The notes under the pieces: generated by a model | Seen by the model: the letters and a program-made list of their open reading frames with translations, nothing else | Databases searched by the model: none | What the model was told of the DNA's origin: nothing | Shown here: one piece after another, positions 1-64,000 of the stretch | How positions within the stretch are numbered: the stretch's first letter is position 1 | How the letters are laid out: each line of letters begins with the position of its first letter | Position numbers and translations under genes: made by a program | Virus record (IMG/VR): IMGVR_UViG_3300024999_000067 | Coordinates: 22,589 to 86,588 of that record | Strand: one strand, 5' to 3' | DNA: 64,000 bases | Source of the DNA: a virus

Positions 1-548
1 GTGGCACTAATATTTTGCCTTGTTTTTGGAATGTGGATATTCATATTGAAAAACATTTACTAGATGTGGCTCTTGATGGTACATGGGTATCAGAAGGTTT
101 TGTGAAATCACCGCATGATTTTCCCAGGAATCATTTTAATACAATATTAGCGGAAATGTGCTTGGAACACATTCACCAAGATTTAATTCCTAATATTTTA
201 TTTAGTTTTTACCACTCTTTGGCAGAGGATGGGGGACTGGAAATAATTGTTCCTAATTTTTATAAATTAGCAAAGAGCTTGGTTGAATTAGAAGAAAATG
301 ATTCTGGTTTGATTTACGTAGATGGAATGCGGAATGTTACCAATGAATTTTTGGACCCATCTATGGATGACATAGGATTTGCTAGAGGACACCAATCTAT
401 TTGGACAAAAAAGTCCGCATACAGATGGCTTCATAATGAAGGGTTTATAAATATGGGATTTACTGAAATTGATAATTGGCATGTAAAAATAACAGCAATA
501 AAGCCCGCTAATAACTTTTATGGTTCCCCAATAAATAGACATGAGTAG
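1..548 (+). CDS. Class I SAM-dependent methyltransferase (5' end outside window)
   Basis: Frame is open from the window edge (GTNILPCFWNVD, the end of a GxG motif I); LEHI..L...G.L.I.VP is typical of Methyltransf_11-like proteins. Confidence 0.65.
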   Translation, partial: GTNILPCFWNVDIHIEKHLLDVALDGTWVSEGFVKSPHDFPRNHFNTILAEMCLEHIHQDLIPNILFSFYHSLAEDGGLEIIVPNFYKLAKSLVELEENDSGLIYVDGMRNVTNEFLDPSMDDIGFARGHQSIWTKKSAYRWLHNEGFINMGFTEIDNWHVKITAIKPANNFYGSPINRHE

Positions 549-1080
549 AATACTATTAACGCAAAAAGAATTTATTGAAAAATTTCAATATGTAGATGGT
601 GAATTGTTTAGAAAGAAAACTACTTCTGCTAGAGCAAGGCAAGGGGATAAAGTTGGTTACCCTGACAAGAATAAATATTTACAAGTCAGAGTAAATTATA
701 GATTGTACTATATAAGTGTAATAGTATGGGTAATGCATACTGGAAAATACCCATTAGGAATAATAGATCATATTGATAGAGATACTTATAATAACCGAAT
801 AGAAAATTTAAGGGATACTACAAAATCGGGCAATAGTATTAATTCAAAAATTAGGGAGGATAATAAATCAGGTGTACGCGGGGTATGTTGGGATAAAGGT
901 AGGGAAAAATGGAGAATGTTTATAACTCTTAATAGTAAACGGCAATCTCTTGGGTACCATAATGATTTTACAGAAGCTGTTTTTATCCGTTTTGCAGCAG
1001 AACAAAGTTGTGGTTTTGCCAAATGGGATAAAAACAGCTCCGCTTATCAATATGTAAAAACTATGGTTAAAATAAAATGA
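541..1080 (+). CDS. HNH homing endonuclease with C-terminal AP2-like DNA-binding domain
   Basis: IDHIDRDTYNNRIENLR HNH motif; NKSGVRGVCWDK..KW AP2/NUMOD-type tail. Confidence 0.85.
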   Translation: MSRILLTQKEFIEKFQYVDGELFRKKTTSARARQGDKVGYPDKNKYLQVRVNYRLYYISVIVWVMHTGKYPLGIIDHIDRDTYNNRIENLRDTTKSGNSINSKIREDNKSGVRGVCWDKGREKWRMFITLNSKRQSLGYHNDFTEAVFIRFAAEQSCGFAKWDKNSSAYQYVKTMVKIK

Positions 1081-2897
1081 GTAATATCAATATGGTGCTA
1101 GATAGTGGCGCATTTTCGGCGGACCAGAAAGGCACTGAAGTAGATGTTTACAAGTACATGGATTTTATCCGTGAGAACAAAGTAAAATTATATTTCAACC
1201 TTGATGTTATCGGTAGTGCTGAAGGTTCTTGGAAAAATCAGGAGATAATGGAGAAGAGCGGGTTTAGCCCATTACCAGTATTTCACGTAGAAGACGAAGA
1301 AAGATACCTAGACAGGTGCATAAGCGATTACCGATACTTTGCATTAGGCGGAATGGCAGGGGGAGTATCAGAGCAGTCAAGGGAAAGATTCCTTGACAGA
1401 TGCTGGGAAAAGATTTGCCCTGCACCAACATATATGCCCACAAACAAAGTACATGGTTTAGGTTTAGCTAGTCCGTTATTGATTTCTAAATACCCGTGGT
1501 ATTGTATGACAGAAGAGGACCATACAGTATTGACAAAATCTGGTTGGAAAGCGTTAAAAGATTTAACTATCGGTACAGAGATTTTATGCTTCAATAAAGG
1601 AGTATCAAAATGGGAGGAAATACTAGAGATACCTATATTTCCCGTGATTAATGCTACCATAAATAGGATGTTTAATCGAAACTTTGATTCATTTACATCT
1701 GATAATCATAGATGGAATATTTTTAGTAGAAAAGGAGAATATAAATGGAAAACAGAAAAAGAATTTGTAGCCAATGATACTATTCCAAGAATAGGAGAGT
1801 ATACTTTTCCCACTAAAAAAATATATTCGGATGAACAAGTTTCCGCTTTAGCTTGGTTTTGGACAGATGGGACCATAAAAGGAAGGAAAAACTATAAAAG
1901 TTCCAGTATTGTATTATACCAATCAGTAAAAGCAAACCCACAAAAATGTGATATTATACGGGATATTCTAATAAAGAGTGGGGAAAAATATTGTGAAATG
2001 AAACCTACTGGTGGTAATGGTATAATAGCTTTTGAACTGTATGGGGAACTTTGTAAATGGTTACTGAGTATTGCTCCTAATAAGGAACTACCAGAGTTCC
2101 TTCCTCTTCAATTAACCAAGGGGCAAACTAATTTATTCATTGAGCAAAGTATTCTTGCTGATGGTTTCAGGGGAAGGTTAGTACGAACTGACGGTTTTGG
2201 TATATCTGTCAGTAGGGGGTATAAAAGAAAAAATTTAGAGATACTACGGATAATGTGCTTGTTGTATGGAATACCTACTTCTATGAATTATACAGATGGT
2301 TATTCCAAATTGGCTTCTTCTTCTGTTAATAGAATTTATATTGGTAATGTAACAAAAGAAAAAGTTAAATACACTGGTAATCTGTGGTGTGTTCGTGTTC
2401 CGTCAGGGGCATTTTTTACTAAATGCAAAGAGAAAATATATGTAACTGGAAATTCGGCCGACACAGCCAGTGGTATACATTACGGTAGATATGGAATTAT
2501 TATTATTCCTAGAATGAAACATGGCGGGGAACCAGACTACCTGTCACCACCTTATTCAATCTATATAACGGAAAGGTCTTCTACTGTACAGGTAGAAGGA
2601 AAGCATATACGGAATGTTGCTCCGTCTGTCAGAAAATGGATATATGAATACATTGTTTCCAGAGGGTTTGCTGTAGGCAAGATTGATCTTGTTCCAGTTC
2701 CGAAAGGGTATGAACTACAGGAAGGGGAAAAGTTTACTGGTAAAGAAAAGGTATTGATTGAACGGGTAATTGAACCTGGGGTTGTTTCTAATGGTACAAT
2801 CCGAGATTACTTTAACTTAGATTTTTACCTACAGATGGAGAAGGCTATTCCCGCTTGGCCTTGGCCATATAAACCTAAAATGAAAAGGATGTTTTAA
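1077..2897 (+). CDS. dpdA: TGT-like DNA 7-deazaguanine transglycosylase (DpdA family), intein-containing
   Basis: LDSGAFS, NLDVIG, PVFH, ALGGMA, VHGLG and PWY/SAD motifs of phage TGT/DpdA proteins. Confidence 0.7.
   Translation: MSNINMVLDSGAFSADQKGTEVDVYKYMDFIRENKVKLYFNLDVIGSAEGSWKNQEIMEKSGFSPLPVFHVEDEERYLDRCISDYRYFALGGMAGGVSEQSRERFLDRCWEKICPAPTYMPTNKVHGLGLASPLLISKYPWYCMTEEDHTVLTKSGWKALKDLTIGTEILCFNKGVSKWEEILEIPIFPVINATINRMFNRNFDSFTSDNHRWNIFSRKGEYKWKTEKEFVANDTIPRIGEYTFPTKKIYSDEQVSALAWFWTDGTIKGRKNYKSSSIVLYQSVKANPQKCDIIRDILIKSGEKYCEMKPTGGNGIIAFELYGELCKWLLSIAPNKELPEFLPLQLTKGQTNLFIEQSILADGFRGRLVRTDGFGISVSRGYKRKNLEILRIMCLLYGIPTSMNYTDGYSKLASSSVNRIYIGNVTKEKVKYTGNLWCVRVPSGAFFTKCKEKIYVTGNSADTASGIHYGRYGIIIIPRMKHGGEPDYLSPPYSIYITERSSTVQVEGKHIRNVAPSVRKWIYEYIVSRGFAVGKIDLVPVPKGYELQEGEKFTGKEKVLIERVIEPGVVSNGTIRDYFNLDFYLQMEKAIPAWPWPYKPKMKRMF
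1503..2453 (+). mobile_element. Intein (317 aa) with LAGLIDADG homing endonuclease
   Basis: Begins CMTEEDHTVLTKSGWK (block A); TSDNH (block B); LAWFWTDG and SILADG (LAGLIDADG-like); ends LWCVRVPSGAFF...VTGN followed by extein Ser. Confidence 0.9.
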
Positions 2898-2979
2898 TGA
2901 AAATACTTCTGATAGTGGTAGCAGTGTATGTGGTACAGATACTTCTGTTAAAGCTTAACGGTTACAAAGGAGGGAAGTT

Positions 2980-3222
2980 TTGATTCTTTATCTCGCAGGT
3001 GGATTCCACTTTAGTAATACTGTAGAGTCCGAGAAAAAACTAGCGGTGCAAATGATTTCCCTATATAATCGATACAATAGACTTGCAACTTTCTTCTACC
3101 AGAAGGATGCACGAAACATAATAACTGTCATGGAGGAATTAAATGGAGACAAAGGAATTGGTACGGATAGTCAATCTTCTCATGGTTGCAGTAGAGAGGA
3201 AAGCAGTAGTATCCCAGTATGA
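2980..3222 (+). CDS. Small protein resembling the N-terminal LYLAG segment of DpdA-like proteins
   Basis: MILYLAGG...NRLATFFY; GGAGG Shine-Dalgarno (SD) upstream of a TTG start. Confidence 0.5.
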   Translation: MILYLAGGFHFSNTVESEKKLAVQMISLYNRYNRLATFFYQKDARNIITVMEELNGDKGIGTDSQSSHGCSREESSSIPV

Positions 3223-4222
3223 TCACGTAGTGTTCTATGGTGGTGCAATCTCAACATTTAACGGTAAGATATTTATTTCCCACCCTGTTGATCTTGATCT
3301 GGAATGTTCTGTTCCAGCAGAAGACTTGTTAAACATTCTGAAGACGGTAGAAGACAAAGAAGTAACATTGACGGTGGACAAAAATCTGTTGAAGATTAAA
3401 TCCAGTGATGTAGAAGCAGAACTGTCCACCGATGTTTACGAAGACAATGTTGTTAAAACCATTAAGTTTCTGGACATTGGTAAATTTAACAAAACCGATT
3501 ACAAGAAGGCAGCCAAAGAATTCATCCAGGCATTGAACGATTGCCGTTTCAGTGTTGGTAAAGATGTATCCTGTTCCCATAATTCCTTCTGCATTCATGT
3601 GGTTGAGGAAGCTGTGGAATCTACTGACGGTTACAGGTGCTCAGAATATATAATGGATTCTGTTATGGATGAGATGCTTTTACCAGTATCTTCAGTAAAT
3701 TCTCTCTTGTCCTTTGCCCCTGTCTACTATGTACTTGACAATGGCTGGGCACATTTTATCGATGAAAACGATGTTTTCTTTTCTATATCGGTTATCAAGG
3801 GAACCTTTCCAGATGTTCCTAAGATCATGGATAGAGCAAAGGCAGAAGTGGAAGTGGCATTACCGATTCAGATAGCAAATATTCTAAGTGAATTTGGGAA
3901 GCTCTCTTCAGGGGAGACTGATATTTACAAGTTCATGGAAGTGGAAATTAAAGGTAAGGAAATTATCTGTAAGACGGATAAGCAGGGCTGTTCGGTAAAG
4001 AAAAAGATTCCTTTTCCCGAAAGCCAAACTGACCTAACATTCCTTATCAGTCCCACGTTGCTGAACAGTGTATTATCGAAAACGAATATTATCGGTATAA
4101 ACTATACCAGTAACATGGCATCCTTTTCTTCAAAGAACTTTACTCATGTAATGGTTCTGCCTGAAGGGAAGGAAGTGAAAGAGGAAGTATATACTGGAAC
4201 AGGTTCCGACGTCCCTTTTTAG
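3143..4222 (+). CDS. dnaN: DNA polymerase III beta-like sliding clamp
   Basis: 359 aa; STDGYR motif and GTFPDV linker typical of beta clamps. Confidence 0.7.
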   Translation: METKELVRIVNLLMVAVERKAVVSQYDHVVFYGGAISTFNGKIFISHPVDLDLECSVPAEDLLNILKTVEDKEVTLTVDKNLLKIKSSDVEAELSTDVYEDNVVKTIKFLDIGKFNKTDYKKAAKEFIQALNDCRFSVGKDVSCSHNSFCIHVVEEAVESTDGYRCSEYIMDSVMDEMLLPVSSVNSLLSFAPVYYVLDNGWAHFIDENDVFFSISVIKGTFPDVPKIMDRAKAEVEVALPIQIANILSEFGKLSSGETDIYKFMEVEIKGKEIICKTDKQGCSVKKKIPFPESQTDLTFLISPTLLNSVLSKTNIIGINYTSNMASFSSKNFTHVMVLPEGKEVKEEVYTGTGSDVPF

Positions 4223-4371
4223 GATGGTACAAATGGTATATGTAAACGATAAGTATGTGGAACCGGAAGTGTTATGGTGCAGAAGATGTGGAAAAGTTAT
4301 TTTAGTAGTAGTTTTTCCTGGAATGCAACCAGAACACTTACTTTGCGAAGACTGTAAACTGGAGAGGAAAC

Positions 4372-5316
4372 ATGAAAACAAAAACCATTAAGACAGTGCT
4401 GCGAAAGAAGATTGACAGTTGGCTGAAGTCTATTGCTAATGAAAGAATCCGTAAGATTGCAGAAGAGAATACAATAGTAACTGGTGGTTGCATAGCCAGT
4501 ATGCTGTTGGGAGAAAAGGTAAATGATTACGATATATATTTCCGTTCACAGTTAGCAGCAAAAGAGATTGCAGAGTATTACATTGGATTGTTTTCCATTA
4601 AGAACAGGGAAGGAATTCCATGTAAAATCTATGTAGAGTCTACTGAAGACAGGGTAAAGATTGTGGTTAAGTCTGCTGGTATTGCAAGTGCAGATGGAAC
4701 AGAAAAACCGTATGAATATTTTGAAGGATCACCAGAACAGAATGCTTCCAATTATGTATCAGAAGTAATGCAGGACCCAGGAGAAATTGAAGATAAGTTT
4801 GAAGAGGTATCGGAAAAGATTGAAGATCAGGCAGAAGATACCGATACCCAGTACAAGCCTGTCTTCCTGAGTACAAATGCAATTACTTTGAGTGGTAAGA
4901 TTCAGATGGTGTTCCGTTTCTTTGGGGAACCTGAAGAAATCCACAAGTATTACGACTTCATGCATTGTACAAATTACTGGACAAGTTGGGACGATAAACT
5001 GGAACTGAAGAAAGAAGCATTAGCCTGTTTGCTTTCCAGAGAATTGATTTATGTTGGCAGCAAATATCCGATATGCTCTATCTTTCGTGTCCGTAAGTTT
5101 ATTAAACGTAACTTTACCATTAATGCTGGGCAAATTCTGAAAATCTGTATGCAGATATCGGAACTGGATTTAACCAAGATAGAAGTATTGCAGGATCAGC
5201 TTACTGGTGTAGACTGTGCTTACTTTCTAGAAGTTATTGGTAAGTTGAAAGAGAAAGATCCAGAGGTTGTAAATTCAGCCTATCTTATTGAAATAATTGA
5301 TCGCATGTTTAATTAA
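4372..5316 (+). CDS. Pol-beta-superfamily nucleotidyltransferase
   Basis: VTGGCIAS...VNDYDIYF (GG...DxD) signature; downstream YDF.HC motif. Confidence 0.65.
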   Translation: MKTKTIKTVLRKKIDSWLKSIANERIRKIAEENTIVTGGCIASMLLGEKVNDYDIYFRSQLAAKEIAEYYIGLFSIKNREGIPCKIYVESTEDRVKIVVKSAGIASADGTEKPYEYFEGSPEQNASNYVSEVMQDPGEIEDKFEEVSEKIEDQAEDTDTQYKPVFLSTNAITLSGKIQMVFRFFGEPEEIHKYYDFMHCTNYWTSWDDKLELKKEALACLLSRELIYVGSKYPICSIFRVRKFIKRNFTINAGQILKICMQISELDLTKIEVLQDQLTGVDCAYFLEVIGKLKEKDPEVVNSAYLIEIIDRMFN

Positions 5317-5326
5317 TGGAGAAAAT

Positions 5327-5857
5327 ATGATTGATATAATGCTGGATCTTGAGACTATGGGAAATGGTAACAATGCTGCTATTGCCGCTATTGGTGCTGT
5401 AAACTTTGATCTTACTACTGGTGAAATAGGAGAAGGGTTCTATGAAGTAGTTGATCTGGAATCTTCTGTTAGACATGGTGGTGTTATGGATGTTTCTACC
5501 GTATTATGGTGGATGCAACAATCAGATACAGCAAGAGCCGAGTTTAAGCGGGAAGGGAAACATATACAAATGGCATTAGTGTCCTTCCAAACATATCTTG
5601 CATCTTTTACAGGGGAAGTAGCCTTATGGGGTAACGGTGCTGTTTTCGATAATGTAATTCTAAAATCGGCTTATGATCGTGGTGGATTGATTCTACCGTG
5701 GCACTTTAAAAACGATAGGTGTTACAGAACAATGCGGGCAATGCTCCCTGTTGTAGAATTGCCTGAGATTGCTGGTACCCATCATAGAGCTATTGATGAT
5801 GCAAGGTGGCAAGCCCAGTATCTTATTGAAGCATGGAAGTTAAGAGAACAAAATTAA
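5327..5857 (+). CDS. DEDDh 3'-5' exonuclease (Rv2179c/ExoVIII-like)
   Basis: MLDLETMG, WGNGAVFDN, RCYRT, HRAIDDA motifs. Confidence 0.85.
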   Translation: MIDIMLDLETMGNGNNAAIAAIGAVNFDLTTGEIGEGFYEVVDLESSVRHGGVMDVSTVLWWMQQSDTARAEFKREGKHIQMALVSFQTYLASFTGEVALWGNGAVFDNVILKSAYDRGGLILPWHFKNDRCYRTMRAMLPVVELPEIAGTHHRAIDDARWQAQYLIEAWKLREQN

Positions 5858-5881
5858 TGGGGACTTTCCCAAGGTGAATTA

Positions 5882-8482
5882 ATGAAGATAAAGAGTTTCT
5901 GGAATGATGGGCCTGCCATCAGTGAGGATTGTGATTCCTGTGGTCTACACACAATCTGTAAATCACCATTCTCAAAACATTATGGTAATGGTAGACTGAA
6001 TGCTTTGATCATTACTGGTAAACCTTCTGCTATAGAGGACAGTAAAGGGTTTGGTTTCTCAGGGGAAACAATGGATACCATGAAGGAATTCTTTTCCAGT
6101 GTAGGAGTGAACCTGGAGAACAATTTCTGGAAAACATCCGCTGTTTCCTGTTACTGTAAAGGGGAAATAAAAGATGACCATATACTGAAATGTAAACCGA
6201 ATCTGATAGCCAAGATCAAGGAACTGAAACCGAAGTATATTCTAACTGTTGGGAATGCTGCAACGAAAGCGGTTCTTGGTAAGATAGGAAGGAAAACTCC
6301 ACAACTAGAAACTCTGGTTATGAGAGCTATTCCCGTACATGAATATGGTGCCTGGGTCTTGCCTATGCTGAACCCAGGCAAGATGAAGACAGAGAATCAG
6401 AAAGCTTATTTCGGCAGACTGGTTAAGTTTGTCATGAACGAAATAAAACAGAAGAAAGAATTGTTAAAGGTAAATCCATTTGAAAATGTAAAAGTCCTAA
6501 TCGAGTACAAGGATATTATAAATGGATTGGAAGACCTGTTATCCGATTCTGATTTCGTTTCCTCAATCGATATTGAAGGAACTGGTTTAAAACCACAGTA
6601 TGAAAAACACTGTATTACTTCTGTTGGTATATCTACCAGAAAGGGAACAATATCTTTTCCACTTGATCACAGTGAGGTTTCTTTTTCCGATCAAGCATAC
6701 GACAATATTGTTGAATTACTTGTGGAATATCTGGAAAGAGAAGATATAAAAAAGATTGCCCACAAGTTACAGTTTGACACAATGTGGTTAGAAACTATTC
6801 TTGGCTGTCACGTTAATGGATGGTTACAATGTACCAATATAAATCAACATCTTCTTGATCACAGAACAGGGGCCAAAGGATTGAAGGAACTTTGTTTCCT
6901 TAAATGGGGTATCAGAGATTACGATAAAAAAGCCGACAAGTATATTGAAGCAGACAGGCAGGGGGCAAAGGAACTCAACAGAATGCGGGAAATGCCCCTG
7001 TACGATCAATTACTCTATGTAGGTGCTGATGCCTATCTTACCCTTAAACTAAGCGATGCCGAGGACGAAGAATATCGGCAACTTGATTCTAAGAAAAAAC
7101 ATTACCCTCGTATCCTGTTTACAGAAAGTGCCAGAACTTTATGCACTATGCAAGAGAATGGTATTCCAATAAATGCGGAATATTATGTAAAGGCAGAAGC
7201 AGAAGTAACTGGTAAGATCCAGGATTTAGAAGAAAAGATAGCCAATGAACCGTATGTAAAGAAGTTTACCAATCTGTATCGAAAGAAATTTGAGCATTCA
7301 AAGCCAGCCGATTTGAAGAGACTGTTCTTTGAAGTGATGAAACTAGATGCTAAGAAACTGGGAACTACCGATGGTGGCAATATCTCTTTAGATGAAAAGG
7401 CATTGAAAGATATTGGTTTGCCCATATGTGAAAATATCCTGTCACTGAGAAAGTTATTGAAGGTACGGGATACATACCTGTCCCAGTTTGCAAGAGAAGA
7501 GGTTAATGGAAAGATTCATCCATTTTTTAATCTGACTATTGCCCGAAGTTTTAGGTCAAGTTCCAACCAACCGAATTTCCAGAACATTCCGAAGCGGGAT
7601 GATTATGCTAAGAAGATAACAAGAACTGGTATTGTAACTGAACCTGACTGTGGTATTGGTGAGATTGACTTTTCGGGAGTTGAGGTTTGTACATCGGCAG
7701 CGTATCATAAAGATCCAAACTTTATTGCATACCTGACTGTAGAAGGTTCCGATATGCATAGGGATAATGCTTGTGATATTTGGCAGGTACGTAAAGAGAA
7801 CCTAGATGAAGATGGAAAGATCAGATTCTATATAAAGAATCAATGGACATTCCCTCAGTTCTATGGGGATTACTGGGGAAGTTGTGGTCCTACTTTATGG
7901 GAAACTGCTATCGAGAAAGAGAAGTTTATTCTACGGGACGGTACTCCATTAGTGGAACACATGCATAATAAGGGAATCCATAATGTAGACGATTTCCTCA
8001 AGCATTGCAAGAAAGCCGAAGAGAAAATGTGGAATGAACGGTTTAAAGTTTATACTGCATGGAAGAAAGAAGTAAACGATTTCTATATTAAGTACGGTTA
8101 CGTGGAAACGTATTTAGGTTTCAGATTTTATGGTCTACTGGACAGAAAGCAGACAACCAATTACCCCATACAGGGAACAGCGTTTCATATCCTGCTGTGG
8201 TCTATCAACCGTATACAGGAGTTTATCAAGAAAGAGAAATTACGGTCATACCTTTGTGGTCAGATTCATGATTCTTTGGTGTTTCAGTGGTACCCAGAGG
8301 AACGTGATTACTTATTGACGGAGATGAATGAAGTATGTTCTAAGAGAGTGCTGAAGGAATTTGAATGGATCAACGTCCCTTTCAAAATTGATGTGGAATT
8401 GTCAAAGGTAAATGGTAATTTTGCAGGGTTATCTAAATATGTAAAATCGGGGGATATATGGGTACCGAAACCAAAGAAGTAA
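5882..8482 (+). CDS. polA: Family A DNA polymerase with N-terminal uracil-DNA-glycosylase-like domain and 3'-5' exonuclease
   Basis: CDSCGL..C UDG4-like N-terminus; DIEGTG exo I; RSSSNQPNFQNIP, DFSGVE (motif A), K..FPQFYG (B), QIHDS (C). Confidence 0.92.
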   Translation: MKIKSFWNDGPAISEDCDSCGLHTICKSPFSKHYGNGRLNALIITGKPSAIEDSKGFGFSGETMDTMKEFFSSVGVNLENNFWKTSAVSCYCKGEIKDDHILKCKPNLIAKIKELKPKYILTVGNAATKAVLGKIGRKTPQLETLVMRAIPVHEYGAWVLPMLNPGKMKTENQKAYFGRLVKFVMNEIKQKKELLKVNPFENVKVLIEYKDIINGLEDLLSDSDFVSSIDIEGTGLKPQYEKHCITSVGISTRKGTISFPLDHSEVSFSDQAYDNIVELLVEYLEREDIKKIAHKLQFDTMWLETILGCHVNGWLQCTNINQHLLDHRTGAKGLKELCFLKWGIRDYDKKADKYIEADRQGAKELNRMREMPLYDQLLYVGADAYLTLKLSDAEDEEYRQLDSKKKHYPRILFTESARTLCTMQENGIPINAEYYVKAEAEVTGKIQDLEEKIANEPYVKKFTNLYRKKFEHSKPADLKRLFFEVMKLDAKKLGTTDGGNISLDEKALKDIGLPICENILSLRKLLKVRDTYLSQFAREEVNGKIHPFFNLTIARSFRSSSNQPNFQNIPKRDDYAKKITRTGIVTEPDCGIGEIDFSGVEVCTSAAYHKDPNFIAYLTVEGSDMHRDNACDIWQVRKENLDEDGKIRFYIKNQWTFPQFYGDYWGSCGPTLWETAIEKEKFILRDGTPLVEHMHNKGIHNVDDFLKHCKKAEEKMWNERFKVYTAWKKEVNDFYIKYGYVETYLGFRFYGLLDRKQTTNYPIQGTAFHILLWSINRIQEFIKKEKLRSYLCGQIHDSLVFQWYPEERDYLLTEMNEVCSKRVLKEFEWINVPFKIDVELSKVNGNFAGLSKYVKSGDIWVPKPKK

Positions 8483-8851
8483 TGGAAAGCCCAATTTCTT
8501 TTGCTCTTAGATGGATATTTATTTTTTATATGGTGTATACTTGTTACCAAGAAACTGGATTGTTTACTTCCCTTTTATTTATATTTATTTTTATTCAAAT
8601 GGATATACACGCCTATGCTATTCGGAAACTGCTTAATATTCATATAAGGAGGATTAAATGGGAAGAGTGGAAAGCCGATCATTCATAAAGAAAATCTGGT
8701 TCTTTCTTTTATGTCGTATTGGTATTCATAGACGGAAGCAGCACTACGTAGAGAACATAACCACCGATAGTGATGCTGTTATAACAGTGGGTTGGTGGGA
8801 CTGTCACGATTGTGGTGCCAGTAAAATAAACTTCTTTTACGGTAACAAACC

Positions 8852-9025
8852 ATGGCTATAGCAAGAAAGAAGCAAGTAACCCGTATTGAACTTGATCTTA
8901 AAGAGTATGAAGCAAAATGGTTATTGAATATGTTGCAGAATTCCTTTGAAGAAAACGAATCACTGGAACATAAGGAAATAAGGGAATCTCTATTTACCGA
9001 AATAAAGGAGGCTTTGGATGAGTAA
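8852..9025 (+). CDS. Hypothetical protein (57 aa, read from sequence)
   Basis: ATG...TAA filling the gap before the clamp loader, overlapping both neighbours. Confidence 0.45.
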   Translation: MAIARKKQVTRIELDLKEYEAKWLLNMLQNSFEENESLEHKEIRESLFTEIKEALDE

Positions 9026-9950
9026 CAGTTTACCGTTGAAGTATAGACCAGAATATTTTGATGAAGTATATGGCAATGACGCTGCCATTAAATCAGTTGA
9101 ATCAATGCTAGACAGGGATTTTAAAAATATCCCCAAAAGTTGGCTTTTCACAGGAGCAAGTGGTTGTGGCAAGACTACAATGGTCAGGATCATTGCCAGA
9201 ATATTGGAATGTGCTGATACCGATTACCATGAATACAATGCAGCAAATACAAATGGTGTAGACACTATACGGGAGATTAATGCTACGTCAAGACTTTCCC
9301 CTATGGGTGGTAAGGTAAAGGTTATCTTACTCGACGAAAGCCATATGATATCGTCGGCAGCACAGAATGCTATGCTTAAAATGCTTGAAGATTCACCAAA
9401 GTATACATTCTTTTTTCTGGCTACAACAAATCCAGAGAAGATGATTCCAGCAATCAAAACCAGATGTGTTGCAGTAAACATGAAGTCTCTACCGTCTAAC
9501 ACTGCTTATTCTTTAGTTAAGGATATAGCAGAAGCGGAGAAGGTAGCAGTTCCTAATTCAGTTCTGAAAGCTATCAGTATGGCATGTGGTGGTTCTGCAA
9601 GAGAAGCAGTGAAGTTACTGGACCAGGTTATCGATATCGAGAAAGAAGAAGATGCTCTGGATATGATTGAGAAAACCATAAGTTGTGAGACTTCAGTACG
9701 TGACTTATGTATGGCTATGATGGAAGAGAAACCGTGGAAGATTCTATCCAAGATTATAACTGATCTTGATTCAGACCCAGAAGCAGCAAGGAGAAGTATT
9801 CAAGGATGGTTTTCCAAGGTTCTTTTGGATAAAGGGGATATGAGATCCGCTATGATTCTGGAATCATTTTCTGAAAACTATTTTGATAGTGGTAAGGCAG
9901 GGCTGATTCTCTCTTGCTTTTCTGTATTTACGGAGTATAGCAGAAAATGA
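9018..9950 (+). CDS. dnaX: Clamp loader AAA+ ATPase (DnaX gamma/tau-like)
   Basis: KYRP, GASGCGKTT Walker A, LLDESH Walker B, AQNAMLKMLE, TRC arginine finger. Confidence 0.9.
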   Translation: MSNSLPLKYRPEYFDEVYGNDAAIKSVESMLDRDFKNIPKSWLFTGASGCGKTTMVRIIARILECADTDYHEYNAANTNGVDTIREINATSRLSPMGGKVKVILLDESHMISSAAQNAMLKMLEDSPKYTFFFLATTNPEKMIPAIKTRCVAVNMKSLPSNTAYSLVKDIAEAEKVAVPNSVLKAISMACGGSAREAVKLLDQVIDIEKEEDALDMIEKTISCETSVRDLCMAMMEEKPWKILSKIITDLDSDPEAARRSIQGWFSKVLLDKGDMRSAMILESFSENYFDSGKAGLILSCFSVFTEYSRK

Positions 9951-9979
9951 TTGATTCTATTAGTATAGTAAAGTAAACT
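9951..9979 (+). promoter_or_regulatory. Putative sigma70 promoter for recombination genes
   Basis: TTGATT-N17-TAAACT in the intergenic gap. Confidence 0.4.
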
Positions 9980-10023
9980 TATACTTTCAGGAGGGAATAT
10001 TATATTTAACCATAGGAGAAGTT

Positions 10024-10533
10024 ATGGCAGATCGAATGAATGATTTTCGGATTGATAAACTCAATCTGGATATGGAATGTATTCGTCAAGCGGAACTGTA
10101 TAAGGAATACAGTGACAACTTGGCTTCCGCAGTTTTTAATAAAGATAAATGCAAGGAGGAATTGGCAGTATTAAAAGCGGAAGTGGATTCTGAAATAAGG
10201 GCGGACCCTTCTGAGTATGGGTTTGAATCTGTACGTCCAACTGAGACCGCAATAATCAATGCAGTGATTCAAGATTCCAGAGTTGTAAAGAAAACAGAAG
10301 AATACCTGGAATCCTGTTATCAGGTAAATGTACTTGAAGGAAGTAAGTGGGCAATGGAGCAAAAGAAAACTGCTCTGGAACTCATTGTTAAATTATATGT
10401 TTCCGGTTACTGGGCTGACCCACATGTCAGTAAGACTGATGGTGAACAGTTCGAGAAACAAGTAGTGGATGAAGAAAGTGTTAAAGAATTGGAATCTAAT
10501 CCAAGAATGAAAAGGAGGCAGAAGAATGGCTAA
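10024..10533 (+). CDS. UvsY-like recombination mediator (coiled coil)
   Basis: Helical protein with TETAI..AV motif, directly upstream of SSB and RecA. Confidence 0.55.
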   Translation: MADRMNDFRIDKLNLDMECIRQAELYKEYSDNLASAVFNKDKCKEELAVLKAEVDSEIRADPSEYGFESVRPTETAIINAVIQDSRVVKKTEEYLESCYQVNVLEGSKWAMEQKKTALELIVKLYVSGYWADPHVSKTDGEQFEKQVVDEESVKELESNPRMKRRQKNG

Positions 10534-11488
10534 AGTATCCAAATTCCGTAGTCAGGAAGGGTACCACGAGGAATTGAAGAACAGAACAGATGAAACTGTT
10601 GGTGGAAATTATATCACCATTTTCGTCAAAGATACTGATCTGAATTTCTGGAAGGATAAAGAAGGGGATCACGCACTGGATGTTATTCCCTGGATATCGT
10701 CAGAGAACCACCCGAACTATCCGAAAGGTAAACCTGTATACAAGGTTGAGATTTGGGTACATAAGCGTGTAGGGCCAGAGAAAGGGGATTACATCTGTCT
10801 GAGAAATTATGGTGAAGATTGTCCTCTCTGTGATGCAAAATCAGAAGAGATGGCAAAGGATAATCCCAGGAAGAAAGTAGTTGAAGCACTGAAGGGTAGC
10901 CAGCGATGTCTGTATAATGTAGTTGTTTACACCGATAATCAGGAACAGAATGGTGTTCAGATTTGGGAAGCCAGTTCTTACCTTGCAGAAGGCCCGTTCA
11001 AAGAGACTGCAAAGAATAAGCGTACTGGTGAAAGGATTCCCTATTCTGATCCTGACCGTGGTAAGACTATTACCTTTACCATTGCTGGTAAGAGCAAAGG
11101 CAAGAAGTTGACTGGTATTGTATTTGAGGATCGACCAGCACCAATTGAGGACGACATTCTTGACCAGGCATATACCATTGAGGATTATCTGGTTAAACCC
11201 GAAGTGGAAGATCTGAAGCTTATTGCAAAGGCCGTTCTTTCTGGTGTATCCGATGATGACGATGAACCAGAATTACCTGTTCGTGGTCGTCGTAGAGGGG
11301 AAGATTCTGAGAAAGAAGAACCCGAAACACGTAAGGAAAGAGAAACTTCCAGACAGGAAGAGGAACCACCCCCACGTAGAGGTCGCAGAACTGAAGAAGA
11401 ATCTGGTGGGTTGAACGAAGAACCAGAACAAAAGAAAGAAGAGGAACCAGAACCTCCCCCGACCAGACGTTTACGAAGAAGGGATTAA
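10526..11488 (+). CDS. Single-stranded DNA-binding protein (gp32-like)
   Basis: H...C.....CPLC zinc motif, DPDRG motif, long acidic/low-complexity tail. Confidence 0.65.
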   Translation: MAKVSKFRSQEGYHEELKNRTDETVGGNYITIFVKDTDLNFWKDKEGDHALDVIPWISSENHPNYPKGKPVYKVEIWVHKRVGPEKGDYICLRNYGEDCPLCDAKSEEMAKDNPRKKVVEALKGSQRCLYNVVVYTDNQEQNGVQIWEASSYLAEGPFKETAKNKRTGERIPYSDPDRGKTITFTIAGKSKGKKLTGIVFEDRPAPIEDDILDQAYTIEDYLVKPEVEDLKLIAKAVLSGVSDDDDEPELPVRGRRRGEDSEKEEPETRKERETSRQEEEPPPRRGRRTEEESGGLNEEPEQKKEEEPEPPPTRRLRRRD

Positions 11489-11491
11489 ACA

Positions 11492-12559
11492 ATGGCTACA
11501 CTAAAGAGAAAAGAAGTTTCTATTACTGCGGAAGAGTATTCTGATGCAGTTTCAGAACGGGAAGAAGAAAAAATCCCAATAGATACTTCTATCCTTGTCT
11601 CTACTGGTGTCACCCTCCTTGACCTTGCCATTTCTGGTGGCAGGGTCAAGGGTGGGGGTATGCCTGGTGGCATTATGGTAGAATTGTTTGGGGGATCAGG
11701 TTCTGGTAAGACTGCAATTCTTACAGAAATTGGAGCATCGGTACAAGCAAAAGGTGGTGAGGTTCATATCTGTGATCCTGAAGCAAGACTTGATCGGGAG
11801 TACACAAGAATAACTGGACTGGAACTGCCAAGAGACCATTACTATCGTCCTAATACAGTAGGGGATAGGAAAGATGCAAAAGGGAAAGTAACGGAATTAG
11901 GACTGGAAGGTATTATAATGGGGTGGGAACCCAAAAACCCAGATGTAATAAACCTTCTCGGTGCTGATTCTATTGCTGCTCTGTCTACTGCAATGGAGAT
12001 GGATGATGGTGATAAACGTGGGCAACGTAAGGCGAAAGAATTATCGGAACTGTGCCGTAAAACTGCAAGGATAATTGCCCATGAACATAAGCTGGTAGTG
12101 TTTACTAACCAGATAAGGGATGGGGAATTTGGTGTTACTACTCCTGGTGGACATGCTGTACCGTTTCATTCCTCTTTGCGAGTTGCCTGTAACCAAAAGG
12201 AAGTAATTAGAAAAGTAAAGAAGAATGAACATGGTGTAGAAATTAAAAAGGATGTTGGTATTATTTCCAATCTGTTTGTAAAAAAGAGTTCCATTGACGA
12301 TCCGTTCAGAACAGTACCTATGTACTTGATGTTTGGTATTGGAATAGATGATGTGCGTGGCAATCTTCAGTATTACAAGGACATGACCAAAGGAACCGTA
12401 TACGATTGTGTTGATAAAACCTATACTTCCTTGGACAAAGCCGTAGAATACATTGAAGAAAATGATCTTGAAGCAGAGTTACGAGAAATGGTAATTGATG
12501 TGTGGGAGAGCAATGAGGCTCTATTTAAAGTAAACCGTAAAAAGAAAAGGAGATTTTAA
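11492..12559 (+). CDS. recA: RecA/UvsX-like recombinase
   Basis: STG...LD.A, GGSGSGKT, DSIAAL, FTNQIR, TPGG..FHSSLR motifs. Confidence 0.92.
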   Translation: MATLKRKEVSITAEEYSDAVSEREEEKIPIDTSILVSTGVTLLDLAISGGRVKGGGMPGGIMVELFGGSGSGKTAILTEIGASVQAKGGEVHICDPEARLDREYTRITGLELPRDHYYRPNTVGDRKDAKGKVTELGLEGIIMGWEPKNPDVINLLGADSIAALSTAMEMDDGDKRGQRKAKELSELCRKTARIIAHEHKLVVFTNQIRDGEFGVTTPGGHAVPFHSSLRVACNQKEVIRKVKKNEHGVEIKKDVGIISNLFVKKSSIDDPFRTVPMYLMFGIGIDDVRGNLQYYKDMTKGTVYDCVDKTYTSLDKAVEYIEENDLEAELREMVIDVWESNEALFKVNRKKKRRF

Positions 12560-12560
12560 A

Positions 12561-12731
12561 ATGGACTTATTTGCAGAAATAAAGAAAAAATTGGAAGAAA
12601 AGTGTAATGAACTGTTGGCAGAATTGAATGGTCGGCAGAGTAAAGCCGCATACAAGAGAGCGAGAAAGTTGACCTCGGAAATTACTGTAATCGGTAAACA
12701 ATACCGAAAGTTGTCTACTTCAGAAGAGTAA
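12561..12731 (+). CDS. Small basic histone H1-like (Hc1-type) protein
   Basis: 56 aa read from sequence, SKAAYKRARKLTSEI...KQYRKLS; GGAG SD. Confidence 0.6.
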   Translation: MDLFAEIKKKLEEKCNELLAELNGRQSKAAYKRARKLTSEITVIGKQYRKLSTSEE

Positions 12732-12739
12732 TATAAAGT

Positions 12740-12849
12740 TTATGGTTGTGGCGGAATAGGTAGACGCTATGGTGCTTCCCAAGGGAGGGAACAATGAGCC
12801 AATATAAGGACACTCCTAAATGTAAGGTGCAAATCCTTACCAACCATAA
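12740..12849 (+). ncRNA. tRNA-like RNA with non-canonical anticodon domain
   Basis: Acceptor-like TTATGGTTG/CAACCATAA; Leu-like D arm GCGGAATAGGTAGACGC; T arm GTAAGG-TGCAAAT-CCTTAC; ~55 nt central insert. Confidence 0.6.
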
Positions 12850-12866
12850 TATAAGGAGGATTAACT

Positions 12867-13070
12867 ATGGAACTATCTGTGGTAGAAGAACCTTTTTCAA
12901 TGACCAAAATATACACTATAAAGTTTAATTCTATGGAATTTTCGGAAGCCATGTTTAATCTTTCCGATATGGATCGTGCCGTTATACAAGACTGTGATAA
13001 ACCCGATGCAACTATAGCCGATAAATTACTCGCCCTTGAAATCATAGCGAGAAGGATTGAGCGGAAATGA
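12867..13070 (+). CDS. Hypothetical protein
   Basis: Strong AGGAGG SD; overlaps next start. Confidence 0.6.
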   Translation: MELSVVEEPFSMTKIYTIKFNSMEFSEAMFNLSDMDRAVIQDCDKPDATIADKLLALEIIARRIERK

Positions 13071-13942
13071 AATATAAACGACTGGTAATCGATTGTTCAA
13101 GTCTCTGCTATGCTGATGCCTATTCCTTGAAAGGATTGAGGACCAGTGAGATAGAGACAAGCGTTATCTTTGGTTTTTTAAATCAGATACTTTCCCTCTC
13201 AGAGAGATTCAAAACCAATAGATTTGTATTTTGTTGGGACAGTAAAGGATCAAAACGGGAAGAATTATTTCCAGAGTATAAGTTAAAGCGTAGACAGAAA
13301 AAGAAAGATAGTACGGAAGATGAAAGGGCTTTTTACCAGTCCATGATACAGCAAATTATTAAACTTCAACAGGAAATTATTCCATCTATAGGATTCAGAA
13401 ATTCTTTTTCAGTTGACGGATTAGAGGCTGATGATATAATGGCTGATATAGTTATTGGTTATGAAGATTGTGTAATGGTTACAGATGATGAAGATTTATT
13501 CCAGATGTTAGAGTACGCCGATTTGTATAAACCAAGAACAGAAGTTCTTTGGACACCAGAGAAATTTAATAAAGAATATGGTATACCTGTTAAACAATGG
13601 GTAGATGTAAAAAGTATCGGTGGATGTACTTCCGATGAAGTGCCAGGAATACAAGGGGTAAGGGAAACAACTGCTATTAAATGGTTACTTGGTACTTTAA
13701 AGCCTACCCATAAAACGTATCAGGCTATTCTTGCTGGTAAAGATATTATTGAAAGAAATCGGCAACTGGTTAAACTTCCCTTTCCTGGTACACCAGAATT
13801 TGAACTGAAGAAAGATGAATTCAGTATGGGTAACCTGATGAAAGTTGCCGATGAATATTGGATTGATTCCTATAAGACCAAAATTGGAATGCAACGGTGG
13901 GAAAATTTCTTTAACAGGGGGCGGATATGTTCTCTTACGTAG
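13067..13942 (+). CDS. 5'-3' exonuclease / flap endonuclease
   Basis: LVID, FPEYK..R, GLEADDIMA, DEDLFQ, SDEVPGIQGV motifs. Confidence 0.9.
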   Translation: MKYKRLVIDCSSLCYADAYSLKGLRTSEIETSVIFGFLNQILSLSERFKTNRFVFCWDSKGSKREELFPEYKLKRRQKKKDSTEDERAFYQSMIQQIIKLQQEIIPSIGFRNSFSVDGLEADDIMADIVIGYEDCVMVTDDEDLFQMLEYADLYKPRTEVLWTPEKFNKEYGIPVKQWVDVKSIGGCTSDEVPGIQGVRETTAIKWLLGTLKPTHKTYQAILAGKDIIERNRQLVKLPFPGTPEFELKKDEFSMGNLMKVADEYWIDSYKTKIGMQRWENFFNRGRICSLT

Positions 13943-14110
13943 TGGCTGATCCCAATCTGAATGACGAATACGGTAACCCCAGTAAAGAAGCTGGAATATA
14001 CATGGATGCCGAAGGAAAGATGTATGCTATGTGTAATACAAAATTGGCACAGAGAGTAATAGACGGATACTTTGGAATGTTTCAAGTTAAACTGGAGGCA
14101 ATAGATAAGG

Positions 14111-14494
14111 ATGAGTGGGAAAAAGCGGATCACCGTTTCGTCAGCAAAGGCGAAGGGGAGAAGATTACAGCAACTGGTGGCACAGAAAGTATCTGATTTA
14201 CTGGGAATTCCTCATGGTAAGGATGAACTTATCCAGTCCAGAGAAATGGGACAGTCTGGTACTGATGTTAAACTGATAGGGGAAGCAAAGGAAAGGTTTC
14301 GGTTTTCCATAGAGTGCAAAGCGCAGGAGTCTTGGTCAATACATGACTGGATAGACCAGGCTAAAGGTAACAAGATTACTGGTACTGATTGGCTTCTTGT
14401 TGCCAAAAGATCAGGAAGTGAACCAGTAGCTGTTATGGATTTAGATACCTTTTTCCGATTGTTGAAAGCAAGACCAACTTTGAAAAGGAAATAA
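14111..14494 (+). CDS. Holliday junction resolvase (PD-(D/E)XK)
   Basis: KAKGR.LQ, G.DV, SIECKAQE. Confidence 0.8.
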   Translation: MSGKKRITVSSAKAKGRRLQQLVAQKVSDLLGIPHGKDELIQSREMGQSGTDVKLIGEAKERFRFSIECKAQESWSIHDWIDQAKGNKITGTDWLLVAKRSGSEPVAVMDLDTFFRLLKARPTLKRK

Positions 14495-14496
14495 CT

Positions 14497-15903
14497 ATGA
14501 GTTTAAAAACGGTACTGGAGCAGTTAACCATAATTGAAAACATAACATCTACCAATGATAAAGTAGCTAAACTTGCAGAATTTCTGGAAGATCCAACATT
14601 CCGTAAAGTAATTCAGTATGCCTATAATCAGGGATGGGCGTACAATCTGAAAGAAGTTAATTTCGTGGAAGAGAGTACCGCTACCGATATAAGCAACATT
14701 TTCGATTACCTTGACTTCCTGAAACAGAAAGGTGGTGCAACCAATGTTGAGAAAGCAAAGTTTAATTGGATATGTTCCATAGATAAAGAGACTATTGAAG
14801 TTGTTTCCAGGATATGTAAGAAAGATTTGCGGGCAGGGTTCTCTTTCAAAACTATTAACAAAGCGAAGAGAGGGATAGTGGAAGAAGTTCCATACCAGAG
14901 ATGTTCCACAGAAGATGAAATACATAGAGTATGTTATCCAGCTATTGTACAGAAGAAAGCAGACGGAATGTTTGCTTATGGATTTCCGTGGAAAGATGAT
15001 GAAATATTCACTACAAGATATGGTAATACATTCCATTTATTTGGTTACCTGAAAGAAGAACTTCTTGAACTGCTTAACGGTGAAAAGTTTGTTACTGTTG
15101 GTGAAATGGTAGTTATAGATGAAAATGGAAAAGTGCTTGATAGAAAGACTGGTAATGGTTTCCTCAACTCTTTTGTACAAGGTTGTGGCTCAGAAGAGAT
15201 AGCAGAACGAGTGGTTTACGTTCTATGGGGATTGATTCCATTTGAACATTACGAGAAACGATTCAGCCCTATACCATATTCACAGGGTTTTCCTAAGCTA
15301 TGTGGTATGGTAGATAAATTTCTCAACAAGAATTATCCTGCTGGTGGATTAGGACCGATAGAAGTTATTCCATATGAGATAGTGCATAGTGTAGACGAAG
15401 CCAGAGCATTCTACAAAAAGATGCGGGATAATGGATTTGAAGGGGCTGTACTGAAAGACCTCGGTGAAATATGGAAACCTACCACCAGTAGAAAGTTCAT
15501 CAAGATGAAGAACCGGGCTTTTGCTGAATTCAGGATCGTTAAAGCATTACCAGGAACCAAGGGAAAGCAGTACGAACATTGTCTTGGTGCTTTGATAGTG
15601 CGAACAGAAGACGGTGGTATTGTTACTGAGATAGGGAAAGGGTTCAGCAAAGAGGAACGGGAACGTGGTATTGAATGGTGGGATTCCCACTTTGATGATA
15701 TTGTTACCTGTTCTTTTGAATCAGTAATTACGGATAAAACCAATAGGGAAACAAAGAAATTGTTTCTGGAATCATTTGAGGAAACAAGATTCAATGAGAA
15801 ATGGGAGGCCGATACCACTGAGTATTGTGAAAAACAATGCAAACCGAAGAAAGAAGTGAAAGAGGAACCGAAGAAACTGAAAGTAAAATCGCTACTAATA
15901 TAA
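14497..15903 (+). CDS. ATP-dependent DNA ligase
   Basis: KADG adenylation motif, GE, EGAVLK, KMK, OB-fold C-terminus. Confidence 0.88.
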   Translation: MSLKTVLEQLTIIENITSTNDKVAKLAEFLEDPTFRKVIQYAYNQGWAYNLKEVNFVEESTATDISNIFDYLDFLKQKGGATNVEKAKFNWICSIDKETIEVVSRICKKDLRAGFSFKTINKAKRGIVEEVPYQRCSTEDEIHRVCYPAIVQKKADGMFAYGFPWKDDEIFTTRYGNTFHLFGYLKEELLELLNGEKFVTVGEMVVIDENGKVLDRKTGNGFLNSFVQGCGSEEIAERVVYVLWGLIPFEHYEKRFSPIPYSQGFPKLCGMVDKFLNKNYPAGGLGPIEVIPYEIVHSVDEARAFYKKMRDNGFEGAVLKDLGEIWKPTTSRKFIKMKNRAFAEFRIVKALPGTKGKQYEHCLGALIVRTEDGGIVTEIGKGFSKEERERGIEWWDSHFDDIVTCSFESVITDKTNRETKKLFLESFEETRFNEKWEADTTEYCEKQCKPKKEVKEEPKKLKVKSLLI

Positions 15904-16116
15904 GACCATATTTTGCAATTGTACAAAGTAAGAACCACCAGGGCATGCTTAATGCAATGGCAGAGGCTGCCAGAAAAACTTCATATAGTTTATTAGATTT
16001 TAAAGGAGCCATGGCTGCTATAAATTCACTTGGAATTAGTTTTATAGCAGCCAACAAAGCTTTAAGAGAGGCATTAGAATCATTCGGTAAGTTTAAAACT
16101 AACGGGAGAATTAAAA

Positions 16117-16812
16117 ATGGAAGAATTTATTTTAAAAGGCGGGTACGTTACAAAAGATAGACGGTTAGATAGAATCCCCGAGTTTGATGAAAGAAGCAAA
16201 ATGTATCGGGTAACTGCTCTGACAACAGAACGGCAACCCATAAATAAGATTCATTTATGTACTTCTGTTTTAGACCAAGGAGTGGAAGGGGCATGTGTGG
16301 GTTTTGGTTTAAGTCATGCATTATTGGCTGAACCATTCCAGATGAAGAAACAACTTATAACCCCTAAATTTGCCAGAGAAAAGATTTACTGGCCAGCACA
16401 GCACGACGATCCGTGGCCAGGTGGCTCATATCCTGGAGCAGATCCGTACTATGAAGGAACATCGGTACTGTCAGGGGTAAAGGTTCTCCATAAAGAGAAA
16501 TTGATTAAAGGATACCACTTTGCATTCAGTTTCACTGATCTGGTTATTGGTGTATGCTACAAAGGCCCACCAGTAATAGGGATAAAATGGTTTGAGGGTA
16601 TGCAAACACCTGACAAGAATGGTTTTGTTTTCCCTACAGGCAGATTGGTAGGTGGTCATTGTTTAATTATCTCTGGCATTAACTGGTTTGAAGAATACTT
16701 TCTGCTGCATAATTCCTGGGGAAAGAAGTGGGGAATATTTGGCCAGTGTAAAGTCCGTTTTGTTGACATGGCAAAGTTGATGGTAGGTGGTGAATTTATC
16801 TTCTTAACATAA
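16117..16812 (+). CDS. Papain-like (C1 family) cysteine peptidase
   Basis: DQGVEGACVGF (Gln/Cys), GGHC (His), HNSWG..WG (Asn). Confidence 0.85.
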   Translation: MEEFILKGGYVTKDRRLDRIPEFDERSKMYRVTALTTERQPINKIHLCTSVLDQGVEGACVGFGLSHALLAEPFQMKKQLITPKFAREKIYWPAQHDDPWPGGSYPGADPYYEGTSVLSGVKVLHKEKLIKGYHFAFSFTDLVIGVCYKGPPVIGIKWFEGMQTPDKNGFVFPTGRLVGGHCLIISGINWFEEYFLLHNSWGKKWGIFGQCKVRFVDMAKLMVGGEFIFLT

Positions 16813-16823
16813 TGGTGGTGTAA

Positions 16824-17093
16824 ATGAATCAGCATGAACCAGAACCAATAAAAAACAATCTCCCTGCTGTATGGGATTTGGTTAAGAAAGACATTGAAGA
16901 AAGAGATTCAATTGGTGAGAAAAAATATGGAACAAGACTGCAACCTTTCAATGGTAGGGATGTTCTAGTAGATGCCTATCAGGAAGCATTGGATCTTGTT
17001 GTATATTTACGGCAAGCAATATATGAGCGGGATAATCGTGTTGTAAATGTTGATACTAAAACTGGTAAAATAGTTGATACAATAAAACTGTAA
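16824..17093 (+). CDS. MazG-like/all-alpha NTP pyrophosphatase-like protein
   Basis: G.KKYGT.L....GRD.L.DAYQEALDL.VY motif. Confidence 0.5.
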   Translation: MNQHEPEPIKNNLPAVWDLVKKDIEERDSIGEKKYGTRLQPFNGRDVLVDAYQEALDLVVYLRQAIYERDNRVVNVDTKTGKIVDTIKL

Positions 17094-17110
17094 AAACCGA
17101 AAGGAATACT

Positions 17111-17659
17111 ATGATTGACTTGAAACAAAAAGAACTGGCTGAGTGGCAAAATAGAAATTTTCCACGATCCCGATATGAAGAGATGACCAAGGATCAGTTG
17201 ATAGATATGATTCTTGCTATGCAGTTCTCTCTTGGTATGGCTGAGGAAGTTGGTGAAGTAGCCCACCATATACTGAAAGGAGTACAAGGAATCAGAAACG
17301 GTGTAAATGGTTTTGATGTAAACCAAATAGCTGATGGGGTAGTTGATTCCGGTGTTTTCGGACAACAGCTTCTATCCTTATTCGATATAGATTCTGAGAA
17401 AGAAACGGAAAAGGTTATTGATACTGTTCTGCAACGTGATTGGTTAAATAATCCATCTGGTTCCAATCTTAAAGAAGGAGCGGTACAACTTCACAATGTA
17501 CCAATTACAGAATCAGTTCCTAAACCATCTTTATATGAGACTGTAAAAAAGAATGTCCATAATAATTCAATCTATTTTGAAGGCAATATGCCTATTCCAG
17601 TTATTACTTGGATTAAGGCATTAGCTGATGAAATAGAAATGAGAATGGAGGGAAGGTAA
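17111..17659 (+). CDS. MazG-like nucleotide pyrophosphohydrolase
   Basis: EWQ.RNF, GMAEEVGEVAH, IADGVVD motifs. Confidence 0.7.
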   Translation: MIDLKQKELAEWQNRNFPRSRYEEMTKDQLIDMILAMQFSLGMAEEVGEVAHHILKGVQGIRNGVNGFDVNQIADGVVDSGVFGQQLLSLFDIDSEKETEKVIDTVLQRDWLNNPSGSNLKEGAVQLHNVPITESVPKPSLYETVKKNVHNNSIYFEGNMPIPVITWIKALADEIEMRMEGR

Positions 17660-17949
17660 TGGAGAAACCAAAATACCCAGCTATTTGTATAGCTCACACA
17701 CCATCAGGACCAACCTATTGCTGTGCAAAACATGCTAAGAAGATAGTGGCTTTGTTCAACTTTATGGGAGCCCATGTTCATATTGAAACCATATCCGATA
17801 ATGTGGAATGCCAGAACTGTTTGAATGAAGCCGCAAAGTCAGGACCACCTGAAGAACACACTTGTACTTGTGATATGAGAACTAAACTGGTAGGGGATGG
17901 TTGTTCTGTATGCAATCCAGAATACTATAAGGCTACGTTAGAGGAATAA
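17659..17949 (+). CDS. Small Cys-rich hypothetical protein
   Basis: Several CxxC/CxC motifs; coupled to upstream stop. Confidence 0.5.
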   Translation: MEKPKYPAICIAHTPSGPTYCCAKHAKKIVALFNFMGAHVHIETISDNVECQNCLNEAAKSGPPEEHTCTCDMRTKLVGDGCSVCNPEYYKATLEE

Positions 17950-17950
17950 A

Positions 17951-18214
17951 ATGGAAAAACAAATATGGAAGTATGTTTTAGAACCAGAAACTACAATTGC
18001 AATGCCACTTGGAGCAGAAATTCTTACTGTTCAATCACAACATGGACTCTCTTGTCTATGGGCACTTGTTGATCCATCTGCAAATAAAGTATTAAGGAAA
18101 TTCCGAGTTTATGGTACTGGTCATCCTATTACTGAGAAAAATGGAAAGTATATTGGTACATTTCAGTTGCATGAGGGTTATCTGGTATTCCATGTATTTG
18201 AATATCCTATGTAG
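17951..18214 (+). CDS. Conserved phage hypothetical protein
   Basis: IWKY.L...GTGH....YIGT....VFHVFE pattern common in phages. Confidence 0.6.
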   Translation: MEKQIWKYVLEPETTIAMPLGAEILTVQSQHGLSCLWALVDPSANKVLRKFRVYGTGHPITEKNGKYIGTFQLHEGYLVFHVFEYPM

Positions 18215-18222
18215 AGGAAAAC

Positions 18223-19290
18223 ATGATAAACTATATTGAAGGAGCAGACTGGGAGGGGTTCCCATATTTTTGTATGGATTTTGCTAAAGGGGTTAATGTC
18301 ATAATTGGTAAATCTCATTACGGCAAAAGTTCCCTTGTCCGGTCTATAAACTGGGTATTGGAAAACAGACCACAGGGAACTTCTTACTTCCCTCATGGTA
18401 AAAAGAAACCAAGTACAGAAGTATCCATTGATTTTGATGATGGTGGATACATAAACCGTTTAAGAAGTAATACCAATAACTACTATGAAGCTTCTGGTGA
18501 AGAGGAACCATTTTCAGCTTTACGAACAGGAGTACCAGAACAGATAACAAAACTGTCCAATATGACCGGAATTAATATCCAGTTACAGAAAGATGTTAAT
18601 TTCTTTCTTGCAGAGCATTGGACACCAGGAAAACGGTCAAAGTTTCTGAACAACATTGTTCATCTGGAAGAAATGGATGTAGCTACAGAGATTATTAATT
18701 CCACTATAACCGAGATGAATTCTAGTTACAATTCAAAAACGGCTGAATTGAAATTGGAAAAAGAAAAGTTTCAAGAACTAGAATGGGTAGACAAAGCGTT
18801 AGAATTTCTGGATAAAATATCTGAACTGGAAAGTAAGATTACAAATAATAGGGGCAAAAGTTTAAGTATTGGTTTTATTAGAGAGGCCATTTTAATACTA
18901 GAACACCAGATTGCAGAATTACCAGATATGACTGCTTTGCCGTTTGCTGAAGCAATACTGGTGTTCGATGAAAATCTTTGCAGGAAAGAGGATCAGGAAG
19001 AGAATATTAAAAAATTAGCGGGAGACCTTCGGGACTTGAAAGTCAGGGCAAAGGGAATCAGTATACCTCCCCCTACTGAATTGAAGAAATTAGAGGTATT
19101 CTCCGCTATTATTGAAAGCAGGAAAGCATCTGTAAAGCTATTGCAATCGATAAAAGCAGACTTGCAGGTACAGAAAGATATGGAAGATAAAGCCATTAAG
19201 ATAGTGAATGGTAAAGAAAAGGAACTGAATACACTGTTACAGTCAATCGGTATATGTCCATTGTGTAATGGAAAAGGAAAATGGATATGA
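18223..19290 (+). CDS. Rad50/SbcC N-terminal half (Walker A, coiled coil, zinc hook)
   Basis: GVNVIIGKSHYGKSS Walker A; C-terminal CPLC. Confidence 0.8.
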   Translation: MINYIEGADWEGFPYFCMDFAKGVNVIIGKSHYGKSSLVRSINWVLENRPQGTSYFPHGKKKPSTEVSIDFDDGGYINRLRSNTNNYYEASGEEEPFSALRTGVPEQITKLSNMTGINIQLQKDVNFFLAEHWTPGKRSKFLNNIVHLEEMDVATEIINSTITEMNSSYNSKTAELKLEKEKFQELEWVDKALEFLDKISELESKITNNRGKSLSIGFIREAILILEHQIAELPDMTALPFAEAILVFDENLCRKEDQEENIKKLAGDLRDLKVRAKGISIPPPTELKKLEVFSAIIESRKASVKLLQSIKADLQVQKDMEDKAIKIVNGKEKELNTLLQSIGICPLCNGKGKWI

Positions 19291-20177
19291 GAATTATTGC
19301 AACTGGTGATTGGCACATACGTGGTAAAGGACCACGTATCAGGAAAGATGATTATGCCGAAGTACAGTTTAACAAAATTAAATGGATCCGTAATTTAGCG
19401 AATGAACTAGATGCCACCATTATTTTGGCAGGGGATGTATTTGATAAACCGTATTGTTCCCTGTATTGGTTAAATCGCTATATCTTTTTGCTGAAAACAG
19501 TAGAGAATGGGGTAGGTGGTATATTTGGTCAGCATGATATCTTTTACCATAACCCTGTACTGGATAAAACACCATATAATACTTTGTTGGCAGCAGGAGC
19601 AATAAGAGAATCCAATTACTTTGATTATGAATGGGAAGATGTATCGTTTGGACAAGAGCCACGTAACTTAGAAGGATCAGACTGTTTGCTAATCCATTTT
19701 CCGGTAACATTTAAAGAACCGCCTTTCTTTATGCCCGATGCTTTGTCAGCTAAACAGTTTATGAATAAGTATCCCCAGTACAAACTCATAGTTTCTGGTG
19801 ACTACCACGATCACCATATTACCAAGTACAAAGATCGGTTACTGATTAATCCTGGACCGATAATGAGAAGTGCCAAAGATAAAATGAACTATAAACCCAG
19901 TGTAACCTTTGTTGATACAGATACACTGGAATACAAAGTTTATTACATTCCCATAGAAGAAGATGTATTTGATCTGGATAAGATTGATAAAGACGATATG
20001 TCCTCTTACAAACAGGACGTTAAGGAATTGGCACAAAGCATCAAGTTCCAAACACAGGGTAAGGAATACGAGGAAGTTCTCCAGATAGTTATAGAAGAAG
20101 CAAAAGCGGATAAGGTAACCAGAAAGATTATATCAGACATAATGGAGAAAGTACATGAACGACTTGGAACGAATTGA
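19281..20177 (+). CDS. sbcD: Mre11/SbcD metallophosphoesterase nuclease
   Basis: GDWH, AGDVFD, GQHD, GDYH, NPG motifs. Confidence 0.88.
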   Translation: MDMRIIATGDWHIRGKGPRIRKDDYAEVQFNKIKWIRNLANELDATIILAGDVFDKPYCSLYWLNRYIFLLKTVENGVGGIFGQHDIFYHNPVLDKTPYNTLLAAGAIRESNYFDYEWEDVSFGQEPRNLEGSDCLLIHFPVTFKEPPFFMPDALSAKQFMNKYPQYKLIVSGDYHDHHITKYKDRLLINPGPIMRSAKDKMNYKPSVTFVDTDTLEYKVYYIPIEEDVFDLDKIDKDDMSSYKQDVKELAQSIKFQTQGKEYEEVLQIVIEEAKADKVTRKIISDIMEKVHERLGTN

Positions 20178-20412
20178 AGATATAAAAAACAAACTGGAAA
20201 AGTCCAAGGAAACTCTTGCAAATATTCGGGGTAAGATATCTGCTAAAGAGGATCAGTTAGTGGCAGCTGGTTTCAAGAAGTCTGATAATATTCTGGCGGA
20301 CGTGGACAAGGAACTGATCCGATTAGGGAAAGAGATAAAATCTGATACCGAGAAGCTGAATGAAATGATTGAAGACTTCAAGGTAAAGTTCCCAAGTATA
20401 TTTGAGGACTAA
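20155..20412 (+). CDS. Short coiled-coil protein (possible third Rad50 piece)
   Basis: Heptad-rich; lies between Mre11 and the Rad50 C-half. Confidence 0.5.
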   Translation: MNDLERIEDIKNKLEKSKETLANIRGKISAKEDQLVAAGFKKSDNILADVDKELIRLGKEIKSDTEKLNEMIEDFKVKFPSIFED

Positions 20413-21022
20413 TATGGAAATAGCAACCGTAAGAGAAAAACTCAGGGACAAACGGTCAGAGAGAGCAATTCATAAAGATAACATTACCCGATTAAACAAA
20501 GAACTGGATACACTATTTACTTCTACTGCTGGGCATATCAAAGCCAGGGAGTTGATGCAGAAAGCGGCAGAGTTGACCCAGAAGAATCTGGAAGAACACC
20601 TGTCTAAGATCACGACAAAAGCTTTGGATATTGTCTTTGAAGAAGAGGCACCGAAGTTTATTGTCCGGTTTATCTCAAGGAGAAATGTATCGGAATGTGA
20701 TATGTTCTTTTCAGATGATGGTATAAATGAAATGAATCCATTAGATTCTTGTGGATTCGGTGCAGTAGATGTAGCCAGTTTTGCTTTACGTGTTTCCATT
20801 TGGGCATTAAGCAAAACCAGAAACTGTCTAATCATAGATGAACCTTTCCGGAATCTGGATGAAGAACGTATGCCCAGAGCATCCCAGATGCTGAAGATTT
20901 TATCGGATGAATTGCAGATACAAATGATAGTGGTTACCCATGAAACATATCTGGAAGATGCTGCCGATAAAGTATTTGTGGTAACCAAGAAAAACAAGAT
21001 CAGTTCAGTAAAGGAGAAATGA
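20402..21022 (+). CDS. Rad50/SbcC C-terminal half
   Basis: Variant signature SCGFG, Walker B IIDEPF, D-loop, H-loop VTHE; likely start ATG 20414. Confidence 0.8.
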   Translation: MRTNMEIATVREKLRDKRSERAIHKDNITRLNKELDTLFTSTAGHIKARELMQKAAELTQKNLEEHLSKITTKALDIVFEEEAPKFIVRFISRRNVSECDMFFSDDGINEMNPLDSCGFGAVDVASFALRVSIWALSKTRNCLIIDEPFRNLDEERMPRASQMLKILSDELQIQMIVVTHETYLEDAADKVFVVTKKNKISSVKEK

Positions 21023-21208
21023 TATGGCTTATCCACAAATAGTAATGGTTAAAGAAAAGATACAGCAAGTGATTGATTCTACAGAATGGGAGAAGTTTGA
21101 TACCCCATTACTTATGGAAAAAGGAATAGAATTGCGTAGCAGTCTCATTATCGCTACACGGAAATGTGATAAGATATTGGATATTATTTTAAAGTATGGA
21201 GAATCAAA

Positions 21209-21943
21209 ATGATAAATGAGGAATTCTGTTGTGTACGGGCAGCAACTATTGAAGATGCTTGGCGAGAAGCAATGTGGCTGTGTGTCAAGAAAGGATACGA
21301 TTTTATGGTAAAAGGTGGATCATACGTCGGTCAGATTAGTAAGCAACTGGAAGACGTAAAGATTGTAATAGATAAACCGTGGATCAGGCCACTTGCTCCG
21401 ATCTTACCGCCAGGTATTCCAGCACCGACAAGTGATGAAAAGATTGAAGAGTATTTTTTCCGTTATATTTTCGGTTCAGAGAAACGGGAAAACGAGGTTT
21501 ATACTTACGGTGAGTTTATTTCCAAGCAATTAAGTAGAATTTTGGAATTACTCATATCATCCAATGGTAATACCAATCAAGCAACAATTTGTATTGGTAA
21601 TGTGGAAACAACTTTTCTTGACGATCCACCATGTCTAAGATCGATATCCTTTAAAGTAGTTGACAGTAAATTGAATATGACAGTATATTTCAGGTCATGG
21701 GACCTGTATGCTGGGCTACCAGAAAACCTTGGTGGGTTACAAAGGCTGAAAGAAATTGTACTTGAATACCTTTTGGATGCTGGTCTTAAAGTTGAAGATG
21801 GGAAGATAATTGCATTCTCAGACGGTTTGCATTTATATGACCAATACTTCCAGATAGTGGATACTTTGAATGTGGACAAGGTTCAAGTAGGGGCCCAAGC
21901 ATTAAGAGATAAGCAAGAATTTCTATCCAAAGAAGGAATATAA
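21209..21943 (+). CDS. thyA: Thymidylate synthase-family enzyme
   Basis: YTYG, PPCL (catalytic Cys), FRSWDL..GLPEN (Asn implies dUMP substrate), HLY. Confidence 0.8.
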   Translation: MINEEFCCVRAATIEDAWREAMWLCVKKGYDFMVKGGSYVGQISKQLEDVKIVIDKPWIRPLAPILPPGIPAPTSDEKIEEYFFRYIFGSEKRENEVYTYGEFISKQLSRILELLISSNGNTNQATICIGNVETTFLDDPPCLRSISFKVVDSKLNMTVYFRSWDLYAGLPENLGGLQRLKEIVLEYLLDAGLKVEDGKIIAFSDGLHLYDQYFQIVDTLNVDKVQVGAQALRDKQEFLSKEGI

Positions 21944-21953
21944 AGAGTTTCTT

Positions 21954-22229
21954 ATGAGAGCCGAGTATCCGAAAAAGATGAACAAGGTTTGTCATGATTG
22001 TGGCAATAGGGCAGCAATAATGGTGCATAACTGGAGAGAAGCCAGAGACCGTTACTATTGTCCTACCTGTAGAGAGAGCAGGGCTAAAAAGGAATTAGAA
22101 ATTTCTAAACCAGCTTTACCTAAAACAGAATTGGAAATATTTATATGGAAAAAACCAGAAAGGAGAAATAGAGAAGAGGAAGAGAAGGAATATTTATTGG
22201 CTTTACGGAAACAAAAGGGGTTACGCTAA
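21954..22229 (+). CDS. Zinc-ribbon hypothetical protein
   Basis: CHDC...CPTC. Confidence 0.45.
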   Translation: MRAEYPKKMNKVCHDCGNRAAIMVHNWREARDRYYCPTCRESRAKKELEISKPALPKTELEIFIWKKPERRNREEEEKEYLLALRKQKGLR

Positions 22230-22402
22230 TGGCAAATATTCAAGTGATACGGGCATTCAAAAGAGATGGTATTACTAAAGTATATAATTATACTGGTGAT
22301 CCTATTTCGACAGGTCCTATCTATCCACTGAAACAGATAGTGATTAGTCCTACTCTGATTAGAGTTGTGGACGATCCACCTGATAAAGAGAAGAAAGATA
22401 AA

Positions 22403-22609
22403 TCATAATGGTGAAAAAGAAATAGCTTTGGTAGGGCAGGAATTGACTACCAAAGCTATTCCAGCTTTAACATCTTCTCGTTCCAATGCCCAATCGGATA
22501 CGTCAATTCTTCCCTCATAGATAGTTTTGAATCTTGGCAAAATCTTTTCGCAAGAACCACAGTTTTCACATTTACTTTTATCCATTTTCAGAACGTGTTT
22601 ATAATACAA
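22403..22609 (-). CDS. Single-cluster ferredoxin
   Basis: CxxCxxC (CENCGSC) plus distal CP..AIS; AGGAG SD. Confidence 0.75.
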   Translation of the reverse strand: MYYKHVLKMDKSKCENCGSCEKILPRFKTIYEGRIDVSDWALEREDVKAGIALVVNSCPTKAISFSPL

Positions 22610-22621
22610 AATAGTTCTCCT

Positions 22622-23137
22622 TTAATCGGTGTCTTCCGCACCATACAACAGGTTATTGGCTATTCGATCAGCCCAGCCTCTGGAATTCTCATGCCAGTTA
22701 TCCAAGTCTTTCAGAAACTTTAGCCTACCAGCAGTAAGTCTCATTACTAGATCACTATCTGTAAAGCTAAGAATCTTTGCTCTGGTATATGGTCCTATTA
22801 CCCCATCAGGTTCAACTTTCTCACCACCAATTACTATATTCATTTGACGTTGCAATTCTTTTACTGCTCTACGTATACCGCTATGAACACCAAAATCAAT
22901 CAACTGGAAAGTGATTCCGTCAGGGAGTTGCCTTGAAGATATAGGAGCAATGAAATCCCGCTCGTATATTACTGCGGCATCTTCAAGTGACAGGTTTTTG
23001 ATATCTAGGTAAGGGTACGACCTTTTCGAGATACCCCACTTAGTTTCTCCCCCTGGATCAGCTTTAGGGGATCGATTAGAATAACCCCCTTCATGGCCGT
23101 TTATTCTGATAAGCCATTTCTTAATTTTTTCCTTCAT
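22622..23137 (-). CDS. Endolysin, glycoside hydrolase family 108
   Basis: HEGGY, DPGGETKWGIS, DGVIGP.T, GW..R. Confidence 0.92.
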   Translation of the reverse strand: MKEKIKKWLIRINGHEGGYSNRSPKADPGGETKWGISKRSYPYLDIKNLSLEDAAVIYERDFIAPISSRQLPDGITFQLIDFGVHSGIRRAVKELQRQMNIVIGGEKVEPDGVIGPYTRAKILSFTDSDLVMRLTAGRLKFLKDLDNWHENSRGWADRIANNLLYGAEDTD

Positions 23138-23138
23138 C

Positions 23139-23705
23139 TTAGTTCCTTATTCCCCTTGCATATTCCCGCGAAAATTTTAGTGCGGCATTCACTTTTTCTT
23201 TATTGTATGATAGTTTGTACCTGTCACAAATAGAAACGAATTTAGATATATATTCCGCATGAAATGAGATATTAGGAGGTAACCATTTATCTGGGCTACT
23301 ATCCCCTTTTCCACTATGAACAGTTCTGTTTACTGCCAAAAGATTTTCTACATCATTGGCAAATTCTTCTCTTTCTTTATCTGTCCAGTTCTCAGCACCA
23401 TGTTCCCAGGCATATTTCAATGGCACAACATGATCAATATCTAGGTAACTGGCTGAATAGAATATTTTACCAGAATATGGACATACCCATATACCTAGTT
23501 TAATATCATTTCCGACAATGGATATAAGGTAATTACCATTAGCCGTCTGAACAGATTGCCTTATCAATACATCTTCACGGGTATTGAAACCATTTCTGTC
23601 TAAATCAGACCAGTGTTTAAAGTGTTTAGTTCTATTATACTGTTCCGTATAGGCAAAACTTGGAAATAAAAACAGTACCAAAATACAGATGATTGCTCTA
23701 CTCAT
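23139..23705 (-). CDS. Secreted HNH nuclease (DUF1524-like)
   Basis: Signal peptide MSRAIICILVLFLFPSFAY; DIDHVVPL..AW..GA..W, FAND..NLLAV, KGD..P..WLP. Confidence 0.8.
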   Translation of the reverse strand: MSRAIICILVLFLFPSFAYTEQYNRTKHFKHWSDLDRNGFNTREDVLIRQSVQTANGNYLISIVGNDIKLGIWVCPYSGKIFYSASYLDIDHVVPLKYAWEHGAENWTDKEREEFANDVENLLAVNRTVHSGKGDSSPDKWLPPNISFHAEYISKFVSICDRYKLSYNKEKVNAALKFSREYARGIRN

Positions 23706-23706
23706 T

Positions 23707-24171
23707 TTATAAACCATTTATATCTTCAATAGGTTTTAATAGTGGCCGAATCCACTCCAGTACTTTAACCGCAGCAACCGAAGCTACAACTAAATATATA
23801 ACAAGCCTTTGCCAATTTGCTTTCTTCCAATCTTCTAAAGCAAGAACTCTAGCCACCAATAAAGCAAGTTCTACTTTATCGGCTTTTGCATTCTCAACCT
23901 CTTTTAGTCTACTATAAATTTCACCACGGCGAAGCTCACATTTATTGGAGCAACTGGTATTAGTCTTTTCAATCCTTTGCAGTTCTGTATCGATGGTTAC
24001 TTGCCTAGCAGTGGTGGTTGAATTAATCAAATCTCGTAGAGCTTCCAATTTCTCTTTGATATTAGTAATCAACCTATCTTCAACTCTTCCTATGGATTCT
24101 TCCACCCGGCCTTCAAGCCTCTCCATAGCTTCGTAGACTGATCTACGTCTTTCCTCGGGGGAATCTTCCAT
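23707..24171 (-). CDS. Coiled-coil protein with C-terminal TM helix (holin/antiholin-like)
   Basis: Single C-terminal TM segment; located in lysis block. Confidence 0.45.
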   Translation of the reverse strand: MEDSPEERRRSVYEAMERLEGRVEESIGRVEDRLITNIKEKLEALRDLINSTTTARQVTIDTELQRIEKTNTSCSNKCELRRGEIYSRLKEVENAKADKVELALLVARVLALEDWKKANWQRLVIYLVVASVAAVKVLEWIRPLLKPIEDINGL

Positions 24172-24174
24172 GAA

Positions 24175-24639
24175 TTATTTCTCCAAAAGTTCGTTGAAAT
24201 TCTTTCTCTTAATCAGTAAATCCAACCATATTGGCAACTTTCCCTCAATTTCATTTAGATAGTTTTTGGATAAAGTACCATCAGCGCCAGCACTCAACGA
24301 TTGTCCAATAAAAGTGATACCAGATTTCTTAGATGATATAAGAAATAATATTTCTGGTCTCACTCTCTTTGCTACCCCACAAAGGAAAACCCCTGTGGGG
24401 CGTAAATCTTCATCGGTTAAATCAGCAATGACTAAATCTATATTTGGATCTTGTTCAATTATAACCATTGCCTCTTTATAGTCATGAACACATATAATGG
24501 TTTCTACTCCCAAAGATCGTAGGGAGGTACAGGTTTTTTCCAATTCATTATCGTTCTGCTCTACTACCATAATTATTAGATTTTTAACAGTACACATTGG
24601 CTGAGTCTCCATTAGAAAACTGGTTGCATTACTTTTCAA
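24175..24639 (-). CDS. Stand-alone response-regulator receiver (CheY-like) domain
   Basis: IMVVEQN, DLVIAD, G..L, ISS, AGADGTLSK. Confidence 0.8.
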   Translation of the reverse strand: MKSNATSFLMETQPMCTVKNLIIMVVEQNDNELEKTCTSLRSLGVETIICVHDYKEAMVIIEQDPNIDLVIADLTDEDLRPTGVFLCGVAKRVRPEILFLISSKKSGITFIGQSLSAGADGTLSKNYLNEIEGKLPIWLDLLIKRKNFNELLEK

Positions 24640-24889
24640 TCTGATCGGTTACCTCAACTTCAGGTTTTTTAAATACACCTGTAAGATTGGCGAGTTTAAC
24701 CATAGCACCAATAAATACTTCAACTGCTGGCCATACTGAATCAATTTCCTTAAAAATTACACTGAGACTTTCCCTGATGGAGGCAATTTTCTCCTTACCC
24801 CAACCAGAAGCAGGAATAAATTCTTCAATCTTCTGTACTGCTTCAATAATAGCTGGTACCATTTGCAAGAACATAAGTATGTATTTCAT
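24629..24889 (-). CDS. Small hydrophobic protein (holin-like)
   Basis: G.GKEK motif with amphipathic helices. Confidence 0.45.
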   Translation of the reverse strand: MKYILMFLQMVPAIIEAVQKIEEFIPASGWGKEKIASIRESLSVIFKEIDSVWPAVEVFIGAMVKLANLTGVFKKPEVEVTDQIEK

Positions 24890-25206
24890 TTCGATTCCTC
24901 CACTAAAGGTCCAATTTTCAGGGCATCTTCCCCGCTTAACTTCCGTGTAGTAACTACAGTGATAATGATATTTGCTACCTGTAACAAACCAGCAATAGAT
25001 CCAGAGGCAATAATTATAGCTTCATCTGTAACCGGTAACTCTACGTCAATCACTTTCAATCCAAGAATGATTGCAGTCAGGATAAGAGCAATTTGATTGG
25101 TTGTGATGCTGACATTCTTCCACCCTGCTGGATCGGAAACTTGTTGTCCCGCTTCCAGTGCTGTTTTGAATTTTCCCACATTTGCTATTAGAGTTCCCCA
25201 TCTCAT
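24886..25206 (-). CDS. Putative holin (two TM helices)
   Basis: Two hydrophobic segments; AGGAG SD. Confidence 0.5.
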   Translation of the reverse strand: MRWGTLIANVGKFKTALEAGQQVSDPAGWKNVSITTNQIALILTAIILGLKVIDVELPVTDEAIIIASGSIAGLLQVANIIITVVTTRKLSGEDALKIGPLVEESK

Positions 25207-25503
25207 AATATGCCTTATCTCCTATAATCAGTTTAATGTAATCGTTTCCAGTCATTGTTCTTGGTTGACAAGATATACAAATAATTCCGATCAACCAAAC
25301 AATAAATCTCATTTCTTTTTATTCTTCTGGAATAACTGTTTTATCCATTTCACCACTTTCTTGATATCTACTTTTATTCCAATTACCTTGTCTTTCGGTG
25401 GGGGAGGATAGTCGTTCATGAGTTTCCTCATTTGGATAATTGCATACTGGGCATTTAGACCCACCAACATATAAATGATGGCAGGTCTTGCAGATATTAG
25501 CCA

Positions 25504-26133
25504 TTAGTTGTCAGTTACTGTAACAGGAGTATCTACAATATCTATTCCACCAGGAACTACAGGGTCAGCCACTGGTGTAGTAGTATCAAAGCCTCCACTT
25601 GTAGTCGCTGTACCTTCTTCCCCAGTATTAGTCACATCCGTAACTGTTTCTGTATTGGTCCTGGAATTAGTAACCGTAGAATCTCCTCCACCAGTATCAA
25701 TATTTGACGTACTCCCAGCATTCTTACCAATACTGTCTACAATCTCTGTGGCGGCCCAGGCTCCCGCTACCCATTTCAAGGTATTCAATACTCCACCACC
25801 TAGGACTTGAACACTTCTGTTTCTGTTATTGGAATCGGCAATGACTACATCATTCAGATTCGTCCCCCCACCACATGGATCGATCTGCTTACCAGTAAGT
25901 GCTCCAACAAGTTGTGCTGTAGCCTTCTGCTGCTCAATCATGACGATTGCCATATCTGACAACTTATTGTAATCTGGGCCATTCATCGCCAGGGCTTGAT
26001 AGCAAGCTGTCCGGGAATTTTCTTTGTTCATCTCAACCTGGAGAAGACCATCGTCAGGTGCGAACTTATGCATACTACACCCAGTCAATAGAACAATAAC
26101 AGAAAGTAACAGTACAGTAGCAACTCTTTTCAT
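25504..26133 (-). CDS. Lipoprotein with Thr/Gly-rich tail
   Basis: Lipobox LTGC after signal peptide. Confidence 0.7.
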   Translation of the reverse strand: MKRVATVLLLSVIVLLTGCSMHKFAPDDGLLQVEMNKENSRTACYQALAMNGPDYNKLSDMAIVMIEQQKATAQLVGALTGKQIDPCGGGTNLNDVVIADSNNRNRSVQVLGGGVLNTLKWVAGAWAATEIVDSIGKNAGSTSNIDTGGGDSTVTNSRTNTETVTDVTNTGEEGTATTSGGFDTTTPVADPVVPGGIDIVDTPVTVTDN

Positions 26134-26144
26134 AACAATCTCCT

Positions 26145-26648
26145 TTAATAGTAAAATGAAACTCGGGATGGATGTCTTCCAAATGGTGAGTGAGCAAATG
26201 TATTCGTTCTATCTTTTGCATTCTTTACTACGAATCCATTGTGTTCACCACTACTTATTCTATTCGCTTTACCTAACTGTACTCTATACCCCTGCCTTGG
26301 TCTATCCGAGAATACAACTATGGCAGTACCACTTCTAAACATGGGGAATATACGGAATGCTTGACGACCCCCATTGGCAACCCTGTATGTATTTGCACTC
26401 TTTACCGCAGATGCAAATTGACCAGCACCTGAATAAGGTACAGGAGTAGCTTCTACCCACTGTACTCCTTCAAGTTCCGCAGCATCAATATCCTGTTCAA
26501 TTGCTCTATCTTCATCATCTTTAGCAAATGGGTCATACTTTGCAGTAGTATCTCCTGGCCCTGTCTGTTTGTTATCATTATCGCTGGAACAGGCAGTTAC
26601 CAAAAATAACGATAACACTGATAGCACTAAAACCATTAATCTTTTCAT
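26145..26648 (-). CDS. Lipoprotein
   Basis: MKRLMVLVLSVLSLFLVTAC lipobox; AGGAGG SD supports start at 26648. Confidence 0.7.
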   Translation of the reverse strand: MKRLMVLVLSVLSLFLVTACSSDNDNKQTGPGDTTAKYDPFAKDDEDRAIEQDIDAAELEGVQWVEATPVPYSGAGQFASAVKSANTYRVANGGRQAFRIFPMFRSGTAIVVFSDRPRQGYRVQLGKANRISSGEHNGFVVKNAKDRTNTFAHSPFGRHPSRVSFYY

Positions 26649-26658
26649 TCTGATCCTC

Positions 26659-27159
26659 CTACTGTAACGAATTCCATAAAGCAAAACTCCCACCAATTAC
26701 GCCAAACGTACCGTATATCCAATTTCTGTATTCCTGCTGTTTCGGATGATCTTTTAAATAAAATTCGGCCATCCAAATAACAAATGAAGTTGCAACCACT
26801 TTCGAAGCAATGACTACTCCTTTTTCTGGGTTTGTTCCAAATAGAGGATTTGCTTCAATGTACCCATCATCAAGCTTGTCGAATGTAGTTAACGTATCCG
26901 CAACCTGTCCTGCTACTGCTGTTCCAAGCCAAAACTTATTCCAATTAGTAAAAAGTACTTGAGTATTTGAAGTATCTACTTCCTTTTTCGGTTCTATCAA
27001 TCCCATTGGTTCTACTGGAACCACAAACATTTCTTCGATAGGTAATTGTTCTACTGGCTCAAGGTATACTTTTCCACACCCTATAAGCTGCGAAATAACG
27101 AGTATTACAGCAATGCCCCAGAGTATACCAGATACTATCTTTTCAGTTCTGCTTATCAT
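26659..27159 (-). CDS. Membrane protein/lipoprotein
   Basis: LIGC lipobox-like site; D..TT...EANPL motif and TM helices. Confidence 0.6.
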   Translation of the reverse strand: MISRTEKIVSGILWGIAVILVISQLIGCGKVYLEPVEQLPIEEMFVVPVEPMGLIEPKKEVDTSNTQVLFTNWNKFWLGTAVAGQVADTLTTFDKLDDGYIEANPLFGTNPEKGVVIASKVVATSFVIWMAEFYLKDHPKQQEYRNWIYGTFGVIGGSFALWNSLQ

Positions 27160-27554
27160 TTCCCTGTTTCCAACTCCAAATTTAGTACAGCCAAATCTAG
27201 CAAAGGTCTTACTTCAATCTTTGACTGCTCGGCAAAGTGGAGCAAATCTATTAGTAGACCAAGAATATCTGTTTCCAGCTTATCTTCACTAAATCCATCT
27301 GTATCTGGTGGTATCCATGCGAGTAGTGCTTTCTTTGCGCGTTCAGCACGTTCCTTATTAACGTACTTCATCGCAGACTTTCTACCATGTAAAGCGGCAT
27401 GAACGATGGTACTTGAACTTACTTTCTGCATTTTACATAGGTCCAGCAAGTTGCCACAAGAGAGCAACCAATTCGATGATCAGCACTACAAGCAAGATAT
27501 TAATTGCTCGATTCATGGCACCATGTCCTCCACTATCGTTAGGTTATATACCAA

Positions 27555-27974
27555 TCACACTACATCATCGATATCTACATTCATTACTTCTTCCTTGGAT
27601 TTTGCCTCTTTGATTTTCTCCTTAGCGGCAAAGTATCCATCCTTTACATGCTTCATAACAGGCATCGCGTCAAACTCCAGTACATCCATTACAGCAGACG
27701 CACCACCATATCCGGCAAGCATTTGAGTAACGTAGTTGTCCAGTCTGGCAATGATCATAGGATCTTTAATAATCCCAGAGGATACTGCATAGCATAGAAG
27801 CACCCCGCGAAGAACATCGGTTATATTATCTTCGCAATCTCCTATTTCTGCTGCTAGTTTCTCTCGCATTTTGATTTTCAAGAATCTTTCACGAGACAGT
27901 TTATCTAATTCAATATCAGTCTCTTCACCTGTAAGGTATTTGCCGTACACTTGAAATTCTTCTACTGGTAGCAT
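27555..27974 (-). CDS. Hypothetical helical protein downstream of DGR RT (possible fibre chaperone)
   Basis: Start overlaps the 3' end of the RT ORF; C-terminal KIKEAKSKEEV..VD resembles tail-fibre-assembly proteins. Confidence 0.45.
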   Translation of the reverse strand: MLPVEEFQVYGKYLTGEETDIELDKLSRERFLKIKMREKLAAEIGDCEDNITDVLRGVLLCYAVSSGIIKDPMIIARLDNYVTQMLAGYGGASAVMDVLEFDAMPVMKHVKDGYFAAKEKIKEAKSKEEVMNVDIDDVV

Positions 27975-28603
27975 AATCCTAACCTCCCTTGATGTGATTG
28001 TGGTAGACGACTCACCATTGCAGCGTTATTCAAAATAACAGACTTTAGTATTTTTATACTACTAGTCTTTTGTGAATGTGCAATTATAGATCCAACTGTA
28101 ATTATATTTCCTTTAAGTACTGCCTTCTTAAATTTACATAAACTATACTTACGGATCAATCTGTGAGTAGGCCACGTTCTATACCCAACAAAGTTTATAC
28201 CGTCAGCAACAGTTCTTTTCGACCATTTGGATAAATGCAGGTGTAGTCTAGTAAACAAATACTCTTCAATATTCTTTCTGGCCATGGAGGCTTCAGCAGA
28301 TGACATTCCTATTAGTACCATATCGTCAACATAGCGGACATACCTGCATATTTTAAGTTTTCTTTTAATATAATGATCTGCAGGATTTAGATAAATTAAA
28401 GCGTATAGCTGTGATAGTAAATTTCCTAATGGGATTCCCTTACCCATTCCTAGGCAAGTGTAAAATTGTTTCATTACGCTAAGCAGCTGTTCATCTTTTA
28501 TCTTATTTCTTATTAATTTTTCAAGAACTATTCTATCAATAGAAGGAAAGAATTTTCTTACGTCAAGATGAAGTGTGTAAAGACTTTTAGAACAATTTTT
28601 CAT
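27962..28603 (-). pseudogene. DGR-type reverse transcriptase, N-terminally truncated
   Basis: LDVRKFFPSIDR (RT3), GIPLGNLLSQ (DGR-specific SQ), YVRYVDD, INFVGY; RT0-2 absent; frame closed by TAG 10 codons upstream of the ATG. Confidence 0.85.
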
Positions 28604-28685
28604 AGAAAAGTAAGCGTAATCGCATAAGTTCTATATACTTATGCATTATTACTCCTTCTCTACTATACTTCTTTCCTGTAGACAT
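28587..28685 (-). pseudogene. Remnant 5' end of avd (accessory variability determinant)
   Basis: MSTGKKYSREGVIMHKYIELMRL begins just after the VR hairpin, where avd normally sits, and resembles Avd N-termini. Confidence 0.45.
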
Positions 28686-28695
28686 ATTACAGAGC

Positions 28696-28709
28696 CGCGC
28701 TATCGCGCG
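28696..28709 (-). promoter_or_regulatory. DGR homing hairpin downstream of VR/IMH
   Basis: CGCGC-GATA-GCGCG directly after the target stop codon. Confidence 0.7.
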
Positions 28710-28710
28710 A

Positions 28711-28830
28711 CTAGACAGGGTAACAGGCGGAGCGACCACCATAGTGCGCGTTAGAGAAGGAACGGATGCTGCCCAGGTAACGGAGCCAAACCCCGGCAAG
28801 CGAGCCAGCGTTCCAGTTCCCACTACCTAT
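28711..28830 (-). repeat. DGR variable repeat (VR); no template repeat found
   Basis: GC-rich, A-poor 3' end of target gene; NNY codons at the typical variable positions of GxWxxGxxAGVWxxxLxxxRxxSxxxxGxRSA. Confidence 0.75.
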
Positions 28831-30360
28831 AACGCATAACTGATCTCTAATGTACTGATAGAATCCATCTTTTCCAAATAAGTCTGTACCTGTGGTTGAA
28901 ATCCCTGAACTGTCTTTAGGAAAACCAATAGAAGTCAAGGCGTAGGAATTACCACTTGCTCCATTAGATAAAACTTGGTTTGTTCCGTTACCAAATAATT
29001 GAGTTACGGAAGAACCACCAGATGCAGCAATAAAAGGCATAGTAATAGCCTCCATCATTGCTGCAACTCCAACTGATCCCCAATGATCTGTGGCTAGAGT
29101 AGCTCCTGCAGTGAAAGATTTCATAGATACTGACTCTTTCGCTACATAAAAAGACCCTGTATAGATTGTTCCACCAGAAACCCATGCAGTATACCCAGTA
29201 GCATTAACTCCATCTAAAGTAAAATTAGTAGGATCAACTACAGTCACAGTAAACAATTTATCGTTTAGCTGCGTAGTTCCCACAATAGATGTAATATTAA
29301 CAATTTGTCCAGTAGTATATCCATGGGCTGCTGTGGTTGTGACCTGACATGGATTAGCTAACGTAATAGCAGATATGGCTTTAGTTGTTACAATGCTTGT
29401 CATTCCAATTAAAATCTGCCACATATTTCCATTTATATCAGATACACCACAAGCTTGTCCATTGTGCGTAGTTTTAGCAAATAGATTTCCAGATCCTGTT
29501 TTGGCACAATTTGGATATCCATCAGAAACATACAGGACTGTAGTATCATTAGTATCCCTTAGTGCGTTATTGTTGTTCCCTTTAGGAAAGTTTGTAGTAG
29601 CGGATGCCCACCAAGCGCAATTCGCAGTACCAGTCGCAGCTTGCCCATGCGCTAAAGAAAGCATAGCAAGTGCAGAACTCATGAATACAGATTGATTAAA
29701 AAATATACTTGAGTTATTTACAGCACCATTTACACCATCTCTCGCTTTCGCAGCAGTAAGGAAAGCATAATTTGCATTTATTCCTAATACTGACGTAAGA
29801 GCACTGATAGGATTATGATCTGATCCAGAAGAAAGTGGTAATCCATTCTTTATAGAACTTGCGATAAAACCAGTCCCCTTGGCGTTTTTACTGACTTGAT
29901 ACTTATCAATGAAGAATCCAGGCTGCTCTACACCACCATCAATAAATGCCCTATGTAACACGAATCCAGCAGCAGTCGCAGCAGCCCTATTAGCAAATGT
30001 TTCTGATCCGACAATATTAATATCGTTAGGAGTGTAAATTGAATAAGTAGGGTTTTCAGAATGGTTTATCCTGTAAAAGAACTTAGGAATCCAGACCATT
30101 ACGGAACCATCAGAGAACTGGTAGTTTCCATAATTAGGGGAAAGAGGATCGGAATATCCTGACATGGGGGTAAATCCAACAGGTAGTACAGCAGGATCAC
30201 AAACTCCTACTCCAAATCCAGTAGAACCTGGGAGTCCTATGGTCATTACATTTCCAAGTATGCCAGCATGCATCCAGCCAGGATTGCCAAGTGTATCTTG
30301 ACCGTAAACTTTTGCTCCATTGGTCGATATTGGGGCAGCCGAAGTATTAATGTTTGGCAT
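28711..30360 (-). CDS. DGR target / receptor-binding protein with C-type lectin (FGE-like) fold
   Basis: VMVWIPKF, FFIDKYQ, THNG..CGVSDINGNMWQ and C-terminal CLec VR motif. Confidence 0.85.
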   Translation of the reverse strand: MPNINTSAAPISTNGAKVYGQDTLGNPGWMHAGILGNVMTIGLPGSTGFGVGVCDPAVLPVGFTPMSGYSDPLSPNYGNYQFSDGSVMVWIPKFFYRINHSENPTYSIYTPNDINIVGSETFANRAAATAAGFVLHRAFIDGGVEQPGFFIDKYQVSKNAKGTGFIASSIKNGLPLSSGSDHNPISALTSVLGINANYAFLTAAKARDGVNGAVNNSSIFFNQSVFMSSALAMLSLAHGQAATGTANCAWWASATTNFPKGNNNNALRDTNDTTVLYVSDGYPNCAKTGSGNLFAKTTHNGQACGVSDINGNMWQILIGMTSIVTTKAISAITLANPCQVTTTAAHGYTTGQIVNITSIVGTTQLNDKLFTVTVVDPTNFTLDGVNATGYTAWVSGGTIYTGSFYVAKESVSMKSFTAGATLATDHWGSVGVAAMMEAITMPFIAASGGSSVTQLFGNGTNQVLSNGASGNSYALTSIGFPKDSSGISTTGTDLFGKDGFYQYIRDQLCVIGSGNWNAGSLAGVWLRYLGSIRSFSNAHYGGRSACYPV

Positions 30361-30361
30361 A

Positions 30362-33049
30362 TCAAACTCCTAGGTATAGATTTTCATTGTTTATTGTAAG
30401 TTCTACAAAGTTTACAGATATGTATGGTGGTAGCCCTAAAACACGGTCTACTCTTAGTTGGTCGGCGAAACTAAGAGGTGTTCTGTAGACCGCCATGCCC
30501 CTATCCCCGATCCGTATCTTCGCTGTCGGCACCAGCGCAGCCAGATCGACACTGGCGTTGCCGGTGAACTCGGGGATGAGCTGAAAGTCTCTGCCGAGGG
30601 GGGCCTGAAAGTTGCCGACTGGGAAGGCTGTACCATCGAATGCGCCGTCTATGCCGAGGGGTCCGGGAACAACAACAGGAGTGCTCTCGGCTTTGGCAAA
30701 ATCAAAAATTGTCCCATTGAATACGCCCACTCCATCAGTTTTACTGCCGATAAAAATAGTCTCTCCCCAGCCGATTGCGGCGGTAACTGTCTCGTCGGTA
30801 TCAGTTGCGCCGTTCAGGATCATTGTTGTCCCTGTGGGTGTGTGATCAATCACTAGAGTGTTGATCTCGTTCAGCGCCACTGAGCCTGATGAAGTCAATA
30901 TCGCGGACCCGCCGCCCGAATAAACAATTTTGTTCAGAGCCGAGATATAAATACCATTTGTTCCATCAGACAACAGCCATTGCTCTGTGTCGGCCAGGTT
31001 GGGGATAAACTTTATACTGATTTCGTCGCGTCCGCTCAGTCCAGTGTCCGTCAGGGTGTCAGCAATATTTGTCTCCCCAGGAATTGATACAACGCCATCA
31101 ATTGTGTGATAATTACTCGCCGCCCCGGTCCACACAACATCTCCGTCAGATACAGGGGCAGAATTATCAGGGAATGTGACGGCATCAGCAGAAGTTGTCC
31201 CGCCAGTCGTGCAGGTAAACCATCTCTTAATGCTGTCTGAGCATACAGCAGAGATCTTATCTCCGATGGAGTATGCAGTTGATCTCCTGGATGGTAAGTG
31301 TGTGTCAAATATTTTATTGCCATCAACAGTGGTGTATGGCTGCAATGTTACGGACTGGTTCGGAGATAGTATGGCTATTCCTGCGGCAATGGCCAGGTGG
31401 CCGGCTGAATTAGAATGGAGACCATCTGAGGAGTCGTAGGCAGCTAATATATTAATGGTTCCAGGATCACGGAGGATCTCATACAAATCAATCTTGTCAC
31501 GGTCTAGCGTCCTCACCCATGCGCTGTATGCCTCTGCCCTTGACTGTTTGTCTGCGGTCCAGCCAGAATAATTTCCAAACGGTGGAATTGTACAGATAAT
31601 CGGATGGATAGATGCTGCATCAGCCTTAGCAAGCATTGAGTTGAGCGATGCTTGCATGTCTGCCAAGGTCCGTGCAGTATTAATCACATCATTAACACCA
31701 CCCATTATCAGCACTGCAATCGGAGCACCAGCAACAACGTCAGTGGCAAACCGAGTATCAAGATCAGCCAAAGTCTGCCCGGAGATACCAGATTTAACCA
31801 TCCCTGTTATCCCGATGATTTGACCGAGATGCGTGATATATGTTCCGGTGGCTGTGTAGGAATCTCCAATAGCTACAGACTTGTTGAGTTTGTTGTACTG
31901 GACAGTGTCATGCAGCACAGATTTAGTGGCACTGGTGGTTTTGATATACTCGAATGGCATCAACCGTGGCCGGCCTGTAATAATCTCAGCTTGATATCCA
32001 GTAACTGTAAACGCCTTATTGGAATTTGTTGGGTATGCAATAACCCCAAAATTTCTGTTTGCTGCGCCAGCAGTAGTGGTGCGGACCGCAGAACATTTGT
32101 ACGTTCCATCTGGTTGCAACTCAGGGATATTTGCAACTGTGGTTATGTTAGCATCTATACTGAGCATCAGGTCGCTATTAACGTCAGTTGTGGAGACCCC
32201 AATACGTGGGACCGAATCGTCTGCCATCTTGACAAAACAGGAAAATCTGTACACATATCCAGTCACGGTGGTTAATTGCTTAAACGCTGACCGGAATGTA
32301 GCTGATTCGGGGAAAAGTAGAGCATTAACAAAACCGGCAAGCGAGGTGACAGTTACATTTGCGGTCGTGGAGTTGAGATCGGCTTTGCCGTTTGTAAACT
32401 CTGACTCTAATAGCAGATTCTTCGCAATCCTACTGCCTTTAATAGCTGGAGATAGTCCACCAGAGGAATACACAGCCGACATATCAGCATCAGTGCCACT
32501 GTAATCTGCTACAGCCGTTGTAGGTGCGTCAATGGTCAACGCCCCGGTTGTTACAGCGCCTGTGGAGCTTATCCGGTAAAGCACACCACCCGGGAGGGAG
32601 AATCCGTTCTCATTGACATAGTTCGTCCCGCTCCCGTCCAGCCTTTCGGTAATTGTCGTACCCACCAGCCCTGTCAGGTGATGACCATTACCCGAGGCGT
32701 CAAGCTCCGTAGCCTGGCCGACATTAATCCCCTTCCAACTCGCCCACCTCACACCATCCCGGAACACATCAATATCCCAACAATCCGGCCCAGGGAATGT
32801 CAGCGTACCATTCACGGTACATGTCGGAGCGTCGCCGGAGGCTGTGATGGTGTCGGTGACCAACAGGCCGGGGCAGGGTGAGCTGCCCGCGCCGAGGAAG
32901 CCGCTGGACTTTACTTGCTGGGTGGTGTGGTTGGCATGAGGATATCTGGCGACGAGCTTGCCGTCTGTTACAGTAGTCTTGTAATAAGCAAGCAGGGTAT
33001 CCCGATTAGGAAGTGATCTTCTATTATTAAGTAAACCAAAGTTTAGCAT
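30362..33049 (-). CDS. Tail fibre/spike with SGNH (GDSL) esterase and lectin-like domains
   Basis: GDSYT, GISGQ, GGVND, DGLH SGNH blocks; LamG-like FIG...FNGTIFD. Confidence 0.75.
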   Translation of the reverse strand: MLNFGLLNNRRSLPNRDTLLAYYKTTVTDGKLVARYPHANHTTQQVKSSGFLGAGSSPCPGLLVTDTITASGDAPTCTVNGTLTFPGPDCWDIDVFRDGVRWASWKGINVGQATELDASGNGHHLTGLVGTTITERLDGSGTNYVNENGFSLPGGVLYRISSTGAVTTGALTIDAPTTAVADYSGTDADMSAVYSSGGLSPAIKGSRIAKNLLLESEFTNGKADLNSTTANVTVTSLAGFVNALLFPESATFRSAFKQLTTVTGYVYRFSCFVKMADDSVPRIGVSTTDVNSDLMLSIDANITTVANIPELQPDGTYKCSAVRTTTAGAANRNFGVIAYPTNSNKAFTVTGYQAEIITGRPRLMPFEYIKTTSATKSVLHDTVQYNKLNKSVAIGDSYTATGTYITHLGQIIGITGMVKSGISGQTLADLDTRFATDVVAGAPIAVLIMGGVNDVINTARTLADMQASLNSMLAKADAASIHPIICTIPPFGNYSGWTADKQSRAEAYSAWVRTLDRDKIDLYEILRDPGTINILAAYDSSDGLHSNSAGHLAIAAGIAILSPNQSVTLQPYTTVDGNKIFDTHLPSRRSTAYSIGDKISAVCSDSIKRWFTCTTGGTTSADAVTFPDNSAPVSDGDVVWTGAASNYHTIDGVVSIPGETNIADTLTDTGLSGRDEISIKFIPNLADTEQWLLSDGTNGIYISALNKIVYSGGGSAILTSSGSVALNEINTLVIDHTPTGTTMILNGATDTDETVTAAIGWGETIFIGSKTDGVGVFNGTIFDFAKAESTPVVVPGPLGIDGAFDGTAFPVGNFQAPLGRDFQLIPEFTGNASVDLAALVPTAKIRIGDRGMAVYRTPLSFADQLRVDRVLGLPPYISVNFVELTINNENLYLGV

Positions 33050-33053
33050 AATA

Positions 33054-33323
33054 TTACCCGAAATGGAAAGTTCCAGTAGTAATAGTTACTGACTTAGCCC
33101 CTATAATAGAAAAAGTATTTCCTTCAATGGCATCTATGCTACTGGTTGTATCATCATCCCATGTAATGGTAAATCCACCATCAACTACACAATAAACAAG
33201 GTTAGTTATTTGGGCACCATCTGCAATAGTTAAATTTACTTTCCCCTTAACTAATGGCATGGCCTGTATCAGACCGTTACCATCACTCTTAGCTAACACC
33301 GAATCTCTCATAATTTCCTCCAT
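33054..33323 (-). CDS. Small beta-rich virion-associated protein
   Basis: Precedes fibre gene; GGAGG SD. Confidence 0.5.
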   Translation of the reverse strand: MEEIMRDSVLAKSDGNGLIQAMPLVKGKVNLTIADGAQITNLVYCVVDGGFTITWDDDTTSSIDAIEGNTFSIIGAKSVTITTGTFHFG

Positions 33324-33350
33324 AAATTGGATAAGAATATCATTACTTGG

Positions 33351-33379
33351 ATCATACTACAAAAATTTGTACTATACAA
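33351..33379 (-). promoter_or_regulatory. Sigma70-like promoter for the receptor-binding/DGR/lysis block
   Basis: TTGTAT-N17-TATGAT. Confidence 0.55.
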
Positions 33380-33602
33380 GAAAAGTTTTTCTTGACTTTT
33401 CAATACCTGCGTATCCTTGGATAACTCGGTCAAATACTACTACCCGATCACCAACTTTATATGGAGTAGTGGATTCTACCTGCATTTTACCGGTATCAGT
33501 AGAAATAATGTACCGAAGATATTCAGGGTTCCCAACTATAGTTCCAATTATTTTAACCGTCTTTTTCTTACTGTTCAGGATACTGTCTAAAATTTCTTTC
33601 AT
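33372..33602 (-). CDS. Small tail-tip protein (OB-fold-like)
   Basis: YKVGDRVVV; coupled to upstream tail genes. Confidence 0.5.
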   Translation of the reverse strand: MKEILDSILNSKKKTVKIIGTIVGNPEYLRYIISTDTGKMQVESTTPYKVGDRVVVFDRVIQGYAGIEKSRKTFLV

Positions 33603-33940
33603 TCTGCCACCTTTTCTATTTCAATTGAAGAACGTGCTGAGAAAACACCCCCTTTCTTCTTCTGAATTGTAATGGAAAATTTCAATAACTTACCACGGTA
33701 AATACCATATTCTTTATCAATTGCTTCTACTAAAGAGGAAGGTTTCAAATAAGGGGTCAAGGAGCAATTGGCACTGACGATTTCTTTATCCTGTTCCTCT
33801 CTATCGATGACAGCCCTTGCAGCAGATGCCGCAACTAAATCCGTTAAAATAAGGCTATTAGAAATAGTATCCCCTACGATGCATTGATCAGAAAGTTCCA
33901 CGCAACATTCCGGCTTTCTCGTAACACATAAATTTATCAT
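33599..33940 (-). CDS. Tail-tip protein
   Basis: Translationally coupled in tail operon. Confidence 0.5.
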   Translation of the reverse strand: MINLCVTRKPECCVELSDQCIVGDTISNSLILTDLVAASAARAVIDREEQDKEIVSANCSLTPYLKPSSLVEAIDKEYGIYRGKLLKFSITIQKKKGGVFSARSSIEIEKVAE

Positions 33941-34470
33941 GATTTCTCCAAGTAAATGGCGATATATACTTCATAGGTATCAAATGAGAGAACTTGTGGT
34001 GTTAACCGATAAGAATTGAAAGAAACTGGATAAGTTACTTTACAGTAACATGGAATAGTACCAGTTCTAATATCTACTTTCATCTGTTCTTGATCTACGT
34101 AAAGTGGGCCACCTACGTTACCATACCATACTGGGGGTAAAGAATCACTAGGAACGTAGGATATACTTGGTTTATTATCAACAGAATTGATTTCAGTGAA
34201 CACTAAATCGTTTTCTCTGGTTCTGGTAACTGAACCGAGAGCAGTAATATCACCAGCAGTAGCCAATATTTTAGAGATGTAAATACCATCAGGACATTTA
34301 GTTAAGAAATGGTATGGATCCCCTGGAGCAAAACTGGTTTTCTCTACCACTTTACCATCAGAATCGGTAACAGTATCAAGTATTTCATCATGTTCAACGG
34401 TACAAGAACTGGAATCTTGGGTTACCCCTTCCCCATAATGCAAAACTATTGTTGCATGTACTTTACTCAT
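33937..34470 (-). CDS. Tail-tip protein
   Basis: Translationally coupled in tail operon. Confidence 0.5.
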   Translation of the reverse strand: MSKVHATIVLHYGEGVTQDSSSCTVEHDEILDTVTDSDGKVVEKTSFAPGDPYHFLTKCPDGIYISKILATAGDITALGSVTRTRENDLVFTEINSVDNKPSISYVPSDSLPPVWYGNVGGPLYVDQEQMKVDIRTGTIPCYCKVTYPVSFNSYRLTPQVLSFDTYEVYIAIYLEKS

Positions 34471-36784
34471 GTACTGGCCTCAGTATGCATTGGACGTCTT
34501 TAATATTGGGGGAAGTTACCAACCATTTATGGTATTTAGTAGTATAAGTAATCTTCAGCAAAGATTCACCAGGAATTTCAGAGGTTAATGTACCATCTTC
34601 AGCAAAAGTAATTCCTCCTAAAGAGTCCATAACCCATTCAATAGTATTTCTTACATATATCGGTTTAGAGACATGCCCAGAACCATTGACAAATTCAATC
34701 AATTCATATGGTACCTCTGAATCGATTGAATGCATGTTTTCTGTAACCACTCCAAGGTACTCAATAAGCACAGAAGTGCCACCAGAAGTATCAAGATAAA
34801 CTTCTTCACTATCCCATGGAGTATGGAATCCTTTCACATATTTTGCAATACTGGATACTACTTCTTCTTCCAAATTATAGGTACTATTGGCAGTTAATTG
34901 ATCCGATACATAAACAGTGTTTACCCCTGATCTTTCTTCTGAAGTAGTGGAAACATTCTCGTAACGGATATCTTGTTTCAGATCAATATCAACTGTTTCT
35001 GTTTGGTAACTGGGAACCTTCTTTGGGTACACATGCATGATCTCCAATCCACCTGCTGGGGTAGACTGCATTATGGCCCCCAAAGGTTCCAGTATTTTTC
35101 TGATCACTGCCAGTGGTTTCTCATTATTAGCAAACAGATAACCAGCAGGTATAAGTTCATCTACCAATTGACCACTCTCATACACATTCCAACTTACAGG
35201 AATACTATGAATGGCTGCAAGTTCTACTACTGTGGTAGATGCCAAATTAGCAGGAAATTCTTTCTGCAATGTTGGGGAATATTTACTATCCAGAAGCACA
35301 GATTGACTTCTGCAAGTTAAAGTGTATATGGTAGAATTAACAGTAGTAGTCCTGGTTTTCTCCCATAACAATAAATGGAATTCTTTTGTATCGGAACCAA
35401 CTGTTATGGTAATTACAACATTGGCTTTCTTAATGCATAATGGAAAGTAATCTGGTTTATGTAAAGTGAATGTTCCCTCGATGTAATGTTGTTCAATATC
35501 ACAGTTTACGTTTACATTTTCGGATGGTACTTGTACTCCCGAAATAGTAACTTTATAATCTATTGTATTGTTCAACAAAATATTGGAAGTTATGTTCCAA
35601 TTCTGCCGTAAACCAGAAACTATAGAATTAAGCAATTCCAAATTATAGTTCTGGGACAGTTTTAATGGTGCCCCAACTGTATGTTCTGTAATAGAATAGG
35701 AATGATCGGAACTGGCAACAATATTTCCAATTAAAGTAAATGCCTGTTGTAATTGAACAATGGTTCTTATTTCTTTTCCGTAAACCTGTTCCAATATTTT
35801 TATAATATTCCTACTGGAACTATAATATTGTTCCAAGAATTTTGTAATGGATTTGGCATCCCCGTAATGTTGGGTGAGGGTAATTAGAAGTTGTAGACCA
35901 TACTGTTGTTGGCATAAGTTAAAACAAGTTAGAGTTAAAATGTATGGTTGTTCTATAAAACAAAGAAGATTCTCCCGCAAATCGTAAGATTGGGAAATTG
36001 AACAAATTAAATCTTCTTCAAAATTATACAGTTGATCTAAGTTAATATGTATTGTCGGATCAAGAATAGTCGGGGCCGCATCCTTGTACGGATGATCAGC
36101 CGCCAGGTTGCCCTGTAATCCAAAGTTCCAGGCGTAAAATCCCTCGACACGCTGGCGATTATCGTCGGTAGGAATCCCGGCTAAAAGCAAAAATGCGGCA
36201 ATATAACCATCTAAAAAATAAACATTTGAACCATTCGTCCGGCCCAAATAAATTCCGGTAGCCGTTGTGACAATATTGGAGGTAGTGGAATAAAGTTGAA
36301 CGCCGTCCAAACGGTTTTTCCAACTTCCAGCCGCCGATTCGACTGAATAAATACGGGGGTCTCCAAGGGACGGCGTTGGGTTTACCGTTGTTTTTCTCGC
36401 CGATGATGCAAAATTGTCGTAAATTGATCCATTTGTACCTGGATACATCGTGACCAGGCTGGCAGTGCTATATCCCCACAGGCCGCTATTATAGACATCC
36501 GGTTGAGGATCGGTGGCCTTGACCACCACAAACCCGGTAACGGCGGTTTGTGCAGGCACGCCGGAAATCAACAGGAAATCATTAACGGCATCAAACTGGA
36601 TGACGTTCTTCCCGTTCAATCCGCCGCTGACCAATGCCGGTTGGTTTGCGGCAGTAGCCTGCACTGCATTTCGGCCGTTACCAGACTTATCGGCCCAGAT
36701 ACTGACACCGGTCTCGACAGTGACTGCACAGGTGTCATCCAGTTCGACAAGCGGGGCAAGCTGCGCTGGAGTCCAGAGGGCCAT
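34463..36784 (-). CDS. Tail hub-like protein with N-terminal LamG/concanavalin-like lectin module
   Basis: WADKSGNGR.A.Q...QP...NG..VIQFD...YLDGYIA...VEGF.AW lectin module, then hub-like PLAVIRKILEPLGA region. Confidence 0.6.
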   Translation of the reverse strand: MALWTPAQLAPLVELDDTCAVTVETGVSIWADKSGNGRNAVQATAANQPALVSGGLNGKNVIQFDAVNDFLLISGVPAQTAVTGFVVVKATDPQPDVYNSGLWGYSTASLVTMYPGTNGSIYDNFASSARKTTVNPTPSLGDPRIYSVESAAGSWKNRLDGVQLYSTTSNIVTTATGIYLGRTNGSNVYFLDGYIAAFLLLAGIPTDDNRQRVEGFYAWNFGLQGNLAADHPYKDAAPTILDPTIHINLDQLYNFEEDLICSISQSYDLRENLLCFIEQPYILTLTCFNLCQQQYGLQLLITLTQHYGDAKSITKFLEQYYSSSRNIIKILEQVYGKEIRTIVQLQQAFTLIGNIVASSDHSYSITEHTVGAPLKLSQNYNLELLNSIVSGLRQNWNITSNILLNNTIDYKVTISGVQVPSENVNVNCDIEQHYIEGTFTLHKPDYFPLCIKKANVVITITVGSDTKEFHLLLWEKTRTTTVNSTIYTLTCRSQSVLLDSKYSPTLQKEFPANLASTTVVELAAIHSIPVSWNVYESGQLVDELIPAGYLFANNEKPLAVIRKILEPLGAIMQSTPAGGLEIMHVYPKKVPSYQTETVDIDLKQDIRYENVSTTSEERSGVNTVYVSDQLTANSTYNLEEEVVSSIAKYVKGFHTPWDSEEVYLDTSGGTSVLIEYLGVVTENMHSIDSEVPYELIEFVNGSGHVSKPIYVRNTIEWVMDSLGGITFAEDGTLTSEIPGESLLKITYTTKYHKWLVTSPNIKDVQCILRPVHE

Positions 36785-37182
36785 TATTTAACGCCCCCGG
36801 TGATCTCGAGAGCACTCTTGGCGCTGTATTCGGTGTGCCGACAGTCAGTATTCATGCAAACTATCGCCGTCCGCAGTCCCTCGCCGACATTGGTAGCCGG
36901 GGAGATGTTAACCAGCTCGATGGTTGCCGGGGCCCCGCAGGCCGCACAGACGGTGGTCGGTCTCGTCGCCCGGCGCAGACTCCGCTCTTTGCGTTTTTCC
37001 CTGGGCAGGACAGCCATGGCCGTCTTTTTGGCATCGATTGCTCTTGCTGCAATATGCTCATGCAAACGCTGCCGAATGATCCTTGGATCGGTAACGCCAG
37101 CAGCCTCGCACTGGGTGAGCAGTTGCTGCATGTTACGCAAATCAGATAGCCCATACGCCTGGAAATTCATCAGCACCTCCAC
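36784..37182 (-). CDS. Zinc-ribbon protein in tail module (GC-rich)
   Basis: CAAC...CMNTDC; GGAGG SD. Confidence 0.6.
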   Translation of the reverse strand: MEVLMNFQAYGLSDLRNMQQLLTQCEAAGVTDPRIIRQRLHEHIAARAIDAKKTAMAVLPREKRKERSLRRATRPTTVCAACGAPATIELVNISPATNVGEGLRTAIVCMNTDCRHTEYSAKSALEITGGVK

Positions 37183-39008
37183 TCATAGACATAACTGTAG
37201 ACCACAGATCTGAAATGGGCCTTGGCATACCACCAGTAGGAATCTGGTTCGAGTAATCCGTAATAGGCAAAGACGTCCATATCACAACTAGACACCCAGG
37301 CGGGATCATAATTAGGAAAAGATGTGCCGGTATTTGCACATGGAGAGTAGCCACTGCCGTGAAAACAGACCTCACAGCGGTTATTTTGAGCACAATAGGT
37401 AGATATTTCGGCCAAGTGGTCATTGTATTTTCCCATACAAGCAGTGTGGGCTGCTTCCTCAGAGGCATAGGCTTGACCCGCTTCAAACGACGGATAAATA
37501 CTTTGTTGAATTTTGAAATTATTCTTAATTACTTCAAACTCATCACCACTGATATGGTCGCTACTACAATCACCAAACACTCCACAACTCGCGACACTGC
37601 CGTCGCCCTGGAAGGTTAATACCCATGAACCATTGGTCGATCGCACCCCGCCATTCGCAATACTGCAGCCGTCCGTAACCTCAATCGGGCACCAGCCGCA
37701 GGCGTCTCCGACATAGACTCTGATCCAGGGTACGTCAGTCTCGGCCTCGCGCAGAGAATAATTGTCGAATGTCATGCCGACACCGCGGATCTGCCAGCGG
37801 TACGGGGCGCGGCCGCCGGTGACGAACACTAATCCCGATGAATAATCAGCCAGAACTTCTACCGAACTCTCGTAGTCCCAGACAATCGGCGTGGCATCCT
37901 CGCAGCAGTTCTGCGGTCTGACGATCTGTTCTGTATAAATGGCACCACATCCTTCAGGGGTAATGGGTCCTAATGCTATAAATTCTATTGGTCCAGGCCA
38001 TTCTCTGGTCAACTTATCAATAACTTCTTGTGGCAAAACATTACCCCCTGGATTTGGGGATTTCCAAGTTCTACATGGATTTGGTGTTCCCTCTACACAG
38101 CATTTCTCCGCATAGAAAGATGGTTCAGCTATGGGCATGGGTCCAAATGGACCAGAACCATATTCAATACATCCGTACTCAACAGGTTCTATAGGTTCTG
38201 TTTCAGGTTCTGGTTCTTCCTCTTCTTCTGTATTACCATCAGACCAACCACATATCTTAGCCAACATTTCTTTATCTGCTGCTATATCTTCTGTTGGTGC
38301 AGTAACACTTCCTTCATAAAACTGGTAATGGTAAAAAACCAAAATATTTGCATTTTGTGGTTCCCCAAATTCTGATCCTATATATTTAGGTATTCCTGGA
38401 ACTTCTATTTCTAATACATCGTAAACGGTAACAAATTCTGCTCGTAAAACACCAGTTACAGGTCTATCCCAAAATAGAGTATTACCATAAATTTCTTTTA
38501 TGACAGGAGGGGGGATTAAACCAGAAGTATCAAAAACAGAACCTACCCATGAAGCAACTAATCCAGACTTTATTGGAAAATCTAATTTAAGAGAAGACAA
38601 TCCTTCTATGGAAATAATAACAATTTTCTCTTTAGTTAAAGTAACTGTACTTTTTACTTTACCAACATCTAAATGCAAAGTGTATGGTTCATCAGGATGG
38701 CTTCGGTAAATGTTTACCAAGGCAGTGTATGTTCCACTTTTTAACCTTTTGCATTCTTCCAAATCTAATTCAGCTTTGGCTACTTCCAATAATTTTTCTT
38801 CAGTGGGTGGTTCTTCCGGTACTGCATCTGTCTGTTCTTTATCACCGTAACATGGATTCAGATCATATAATTTATCTATTACTTCCGCCACTTCCCCCGC
38901 AGTTACCAGGTCTTCTTCAATATCCTGCTCAATTCGTAACCAATATTCTTCTGCTGGAATTTCAGAAGCACTAGAAGAATATGTTACCGATGTAATTTGG
39001 GTGTTCAT
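37170..39008 (-). CDS. Cys-rich tail-tip protein, paralog 3
   Basis: Start MNTQITSVTY aligns with the two upstream genes; ~22 Cys. Confidence 0.6.
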   Translation of the reverse strand: MNTQITSVTYSSSASEIPAEEYWLRIEQDIEEDLVTAGEVAEVIDKLYDLNPCYGDKEQTDAVPEEPPTEEKLLEVAKAELDLEECKRLKSGTYTALVNIYRSHPDEPYTLHLDVGKVKSTVTLTKEKIVIISIEGLSSLKLDFPIKSGLVASWVGSVFDTSGLIPPPVIKEIYGNTLFWDRPVTGVLRAEFVTVYDVLEIEVPGIPKYIGSEFGEPQNANILVFYHYQFYEGSVTAPTEDIAADKEMLAKICGWSDGNTEEEEEPEPETEPIEPVEYGCIEYGSGPFGPMPIAEPSFYAEKCCVEGTPNPCRTWKSPNPGGNVLPQEVIDKLTREWPGPIEFIALGPITPEGCGAIYTEQIVRPQNCCEDATPIVWDYESSVEVLADYSSGLVFVTGGRAPYRWQIRGVGMTFDNYSLREAETDVPWIRVYVGDACGWCPIEVTDGCSIANGGVRSTNGSWVLTFQGDGSVASCGVFGDCSSDHISGDEFEVIKNNFKIQQSIYPSFEAGQAYASEEAAHTACMGKYNDHLAEISTYCAQNNRCEVCFHGSGYSPCANTGTSFPNYDPAWVSSCDMDVFAYYGLLEPDSYWWYAKAHFRSVVYSYVYEWRC

Positions 39009-39994
39009 CCGTTCAAAAGACTCTTTAACCATGGACTAGGATCAGTAAAAGAAGACATTTTACTGCAATAACTTTGTGGATCTTCTCCATCAAATATTGC
39101 CACTACTTCAGCAGGGTTCGTACAAGTATTATAGTACACTTGACGGGTAGAAATAGTTTCACACCACAATAAAATATAGGGGAACAACCCAGGACAAAAC
39201 GCCAAAATGTCTTGTACACATTGTGGTATCTCTAAAGGCAGTTGTTCCGTCATTGTCAGCATTTCTTCATTTAACCAAGTAGCTGTTATTGTATTTGTTA
39301 AATTTTCTATTTTATAACCATTAAATCTGGTAGTAGGAATTTTGGAAAGTATATGATATTCTACCCCATCTTTTGTGTACTCAGCTTGTTCTTTAATTTC
39401 TTCTTCGGGAACTTCCTCTTCCTTTACTTCTTTATCTAGTACCATTTCACAAACATGATATTGGCCTACCGCTTTACCAAATATTCTTACTGCACCGAAA
39501 CATTCTCTATCAAATTTTAATTTTATTCCATCAAAAGTTGCTGTTGGGTATGGGATCATTTCCCCGACCGAGTTGAAACAAGGGGATTCCCAAATGATTG
39601 TAGCATCTTCAAGATAAAAATCAAGGGAAACTTCAGAAGAGTTATCCACAAATACAGAAAATTCTCTAGGCTTCTTAACTATTTCCGTGCTGAAAATAGT
39701 TCCTACAGCTGGTGTCACATTGTAAATTAGATCAGGTTTTGATGGCCAAGAGTAAAAACCAAGGTAAACTTTTATTTTTGTTCCGTCAAATTCAACTGGA
39801 CACCCCACTATCTTTATTGCCTTTGCAGATGTTCCAGTGGCAGCAGCAGTCCACAATCGATATACGTCCCAAATATTAGCATACTTCAAAACCTTAGATG
39901 GAATGATCTGTTCCAGTTTTACCCATAATTCCAGTAAAGATAAATCAGAATCATCTACCGTATATGTAACACTATGTAAAGTATTATTTCCCAT
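39005..39994 (-). CDS. Tail-tip protein, paralog 2
   Basis: LHSVTY...WVKLEQ. Confidence 0.6.
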   Translation of the reverse strand: MGNNTLHSVTYTVDDSDLSLLELWVKLEQIIPSKVLKYANIWDVYRLWTAAATGTSAKAIKIVGCPVEFDGTKIKVYLGFYSWPSKPDLIYNVTPAVGTIFSTEIVKKPREFSVFVDNSSEVSLDFYLEDATIIWESPCFNSVGEMIPYPTATFDGIKLKFDRECFGAVRIFGKAVGQYHVCEMVLDKEVKEEEVPEEEIKEQAEYTKDGVEYHILSKIPTTRFNGYKIENLTNTITATWLNEEMLTMTEQLPLEIPQCVQDILAFCPGLFPYILLWCETISTRQVYYNTCTNPAEVVAIFDGEDPQSYCSKMSSFTDPSPWLKSLLNG

Positions 39995-40746
39995 TAGTCT
40001 TCAATAACCGTTTGATCACAATAATCTATCTTTGTAAACTGATCTTCTGGATCAACATGATCTGGTCTAGGTTTATCTGGATTAATATCCACTGAACCAG
40101 AATTATTACATTGACCTTCTTCTGCTCCTTCTGGTGCTTTCAGTTCAATAAACTCGTTTCCACCATCCCATATAGCATAAGCAAAAGCAGTGAACGGATT
40201 CTCTATAGCCCCTACTCTTCTTTGTACTGAAAACGGATACAGGTGCTGGCATACTTTATACTTGACAATAACAGTACCGTATACTTTACTGGCAACATGG
40301 GCTCCTGTATCAGTTAAAGTCAATGCAGGTGGCGTTACTATTGCACCATCAGAACCATAAGCACCCCCTTTCCATCCTGCACTAATAATTTCCATTGCAG
40401 GGTATTTGAGATCAAGGTCTTGCTCCATATTACATTGAAGCAGTTCTGTAAATATTGGAAACTGGATAATTTTATCCACGTTCAGAGCATTTACCCATCC
40501 CATTGAATAAGCTAAATCCTCTCTTGAAGGGTAAGCGTACACTTTACTGGAATACGTAAGCCCATCGGAAGCACAGTTTGTTTCTGGATCTTTTCCACTA
40601 AACATTATTTTGTTTAGTGCCGTTATAAACTGTACTTTGGTTAACACCCCTACATATGGATCCCATGGCTCTTGTTCTAACAACACAAAATCATTACTGG
40701 TCTTGGATTGAACTGAGTAAGTGACTGAATGAAGTTGAGTAGACAT
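39994..40746 (-). CDS. Tail-tip protein, paralog 1
   Basis: LHSVTY...FVLLEQ. Confidence 0.6.
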   Translation of the reverse strand: MSTQLHSVTYSVQSKTSNDFVLLEQEPWDPYVGVLTKVQFITALNKIMFSGKDPETNCASDGLTYSSKVYAYPSREDLAYSMGWVNALNVDKIIQFPIFTELLQCNMEQDLDLKYPAMEIISAGWKGGAYGSDGAIVTPPALTLTDTGAHVASKVYGTVIVKYKVCQHLYPFSVQRRVGAIENPFTAFAYAIWDGGNEFIELKAPEGAEEGQCNNSGSVDINPDKPRPDHVDPEDQFTKIDYCDQTVIED

Positions 40747-40818
40747 TTATTTAAACTATTCCATTAAAAATTTTACTTCGGGAATCAATTTATATTCCTT
40801 TTGAATACAAGACTACCT

Positions 40819-41823
40819 TTACGCAGTTTCTAACGAGACCGCTAAAGTGAAGCTATTGTTTGCAAATGAGGAACATCCCGCAGGAACCACCCTATTCTCT
40901 CCTATACAAATACTTGCCTCATTAGTGGGTAAAGTCAGGGTATCATTATTCGCCCAAGTACCACCCCAGAATTCTGATTCAATTGTGAAGTAAGGGCGAC
41001 TACATCTTGGGTTATTTGGGGAGTAATCAGAAGTGGTAACACCAGCAGCCAATGCCCCGTATCTTGCACTAACACAAGTGAAGTTAGTGGCATTGCTGAA
41101 AGTAAAAGTAAAAGTATCTTGTATGGTACCAATATTGTCAAGCAAAGGTGGGTAAGTGGAATCATCGAATGTACCAGCAGCCGATGATTTAGTGATAGTT
41201 CCCTGAGTAGCTTTCAATGATGCTACTTCGGAAACCTTACTGCAACGGGAACCTTCTGCTACTGTATAGGCGTAGGCAGTTACTGGTGTAAAGGTAAAGG
41301 AAGTTTGGGTACCAGCTATAGAAGGAACGCTATTTACCGTAACAAACTCTTCGGTTCCTGTAACAGCATCAGGAGTGGCTTTATTGGTTAATCGAATTTT
41401 GCTTCCGTTTACAATAGAACCAGTTAAACCAGCAACAGGGAAAGTTCCTACAAAAGTATTACCACCTACAGCAATATTAGTGGTTAAAGTGGCTACGGTA
41501 AACTTTTCCTCTGTACCAACTATATCCCCTTGGGTCATGCCCTGAGTGCCCATAAAGAACTGGACGTAATCACCAGCAGGTGTTTCTTTATCCAACCACA
41601 TTTTCAGGTTTAGTGCCTCTTCCCTGTTTGCATTATGGTTGGCTATATAAACAAATCTATGTTTATCAGATCCAGCATTTCTCTCAGCAGAGAATACATT
41701 GGGAAATACGTTTGCAGGACTACCAGAAGTTATCTGGTTATCACTACGATACCCACCATTTGTAGCATCGTCAGATACTACCATAGATTTAAAAAACTTT
41801 ATTTCAGATGCCAAAATAGTCAT
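40819..41823 (-). CDS. Minor tail protein
   Basis: MTIL.SEIKF.KS....D..TNGG...NVFPNV motif of siphophage tail proteins. Confidence 0.65.
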   Translation of the reverse strand: MTILASEIKFFKSMVVSDDATNGGYRSDNQITSGSPANVFPNVFSAERNAGSDKHRFVYIANHNANREEALNLKMWLDKETPAGDYVQFFMGTQGMTQGDIVGTEEKFTVATLTTNIAVGGNTFVGTFPVAGLTGSIVNGSKIRLTNKATPDAVTGTEEFVTVNSVPSIAGTQTSFTFTPVTAYAYTVAEGSRCSKVSEVASLKATQGTITKSSAAGTFDDSTYPPLLDNIGTIQDTFTFTFSNATNFTCVSARYGALAAGVTTSDYSPNNPRCSRPYFTIESEFWGGTWANNDTLTLPTNEASICIGENRVVPAGCSSFANNSFTLAVSLETA

Positions 41824-42212
41824 ACACTAACCCCCATTACAGTAAGAGTACCATAGTAAATATCCCCTGGAGAATGACCAACATAGTCTCGTAAAGGGGT
41901 GACTGACAAACAATTTGATGGAAATCTAATCGGGTAAGTATTCCCATTATAGATTAAATTAACCACATCACCAGAAATTTCATACTGTTCAAACAATTCT
42001 ATCTGTCTTCGGGTAAAGTAGGAACGTCCACCAGAATCAGAACCTTTAGCTTCCAATATAATCTTTCTACCACCAGACAGAAAAGTCCTTTGTACAACTT
42101 CTCCACCGTCAACATCGATAAAAGCATCTTCAGCTATTCTGGGTTCAGAGAATTCATTTACCCAAAAGACACCATTATGTAACTGTTCTGCACCAATATA
42201 TATCGGGTTCAT
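41820..42212 (-). CDS. Distal tail (Dit)-like protein
   Basis: Directly after TMP; W.NEF, GGRKI.L motifs. Confidence 0.55.
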   Translation of the reverse strand: MNPIYIGAEQLHNGVFWVNEFSEPRIAEDAFIDVDGGEVVQRTFLSGGRKIILEAKGSDSGGRSYFTRRQIELFEQYEISGDVVNLIYNGNTYPIRFPSNCLSVTPLRDYVGHSPGDIYYGTLTVMGVSV

Positions 42213-45200
42213 GAAGATGCCCCCATTTCCATTTTCCTGATCATCTTCAGAAAAGATTTTGCATTCATTGGATCAGCCATTATAGTTGCAGATTCTCCAC
42301 CAATATTAACTGAAATTGTTCCAAAAGACTGAAGTTTGCTCATTATATCGCCACCTGAAGTAGTAGTCAAGGATCGAGAAGTGGCAGAAAGTTTATTTCT
42401 TGTTGTAATGTTTTGACTTTTTATGGTATTGGCTATCATCCTGCCTACCGAAGAGAATGGCTTATTAATACCATTCATGAATCCTGGTGCAATATCATCC
42501 CAGTAATTAGCAGATTCATTTCGTATAAACCATTCCCCTTTACGGGCTTTTACCAGTTCAGTATCTCTTGTCGAAGAAACTCCAGAAAGACGGCCACCAC
42601 CAGCATAGCCCCTTACCCTTCCCCCTTGGGACTTCTGTTCTACATTCTTGGTGTGGACAGTCACGTAGATATCTTCCGACAATTTATTGAGAGCAGCCAC
42701 CACTTTATTGTAGGAAGATTTATCTAATTTAGACAAGACTTCTGCTGGATCTTCCTTTATTTTGGCTATAGTGGCACTCCATTCTTCATCCACTTTCTTG
42801 AACATTGCATCTGTATCTATTGGGAAAATATCACCACTCTCTTTAACCTTCTCTTTAAAATCTGCAATGGCATCCTCTATTTGGGTAATGGCCAAAGGAA
42901 CCATAAATCCTTCAATCTGACCGCTTTCTATTTGAGAATTTAATGCCTGAATTTTCTTCACTAATTCAATAGCGGAACCCTCAATGTCCTGAGTGACAAT
43001 CGGGATCTCTATGGGTTGGCCATTCTTAATCTTATCTTCTGCTACCTGAATCATCCCAGGTATCTGTTGCAAGAATTTAAGTACAGTGGAATTACTGTCG
43101 AACTGTAACGGAGAAGCTTTAAGAGTATTGTACAGTTGGGTTACTCTCTTTCCAGCATCATCTATAGTGGTAACAAACTCTCTACCATTATCAAGTTCTA
43201 ATTCTATTGGTTTGTCTGCTTCCACAGCAATAGCCTGGAGTTTAACAAACATCTCATTCAGTTTACCAGTAGCCACTGCACCAGTAGATGCAACAGTATT
43301 GTAAGCTTTCATTGCAGCGTCAAGTTTTTCTGTCGGTGAAACCTCTTTAGAAAACAGAGAATTTACATTGGCAGAAAGGTCTTTCACAATACCAGAAGCA
43401 GTGGTAGCATCCATCGTAGTATTAATAACGGAAGCATTTACTCTTTCCATTATATGGGATAAAGCTTCCAGTGACCGAGCGGCAGAATCAGAATCCTTTA
43501 CAGTCTGATCGAATCCTGTATCTTTAGCCATTGTGTCTTTGGATTGCCCTACACTCTGGGATACTTGCTGCCATACACCGTTTATCTTTTCTATCTTCTG
43601 AGCCTCTTGAGCAGCAGCAGTACCAGAGTTCTTCACTTCCTGGTTATATTGCTGAACATTCTTGGTCACATTTTGCCACACACCGTTTATATTTTCCACA
43701 GAAGTTATCTGAGCTTGAGACACACCAACATCAATAGCGGTTTTATCAGCATTGGTAACGTCACCAGTATTTGTGTTATGGTTCATAACAGTATCCTGTT
43801 GACCGTTAAGAATAGCTATTTTTGCTTTAGCTTTGGCAATCTCTGTATCAAGATTCTTCATCTCGTTTGCATGGCGTCGGTTCTCAGCGGCTATTCTCTC
43901 CCCTGATTCTTCTTTAGCAATGGCTATTTTTATTTTGGCTTTAGATTTTGCATCGGCAATTTCTTTATCAATGGCTTTTACTGCAATGTCCCGATCAACA
44001 TTAATTAGTTTCTCCATTTCCTTAGAAACTTTAGAAACACCAGCAACAGCTTTAGACGGATCTTCTAAAGACTCGTAAAGAGAAGCAGAATCATCCAAAA
44101 GTTTCTTAGCCTGATCCAGCATCTTCTCATCGCTGTTAATCTTGGCTTTGTTCAGGAGTTCAATACCTTTTACATATTTCTCCTGGGCCCAGTGGGCATT
44201 GTCATATTCTTTGGCTTCATCGGACATTCCCCTTTGATGAATCTTACGGATCTTGTCCTGAAGACTGGATTGATTACCCGCTATATCAGCAGAGGCTTTC
44301 TGGTAAGCTTCTTTCCGTTTTTCCAGAAGGTCTTCTATTTTTTCATGCAAAGATGTATTGATATCCAGGATTTTATCCCCCAGATCATCTTCTATCTCCG
44401 CAATTTTAGCATTAACATCTTTGGTTTTATCTACCCGTTCATCCCCCCACTCTTTAATCTTCTCTTCCAGTTCACCACGTTTCTGATTTACTTCCTGAAG
44501 GGCTTTAGTCTCTTCTTGCAAGTATTTTGTGGAAGCATCTTTATACCGTTTCAATGCGGATGCCATTGCTACAGGATCCATAGAATTTTGTGACCGTAAA
44601 GCATCGTAATGGCGCTTAGCTTCCTGTTCAATCTGCTTATATGTATCCAGAGAAAGTTGGAGTTTCTTCTTCTCTATTTCCTCTTTGGAAACTAATCCCA
44701 GTGCTTCTTGTTTCTCTGCATTGAGAAGTAATTCAGCCAATGCTTCTTCCGCTGTTTCTTTAAACTCTTTAAATTGAGCAGCAAGTTCTTGTGGATCATA
44801 TATGTTTGCATTGATCTGGGCTATTTTATCAGCATAAGCCTGACCAAGTTCTTCTTTTTGTTTATAAAATTCTTCTTCCAATAATGCTTCATTTGCATAT
44901 AAAATTTCTTTTTCTTTTAATTGTTTCTGGTACTCTGCATCAGCCCTCTTAATAGCTTCATACCGTTTCATATCCTCACTTTCTATCATCTTCATAGAAA
45001 GTTCCATAGCTCTTTTTTCCAGATTAGCTTTTGCTCTGGTATATGTAGTTACATCAATAACACCATCTTTATACATTTTGGCATTAGCTCTACCAGCTTC
45101 TGCAATTTCTTTCTTCTGGGCTTCAAACCCAAGAATAACTTCTTTATTTAACACAGCAACCCCCGCTAATGCCATCGCATTAGAAGTGGTCATTCCATTC

Positions 45201-48200
45201 ATAAAATCTCTATAGGAACTACCAGCTTTTTCAAATTCCTGAGCCCACTTTTCAGCCAACCCATTTATTTCAGCATCCTTTAATTTCTTTGTTTCATCTA
45301 TAAGACTACGGATAGCCTGTATCTGGGTATCGGTAGCATTGGTCAAATATCCCATATCTTTTGCTACTTTAATAATGGAATCAGTGGACATAGAATAATC
45401 CACATCACCAGCCAGCATCAACTTAGTAATTACTTCAGCGGCTTCTCTTTGCATCTGGTCAAAAGCAAGTTTCATTGTTTTTCCCATTGCAGTAGAAGCA
45501 AAACCAACATCAGCTAAAGCTGTTTCCATATCTTTAAAAGTAGCTTTACCATCCTTGAATCGTTTAACGATATCAGATAGTTCTACAAGTTCACCACCAG
45601 CATCCTTTATCTTCCTTTCAAATTCTTCTGCCCCAGGTAGATTAAAGAATGGAAGAAATATATTTGGAATTTTACCAAACAAATCAATTGCGAATGCAGC
45701 AAATTCCAGTAACTTTCCCTTTGAAGTATTGATAAATACATTCAAATTGGACATGCTTTCTTCAAATATTTTACCAGTAGCTTCAAAAGACTTGGCAAGA
45801 TTAAGTGTTTCCAGTTCTCTGGCTTTCTTGTAAAAATCATCTAAAGCGGTAGAACCTTCTTTAAACTGCCCAGTTAATGGATGAATGGCAGAGACAACCA
45901 GACGAGCAGAAGCAGCCAGAGCAGTGTTGCCCTTACCAACTTCAATAAGTTTAGTTCTCAGTTCAAATGTGGCATCCTTATATTCTTGTGTGGTTTTATC
46001 AAGACTGGATATTTTTACCTCATAATCCACTACAGAATCAGCCAGTGATTTAAACTCATTAGCTAGATTTTTGGATTCATCATAACTCTCTTGCAGATGT
46101 TTCCTGTACATGGAAAAACCAACACCTACAGCAGCCAGAGCAGCAGCAATAGCAACCATTGTCCATTGTATTGGGCCAAGGGATACACTGAATACCCCCA
46201 TTGCAGTAGCGGCAGCATATATCTTTGGAACAAGTGCAACAAAATGACCAGCAAATGAAGCAATCATTGTTCCAATAGAAGCTGCCTTAATAACCATAAA
46301 AACGGCATACATAGCAGATAAAGCCGCTGTTGCAAGTCCTATCTTAATAATCCATCCACCTATAGGATTTCCACTGATATAGACAAGAATGTCAAGGAAA
46401 TTTCTCATTCTGTCTACTAAGAAACCAAGAATAGTAGACAGACCATGTTCCCCTAAAGCAACCGCTACCAGCTTGGCCTTATCGTACATATTCTTGATAC
46501 GGACAGCAAGACCTTCCATCTGTTTAGCTGCCATCGCAGCAGCAGTACCAGATTGGGATACAGCAGATCGCATCTTGTTGAAACCAGCTTCACCGTTTGA
46601 TATAAGAGCGGTGACGGCAGACGCACCACGAATACCGAACATTCTGAAAGCTTTCTCAGAAGTGTTTACTACTACGGAAAGGTTACCAACTATTTCCCCC
46701 AATGAATGCATCTTCGGATTAAAGTCATCGATAGACATACCGGCAGCCTTAATACCAGCCAGAAAATCCTCGGATGGTTTAACCAATCTTTCAAGAACCT
46801 GGCGTAAACCAGTACCAATAGTAGATGCCCGAATACCTTTATTAGATAGTTCCGACATTGCAGCAGCAGTATCTATAAAAGTTACACCAGTTTCTTCCGC
46901 TATTGTTCCAACATAGTTGAAGGCTACTCGTAACTTCTCAACATCAAGTTTAGATTTATTAATTGAATTGGCAAAAACATCTGCAATATGGGAAGAATCA
47001 GTGGCTTTAATGCCGAATACGGCCATTGCAGTGGTAACAAGGTCTACCGATGTGGCCATATCAGAAAGTGTACCAGTAGACAAATCAGATACAGCTTGCA
47101 TAGATTCAATAGATTCCTGGGCAGTAAGACCAGCCTGTCCCAGAATCTTCATTCCATCAGCAACTTCTTGAGCGGAGAACTTTGTCTTACTGGCAACATC
47201 TTTGATGGTCTTTCCCATCAAAGTTACTTCCCTATCGGTTGCCTGAGTAATGGCTTGCAAATCCTTTAGAGACTGATCGAAGTCAATTATGGCTATGGTA
47301 GCTAAACTAAAACCACCAACTAAACCAGCAATAAATGTGGCAGCAGTAGCATAGGAGGCAAATGATTTCACATGATCGATAACGTCAGCAGCAACCTTCT
47401 GGAAAATCGACATGGCCTTTGCGGAATCCCTCGTAGCTTTCGCATGAAGCTTTAGCCTTGCCTCTGCTTTCTTGCCCTCTAAATCGCTACGACCGTAAGC
47501 CTTTACAGTATTGTTTAATTCCTTGACAAAATCTCTGTTAGTGGTTGCAAGGTCAGCGTAAGTAGAACGGAGACGGACATTAGTTTTGTCCATCTTATCC
47601 TTACTTGCCAAATTCTCTTTTATTTTAGTATTTTCTCTCTGAAGTTCTTCAAGACGTTTCTTAGCTACAGTAATAAGTTCCTGATCGGATTTTGCACTGT
47701 TTATCTGGGCTGCAGTACGTTCATGAATTTTCTTTACATTGGCACCGGTAGTTTCAGCTAACCGTTTCTCCGCAGTTTCAATCTGTGAAGCTAAATTGGA
47801 ATATTGCTTGTAAGTGGAAATTTTACTATTTATGGCATTGACAATATCGTCATGTGGTTTCTTCTGGGCTTTCAGTGCTTGGGCTTCTGCATGTAAAGCG
47901 GCAGTAGACTGACCAGTAATAGAAGAAACTCTATTAATGGCTTTCCGTAATTCTTCATATTCTCTTTGTGGTTTACGCAGAGCATTTGTCAGAGCATTAG
48001 AAGATACTGCCGAAGCATTAAACCCTTCTTTCATCTTCTTGGCAGTCTCTTCGGATATCTTACCAGTCTTCTGTAAAGTGGTTACATGCTTGTTCCAGAT
48101 AGATTCGGATCGTTTCATGTCTTCATGCTGATCGCGGAAAGCTTGGGTAAGAACACCATGCTTATTCGCCATCTGGGCAAGACCTTTCAGGAACTTATCT

Positions 48201-49249
48201 GATTTTCCTCTGGAACTGTCTAATGCCTTTCCGTAGTCGAGAAGGCTCTGGGCGCCTACTTTTACACTTAGCTGATTGAACCCTTTAGAGAGCATTCCCA
48301 GCTTGCCAGCGGCCTCTTCCGTTAATCCTGAGAAGGCTTTCAAGCCCTTCTCATTCATTACAGTGAACCCTGACGCGGAAGCTTTCAAATCTTTTTGCAG
48401 TACAGCCTGGGTAAGAGCAGCAAGTTTGGTATCCTTGGTCATTTGGGAGAAAGCTACTCCAGTACCAGTAGCGGATACCCTTGTCTTCTCCATTGCAGTC
48501 TGCACGTTCTGCAATGCTGGTGCCCATATCTTTGCTTGTTCGTTATTATACTGAAATTTCTTGCCTAAAGTGGAAACAGCTTCTCCGTAAGCAAGACTTA
48601 TTCCTTTTGCTTTAGATGTTTCTTTGGCATAAATAGAATTGGATTTATTGAAAGCATCAATGGATTTGATCAGGTTGGTGTTCATGTTCATAAGGGAGTA
48701 GCCTTCCTTACGGACAAACTCCATATTGGAGCCCACCAGTTTCAGATCACCAGATTTTAATCCACCTTTGATCTTGGAAAAGTCTAAGGATTCTGCCCAC
48801 TTTGCTATACTGGATTCAGAAGCACCACCGATTCTCATCTGTTGCTTCATGTTCTGGATAGAAGTGGAGAACCGTTCTGTCCAAGAAACAGCACTCTTTA
48901 AAGCGGCCCCAGATGCTGTCCCCCCTTTCGAGAACAGCATCCAGGCATCTTTAACAGCACCAATTTCCTTGGAATACTTCGTCATACTCTTGGTGTTTTC
49001 ATCCACCAATTTAGAAGTATCTTTACCAGTTTTATGAAGATTAGAGAATGAAGTAGTGAGGCGGTCAACAGCCATACCGACATGACCGAGACTATCCGCA
49101 GTCTCGGTCTTGCCCATATTATATAAATCTTTGGCTGTTGCTTTGAGTTCCTTGCCTAAACCTCGGAAGGCACTGGCAAGTGTTTTGAATGCTTCGGTGG
49201 AACCACCTTTCAGCGCAGCTTTTAATCCAAGTTCTATTGTTTGAGCCAT
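42209..49249 (-). CDS. Tail tape measure protein (2346 aa)
   Basis: TP901-like core (TKFSAQEVADGM..LGQAG, GIRAS.IGTGLR), TM segments, C-terminal YAGGG...GEW motif. Confidence 0.93.
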   Translation of the reverse strand: MAQTIELGLKAALKGGSTEAFKTLASAFRGLGKELKATAKDLYNMGKTETADSLGHVGMAVDRLTTSFSNLHKTGKDTSKLVDENTKSMTKYSKEIGAVKDAWMLFSKGGTASGAALKSAVSWTERFSTSIQNMKQQMRIGGASESSIAKWAESLDFSKIKGGLKSGDLKLVGSNMEFVRKEGYSLMNMNTNLIKSIDAFNKSNSIYAKETSKAKGISLAYGEAVSTLGKKFQYNNEQAKIWAPALQNVQTAMEKTRVSATGTGVAFSQMTKDTKLAALTQAVLQKDLKASASGFTVMNEKGLKAFSGLTEEAAGKLGMLSKGFNQLSVKVGAQSLLDYGKALDSSRGKSDKFLKGLAQMANKHGVLTQAFRDQHEDMKRSESIWNKHVTTLQKTGKISEETAKKMKEGFNASAVSSNALTNALRKPQREYEELRKAINRVSSITGQSTAALHAEAQALKAQKKPHDDIVNAINSKISTYKQYSNLASQIETAEKRLAETTGANVKKIHERTAAQINSAKSDQELITVAKKRLEELQRENTKIKENLASKDKMDKTNVRLRSTYADLATTNRDFVKELNNTVKAYGRSDLEGKKAEARLKLHAKATRDSAKAMSIFQKVAADVIDHVKSFASYATAATFIAGLVGGFSLATIAIIDFDQSLKDLQAITQATDREVTLMGKTIKDVASKTKFSAQEVADGMKILGQAGLTAQESIESMQAVSDLSTGTLSDMATSVDLVTTAMAVFGIKATDSSHIADVFANSINKSKLDVEKLRVAFNYVGTIAEETGVTFIDTAAAMSELSNKGIRASTIGTGLRQVLERLVKPSEDFLAGIKAAGMSIDDFNPKMHSLGEIVGNLSVVVNTSEKAFRMFGIRGASAVTALISNGEAGFNKMRSAVSQSGTAAAMAAKQMEGLAVRIKNMYDKAKLVAVALGEHGLSTILGFLVDRMRNFLDILVYISGNPIGGWIIKIGLATAALSAMYAVFMVIKAASIGTMIASFAGHFVALVPKIYAAATAMGVFSVSLGPIQWTMVAIAAALAAVGVGFSMYRKHLQESYDESKNLANEFKSLADSVVDYEVKISSLDKTTQEYKDATFELRTKLIEVGKGNTALAASARLVVSAIHPLTGQFKEGSTALDDFYKKARELETLNLAKSFEATGKIFEESMSNLNVFINTSKGKLLEFAAFAIDLFGKIPNIFLPFFNLPGAEEFERKIKDAGGELVELSDIVKRFKDGKATFKDMETALADVGFASTAMGKTMKLAFDQMQREAAEVITKLMLAGDVDYSMSTDSIIKVAKDMGYLTNATDTQIQAIRSLIDETKKLKDAEINGLAEKWAQEFEKAGSSYRDFMNGMTTSNAMALAGVAVLNKEVILGFEAQKKEIAEAGRANAKMYKDGVIDVTTYTRAKANLEKRAMELSMKMIESEDMKRYEAIKRADAEYQKQLKEKEILYANEALLEEEFYKQKEELGQAYADKIAQINANIYDPQELAAQFKEFKETAEEALAELLLNAEKQEALGLVSKEEIEKKKLQLSLDTYKQIEQEAKRHYDALRSQNSMDPVAMASALKRYKDASTKYLQEETKALQEVNQKRGELEEKIKEWGDERVDKTKDVNAKIAEIEDDLGDKILDINTSLHEKIEDLLEKRKEAYQKASADIAGNQSSLQDKIRKIHQRGMSDEAKEYDNAHWAQEKYVKGIELLNKAKINSDEKMLDQAKKLLDDSASLYESLEDPSKAVAGVSKVSKEMEKLINVDRDIAVKAIDKEIADAKSKAKIKIAIAKEESGERIAAENRRHANEMKNLDTEIAKAKAKIAILNGQQDTVMNHNTNTGDVTNADKTAIDVGVSQAQITSVENINGVWQNVTKNVQQYNQEVKNSGTAAAQEAQKIEKINGVWQQVSQSVGQSKDTMAKDTGFDQTVKDSDSAARSLEALSHIMERVNASVINTTMDATTASGIVKDLSANVNSLFSKEVSPTEKLDAAMKAYNTVASTGAVATGKLNEMFVKLQAIAVEADKPIELELDNGREFVTTIDDAGKRVTQLYNTLKASPLQFDSNSTVLKFLQQIPGMIQVAEDKIKNGQPIEIPIVTQDIEGSAIELVKKIQALNSQIESGQIEGFMVPLAITQIEDAIADFKEKVKESGDIFPIDTDAMFKKVDEEWSATIAKIKEDPAEVLSKLDKSSYNKVVAALNKLSEDIYVTVHTKNVEQKSQGGRVRGYAGGGRLSGVSSTRDTELVKARKGEWFIRNESANYWDDIAPGFMNGINKPFSSVGRMIANTIKSQNITTRNKLSATSRSLTTTSGGDIMSKLQSFGTISVNIGGESATIMADPMNAKSFLKMIRKMEMGASS

Positions 49250-49250
49250 T

Positions 49251-49652
49251 TTAAATACTCTTTGTCAAAGGGTTTGCTGCCCAAACTCTATGTTTCCCTA
49301 ACATAGATTCGGTCATTTTCTCTCTTTCCTCTGGAGAAATATTTTTGTACTCTTCAGGATCACCAAACAATGGAACTTTAGTGGTATCTGATTGCGGTTC
49401 TTTTTTACTCTGTTTCTTACCACCCTTTAAAGACGTACCGTGCAATGCTGCCTGGAATTCGTATTCTCTGGCAATCTTTGATTGGTACGCACTATACAAG
49501 AAATCGAACTGTGTTTTGGTTAAACCTCCTTGAAAGGAATGGTACTTATAGAAATGGTCTACCGTGTAACTGGTAGAGAATATAAGTTCGGCTACTGCTT
49601 CGTCTGTGGTAATATACTCTTGATTTTCTTCCACAGACTCTGGAACTTTCCC
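49251..49652 (-). CDS. Tail assembly chaperone, frameshifted (GT-like) extension
   Basis: -1 frame entered at GGGAAAG. Confidence 0.75.
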   Translation of the reverse strand, partial: GKVPESVEENQEYITTDEAVAELIFSTSYTVDHFYKYHSFQGGLTKTQFDFLYSAYQSKIAREYEFQAALHGTSLKGGKKQSKKEPQSDTTKVPLFGDPEEYKNISPEEREKMTESMLGKHRVWAANPLTKSI

Positions 49653-50044
49653 AAAGCACCCGCAAAATTCATTTCATATATTTTTTCACAAAGATCGGCA
49701 AACTGTTCATTGGTAAGATCGTTTAGAGTAACTTCCTCTTCACAGATCATTTTCAGAATATCGGTAAGATTGTCCTGAATAGTGGTAATGATGAAAGAGA
49801 CTGCTTCTGCGGAAAAGAAATCGTCTGATTCCAGTTCCTGCATGAAACCAACTACGTCATCTGGATCCTGTTTCTCAACTTCTGGTAATGGTTCCTTTTT
49901 ATTCAGTTCATTAAACTTGTAAAAAGCATTGGCTATAACGGAAGTGAATTTTACCTCGTCTGCCATAGACAGACAATATAAGGTTATACTTCTTGCGGAT
50001 CGTACACCAATTTCCAATGTATCGGATTTAACTACTAAAGCCAT
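49592..50044 (-). CDS. Tail assembly chaperone (G-like)
   Basis: Between tail tube and TMP; contains slippery site. Confidence 0.75.
   Translation of the reverse strand: MALVVKSDTLEIGVRSARSITLYCLSMADEVKFTSVIANAFYKFNELNKKEPLPEVEKQDPDDVVGFMQELESDDFFSAEAVSFIITTIQDNLTDILKMICEEEVTLNDLTNEQFADLCEKIYEMNFAGALGKFQSLWKKIKSILPQTKQ
49646..49652 (-). promoter_or_regulatory. Programmed -1 frameshift site G GGA AAG
   Basis: Identical to the lambda G/T slippery heptamer, in frame (L-G-K); -1 frame reads into the next ORF. Confidence 0.85.
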
Positions 50045-50066
50045 TGTTCTTCTCCTTAGAGATTAA

Positions 50067-50094
50067 ATGAGAGGGGAGTGGTTACCCCTCTCAT
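50067..50094 (-). terminator. Hairpin after tail tube gene (terminator/attenuator)
   Basis: ATGAGAGGGG-N8-CCCCTCTCAT 10-bp stem, weak U tract. Confidence 0.55.
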
Positions 50095-50116
50095 AATTAG
50101 TCAAAATAGATGGAGC

Positions 50117-51007
50117 CTAGTCGAAGAATATACGCCCAAGCGGCATATCGTTCCAAGCCGCATCTCCACCAGCAGTTTCACTATCAGCACGTTTAGCCTC
50201 AAACGTAATCGGTGAAGCGGCAGCATCCTCAGCCTGAAGATCAAGTTCGGTAGATGCAGTAGCATTGGCCCGAGGAAAGATAATATACATATGGTTAGTG
50301 CCATTCGGATACGTGTAAACAGCTTCCATACGTACAAACGCAGGAGCAGCAAGGGCACCAAGCTTAATCTGGCCAGAATGGGCACCGTCATAAGCACCAG
50401 CTGCCTTGTACTCTACAGTCTGGAACGTAGCAATCTGAGTAGCAGCCCATGTACCAGAAAAGAAGTTTGCAGGAATGGTGAAATAGGGGGCACCACCATT
50501 ATCAGGAGCAAATTCAGTAGATACAGTACCAGAGCCTACGGTACCAGTCTTTTCACCATATACAGTATAAGCAGTTGCGGAAGTAAATACTGCGGTAAAC
50601 TTATCAGTTACTGGACCAGCATTCTGAGTAACAGCAATAACCCCAGTAGTAGTACCGAGAGTGGTTACTTTACTCAAAAATGTAGCAGTGGCAACCTGGG
50701 CACCAACAGGATCAATACCACGAGCAAGTGCCAAGTTGTACGGTGTAATTTCCTTGAACTCACATTCAAGCTGGGAAGTTTCCCGAAGAGGAATGGACAT
50801 ATCCTCCAGCTGAGGGAAACCAGAAAGAAGTTTCCAGTAATCTACCGAACCAGTATACTTCGTACTGGCAAGAGCACCAATAGAAGCAGCAGGCAGCAAT
50901 ACTGAGTTGACGTTGGCGATGTTTGCAGCGGATGCGCCAACACGGATTTGTGCAAGTCCCAGTGCTATAGTACTGGTATCCTTAGTTACGGGTCCCGAGC
51001 GTGACAT
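50117..51007 (-). CDS. Major tail tube protein
   Basis: Position, strong SD, EITPYNLALA and IFPRA motifs. Confidence 0.75.
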   Translation of the reverse strand: MSRSGPVTKDTSTIALGLAQIRVGASAANIANVNSVLLPAASIGALASTKYTGSVDYWKLLSGFPQLEDMSIPLRETSQLECEFKEITPYNLALARGIDPVGAQVATATFLSKVTTLGTTTGVIAVTQNAGPVTDKFTAVFTSATAYTVYGEKTGTVGSGTVSTEFAPDNGGAPYFTIPANFFSGTWAATQIATFQTVEYKAAGAYDGAHSGQIKLGALAAPAFVRMEAVYTYPNGTNHMYIIFPRANATASTELDLQAEDAAASPITFEAKRADSETAGGDAAWNDMPLGRIFFD

Positions 51008-51041
51008 AAAATGTTCTCCTTAATATTTATGTTTTTAATGG

Positions 51042-51260
51042 TTATTCCTTTTCAGGATTGATACTTGTAGGGAAGTAGTTAAAAATATTGATATGACGGC
51101 AGGACTTCCGTATACAAATCATTTTTACAGAGCCATGTATTTCCATATCAATTGCCGGTTCAACTCCTTCCCTTTTGCCGAACTTGAACTGCCATAAACC
51201 ATTGGGTAACCTGCTGAGTAACTTTTTACCACATTTTTCACAGTAGACAAAGTTAATCAT
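51042..51260 (-). CDS. Com-like zinc-finger protein
   Basis: CEKCGKKL...IC.RKSCRH.N. Confidence 0.55.
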   Translation of the reverse strand: MINFVYCEKCGKKLLSRLPNGLWQFKFGKREGVEPAIDMEIHGSVKMICIRKSCRHINIFNYFPTSINPEKE

Positions 51261-51712
51261 TTGGTTCCCCAATTCATTCTAATGGATACTGTTTTTACAT
51301 TGGAACCATCTGCTCCAAGTTCTATTTCAGATTCATTAACAACTAACGGTACAATTCCACCAATCTTTGCCCTTGCATCATTCAGATAAGGTATCTTCTT
51401 TAAACCATCCGTAGCAGTATGGTCGAATAAAGTATCCATTAACTTGTCTCTCAGTACAGATAAATTTACATTATCTGGATCTTTTCTGGAGAAGACATAT
51501 GCAAATAACAGGGCATTGGAAAGTATATCTATTTTAATTGGTCCAAAATGGAACACAATCCAATTAGTTGCTTCCACACCATTTATTAAAGGAATAGAAT
51601 ATGCCCTATCAAAAGAGACATACACTCCACGGGCTGTTACCAGATTATCTACAAAGTATTTCCTTATGGATAATTTGTATAGAGATTCCTGTAAGGTGGG
51701 ATCAAGTGCCAT
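51257..51712 (-). CDS. Tail terminator/completion protein
   Basis: Size and position upstream of the tube gene. Confidence 0.5.
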   Translation of the reverse strand: MALDPTLQESLYKLSIRKYFVDNLVTARGVYVSFDRAYSIPLINGVEATNWIVFHFGPIKIDILSNALLFAYVFSRKDPDNVNLSVLRDKLMDTLFDHTATDGLKKIPYLNDARAKIGGIVPLVVNESEIELGADGSNVKTVSIRMNWGTK

Positions 51713-51910
51713 CAGTTGCCCCTTTTATGGTTTCTTCCAAGAACTTCACAAAGTTATCGACAAGAAAATCTTTTGCTTCTACTTCCTCTGGTATGGTTTG
51801 ATCAAAATTAACGGTTATCATGTCCATTGCAGTACGCAACTTTGCAAGATCAGACAAAGTAAATTCACAGATGAAAGTAATATCTTTCGGGTACATCTGG
51901 AGAATACGCA

Positions 51911-52852
51911 TTATTTATACCCAAATTGTTTTAGAATTTTCTGTAACTCGGGATCCATAGTACCGTAATCGATATTGTGTTTCTTATTGAAAGCATCCAG
52001 ATCGGCTTGATCCTGTTTCTTCACCGCAGATTCCTGTCGTTTGGCATCACTTGCCATATTACCTAAACTGGAACTGATCCTCATTTCGGATCGTTGCATT
52101 TCGTCAAACTGACCATCAGAAAAATCCTTATTAGGTTCCATTCCTTTTGAATAATCAACAGATGCCTGGCTCATTATTGTACCGGTATCACCAGTAGATT
52201 TACTGCTACTGTATGGAGTTACCCGATACAAATTAGCCGCATTGGACATGGATTTTTTAACCAAATCCAGTAATTCAGGAACAGTTCCAGCCTTAAATTG
52301 AGCAAAAGCAGGAAAGAATAATGGGCGTTCTGGAATATTGGCATTCTCACTGCTATGACCAAACTCAATCATGGCAGCATAGGTTTCAACTTTAATCCTT
52401 TGAACTGGTCCTCTTACATTAGCATTGGTACGAAAACCAATCTTAGGAACAGTAACTCGCTTATCAATGCCAACAGTCCAGGCAGAACCTACTTTCCGTA
52501 TCACTATATTTCGGTATATGTTTCCTTCCATCTTCCAAGGAGAAGTAAAAGCGTTTCGATCTTCCTTGAAAGCAATCTGTTCTTTCGATAATGGATCCCA
52601 GTGAGGTTTCCAAGGACTGGTACCATCCATTGTTGCTTTTATAAAATCCTTCAGTGCTTGGGCACCTAACGGAGAAAGTATACCATTGCCATTACGATCT
52701 GCCCATTTATGAATTGCATTGTATCCCATGCCAAACCAGGCAAAAGCACTCTTCATATCTTCATAGAAGATAGCAAGGGACTTTCCATCCAGTTCAATTA
52801 CTGGAAATGATTTCCTGGCGGTCATACTCGGGAATCCTCTTTCAATCCACAA
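51911..52852 (-). CDS. Neck/tail completion protein (HK97 gp10-like)
   Basis: YAAMIEFG...IPERPLF.PA motif. Confidence 0.7.
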   Translation of the reverse strand: MWIERGFPSMTARKSFPVIELDGKSLAIFYEDMKSAFAWFGMGYNAIHKWADRNGNGILSPLGAQALKDFIKATMDGTSPWKPHWDPLSKEQIAFKEDRNAFTSPWKMEGNIYRNIVIRKVGSAWTVGIDKRVTVPKIGFRTNANVRGPVQRIKVETYAAMIEFGHSSENANIPERPLFFPAFAQFKAGTVPELLDLVKKSMSNAANLYRVTPYSSSKSTGDTGTIMSQASVDYSKGMEPNKDFSDGQFDEMQRSEMRISSSLGNMASDAKRQESAVKKQDQADLDAFNKKHNIDYGTMDPELQKILKQFGYK

Positions 52853-53442
52853 ATCAGAACATTGGATAATCTTCTTTTGTCAATGGTAACTACTCTGTAA
52901 TATTCGGTATTGTCTAAGTAATTGGGTTGCCACCTATCGTCAATTTTTACAGGATATCCTGCGGGAATGTATAAAGAAAGTTTCTGGGCTACAAAAGCCA
53001 TCACATCATTTTCTAGAATCATCTCATTACCAAAACGATCCTCGCACTGCAATGTCTTTACCTGAGTATATAACGGTGTCCACGTAGGGACTTCTACATA
53101 ATTTTCATCTCTAACTATGGTCAATCGGCGAAGAGTACCATTGCAATTACAACGGTACAAAGCCACTGTATTATCAACTTTTGCGTCTTCAAAGTAGGAA
53201 CTCAGCACATTAGTAGCTAAATAGTAAATTCCATTTAGTAAAACAGTATCACCGGCAAGGATATTTGAATCAAATACAGTGGTAGCAGTAGCAAAGAATT
53301 GTCGGATAAACTCAGTGGAACTATCTGGATATATTTCCAAATCTAATTTTTCAGAGAAAACACTCCCGCCTACTCGGTAAACTGTGGCAGCAGTTCCAAG
53401 TTCTTCAAGCACTTCTCGTATGTCATCTCCGATACCTGCCAT
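52822..53442 (-). CDS. Head closure protein (putative)
   Basis: Synteny; beta-rich. Confidence 0.45.
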   Translation of the reverse strand: MAGIGDDIREVLEELGTAATVYRVGGSVFSEKLDLEIYPDSSTEFIRQFFATATTVFDSNILAGDTVLLNGIYYLATNVLSSYFEDAKVDNTVALYRCNCNGTLRRLTIVRDENYVEVPTWTPLYTQVKTLQCEDRFGNEMILENDVMAFVAQKLSLYIPAGYPVKIDDRWQPNYLDNTEYYRVVTIDKRRLSNVLICGLKEDSRV

Positions 53443-53444
53443 TA

Positions 53445-53870
53445 TTAAACCTCATCAAGATAGGTTACGTCCATACCAAGACTGTCATAGATAAATCCTG
53501 GAGCAAGGTAATAGGCGAAATTATCCCATGTACCCTGATCGAACAAATCAGAAAACTCTTCTACAGCCTTCAAGAAATCCTGGTCACACTTCTCCAGCAA
53601 CTGGATATAGTGTTTAAACCTGTGCTCGATATGGATCTGTTTGTATTGGAACTTATGGGCAGATTCAACCATGAGGATATAGAGAGCATGTCTCCGCATA
53701 CGCTCTACCATCCAATAAGACTTTGTATCGTCAGAAATTGGGTATATCCATTTAAGCTCAGTCTCGGTTTGCTGTGCTGCCTGGACATACCCTGTGTCTG
53801 AAACCTTAGTGGAAGAACCACCCATAAGGTTCTTCGTAAATGAAATAAGTTCTTCCCTATTGGTTATCAT
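53445..53870 (-). CDS. Head-tail adaptor (putative)
   Basis: Synteny; helical. Confidence 0.45.
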   Translation of the reverse strand: MITNREELISFTKNLMGGSSTKVSDTGYVQAAQQTETELKWIYPISDDTKSYWMVERMRRHALYILMVESAHKFQYKQIHIEHRFKHYIQLLEKCDQDFLKAVEEFSDLFDQGTWDNFAYYLAPGFIYDSLGMDVTYLDEV

Positions 53871-54193
53871 TTGGCTTTACCTCTTTTGAGAATTTTCTTC
53901 TCAATAGGTGCTGATTTTTCAACCTTCACTTCGGGTTTTGCTTCGGTCTCCTTCGCTACAGGAGCAGGAGTATCAATACCTCCTGTCAGTTCAGGAATCG
54001 ATTCCGTAGTAACCTCCGCTATTTTCTCTTCAACAAGTTCAGTTACCGAGATATAACTTTTCTTTGCTTTTACAGCACGACGAATTTCCTCTGGAAGTTC
54101 ACTGAGGGTTCCAGTAAATATAGTTCCCTCAGTGAACAGGTCTCCATCATACCGTTTAAGAGTACAGTTCAATTTTACTTTCAAAACGGTCAT
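53867..54193 (-). CDS. Hypothetical protein after capsid gene
   Basis: ORF with low-complexity tail. Confidence 0.5.
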   Translation of the reverse strand: MTVLKVKLNCTLKRYDGDLFTEGTIFTGTLSELPEEIRRAVKAKKSYISVTELVEEKIAEVTTESIPELTGGIDTPAPVAKETEAKPEVKVEKSAPIEKKILKRGKAK

Positions 54194-54212
54194 TGGATTG
54201 CCCTCTCTTGTA

Positions 54213-55439
54213 TTAACGTACAGTCAATTTAACACTGCAATCGGGATGGTACATAACCGGAAGTGCCTTGTCCTGTACACGCAACCAGGTTCCTTCTGGA
54301 TCCCACTCATCCTTACTGTCAACATAGGTTCCCCAACGACGACCAAGTCCGTAAGGCGCTTCCAGAATCTCAGCAATATCATCACCATCTGCCGAGGTCT
54401 TGCTGAACAGGAGAAAATCGGTATCGGGGATGAACTTCTTCCGCATAACGACCTTATCCTCTCCAGCCTTGAAGGAAAGGGTGGGGGCAGTTCCAACGGT
54501 GATAACACCAGTAGACTTATTTACAGCAGTAATGGTTTCATCTTCCCATACACGATTCTGGGAACGATCAACATAGCGCAGTTTACCACCAACCTCGAAA
54601 TCGGTAGCATCATCAACGGTTACAGTGGTAGAAGAACCACCAGTTACAGCCGACATAATCTCTGCGGTTACCTCATAGAGTTCGTCATAGATCATCAGCT
54701 GGCCAATACCAAGAATCTCACCAAGAACCTTTGCAGGATTGGCGAAAAGCTGACCGTCACCAAATGCAGATTTTGCCAGAAGTGCCTGAAGTTTTGTATC
54801 ATTAATCAAAACACGCAGAAGGGAACTGTTACAAATAGCATAATCGGGGGTAACACCAGCATCGTCAGCCAGAATCTGTTTGGCATCAAAGATATCACCA
54901 ACCGGATTACGATTTGCACCATCATCCCACTCATAACCAGAGGCAAGAGTGATCATATGGGTAGTGGGGATACCATAAGAAACAGTGGCCTTTGAACCAC
55001 CCTTCATAACGTAAGAGAAAGTACCATTGATTGCCATCTGAGCAGCCATCCACTCACGACGACGATCAATACGGTTACGCAGTTTCTTCAGACCACGTGC
55101 CAGATGCCTTTCAGCGGTCTGATAAGTAGCATACGTTCCAAGCTGCCGAAGATTGTTAAGAAATTCCTCATCAAAATAAATCTTCTCTTTGAAAAAGGCA
55201 CATTTTGCGGAACCTTCACCGATGCCGTCCAGTCCGATAGTAGGAGCAATCGAACCAGGGGCAACAAACGGTGTCATTCCTGCCGAACCGTACTCAACTT
55301 CCCATTTAATAGTATCCGAATCTGCTTTCTGTGTAGAAAACAGACTGGAAAAGAACAAGTTGGAAGGCCGCTGAAAAGCCATGATCAGCTTATTCAGCAC
55401 TTCCAGTTGTAATTGGGGGATACCAGCAGAACCTTTCAT
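54213..55439 (-). CDS. Major capsid protein (lambda gpE-like)
   Basis: MTPFVAPG, RRREWMAAQ...G, NPVGDI, WDPEG......ALPV motifs. Confidence 0.88.
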   Translation of the reverse strand: MKGSAGIPQLQLEVLNKLIMAFQRPSNLFFSSLFSTQKADSDTIKWEVEYGSAGMTPFVAPGSIAPTIGLDGIGEGSAKCAFFKEKIYFDEEFLNNLRQLGTYATYQTAERHLARGLKKLRNRIDRRREWMAAQMAINGTFSYVMKGGSKATVSYGIPTTHMITLASGYEWDDGANRNPVGDIFDAKQILADDAGVTPDYAICNSSLLRVLINDTKLQALLAKSAFGDGQLFANPAKVLGEILGIGQLMIYDELYEVTAEIMSAVTGGSSTTVTVDDATDFEVGGKLRYVDRSQNRVWEDETITAVNKSTGVITVGTAPTLSFKAGEDKVVMRKKFIPDTDFLLFSKTSADGDDIAEILEAPYGLGRRWGTYVDSKDEWDPEGTWLRVQDKALPVMYHPDCSVKLTVR

Positions 55440-55480
55440 TTATATTCCTCCGATGTAGTTTTAGTGGTTATATTAACCAA

Positions 55481-56194
55481 TTATTTAAGAATGGTATGCA
55501 TACCATCGGCAACAGCACTCATTGCTGTAATAGCTGCGGTATCCATATTAAGCAACGATGCCGTATACAGCATTGCATTGGAAATAACCACTGAAGTTTC
55601 AGCCCCCTTTGCTGTGGCCCCCACACCAGTAAAAATGTCCTTATCCAAGATATACTTTGCGGTAGAGAACGGAGAAGAGGTTCCCGTTTTAATGTAAACA
55701 TTGGTAAATCGGGCAACTGTAAAAGTAGCTACAGCTACAGCAGTGGTAAAAGTAATCTTGTCCATATGTGGATAGGTATCCACATCAATTTCAGTAATAG
55801 CTCCACCGTCATGAACAACAGCAGTACCAGAGTTATCATTAACCAGTATTAAAGACTGGCCTACAACAAACTTGTACCCATCTCCTTTCGGTACGTAAAC
55901 AACTGTTCCAGTATCGGGTACATCAGCAACAGCGTAAACACGGGCGGGCATCACTGTTTTATGTGCCGGAGTAGTAGTAGCGGCATACGGAACCAAATCA
56001 CCAGATACTGGCTCAACAGCCATTACCTGACCAGCCCTCAGTACACCAAAACCACCAAGAACATGCTTGTCTTTGATCAGGGCAATCTCCCGAAGACTAT
56101 AGAAAAGTCGTTTCTGACCAGGAGTTTCCCCACCGTGATTAACTTGCGGAGTGCTTCCACCTAAACCCATTTCTACCATTGTAAATTCCTCCAA
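55481..56194 (-). CDS. Head decoration protein (gpD-like)
   Basis: Between protease and MCP; G.LRAGQVMA....LVPY. Confidence 0.65.
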   Translation of the reverse strand: MEEFTMVEMGLGGSTPQVNHGGETPGQKRLFYSLREIALIKDKHVLGGFGVLRAGQVMAVEPVSGDLVPYAATTTPAHKTVMPARVYAVADVPDTGTVVYVPKGDGYKFVVGQSLILVNDNSGTAVVHDGGAITEIDVDTYPHMDKITFTTAVAVATFTVARFTNVYIKTGTSSPFSTAKYILDKDIFTGVGATAKGAETSVVISNAMLYTASLLNMDTAAITAMSAVADGMHTILK

Positions 56195-56211
56195 TTATAT
56201 AATCGTTATTT

Positions 56212-57564
56212 TTAGTTGACAAGGCTGGCCAAATGGGCAACTACATCATCGGTCTTCCCATCATCAGTTTTGTCCTCAAGCCCTTCTTTGCTACCAATTC
56301 CTTTTATAGAACTGGAAGAATCTTCCCACTCAGCAACTTCTGATTTTGCAGCAGCGGTAAAAGCATCTGCATCCAGTTTGCCTTCAACCACAAACTTTGA
56401 ATGATCCAGCAATGCACGTACTTTCTTATGAAGATGATTCGGAACGGTACTTGAAGCCAGAGTCTCAGAAACAATAGCGTTTGCGGTAGCAACCATATTC
56501 TGTTCTTCCTGCATTGCTTCTTTCTTCTGGTATGCCTTGATCTGGTCAGTCATGTCCTTATTGGAAGCGACCAACTTATCATTATCTTCCTTCAGGGAAA
56601 CAATAATTTTATCCTTGGAGGCAACAATCTCTTCGGATTCTTTCACTGCGGCAGCAGCACCAGCATTGAAAATATCATCATAAATACTCGGGTTGTCTTC
56701 TTTCAAGGATACGGCTGTACCCTCATACTTTTTCGGCATGGAATTTCCTCCTTTGCTCTTTTCGGACAGAAGTTCCTCAAAGGAACCAATTCGGTCAGCC
56801 ATGCCTGCTTTTACGGCATCTGACCCCACCAATATACCACCTTTTCCAAAATCCTTCGTGACCACTGATGGCGTCACATTCCTAAATTCGGCTACTGAAG
56901 AAATGAACACACCGGCAAGAGCATCCAGTTCCTCTACTACTACGGCTTTCCCCTCTTTAGTGGTGTAATCCACTCGTTTATTAGGGGAAGCTGTATTGAC
57001 AATCTCTATTGGATCTCCTTCGGTTTTAGGAGGGAGACCAACAACAACTCCAATGCTTCCAACTCTGGCAGTGGCATCAATAGTAACATCCGAACAAGAA
57101 GAAAGCAACCAATAACCAGCAGAAGCAGCAGTTCCACCCGAATAACCATGTATAGGCTTATCGGCGGAGTAGCTTCTGATCATATTGGCAAGTTCGTTTA
57201 TACCAGTAACGTGACCACCAGGGGAATCAACATTCAGAATAATACTGTTTACTTCATCATCTTCCATGGCAACAGTCAAATCTCTTGCTATGGATTCAAC
57301 AGAAGTAGCTCCACAGTATTCAGTCATCAAATTGGCTTTTGGGAAAATAGGACCAGAAACAGGGATAATTGCAACCCCATCTCTTACTGTTGCCCGTTCA
57401 GCATTGATTAATGGCTGGGCAAATCTGGCCTGTACAGCTTCAATATCAACTTCTCGGTTAGAAATTTCAATCATTGTCAACAGCATTTCCTGGGTGATTA
57501 ACCAGGGACGGTTAAACAGTTGGGCGAAAATCCTGTCATATTTTTTGGTCATTCGTTCCTCCAT
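56212..57564 (-). CDS. S49 (SppA/ClpP-like) prohead protease with scaffold C-terminus
   Basis: DSPGG, AASAGYWL, VGSIGV, GMADRI. Confidence 0.9.
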   Translation of the reverse strand: MEERMTKKYDRIFAQLFNRPWLITQEMLLTMIEISNREVDIEAVQARFAQPLINAERATVRDGVAIIPVSGPIFPKANLMTEYCGATSVESIARDLTVAMEDDEVNSIILNVDSPGGHVTGINELANMIRSYSADKPIHGYSGGTAASAGYWLLSSCSDVTIDATARVGSIGVVVGLPPKTEGDPIEIVNTASPNKRVDYTTKEGKAVVVEELDALAGVFISSVAEFRNVTPSVVTKDFGKGGILVGSDAVKAGMADRIGSFEELLSEKSKGGNSMPKKYEGTAVSLKEDNPSIYDDIFNAGAAAAVKESEEIVASKDKIIVSLKEDNDKLVASNKDMTDQIKAYQKKEAMQEEQNMVATANAIVSETLASSTVPNHLHKKVRALLDHSKFVVEGKLDADAFTAAAKSEVAEWEDSSSSIKGIGSKEGLEDKTDDGKTDDVVAHLASLVN

Positions 57565-57582
57565 ATCCGTGGGGTTTTGCTA

Positions 57583-57611
57583 ATCATATAGGGATGTTTT
57601 TGTAATGTCAA
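57583..57611 (-). promoter_or_regulatory. Sigma70 promoter for protease/capsid genes
   Basis: TTGACA-N17-TATGAT. Confidence 0.75.
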
Positions 57612-59266
57612 GTGTTTTCCTCCGTATCCTTAGATTTTTTATCAGGCTTATTTGGTGTTTTATTCCCTTTGTCGGGATTATTCTTCGGATCCTTTGTTTC
57701 CCCACCACCTTCCTGAAGTGATTCAATTTCGATTGTAGTTGGCAATTCAGGGTAATTCTCATCCTCGGTTGCCCGTTGCAGTCTTTTCTTTTTATAATTA
57801 CCAATACCAAGTTTCCTTGCTACCTCTTCATGAGGAATGCCAAGAACTTCAATAAGTGACGGATGCTTTACACCAAGCAGAGCAGAAGCTTTCATATCCA
57901 TATCCGAGATATCCGAGATAGGATATTCAATTGAGATAAGATCATGGGCAAGTTTCTGTACTTTCTTTATTACTGGTTTCTTATTCTTGAAATCTACCAC
58001 TTCCTCTACAGAGTACTCCAGTTTGAATTCAGGTAACACAACATTACGCAGAAGGAACAATGGTCTCCAGAAATCCAACTTCAGGAATCGATCAAAATAG
58101 GCTATCTGGTCATGGATACGATCAGCAGCAGGGCCACGGGAAGCTTTAACACCAGAGAAGGTAGACCCTTTTGTTGCACCAGTTACCATATCTTCAGGCT
58201 TATTCAAACCAGATACAACCATCGACATAATATCGGTATCTGCATCAGATATCTTTGGCAAATTGGGATTAACACATTCCAATGTTATACCAGGAGGAAG
58301 AACAATAGTGCCACCAGGTTTCTTCTTAGCAAATAGACCAGTATTTTTCTTCTGATCATCAGTAAGTTTCAACCATGTCCTGAATGCTTTTGCATCTGAA
58401 ATAGTAGCTACCCACAAATAAGAACCACTTGACTTCTTATGATCTATTTCCCACTTCTTCAGATTTTCGTAATGGGATAACCAGACAAGAGTAGTTCTTA
58501 TATGAGAAACATTTCTTGTGGTGAAAAATCCCTTATCCCATTCGACAATAAATTGATTGAACCCGCCTAACTTGGAAAATTTCCTTGACTTGGATCTTGA
58601 ACCAGAAAGTTTCTTCTCAGTAATACCAGCTTGCTTATACTCTTTCCAGTAATTAGCATACTCAGGGAAATAGGCGATATTAATGGATGGAATGACAATT
58701 GTACCCGTTGGCACTTCTGATACTTCACTATCCTTTAGATCAAATTCGTAGAATAGCGGGAATCCTGCTTTCCTTTTATGGAAAAATATACCAGAGTTCT
58801 TATGCCCTGTGGAAGCAAGAGTTCTTGGACTCATAAAGTCTATTTCCACGAATCCATCATTGTGCAAAGTAAAGCACAAGAACAGTTCCCCCTCGATCCC
58901 TGAACGGGCTACATGCTTGGGTAGGTTTCTGTACAGGGCATTTCGTGGATCTTCTATATGGGCTTTCATTACTTCAGCCACTTTAGGCTGGTCAGAATCC
59001 ATATTAAAGCCGAACCCTGTAAGATTGCCCATGTAGTCCTGGATATGGGTATTGATCTGTGGATTCTCCAGGAACTTCTTCCAACAAAGTTCCTGTAACT
59101 CCCTGAAGTTCTGGTAATCAGAAACCCCTGTTATGGGAAAACCATCTTCATCCAATACCTGAGTTCCTTCCCCTGTGTAATTAGACCATGGCATAGAAGC
59201 AGCCAGTTGTCCCAGTACCTCATCGGGCAAATCATCAATAATCTGGTCAATATCCATCTGTTCCAT
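57608..59266 (-). CDS. Portal protein
   Basis: Follows TerL; 552 aa; IEGELF motif. Confidence 0.75.
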   Translation of the reverse strand: MEQMDIDQIIDDLPDEVLGQLAASMPWSNYTGEGTQVLDEDGFPITGVSDYQNFRELQELCWKKFLENPQINTHIQDYMGNLTGFGFNMDSDQPKVAEVMKAHIEDPRNALYRNLPKHVARSGIEGELFLCFTLHNDGFVEIDFMSPRTLASTGHKNSGIFFHKRKAGFPLFYEFDLKDSEVSEVPTGTIVIPSINIAYFPEYANYWKEYKQAGITEKKLSGSRSKSRKFSKLGGFNQFIVEWDKGFFTTRNVSHIRTTLVWLSHYENLKKWEIDHKKSSGSYLWVATISDAKAFRTWLKLTDDQKKNTGLFAKKKPGGTIVLPPGITLECVNPNLPKISDADTDIMSMVVSGLNKPEDMVTGATKGSTFSGVKASRGPAADRIHDQIAYFDRFLKLDFWRPLFLLRNVVLPEFKLEYSVEEVVDFKNKKPVIKKVQKLAHDLISIEYPISDISDMDMKASALLGVKHPSLIEVLGIPHEEVARKLGIGNYKKKRLQRATEDENYPELPTTIEIESLQEGGGETKDPKNNPDKGNKTPNKPDKKSKDTEENT

Positions 59267-61080
59267 TAATATTCTCCCTTTGTTTCTTCATAATACATTG
59301 TACCAAAATTAACATCGGCACTTCTGGATTTAAAATCTTCAGGCCCAAGGTTCCTTCCACCGTAAACTGCATTAGCTAAACTATAAATAGCGTCATCTTG
59401 GATGCCCCATTTCTCTGTCTTTTCAGGGGAACCATACCATTTTTTAAACGGGTTATGGTCAAATCTTTTGGCTTCTTCTTCAAGAATATCTGGTCCTTTG
59501 GCTCCCGGTACATATACTTTGGGAGTCTTGAACAATCCATTTTTGTATAAAGAATAGAGTTCTGAGAACATTTGACGTTGCCGGTCATACGTCGGAGAAA
59601 TAACTTCCAAAGCAATCTCATTTTCCGCACACCATTCACCCATATCCCACATACCCCATCTTTCAGAGCATAACGTATCCAAACCGTCAAATACGTCCAC
59701 CATTCTCTTCAAAACGTCCTTGATATCGTTAAGATCATTACTGGCAACGTGTGCCAAATGCATTAAAAAGTAGATATATTTCTTTACGGAACCATCTTCC
59801 AGGTAAGCATCAGGGTTATTTTTACTGTTTGGAAGCCCTTTTGCGGTCAGTGTAAGGATAGTTTTGGCCCCTGCCATCTTGTTTAACTTCAATGGATCTG
59901 CTCTATCTATCCCTGCACATAGGGCCCAATCGGTCTTAAATACATCGGTTAAACGCTGCAAATCGGTCAAATCGGACATTTTGGCATGCATGGAACCGTC
60001 ATGCAAGACGTATATTTGATCGATTTTCATCAAATCTTTCTTCAAATATGGTGCGGATAATGCCCTATCCCTGCCTATTTTCTCGTCCCGATCCCCTATT
60101 AACTCTAGTTTTTGGATAGTTTTTATGGTCTCCACAAGTTGATTCTGCATTCCAAGCGTATTATTTACCCCAATATAGTGGGTGGCTTCAACCAAATCAG
60201 CAGTAAACATAGCTTTACTGCCCGCATCCCATGTATTTTTGAAGTAACGGGCAAAATCTGCTTCGGGAAACTTGGATTTATAGGAATCTAGTTGCTGTTG
60301 GGTCATTTGCGGGTTCCAGAAGTCTTTAGAAGACCCCTCTGGACTGCAACGAAAATGAAAGAATAGTGCTGGGTCTTCACCACGACTATATGTCTGGTAC
60401 AATTTATACAGGATATGGCTTTTCTCAGATACGGTACTATCGATAACACCCAAAGCGTTCGGTATATTACGGATACTACCATCCAACTGTACAAAGAATT
60501 TCGGATTATTCATATCGAACATCTCCGAGAAGGTGTATCCGGATACGTTCGACACGATACCACTGAATGACGAGATACTTTTAATGAAAGAGCCAATATT
60601 ACCACTCTTGTCTCTCATCCGTATTTCTTTCTCTTGCACATTACGTTTACCAACTATCCGCAATAACTTCGGGCTATTCAAAATGATATCCCGCATAATA
60701 TCATAATGGACAAACTTGGTCTGTTCCTTACTATTGGCACCCAGCATGATCTGTTGCCTGGGGAAACAGAAGAATTTCCATAACTGTATCAGACACGCGA
60801 AAAGCGATTTCCCTTCACCTCGGGGCCAGCAAAATATGATCAATCTATGGATAAACTTACCATCTATCATCCGTAAAGCGTCTTCGGCAACAAGTTTCTG
60901 GGCTTCCCACATCTCCCAGTATGATCTACCAGTACTAGGATTTGGATCCCTGCTCATATCAGCGACAGGAATCCAGGTAGCTATAGTTTCCCCTTCCCGG
61001 AAGATTGGTAAACAGATATGGTCCTCTACCCACAGCCCAAACCCTTCTCCACCATTACGATACTCAGTAATGGTTCTCAT
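59266..61080 (-). CDS. terL: Terminase large subunit
   Basis: PRGEGKS Walker A, GIDRA nuclease motif, QDDAIYS. Confidence 0.85.
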   Translation of the reverse strand: MRTITEYRNGGEGFGLWVEDHICLPIFREGETIATWIPVADMSRDPNPSTGRSYWEMWEAQKLVAEDALRMIDGKFIHRLIIFCWPRGEGKSLFACLIQLWKFFCFPRQQIMLGANSKEQTKFVHYDIMRDIILNSPKLLRIVGKRNVQEKEIRMRDKSGNIGSFIKSISSFSGIVSNVSGYTFSEMFDMNNPKFFVQLDGSIRNIPNALGVIDSTVSEKSHILYKLYQTYSRGEDPALFFHFRCSPEGSSKDFWNPQMTQQQLDSYKSKFPEADFARYFKNTWDAGSKAMFTADLVEATHYIGVNNTLGMQNQLVETIKTIQKLELIGDRDEKIGRDRALSAPYLKKDLMKIDQIYVLHDGSMHAKMSDLTDLQRLTDVFKTDWALCAGIDRADPLKLNKMAGAKTILTLTAKGLPNSKNNPDAYLEDGSVKKYIYFLMHLAHVASNDLNDIKDVLKRMVDVFDGLDTLCSERWGMWDMGEWCAENEIALEVISPTYDRQRQMFSELYSLYKNGLFKTPKVYVPGAKGPDILEEEAKRFDHNPFKKWYGSPEKTEKWGIQDDAIYSLANAVYGGRNLGPEDFKSRSADVNFGTMYYEETKGEY

Positions 61081-61382
61081 ACAATTCCATGCTCCGAAAT
61101 AGGTACAGTTTGTCCAGCTAGTTTATGGGTACAGTCACCAAGAAATTGGATCATTCCTGCCTTCACAAAGCAATGGCAAACATGGTTAATACTATGTTCT
61201 TCTCTACCATCAGTCCATCTTGTCAACGCAGACGGGCTAAAGGTAGGAGAATCCACTGATTTATCCCAAGTCCAGCTACCCGCCTTATTCACAAATATGC
61301 GGTGCAGGGTTTCACAACCGGGACATTGCCAACCTATACTACCATCTTCCAGTTCAACCAATACTTTACTTATAGCTTTCAT
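61077..61382 (-). CDS. DUF6527-like Cys/His metal-binding protein
   Basis: CPGC...H, W.W......PTFSPS, CHCFV..G.IQFL.DC.H.LAGQTV. Confidence 0.65.
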   Translation of the reverse strand: MKAISKVLVELEDGSIGWQCPGCETLHRIFVNKAGSWTWDKSVDSPTFSPSALTRWTDGREEHSINHVCHCFVKAGMIQFLGDCTHKLAGQTVPISEHGIV

Positions 61383-61951
61383 ACCCTATTCCTCGTCTTA
61401 CGGATTACCTTCGGTGCCTCTCCCTCAAACAACTTATCGTAATAACCAGTGTTACCAAGAACATCATCCCCTTCCCCACCCTTACCAAAATCACTGCTGA
61501 AACTCTCAGCAAGATCATTTATATTCAGGTTAATACTCCGGATGGTTTCCCTTATCTCTCTAAACAACGGGTTCACTTGCACACTACCTTTATCGGTTAA
61601 AGTGGTTACAGGTCTACCATGGTTAGCTATCTTCAACGATACCAAATGACTAAATAACGGTATCAACTCAAACCCAATCCGAAACAAAGCCTGCTTATCT
61701 TCGGCATTCACGGAACCCATAAAATGCCGATACACGTAATCCAGATACTCCTTCCGCACTCCACACAAACTCCCCTCTTCTATATAGGGGCAAGTAGCAG
61801 CTATCTGGCAATAGTGGACGTCGCACTGTGGAACAGCGTCCCACATCACTACAGGTATTCCCTCGGTAGTGGCTCCCTTGACAATTGGTATAGTGCCCAT
61901 CCTTTCTTTTGTTCCCCTGGCACTGTGGGGTTGCGGTCCTCGTTTTCCCAT
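61379..61951 (-). CDS. Terminase small subunit (putative)
   Basis: MGKRGP N-terminus, KG..QVNPL; upstream of TerL. Confidence 0.6.
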   Translation of the reverse strand: MGKRGPQPHSARGTKERMGTIPIVKGATTEGIPVVMWDAVPQCDVHYCQIAATCPYIEEGSLCGVRKEYLDYVYRHFMGSVNAEDKQALFRIGFELIPLFSHLVSLKIANHGRPVTTLTDKGSVQVNPLFREIRETIRSINLNINDLAESFSSDFGKGGEGDDVLGNTGYYDKLFEGEAPKVIRKTRNRV

Positions 61952-62106
61952 TATCTAAACTCTGGATACTCGCTGAAGAAAGCTTCTTCGGGAGTCATGC
62001 CAGCCTCATAAGGTATAATCCAATCAGCAATAGATATCAGTTCTCCGTACTCTGCCGATATAAGTGTAAGGTGTTCGTACCATTCATCAAAAGTTCTCTT
62101 AGACAT
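61951..62106 (-). CDS. Small acidic hypothetical protein (51 aa)
   Basis: Read from sequence: MSKRTFDEW...YEAGMTPEEA; GGAGG SD. Confidence 0.55.
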   Translation of the reverse strand: MSKRTFDEWYEHLTLISAEYGELISIADWIIPYEAGMTPEEAFFSEYPEFR

Positions 62107-62136
62107 ACAAGACCTCCATTGGTTAAGGTTACTTGG

Positions 62137-62165
62137 ATGATATCTCTTCTGTTATATATTGTCAA
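62137..62165 (-). promoter_or_regulatory. Sigma70 promoter heading the terminase operon
   Basis: TTGACA-N17-TATCAT. Confidence 0.7.
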
Positions 62166-62687
62166 GGATATGTTTGATATAAAGTATTCTGCTGAGAATT
62201 TTGCTTCGGCATTTGATTGTAGAGGGATAGTGTAGGGGAACGTATGCAGGAGGGAGAAAGAAGGGTTACCGCTAAAGGTTTCAGATGACGGCTATACGGT
62301 CTCCACAAATTGAGAAAGGGTATAGGTGCTAGGGATTGGAAATGGTGGGGGCAAAGTCTGTGGTGGAAGGTTGCAGGTGCAGGCGAAAGGTTACTTCTAC
62401 AGGAGCAAGCTAAAGGCGGCAGGTGCTGGGAGACCAGTACAGTTACGTTTGGCGGAAACCCAGGGAAAATATTGTGGGGTGGACCCCATACAGGGGTACA
62501 GGGACGTACACAGCGAAAATAAAGGGGTGTCCCTCTTGACCTCTTGATCAATAAAATTGATAACAACTGAGAGTAGTCGAAACCTGATTGTCATCTCTCA
62601 GCTACATAGTCAGACCTTAATCAGGTTACATAAAAGCTTGACAACCAAATGAGGTTGTCAGGAGTGTAAAAGGCGAGTGAACACAGC

Positions 62688-62726
62688 AGACAAAGCAACG
62701 ATTGAGCCTGTATCGTTGCTTTGTCT
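62688..62726. repeat. Perfect 15-bp inverted repeat
   Basis: AGACAAAGCAACGAT-N9-ATCGTTGCTTTGTCT. Confidence 0.8.
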
Positions 62727-62759
62727 TAACTCTAATCAACAGGCTATTGAGGTTACACA

Positions 62760-63293
62760 ATGAATTTATTCGAGACTGCTAATGCAATCAAAGAGGCTAA
62801 AGAGGCTAAGGCTAGAAAGGCATCACAGGGTTCATCTCCTGACACCTTGACAGTCCCTTACTTCAAGGGGATAGTACGCAAGGGCGACAAGTACTCTGTT
62901 AGCCTTATGCCTCATGTTGTTGAGGAAAAAGGAATTATCGTAAGCGCAGAACCTGTAGCAATTCAGGTCAAACCCTTGACAGGTTCATTCTTGATCAGCT
63001 ACTTTTCCTGCCTTGCCTATCAATTGTGTAAGCACAATACAAAGGTTGTAGGCAAAAAGGTTGTAGCAGATGAGCAGCCCTTAACTGTGTTTGTTGTAGA
63101 AGCATTGTTGAGGATTGAAGGTTTTAGCCTTGACGATTACGCGCAGGGTAAAACGAAAGGTTCAGTAAGAATCGCTTCACACTTGAAAGCAATCGCAGAG
63201 CAGCGAGACTTGAAAGTCTCTGTAGATGCTAAAACAGGTATCATATCAGGCATCACTGATAAGATCGCCTGTCAAGTACTGAGTGCAATTTAA
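62760..63293 (+). CDS. Hypothetical early protein
   Basis: GAGGT SD; first gene of a divergent unit. Confidence 0.6.
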   Translation: MNLFETANAIKEAKEAKARKASQGSSPDTLTVPYFKGIVRKGDKYSVSLMPHVVEEKGIIVSAEPVAIQVKPLTGSFLISYFSCLAYQLCKHNTKVVGKKVVADEQPLTVFVVEALLRIEGFSLDDYAQGKTKGSVRIASHLKAIAEQRDLKVSVDAKTGIISGITDKIACQVLSAI

Positions 63294-63303
63294 ATCTTAA
63301 TAT

Positions 63304-63331
63304 TCCCCTGCTATCGAAAGGTAGCAGGGGA
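63304..63331 (+). promoter_or_regulatory. 12-bp GAAA-tetraloop hairpin before SD
   Basis: TCCCCTGCTATC-GAAA-GGTAGCAGGGGA then AGGAG-ATG. Confidence 0.55.
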
Positions 63332-64000
63332 TAGGAGAAACACTATGCAGGCTATAGGTTACTTGATGTTAGTCGCAATTCCTGTCTTGTATTTCTTGTA
63401 CAAGGTAATTGAGTTATCGCAGCATATTCCTGTCAGGTGAAACGATGACACATATCGAAAGGGAGTTTATCAGGAACGTCGATCTTCTCCCTTTCGACGT
63501 TCCCTTTGACTATTACGATAATTGTACAGCGTCTGAGATACAATTATCAGGACACGAAATAAGCTTGATTGAGATCATAGATAGTTTATCAGGCTATAAC
63601 CTTGAGGTACAGGAATGAAGAAACAAAAGAAAGAATTGACTGCATACGAAGTCTTTGCAGTTTACAGAATAGTGATAGGGATAATCATTGTATTAACAAT
63701 GTGCATTAACCTGTAACAAAAACGACCTGATCATGTCGCTAAACTGATCATTTTTACGCCCTGTTTTCCAGTAACCGCTTACTTGTACTTTTCTCGACCT
63801 TTCCCTTATACCCTACAGATTTTCTGTTTTGTATCCTACCTCTGGCTTTTCACTGGTCATTTTCCCCTATAGCGGTTAAGCCGCTATTCACCGCTATTCC
63901 CTGTCGTTTCTCTATTTCCCCTGTCGCTGGCATCGGTTTTGGGTACTTGTCTGGTACGATCAACCGCCGTCGCCAACCCGTTACCTTCCCCTTATCCACT

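Follow-up and report, generated by a model that had tools for sequence, protein, structure and literature searches.

A phage tail-fibre DGR probably inactivated by a single internal deletion that spared its target gene, VR and hairpin

Here, we analysed a DGR locus in a 64,000-nucleotide stretch (the window) of a groundwater phage record and conclude that it is very probably a DGR organized as in BPP-1 (target-VR-hairpin, avd, TR, RT) and recently inactivated when a single deletion took about 1 kb out of its interior. The record is AT-rich and comprises 86,588 bp, with a CheckV completeness of 68% and an estimated genome size of ~127 kb. All genes of the locus lie on the minus strand and, as in BPP-1, close the tail module directly ahead of the lysis genes; their order is 549-aa target with a GC-rich VR, GATA-loop hairpin, 32-codon Avd stub and 213-aa RT fragment, with only 107 nt between the target stop codon and the RT ATG, close to the ~110 bp first estimated. 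The deletion would have joined avd codon 23/24 to RT codon 119, eliminating the body of the Avd four-helix bundle, the entire TR with the RNA spacer, and motifs 1, 2 and 2a of the RT (the fingers). Because both template and polymerase would be gone, mutagenic retrohoming could no longer proceed from this locus, so that the tip of the tail fibre would remain in whichever variant the VR last received. The initial annotation had proposed that a single such deletion removed the TR and the RT N-terminus together with the greater part of avd, with target, VR and hairpin retained, and the proposal holds up against both synteny with an intact relative and junction-spanning contigs from three samples.

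The relative that anchors the reconstruction is the syntenic locus L003, in which target, avd, TR, RT and the downstream gene are all intact; 22 of its 24 TR/VR mismatches, and all 19 within the core repeat, fall at TR adenines, a pattern that identifies it as a bona fide DGR. Alignment to an intact target-avd-TR-RT cassette, as the initial annotation had advised, places the missing part at L003 positions 3005-3982, that is, ~978 bp (~0.98 kb), where the deletion size, the pre-deletion sequence and the microhomology are all read from a distant relative. Indeed, no near-identical intact relative of the phage was found in the databases, the best RT being 64% identical.

The two truncated genes retain clear traces of their origin. 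The Avd stub ORF (28587..28685, minus strand) is Avd-derived in codons 5-23 only (28617-28673), the rest being RT DNA read out of frame; these residues match residues 3-21 of the L003 Avd with 12 of 19 identical (63%; BLASTP E 9e-8), in agreement with the original impression of ~23 codons resembling an Avd N-terminus. The RT remnant (27962..28621, minus strand; PHROG 1423) comprises motifs 3-7, with the SQ dipeptide in motif 4 (LGNLLSQ) and YVDD in motif 5, followed by the thumb, whereas motifs 1, 2 and 2a are absent. It aligns with positions 65-204 of the 205 positions of the Pfam RVT_1 profile (61-204 in the search for a second RT), starts at column 120 of the family alignment and lacks 118 N-terminal residues. 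The ORF extends from an ATG at 28603 to 27962 (213 aa) without an internal stop, and is bounded upstream by an in-frame TAG at 28633-28631; an RT frame that opens just before RT3 and is free of stops had been described correctly. The fragment is 62-64% identical to intact RTs (62% to that of L003) and 35% identical to Brt, and all its close homologues are DGR RTs; by its sequence affinities, it belongs by descent to the DGR RT clade but is incomplete as an enzyme. Short RTs also occur elsewhere among the homologues (P0032, P0043 and P0078), and the RT stub itself is additionally present on an 88.7-kb contig.

The stub departs from the family at 2 of 33 invariant columns (31 retained), no more than intact relatives do, and because it shows no decay, the deletion is probably recent in evolutionary terms. 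The suggestion that either the deletion is recent or the fragment is in use was therefore reasonable, and the second option deserves consideration. The stub could have been kept for a function of its own, for instance to interfere with related DGRs or to act in a structural or regulatory capacity, given that 213 codons remain open in AT-rich DNA and that invariant residues, including the catalytic Asp residues, are preserved. However, the ATG at 28603 has no Shine-Dalgarno sequence and sits just downstream of the closing TAG, the missing fingers make polymerase activity implausible, and the stubs of the two other truncated loci described below differ in extent. Moreover, the 3' end of the RT is needed anyway for the start of the conserved downstream gene (27555..27974, minus strand; 139 aa, 78% identical to the gene that follows the RT in L003), which lies inside it together with a GGGAGG ribosome-binding site. 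We thus consider a dedicated function of the stub very improbable. The downstream gene itself matched nothing in Pfam or PHROG, and promoter and terminator scans returned only chance-level signals.

By contrast with the machinery that was lost, the receptor-binding side of the cassette appears complete. The target gene (28711..30360, minus strand) encodes a tail-fibre-type variable protein of 549 aa, predicted to combine a C-type-lectin fold with an inserted E1_FCCH-like beta-barrel at residues ~328-417. Pfam detected only the E1_FCCH insert, PHROG gave tail matches, and a sequence search against the PDB likewise matched only the FCCH insert, so that the C-type-lectin fold is seen by structure alone: the AlphaFold model (mean pLDDT 89) has as its top PDB match the DGR variable protein TaqVP (5vf4; E 4e-11), and because of this match the assignment, already made in the initial annotation, holds at the level of the fold. 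The VR (28727..28840, minus strand, boundaries approximate) has a GC content of 59% against a background of ~38%, as expected for the GC-rich repeat said to end the target, and aligns to the TR of L003. In this comparison, which is indirect in that the phage's own TR is lost and that of a relative was used instead, differences fall at 19 of 30 TR-adenine positions versus 15 of 75 others (Fisher p 5e-5, odds ratio 6.9). The 3' end of the VR (28711..28745, minus strand), a GC-rich block followed by TGTTACCCTGTCTAG, is shared with the end of the L003 VR, not with that of the L003 TR; it is probably an IMH-like element, the putative function of which is taken from the BPP-1 model (PMC3240598). The target-recognition hairpin reported after the VR maps to 28693..28712 (minus strand), beginning within the target stop codon. 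It has an 8-pair stem and a GATA loop (DNA fold -8.7 kcal/mol, z -2.7), a loop that is shared with L003 and fits the GRNA consensus of phage DGR hairpins (PMC3240598). Collectively, a C-type-lectin fold with a VR at the 3' end of its gene, adenine bias, an IMH-like end and a GRNA-loop hairpin, all of them predicted elements, characterize this gene as a DGR target and recipient site.

What a functional DGR requires in addition is missing from the record. Neither BLAST nor an adenine-tolerant scan detected a TR in the whole 86,588 bp, which extends to the full record the earlier observation that the window contains no TR copy, and the same 86,588 bp contain no PF05635 (Avd) match and no second RT. 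Thus, there is no TR, no full-length RT and no four-helix-bundle Avd within this 68%-complete record, and the remaining ~32% of the genome could harbour another DGR whose TR matches. Among the JGI metagenome contigs, a first adenine-tolerant pattern of the cognate TR gave 0 matches; a second pattern had no match in viral contigs and a single JGI metagenome match, to an unrelated high-GC gene, which we attribute to chance. A tyrosine integrase was likewise not found in this partial (68% complete) genome.

The intact cis elements raise the question of whether the target now serves as a recipient only, its VR, IMH and hairpin being kept for rewriting in trans by a DGR that sits in a host prophage, is brought in by a co-infecting relative or belongs to the third of the genome missing from the assembly. 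Such diversification in trans, which the initial annotation had entertained, is possible in principle, because VR, IMH and hairpin suffice as a recipient in BPP-1 when avd-TR-brt act from a plasmid (PMC3240598), and precedents exist for both remote and 'partial' targets (PMC4372165, PMC4891356); furthermore, only ~68% of the genome is represented in the record. A donor, however, did not emerge, as neither the 86.6 kb nor, with two adenine-tolerant patterns, the JGI metagenome contigs yielded a TR, and samples S1 and S2 carry one and the same VR, whereas the intact relatives L008-L010 differ from one another almost only in the VR. The identity of the VR is that of assembled Logan contigs, below which low-level VR variation may exist. 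Given that a recent deletion predicts retention of the cis elements equally well, we regard rewriting in trans as decidedly improbable.

The deletion junction itself is a GATTA at 28617..28621 (minus strand), a few nucleotides from position 28625, near which a junction had originally been placed: homology to Avd extends as far as TTA 28619-28617, and homology to the RT begins at GAT 28621-28619. Assemblers are often confused by VR/TR repeats, and misassembly had been named as the first thing to exclude. Nevertheless, the junction lies outside any repeat and is separately spanned by Logan contigs from X1 (5,101 bp), X2/X3 (511 bp) and X4 (174 bp). These contigs, which represent three samples of groundwater from a single study, show neither differences nor loose ends at the junction (uncovered bins in X2-X4 carry no weight); because contigs from three samples cross it unchanged, it is not a misassembly. 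In S1, with a depth of ~16x, the consensus is the deleted form, which also occurs in S2 and S3, at the level of assembled contigs below which a minority intact allele may persist. JGI, ENA and Logan assemblies all contain exactly this RT stub and exactly this target protein. An assembly artefact is thus effectively refuted. A search of IMG/VR with the exact junction pattern returned nothing, although the phage's own records may be left out there. As for the mechanism, with at most 5 nt (GATTA) shared at the junction and a hairpin located there, the event was most likely an illegitimate recombination or replication slippage. This interrupted hairpin (28616..28652, minus strand; GTAAT-AA-TGCATAAGT / ACTTATGCG-ATTAC; z -4.0) straddles the junction. 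It was noticed post hoc, and ~1% of window positions are this near an 8-bp perfect hairpin. No comparable hairpin was found at the breakpoints of L009/L011 or L022, so that a general hairpin mechanism is unsupported. The endpoints probably fall inside avd-TR-RT because deletions into the target or the downstream gene would be selected against; for the latter, the cost would follow from the start of the gene lying inside the RT 3' end.

Deletions of the same kind have occurred elsewhere in this cassette family. L011 is L009 minus positions 2986-4236, exactly 1,251 bp with a 1-nt overlap; the two loci are 99.7% identical elsewhere, nearly all remaining differences being adenine-site changes in the VR, and L011 retains an intact target and an RT stub of ~95 aa. 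In L022, from a Helicobacteraceae MAG, the repeat is fused to RT codon ~103 and the C-terminus of the target is destroyed. The deletions in the window, L011 and L022 are independent events. In a census of 94 related loci, truncation was observed only in these three and perhaps in a fourth, distant locus; one relative contains no cassette whatever. L101, L095 and L100 look N-terminally short by tblastn, yet they are distant relatives.

Recurrence of this kind might suggest that loss is selected, in that a phage that has attained a good fit to its receptor would, by switching off hypermutation, be spared the burden of tail-fibre variants that do not function, with repeated freezing by deletion. 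Three independent deletions in one cassette family along with one relative devoid of the cassette, the intact target in the window and in L011, and the occurrence of the deleted form (the S1 consensus, also found in S2 and S3) would all fit. However, neutral decay predicts recurrence too, truncation is confined to the few loci of the census listed above, and L022 lost its target C-terminus in the same deletion, a case of decay and not of freezing. Selected loss therefore seems unlikely to us, and the notion of a 'locked in' receptor variant, which implies selection, fares no better than neutral loss. A broader and quite unlikely scenario holds that tail-fibre DGRs are repeatedly switched off by avd-to-RT deletions as an advantage after receptor fit, leaving the VR-IMH-hairpin as a landing pad for co-infecting DGR phages. 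If this were true, single genomes would escape the cost of the trait, which the community as a whole would retain.

Under the single-deletion explanation that we favour, the locus shows, in a clear-cut natural case, the death of a targeted-hypermutation system, in which one deletion spares the receptor-binding gene and the cis elements. Together with the L009/L011 pair, it provides material for the study of neutral versus selected DGR loss, the decay rate of frozen VRs and RT stubs, and service in trans. It also carries a warning for annotators: a VR-like C-terminus beside an RT match does not prove an active DGR.

Among known systems, the closest relative, L003/L004 (IMGVR_UViG_3300025000_000221), resembles the window in the target (72% identical), the Avd N-terminus (63%), the RT (62%) and the downstream gene (78%), as well as in the GATA hairpin and IMH-like end, but L003 sits in a GC-rich, integrase-bearing 40-kb contig rather than in an AT-rich phage of ~127 kb. 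The BPP-1 DGR (mtd-VR-hairpin, avd, TR, brt) shares the gene order, pre-lysis position, C-type-lectin target, C-terminal VR and GC-rich, GRNA-loop hairpin at the stop codon; the window differs in its larger target with the inserted FCCH-like barrel and, having an avd cut after 23 codons, no TR and an RT minus 118 N-terminal residues, cannot work. The same anatomy was engineered in the BPP-1 delta-ATR laboratory constructs, which keep VR, IMH and hairpin, lack avd-TR-brt and are complemented by a donor plasmid (PMC3240598), whereas a natural donor for the window was not found. Loss of the DGR core with retention of targets, as well as truncation of DGR RTs, has already been published: Treponema denticola isolates carry DGR targets without RT/TR (PMC4891356), nanoarchaea possess partial DGRs (PMC4372165), and truncated DGR RTs have been reported (PMC3521204). 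In these cases, as in the window, targets with adenine-mutagenised VRs outlast the loss or inactivation of RT/TR. The published cases, however, come from cellular genomes or involve RTs that transposons, nonsense mutations or frameshifts have disrupted, whereas here a single scar joins avd to the middle of the RT in a phage tail-fibre cassette, and the relatives include a 99.7% identical pair of intact and deleted loci.

The source IMG/VR record is linear, 86,588 bp long and 68% complete according to CheckV, with the window forming its final 64 kb, and sequencing runs trace it to groundwater metagenomes of one study only. The diversity-generating retroelement (DGR) cassette (27962-30360) closes the tail module on the minus strand, preceded by a 2,346-aa gene of tape-measure size, baseplate and tail protein genes, and an 895-aa GDSL-esterase fibre, and followed by lysis-like genes. 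The fibre gene, of the GDSL-esterase/laminin-G tail-fibre type (30362-33049, minus strand), has a GC content of 48-62% in its 3′ third (30400-31400) vs ~38% for the genome, and this segment, which adjoins the DGR target, looks like a mosaic or newly acquired one.

The target gene (28711-30360, minus strand; 549 aa) belongs to a large family with 3,245 representatives at E ≤ 0.001. Its AlphaFold model, built with 27 homologues as input (mean pLDDT 89.4), has as its top PDB match TaqVP, the DGR variable protein of Thermus aquaticus (5vf4; E 4e-11), a resemblance that supports a predicted C-type-lectin fold. Residues ~328-417 (window 29100-29380) form an inserted E1_FCCH-like beta-barrel (Pfam PF16190; E 2.6e-8), a domain type that also matches phage tail proteins in the PDB and PHROG 584. 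The final ~115 nt of the gene, on the same strand, constitute the variable region (VR), at 59% GC vs ~38% in the surroundings. A minus-strand hairpin, whose stem is 8 pairs long and whose loop reads GATA (fold of -8.7 kcal/mol), begins within the target stop codon. For phage DGR targets, Guo et al. arrived at a GRNA loop consensus (PMC3240598), with which this loop agrees.

Downstream of the hairpin, only remnants of the mutagenesis machinery are present. A 32-codon ORF 3′ of the hairpin (28685-28587, minus strand) is an Avd stub, with residues 5-23 matching residues 3-21 of a relative's Avd (12/19 identical; E 9e-8). Its end overlaps, in a different frame, the ORF of a 213-aa reverse transcriptase (RT) fragment (28603-27962, minus strand), whose Pfam RVT_1 match is restricted to profile positions 65-204 of 205. 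The fragment shares 62-64% identity with its closest metagenomic relatives, 45% with the Pseudomonas phage Bise RT and 35% with BPP-1 Brt. In the family alignment, the fragment begins at column 120 (DYAYFSM vs SDCAYHAM), so that 118 residues are gone, and with them motifs 1, 2 and ACRxGKGTH; the fragment keeps motifs 3-7, with LGNLLSQ and YVDD. Because the Avd homology (last bases TTA, 28619-28617) and the RT homology (first bases GAT, 28621-28619) meet there, the junction can be placed at 28617-28621, with at most 5 nt (GATTA) in common.

The full cassette is found, in the same gene order, in the relative L003 (IMGVR_UViG_3300025000_000221), which encodes a 543-aa target 72% identical to that of the window, a hairpin with the same GATA loop, a 134-aa Avd, a template repeat (TR), an RT of 365 aa from the conserved MKRYGNLF start (391 from the first in-frame start codon, TTG), and, from the downstream gene, a 140-aa product that matches window 27555-27974 at 78% identity. 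Of 120 positions compared between the L003 TR and VR, 24 are mismatched, 22 of these at TR adenines, and within the core repeat all 19 mismatches fall at TR adenines; the placement of mismatches at adenines marks L003 as a DGR of working type. In L003 coordinates, the loss corresponds to bases 3005-3982 (~978 bp). This alignment supports the interpretation of the locus as a deletion within a DGR, as the initial annotation had proposed in describing the removal of most of avd, the TR and the RT N-terminus; the anatomy it gave proved accurate to a few bases. When the window VR is compared with the L003 TR, mismatches occur at 19/30 adenine positions and 15/75 others (odds ratio 6.9; p 5e-5), a pattern that fits past adenine mutagenesis by a similar TR since lost.

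Misassembly, raised at the outset as something to check, is excluded by contigs from three samples that cross the junction without differences, and no contig breaks off or branches at that point. Identical copies of the 213-aa stub and of the 549-aa target are recorded in assemblies from JGI, ENA and Logan, on contigs of up to 88,724 bp. Over 27500-30400, a 5,101-bp Logan contig of run X1 (sample S1, probably the source; depth 15.7) covers the entire stretch, a 511-bp contig of X2/X3 (S2) covers the junction, stub, hairpin and full VR (28565-29075), and a 174-bp contig of X4 (S3) covers 28545-28718, all with 0 differences. The VR consensus is identical in two samples, in a comparison of contigs rather than reads to which rare variants are invisible.

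The missing parts were also sought elsewhere. BLAST detected no second VR copy in the whole 86,588-bp record, and an ungapped scan allowing adenine anywhere yielded no TR, the top non-self score being at background level, so that the lack of a TR copy reported earlier holds across the record; this record likewise contains no second RT, no Avd family match and no target paralogue. Two IUPAC patterns based on the VR, in which N stood at the adenine positions of the relative's TR, retrieved no TR from the JGI metagenome contigs; their lone match sits in an unrelated high-GC gene and was dismissed as chance. A remote DGR could still reside in the unseen third or so of the genome.

The state of the stub points to a recent deletion or to constraint on the stub. 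The stub departs from 2 of 33 columns invariant among seven intact RTs (intact clade members depart at 0-3), and its 213 codons, in DNA with 30-35% GC, contain no stop. The conserved downstream gene begins within RT, overlapping its final 13 nt, and the GGGAGG ribosome-binding site of that gene is also inside RT; for the stub, no Shine-Dalgarno sequence precedes the ATG, and the frame is shut by a TAG just upstream. Of the earlier reading, "recent or used", we favour recency combined with local constraint from the downstream gene start.

Comparable losses have occurred in related cassettes. Among the loci sharing the target family, a TR scan identified TRs with zero non-adenine mismatches in four, L004 (the L003 contig), L009, L010 and L012, and no TR in two others with ample flank. 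L011 and L009 are a pair of related phage contigs, the deleted and the intact form lying at L011 4766-5241 and L009 2876-4560. L011 is 99.7% identical to L009 on either side of a clean gap: L011 1891-4875 corresponds to L009 1-2985 and L011 4875-6019 to L009 4237-5381, with a 1-nt overlap, and exactly L009 2986-4236 (1,251 bp) is missing, from Avd codon 37 to ~RT codon 227, TR included. Left of the gap, L011 differs from L009 at 11 sites, 10 of them in the VR at TR-adenine positions, and from L010 at 13 sites, 11 of them so placed; this is the pattern of a DGR active between samples and then frozen. A 16.4-kb contig from another metagenome (L008; IMGVR_UViG_3300005689_000094) terminates exactly at the L011 junction base (4875), as might be expected if intact and deleted alleles coexist there and make the assembly graph branch. 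A third independent scar is that of L022 (CAMZLS010000076.1, a Helicobacteraceae MAG; 2063-4035), where an A-rich VR/TR-like repeat is joined directly to ~RT codon 103, the C-terminus of the 455-aa target is destroyed with out-of-frame RT sequence in its place, and the RT stub ORF spans 214 aa (P0090). L005 (IMGVR_UViG_3300035180_000144; 3174-5588) encodes a homologous target of 606 aa, whose C-terminus is VR-like, and the usual downstream gene ~160 nt on, and avd, TR and RT are absent throughout its 41-kb record; either the core was lost completely at an earlier time or the target is a remote one. When 94 related loci were surveyed by tblastn, a census biased in that L022 was found by a query with its own stub, the RT N-terminus was present in 85, and clear truncations are confined to the window, L011 and L022. 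Another N-terminally short DGR-type RT, P0032 (261 aa; contig of 28 kb), begins within motif 2.

Because the deletion endpoints vary among events and 1-5 nt are common at the breakpoints, illegitimate recombination or slippage would appear more plausible than a site-specific process. An interrupted 14-pair hairpin (28652-28616, minus strand; z -4.0), the outer 3′ arm of which is the first RT-derived sequence, spans the window junction; it may reflect palindrome-stimulated deletion or chance. Only ~1% of window positions lie this near a perfect 8-bp hairpin; the feature was noticed post hoc, and the other breakpoints show nothing similar. In both the window and L011 the deletion has its left endpoint slightly inside avd, and on the right the RT 3′ end survives in every event, a placement most simply accounted for by purifying selection, which would act on the target with its cis elements and on the downstream gene start. 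Adaptive "locking" of a variant by deletion is speculation, as is rescue of the window VR in trans.

Truncation of DGR RTs by transposon insertion, nonsense or frameshift mutations was described by Schillinger et al. (PMC3521204). Nimkulrat et al. reported Treponema denticola isolates that lack RT and TR and keep targets, with VRs departing from known TRs at adenines, and viewed such targets as leftovers of lost cores in a history of multiple gains and losses (PMC4891356); partial DGRs consisting of target, VR and cis elements alone were noted by Paul et al. (PMC4372165). Guo et al. demonstrated that a recipient needs only the VR, IMH and hairpin, and that plasmid-borne avd-TR-brt act on phage without these genes (PMC3240598); the anatomy of the cassette is a natural counterpart of that laboratory phage. 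Judged against the published core losses and the laboratory construct, the cassette is therefore one more example of a decay process already known, to which it adds a precise deletion scar, proof in three samples, and independent parallel events within the cassette family.
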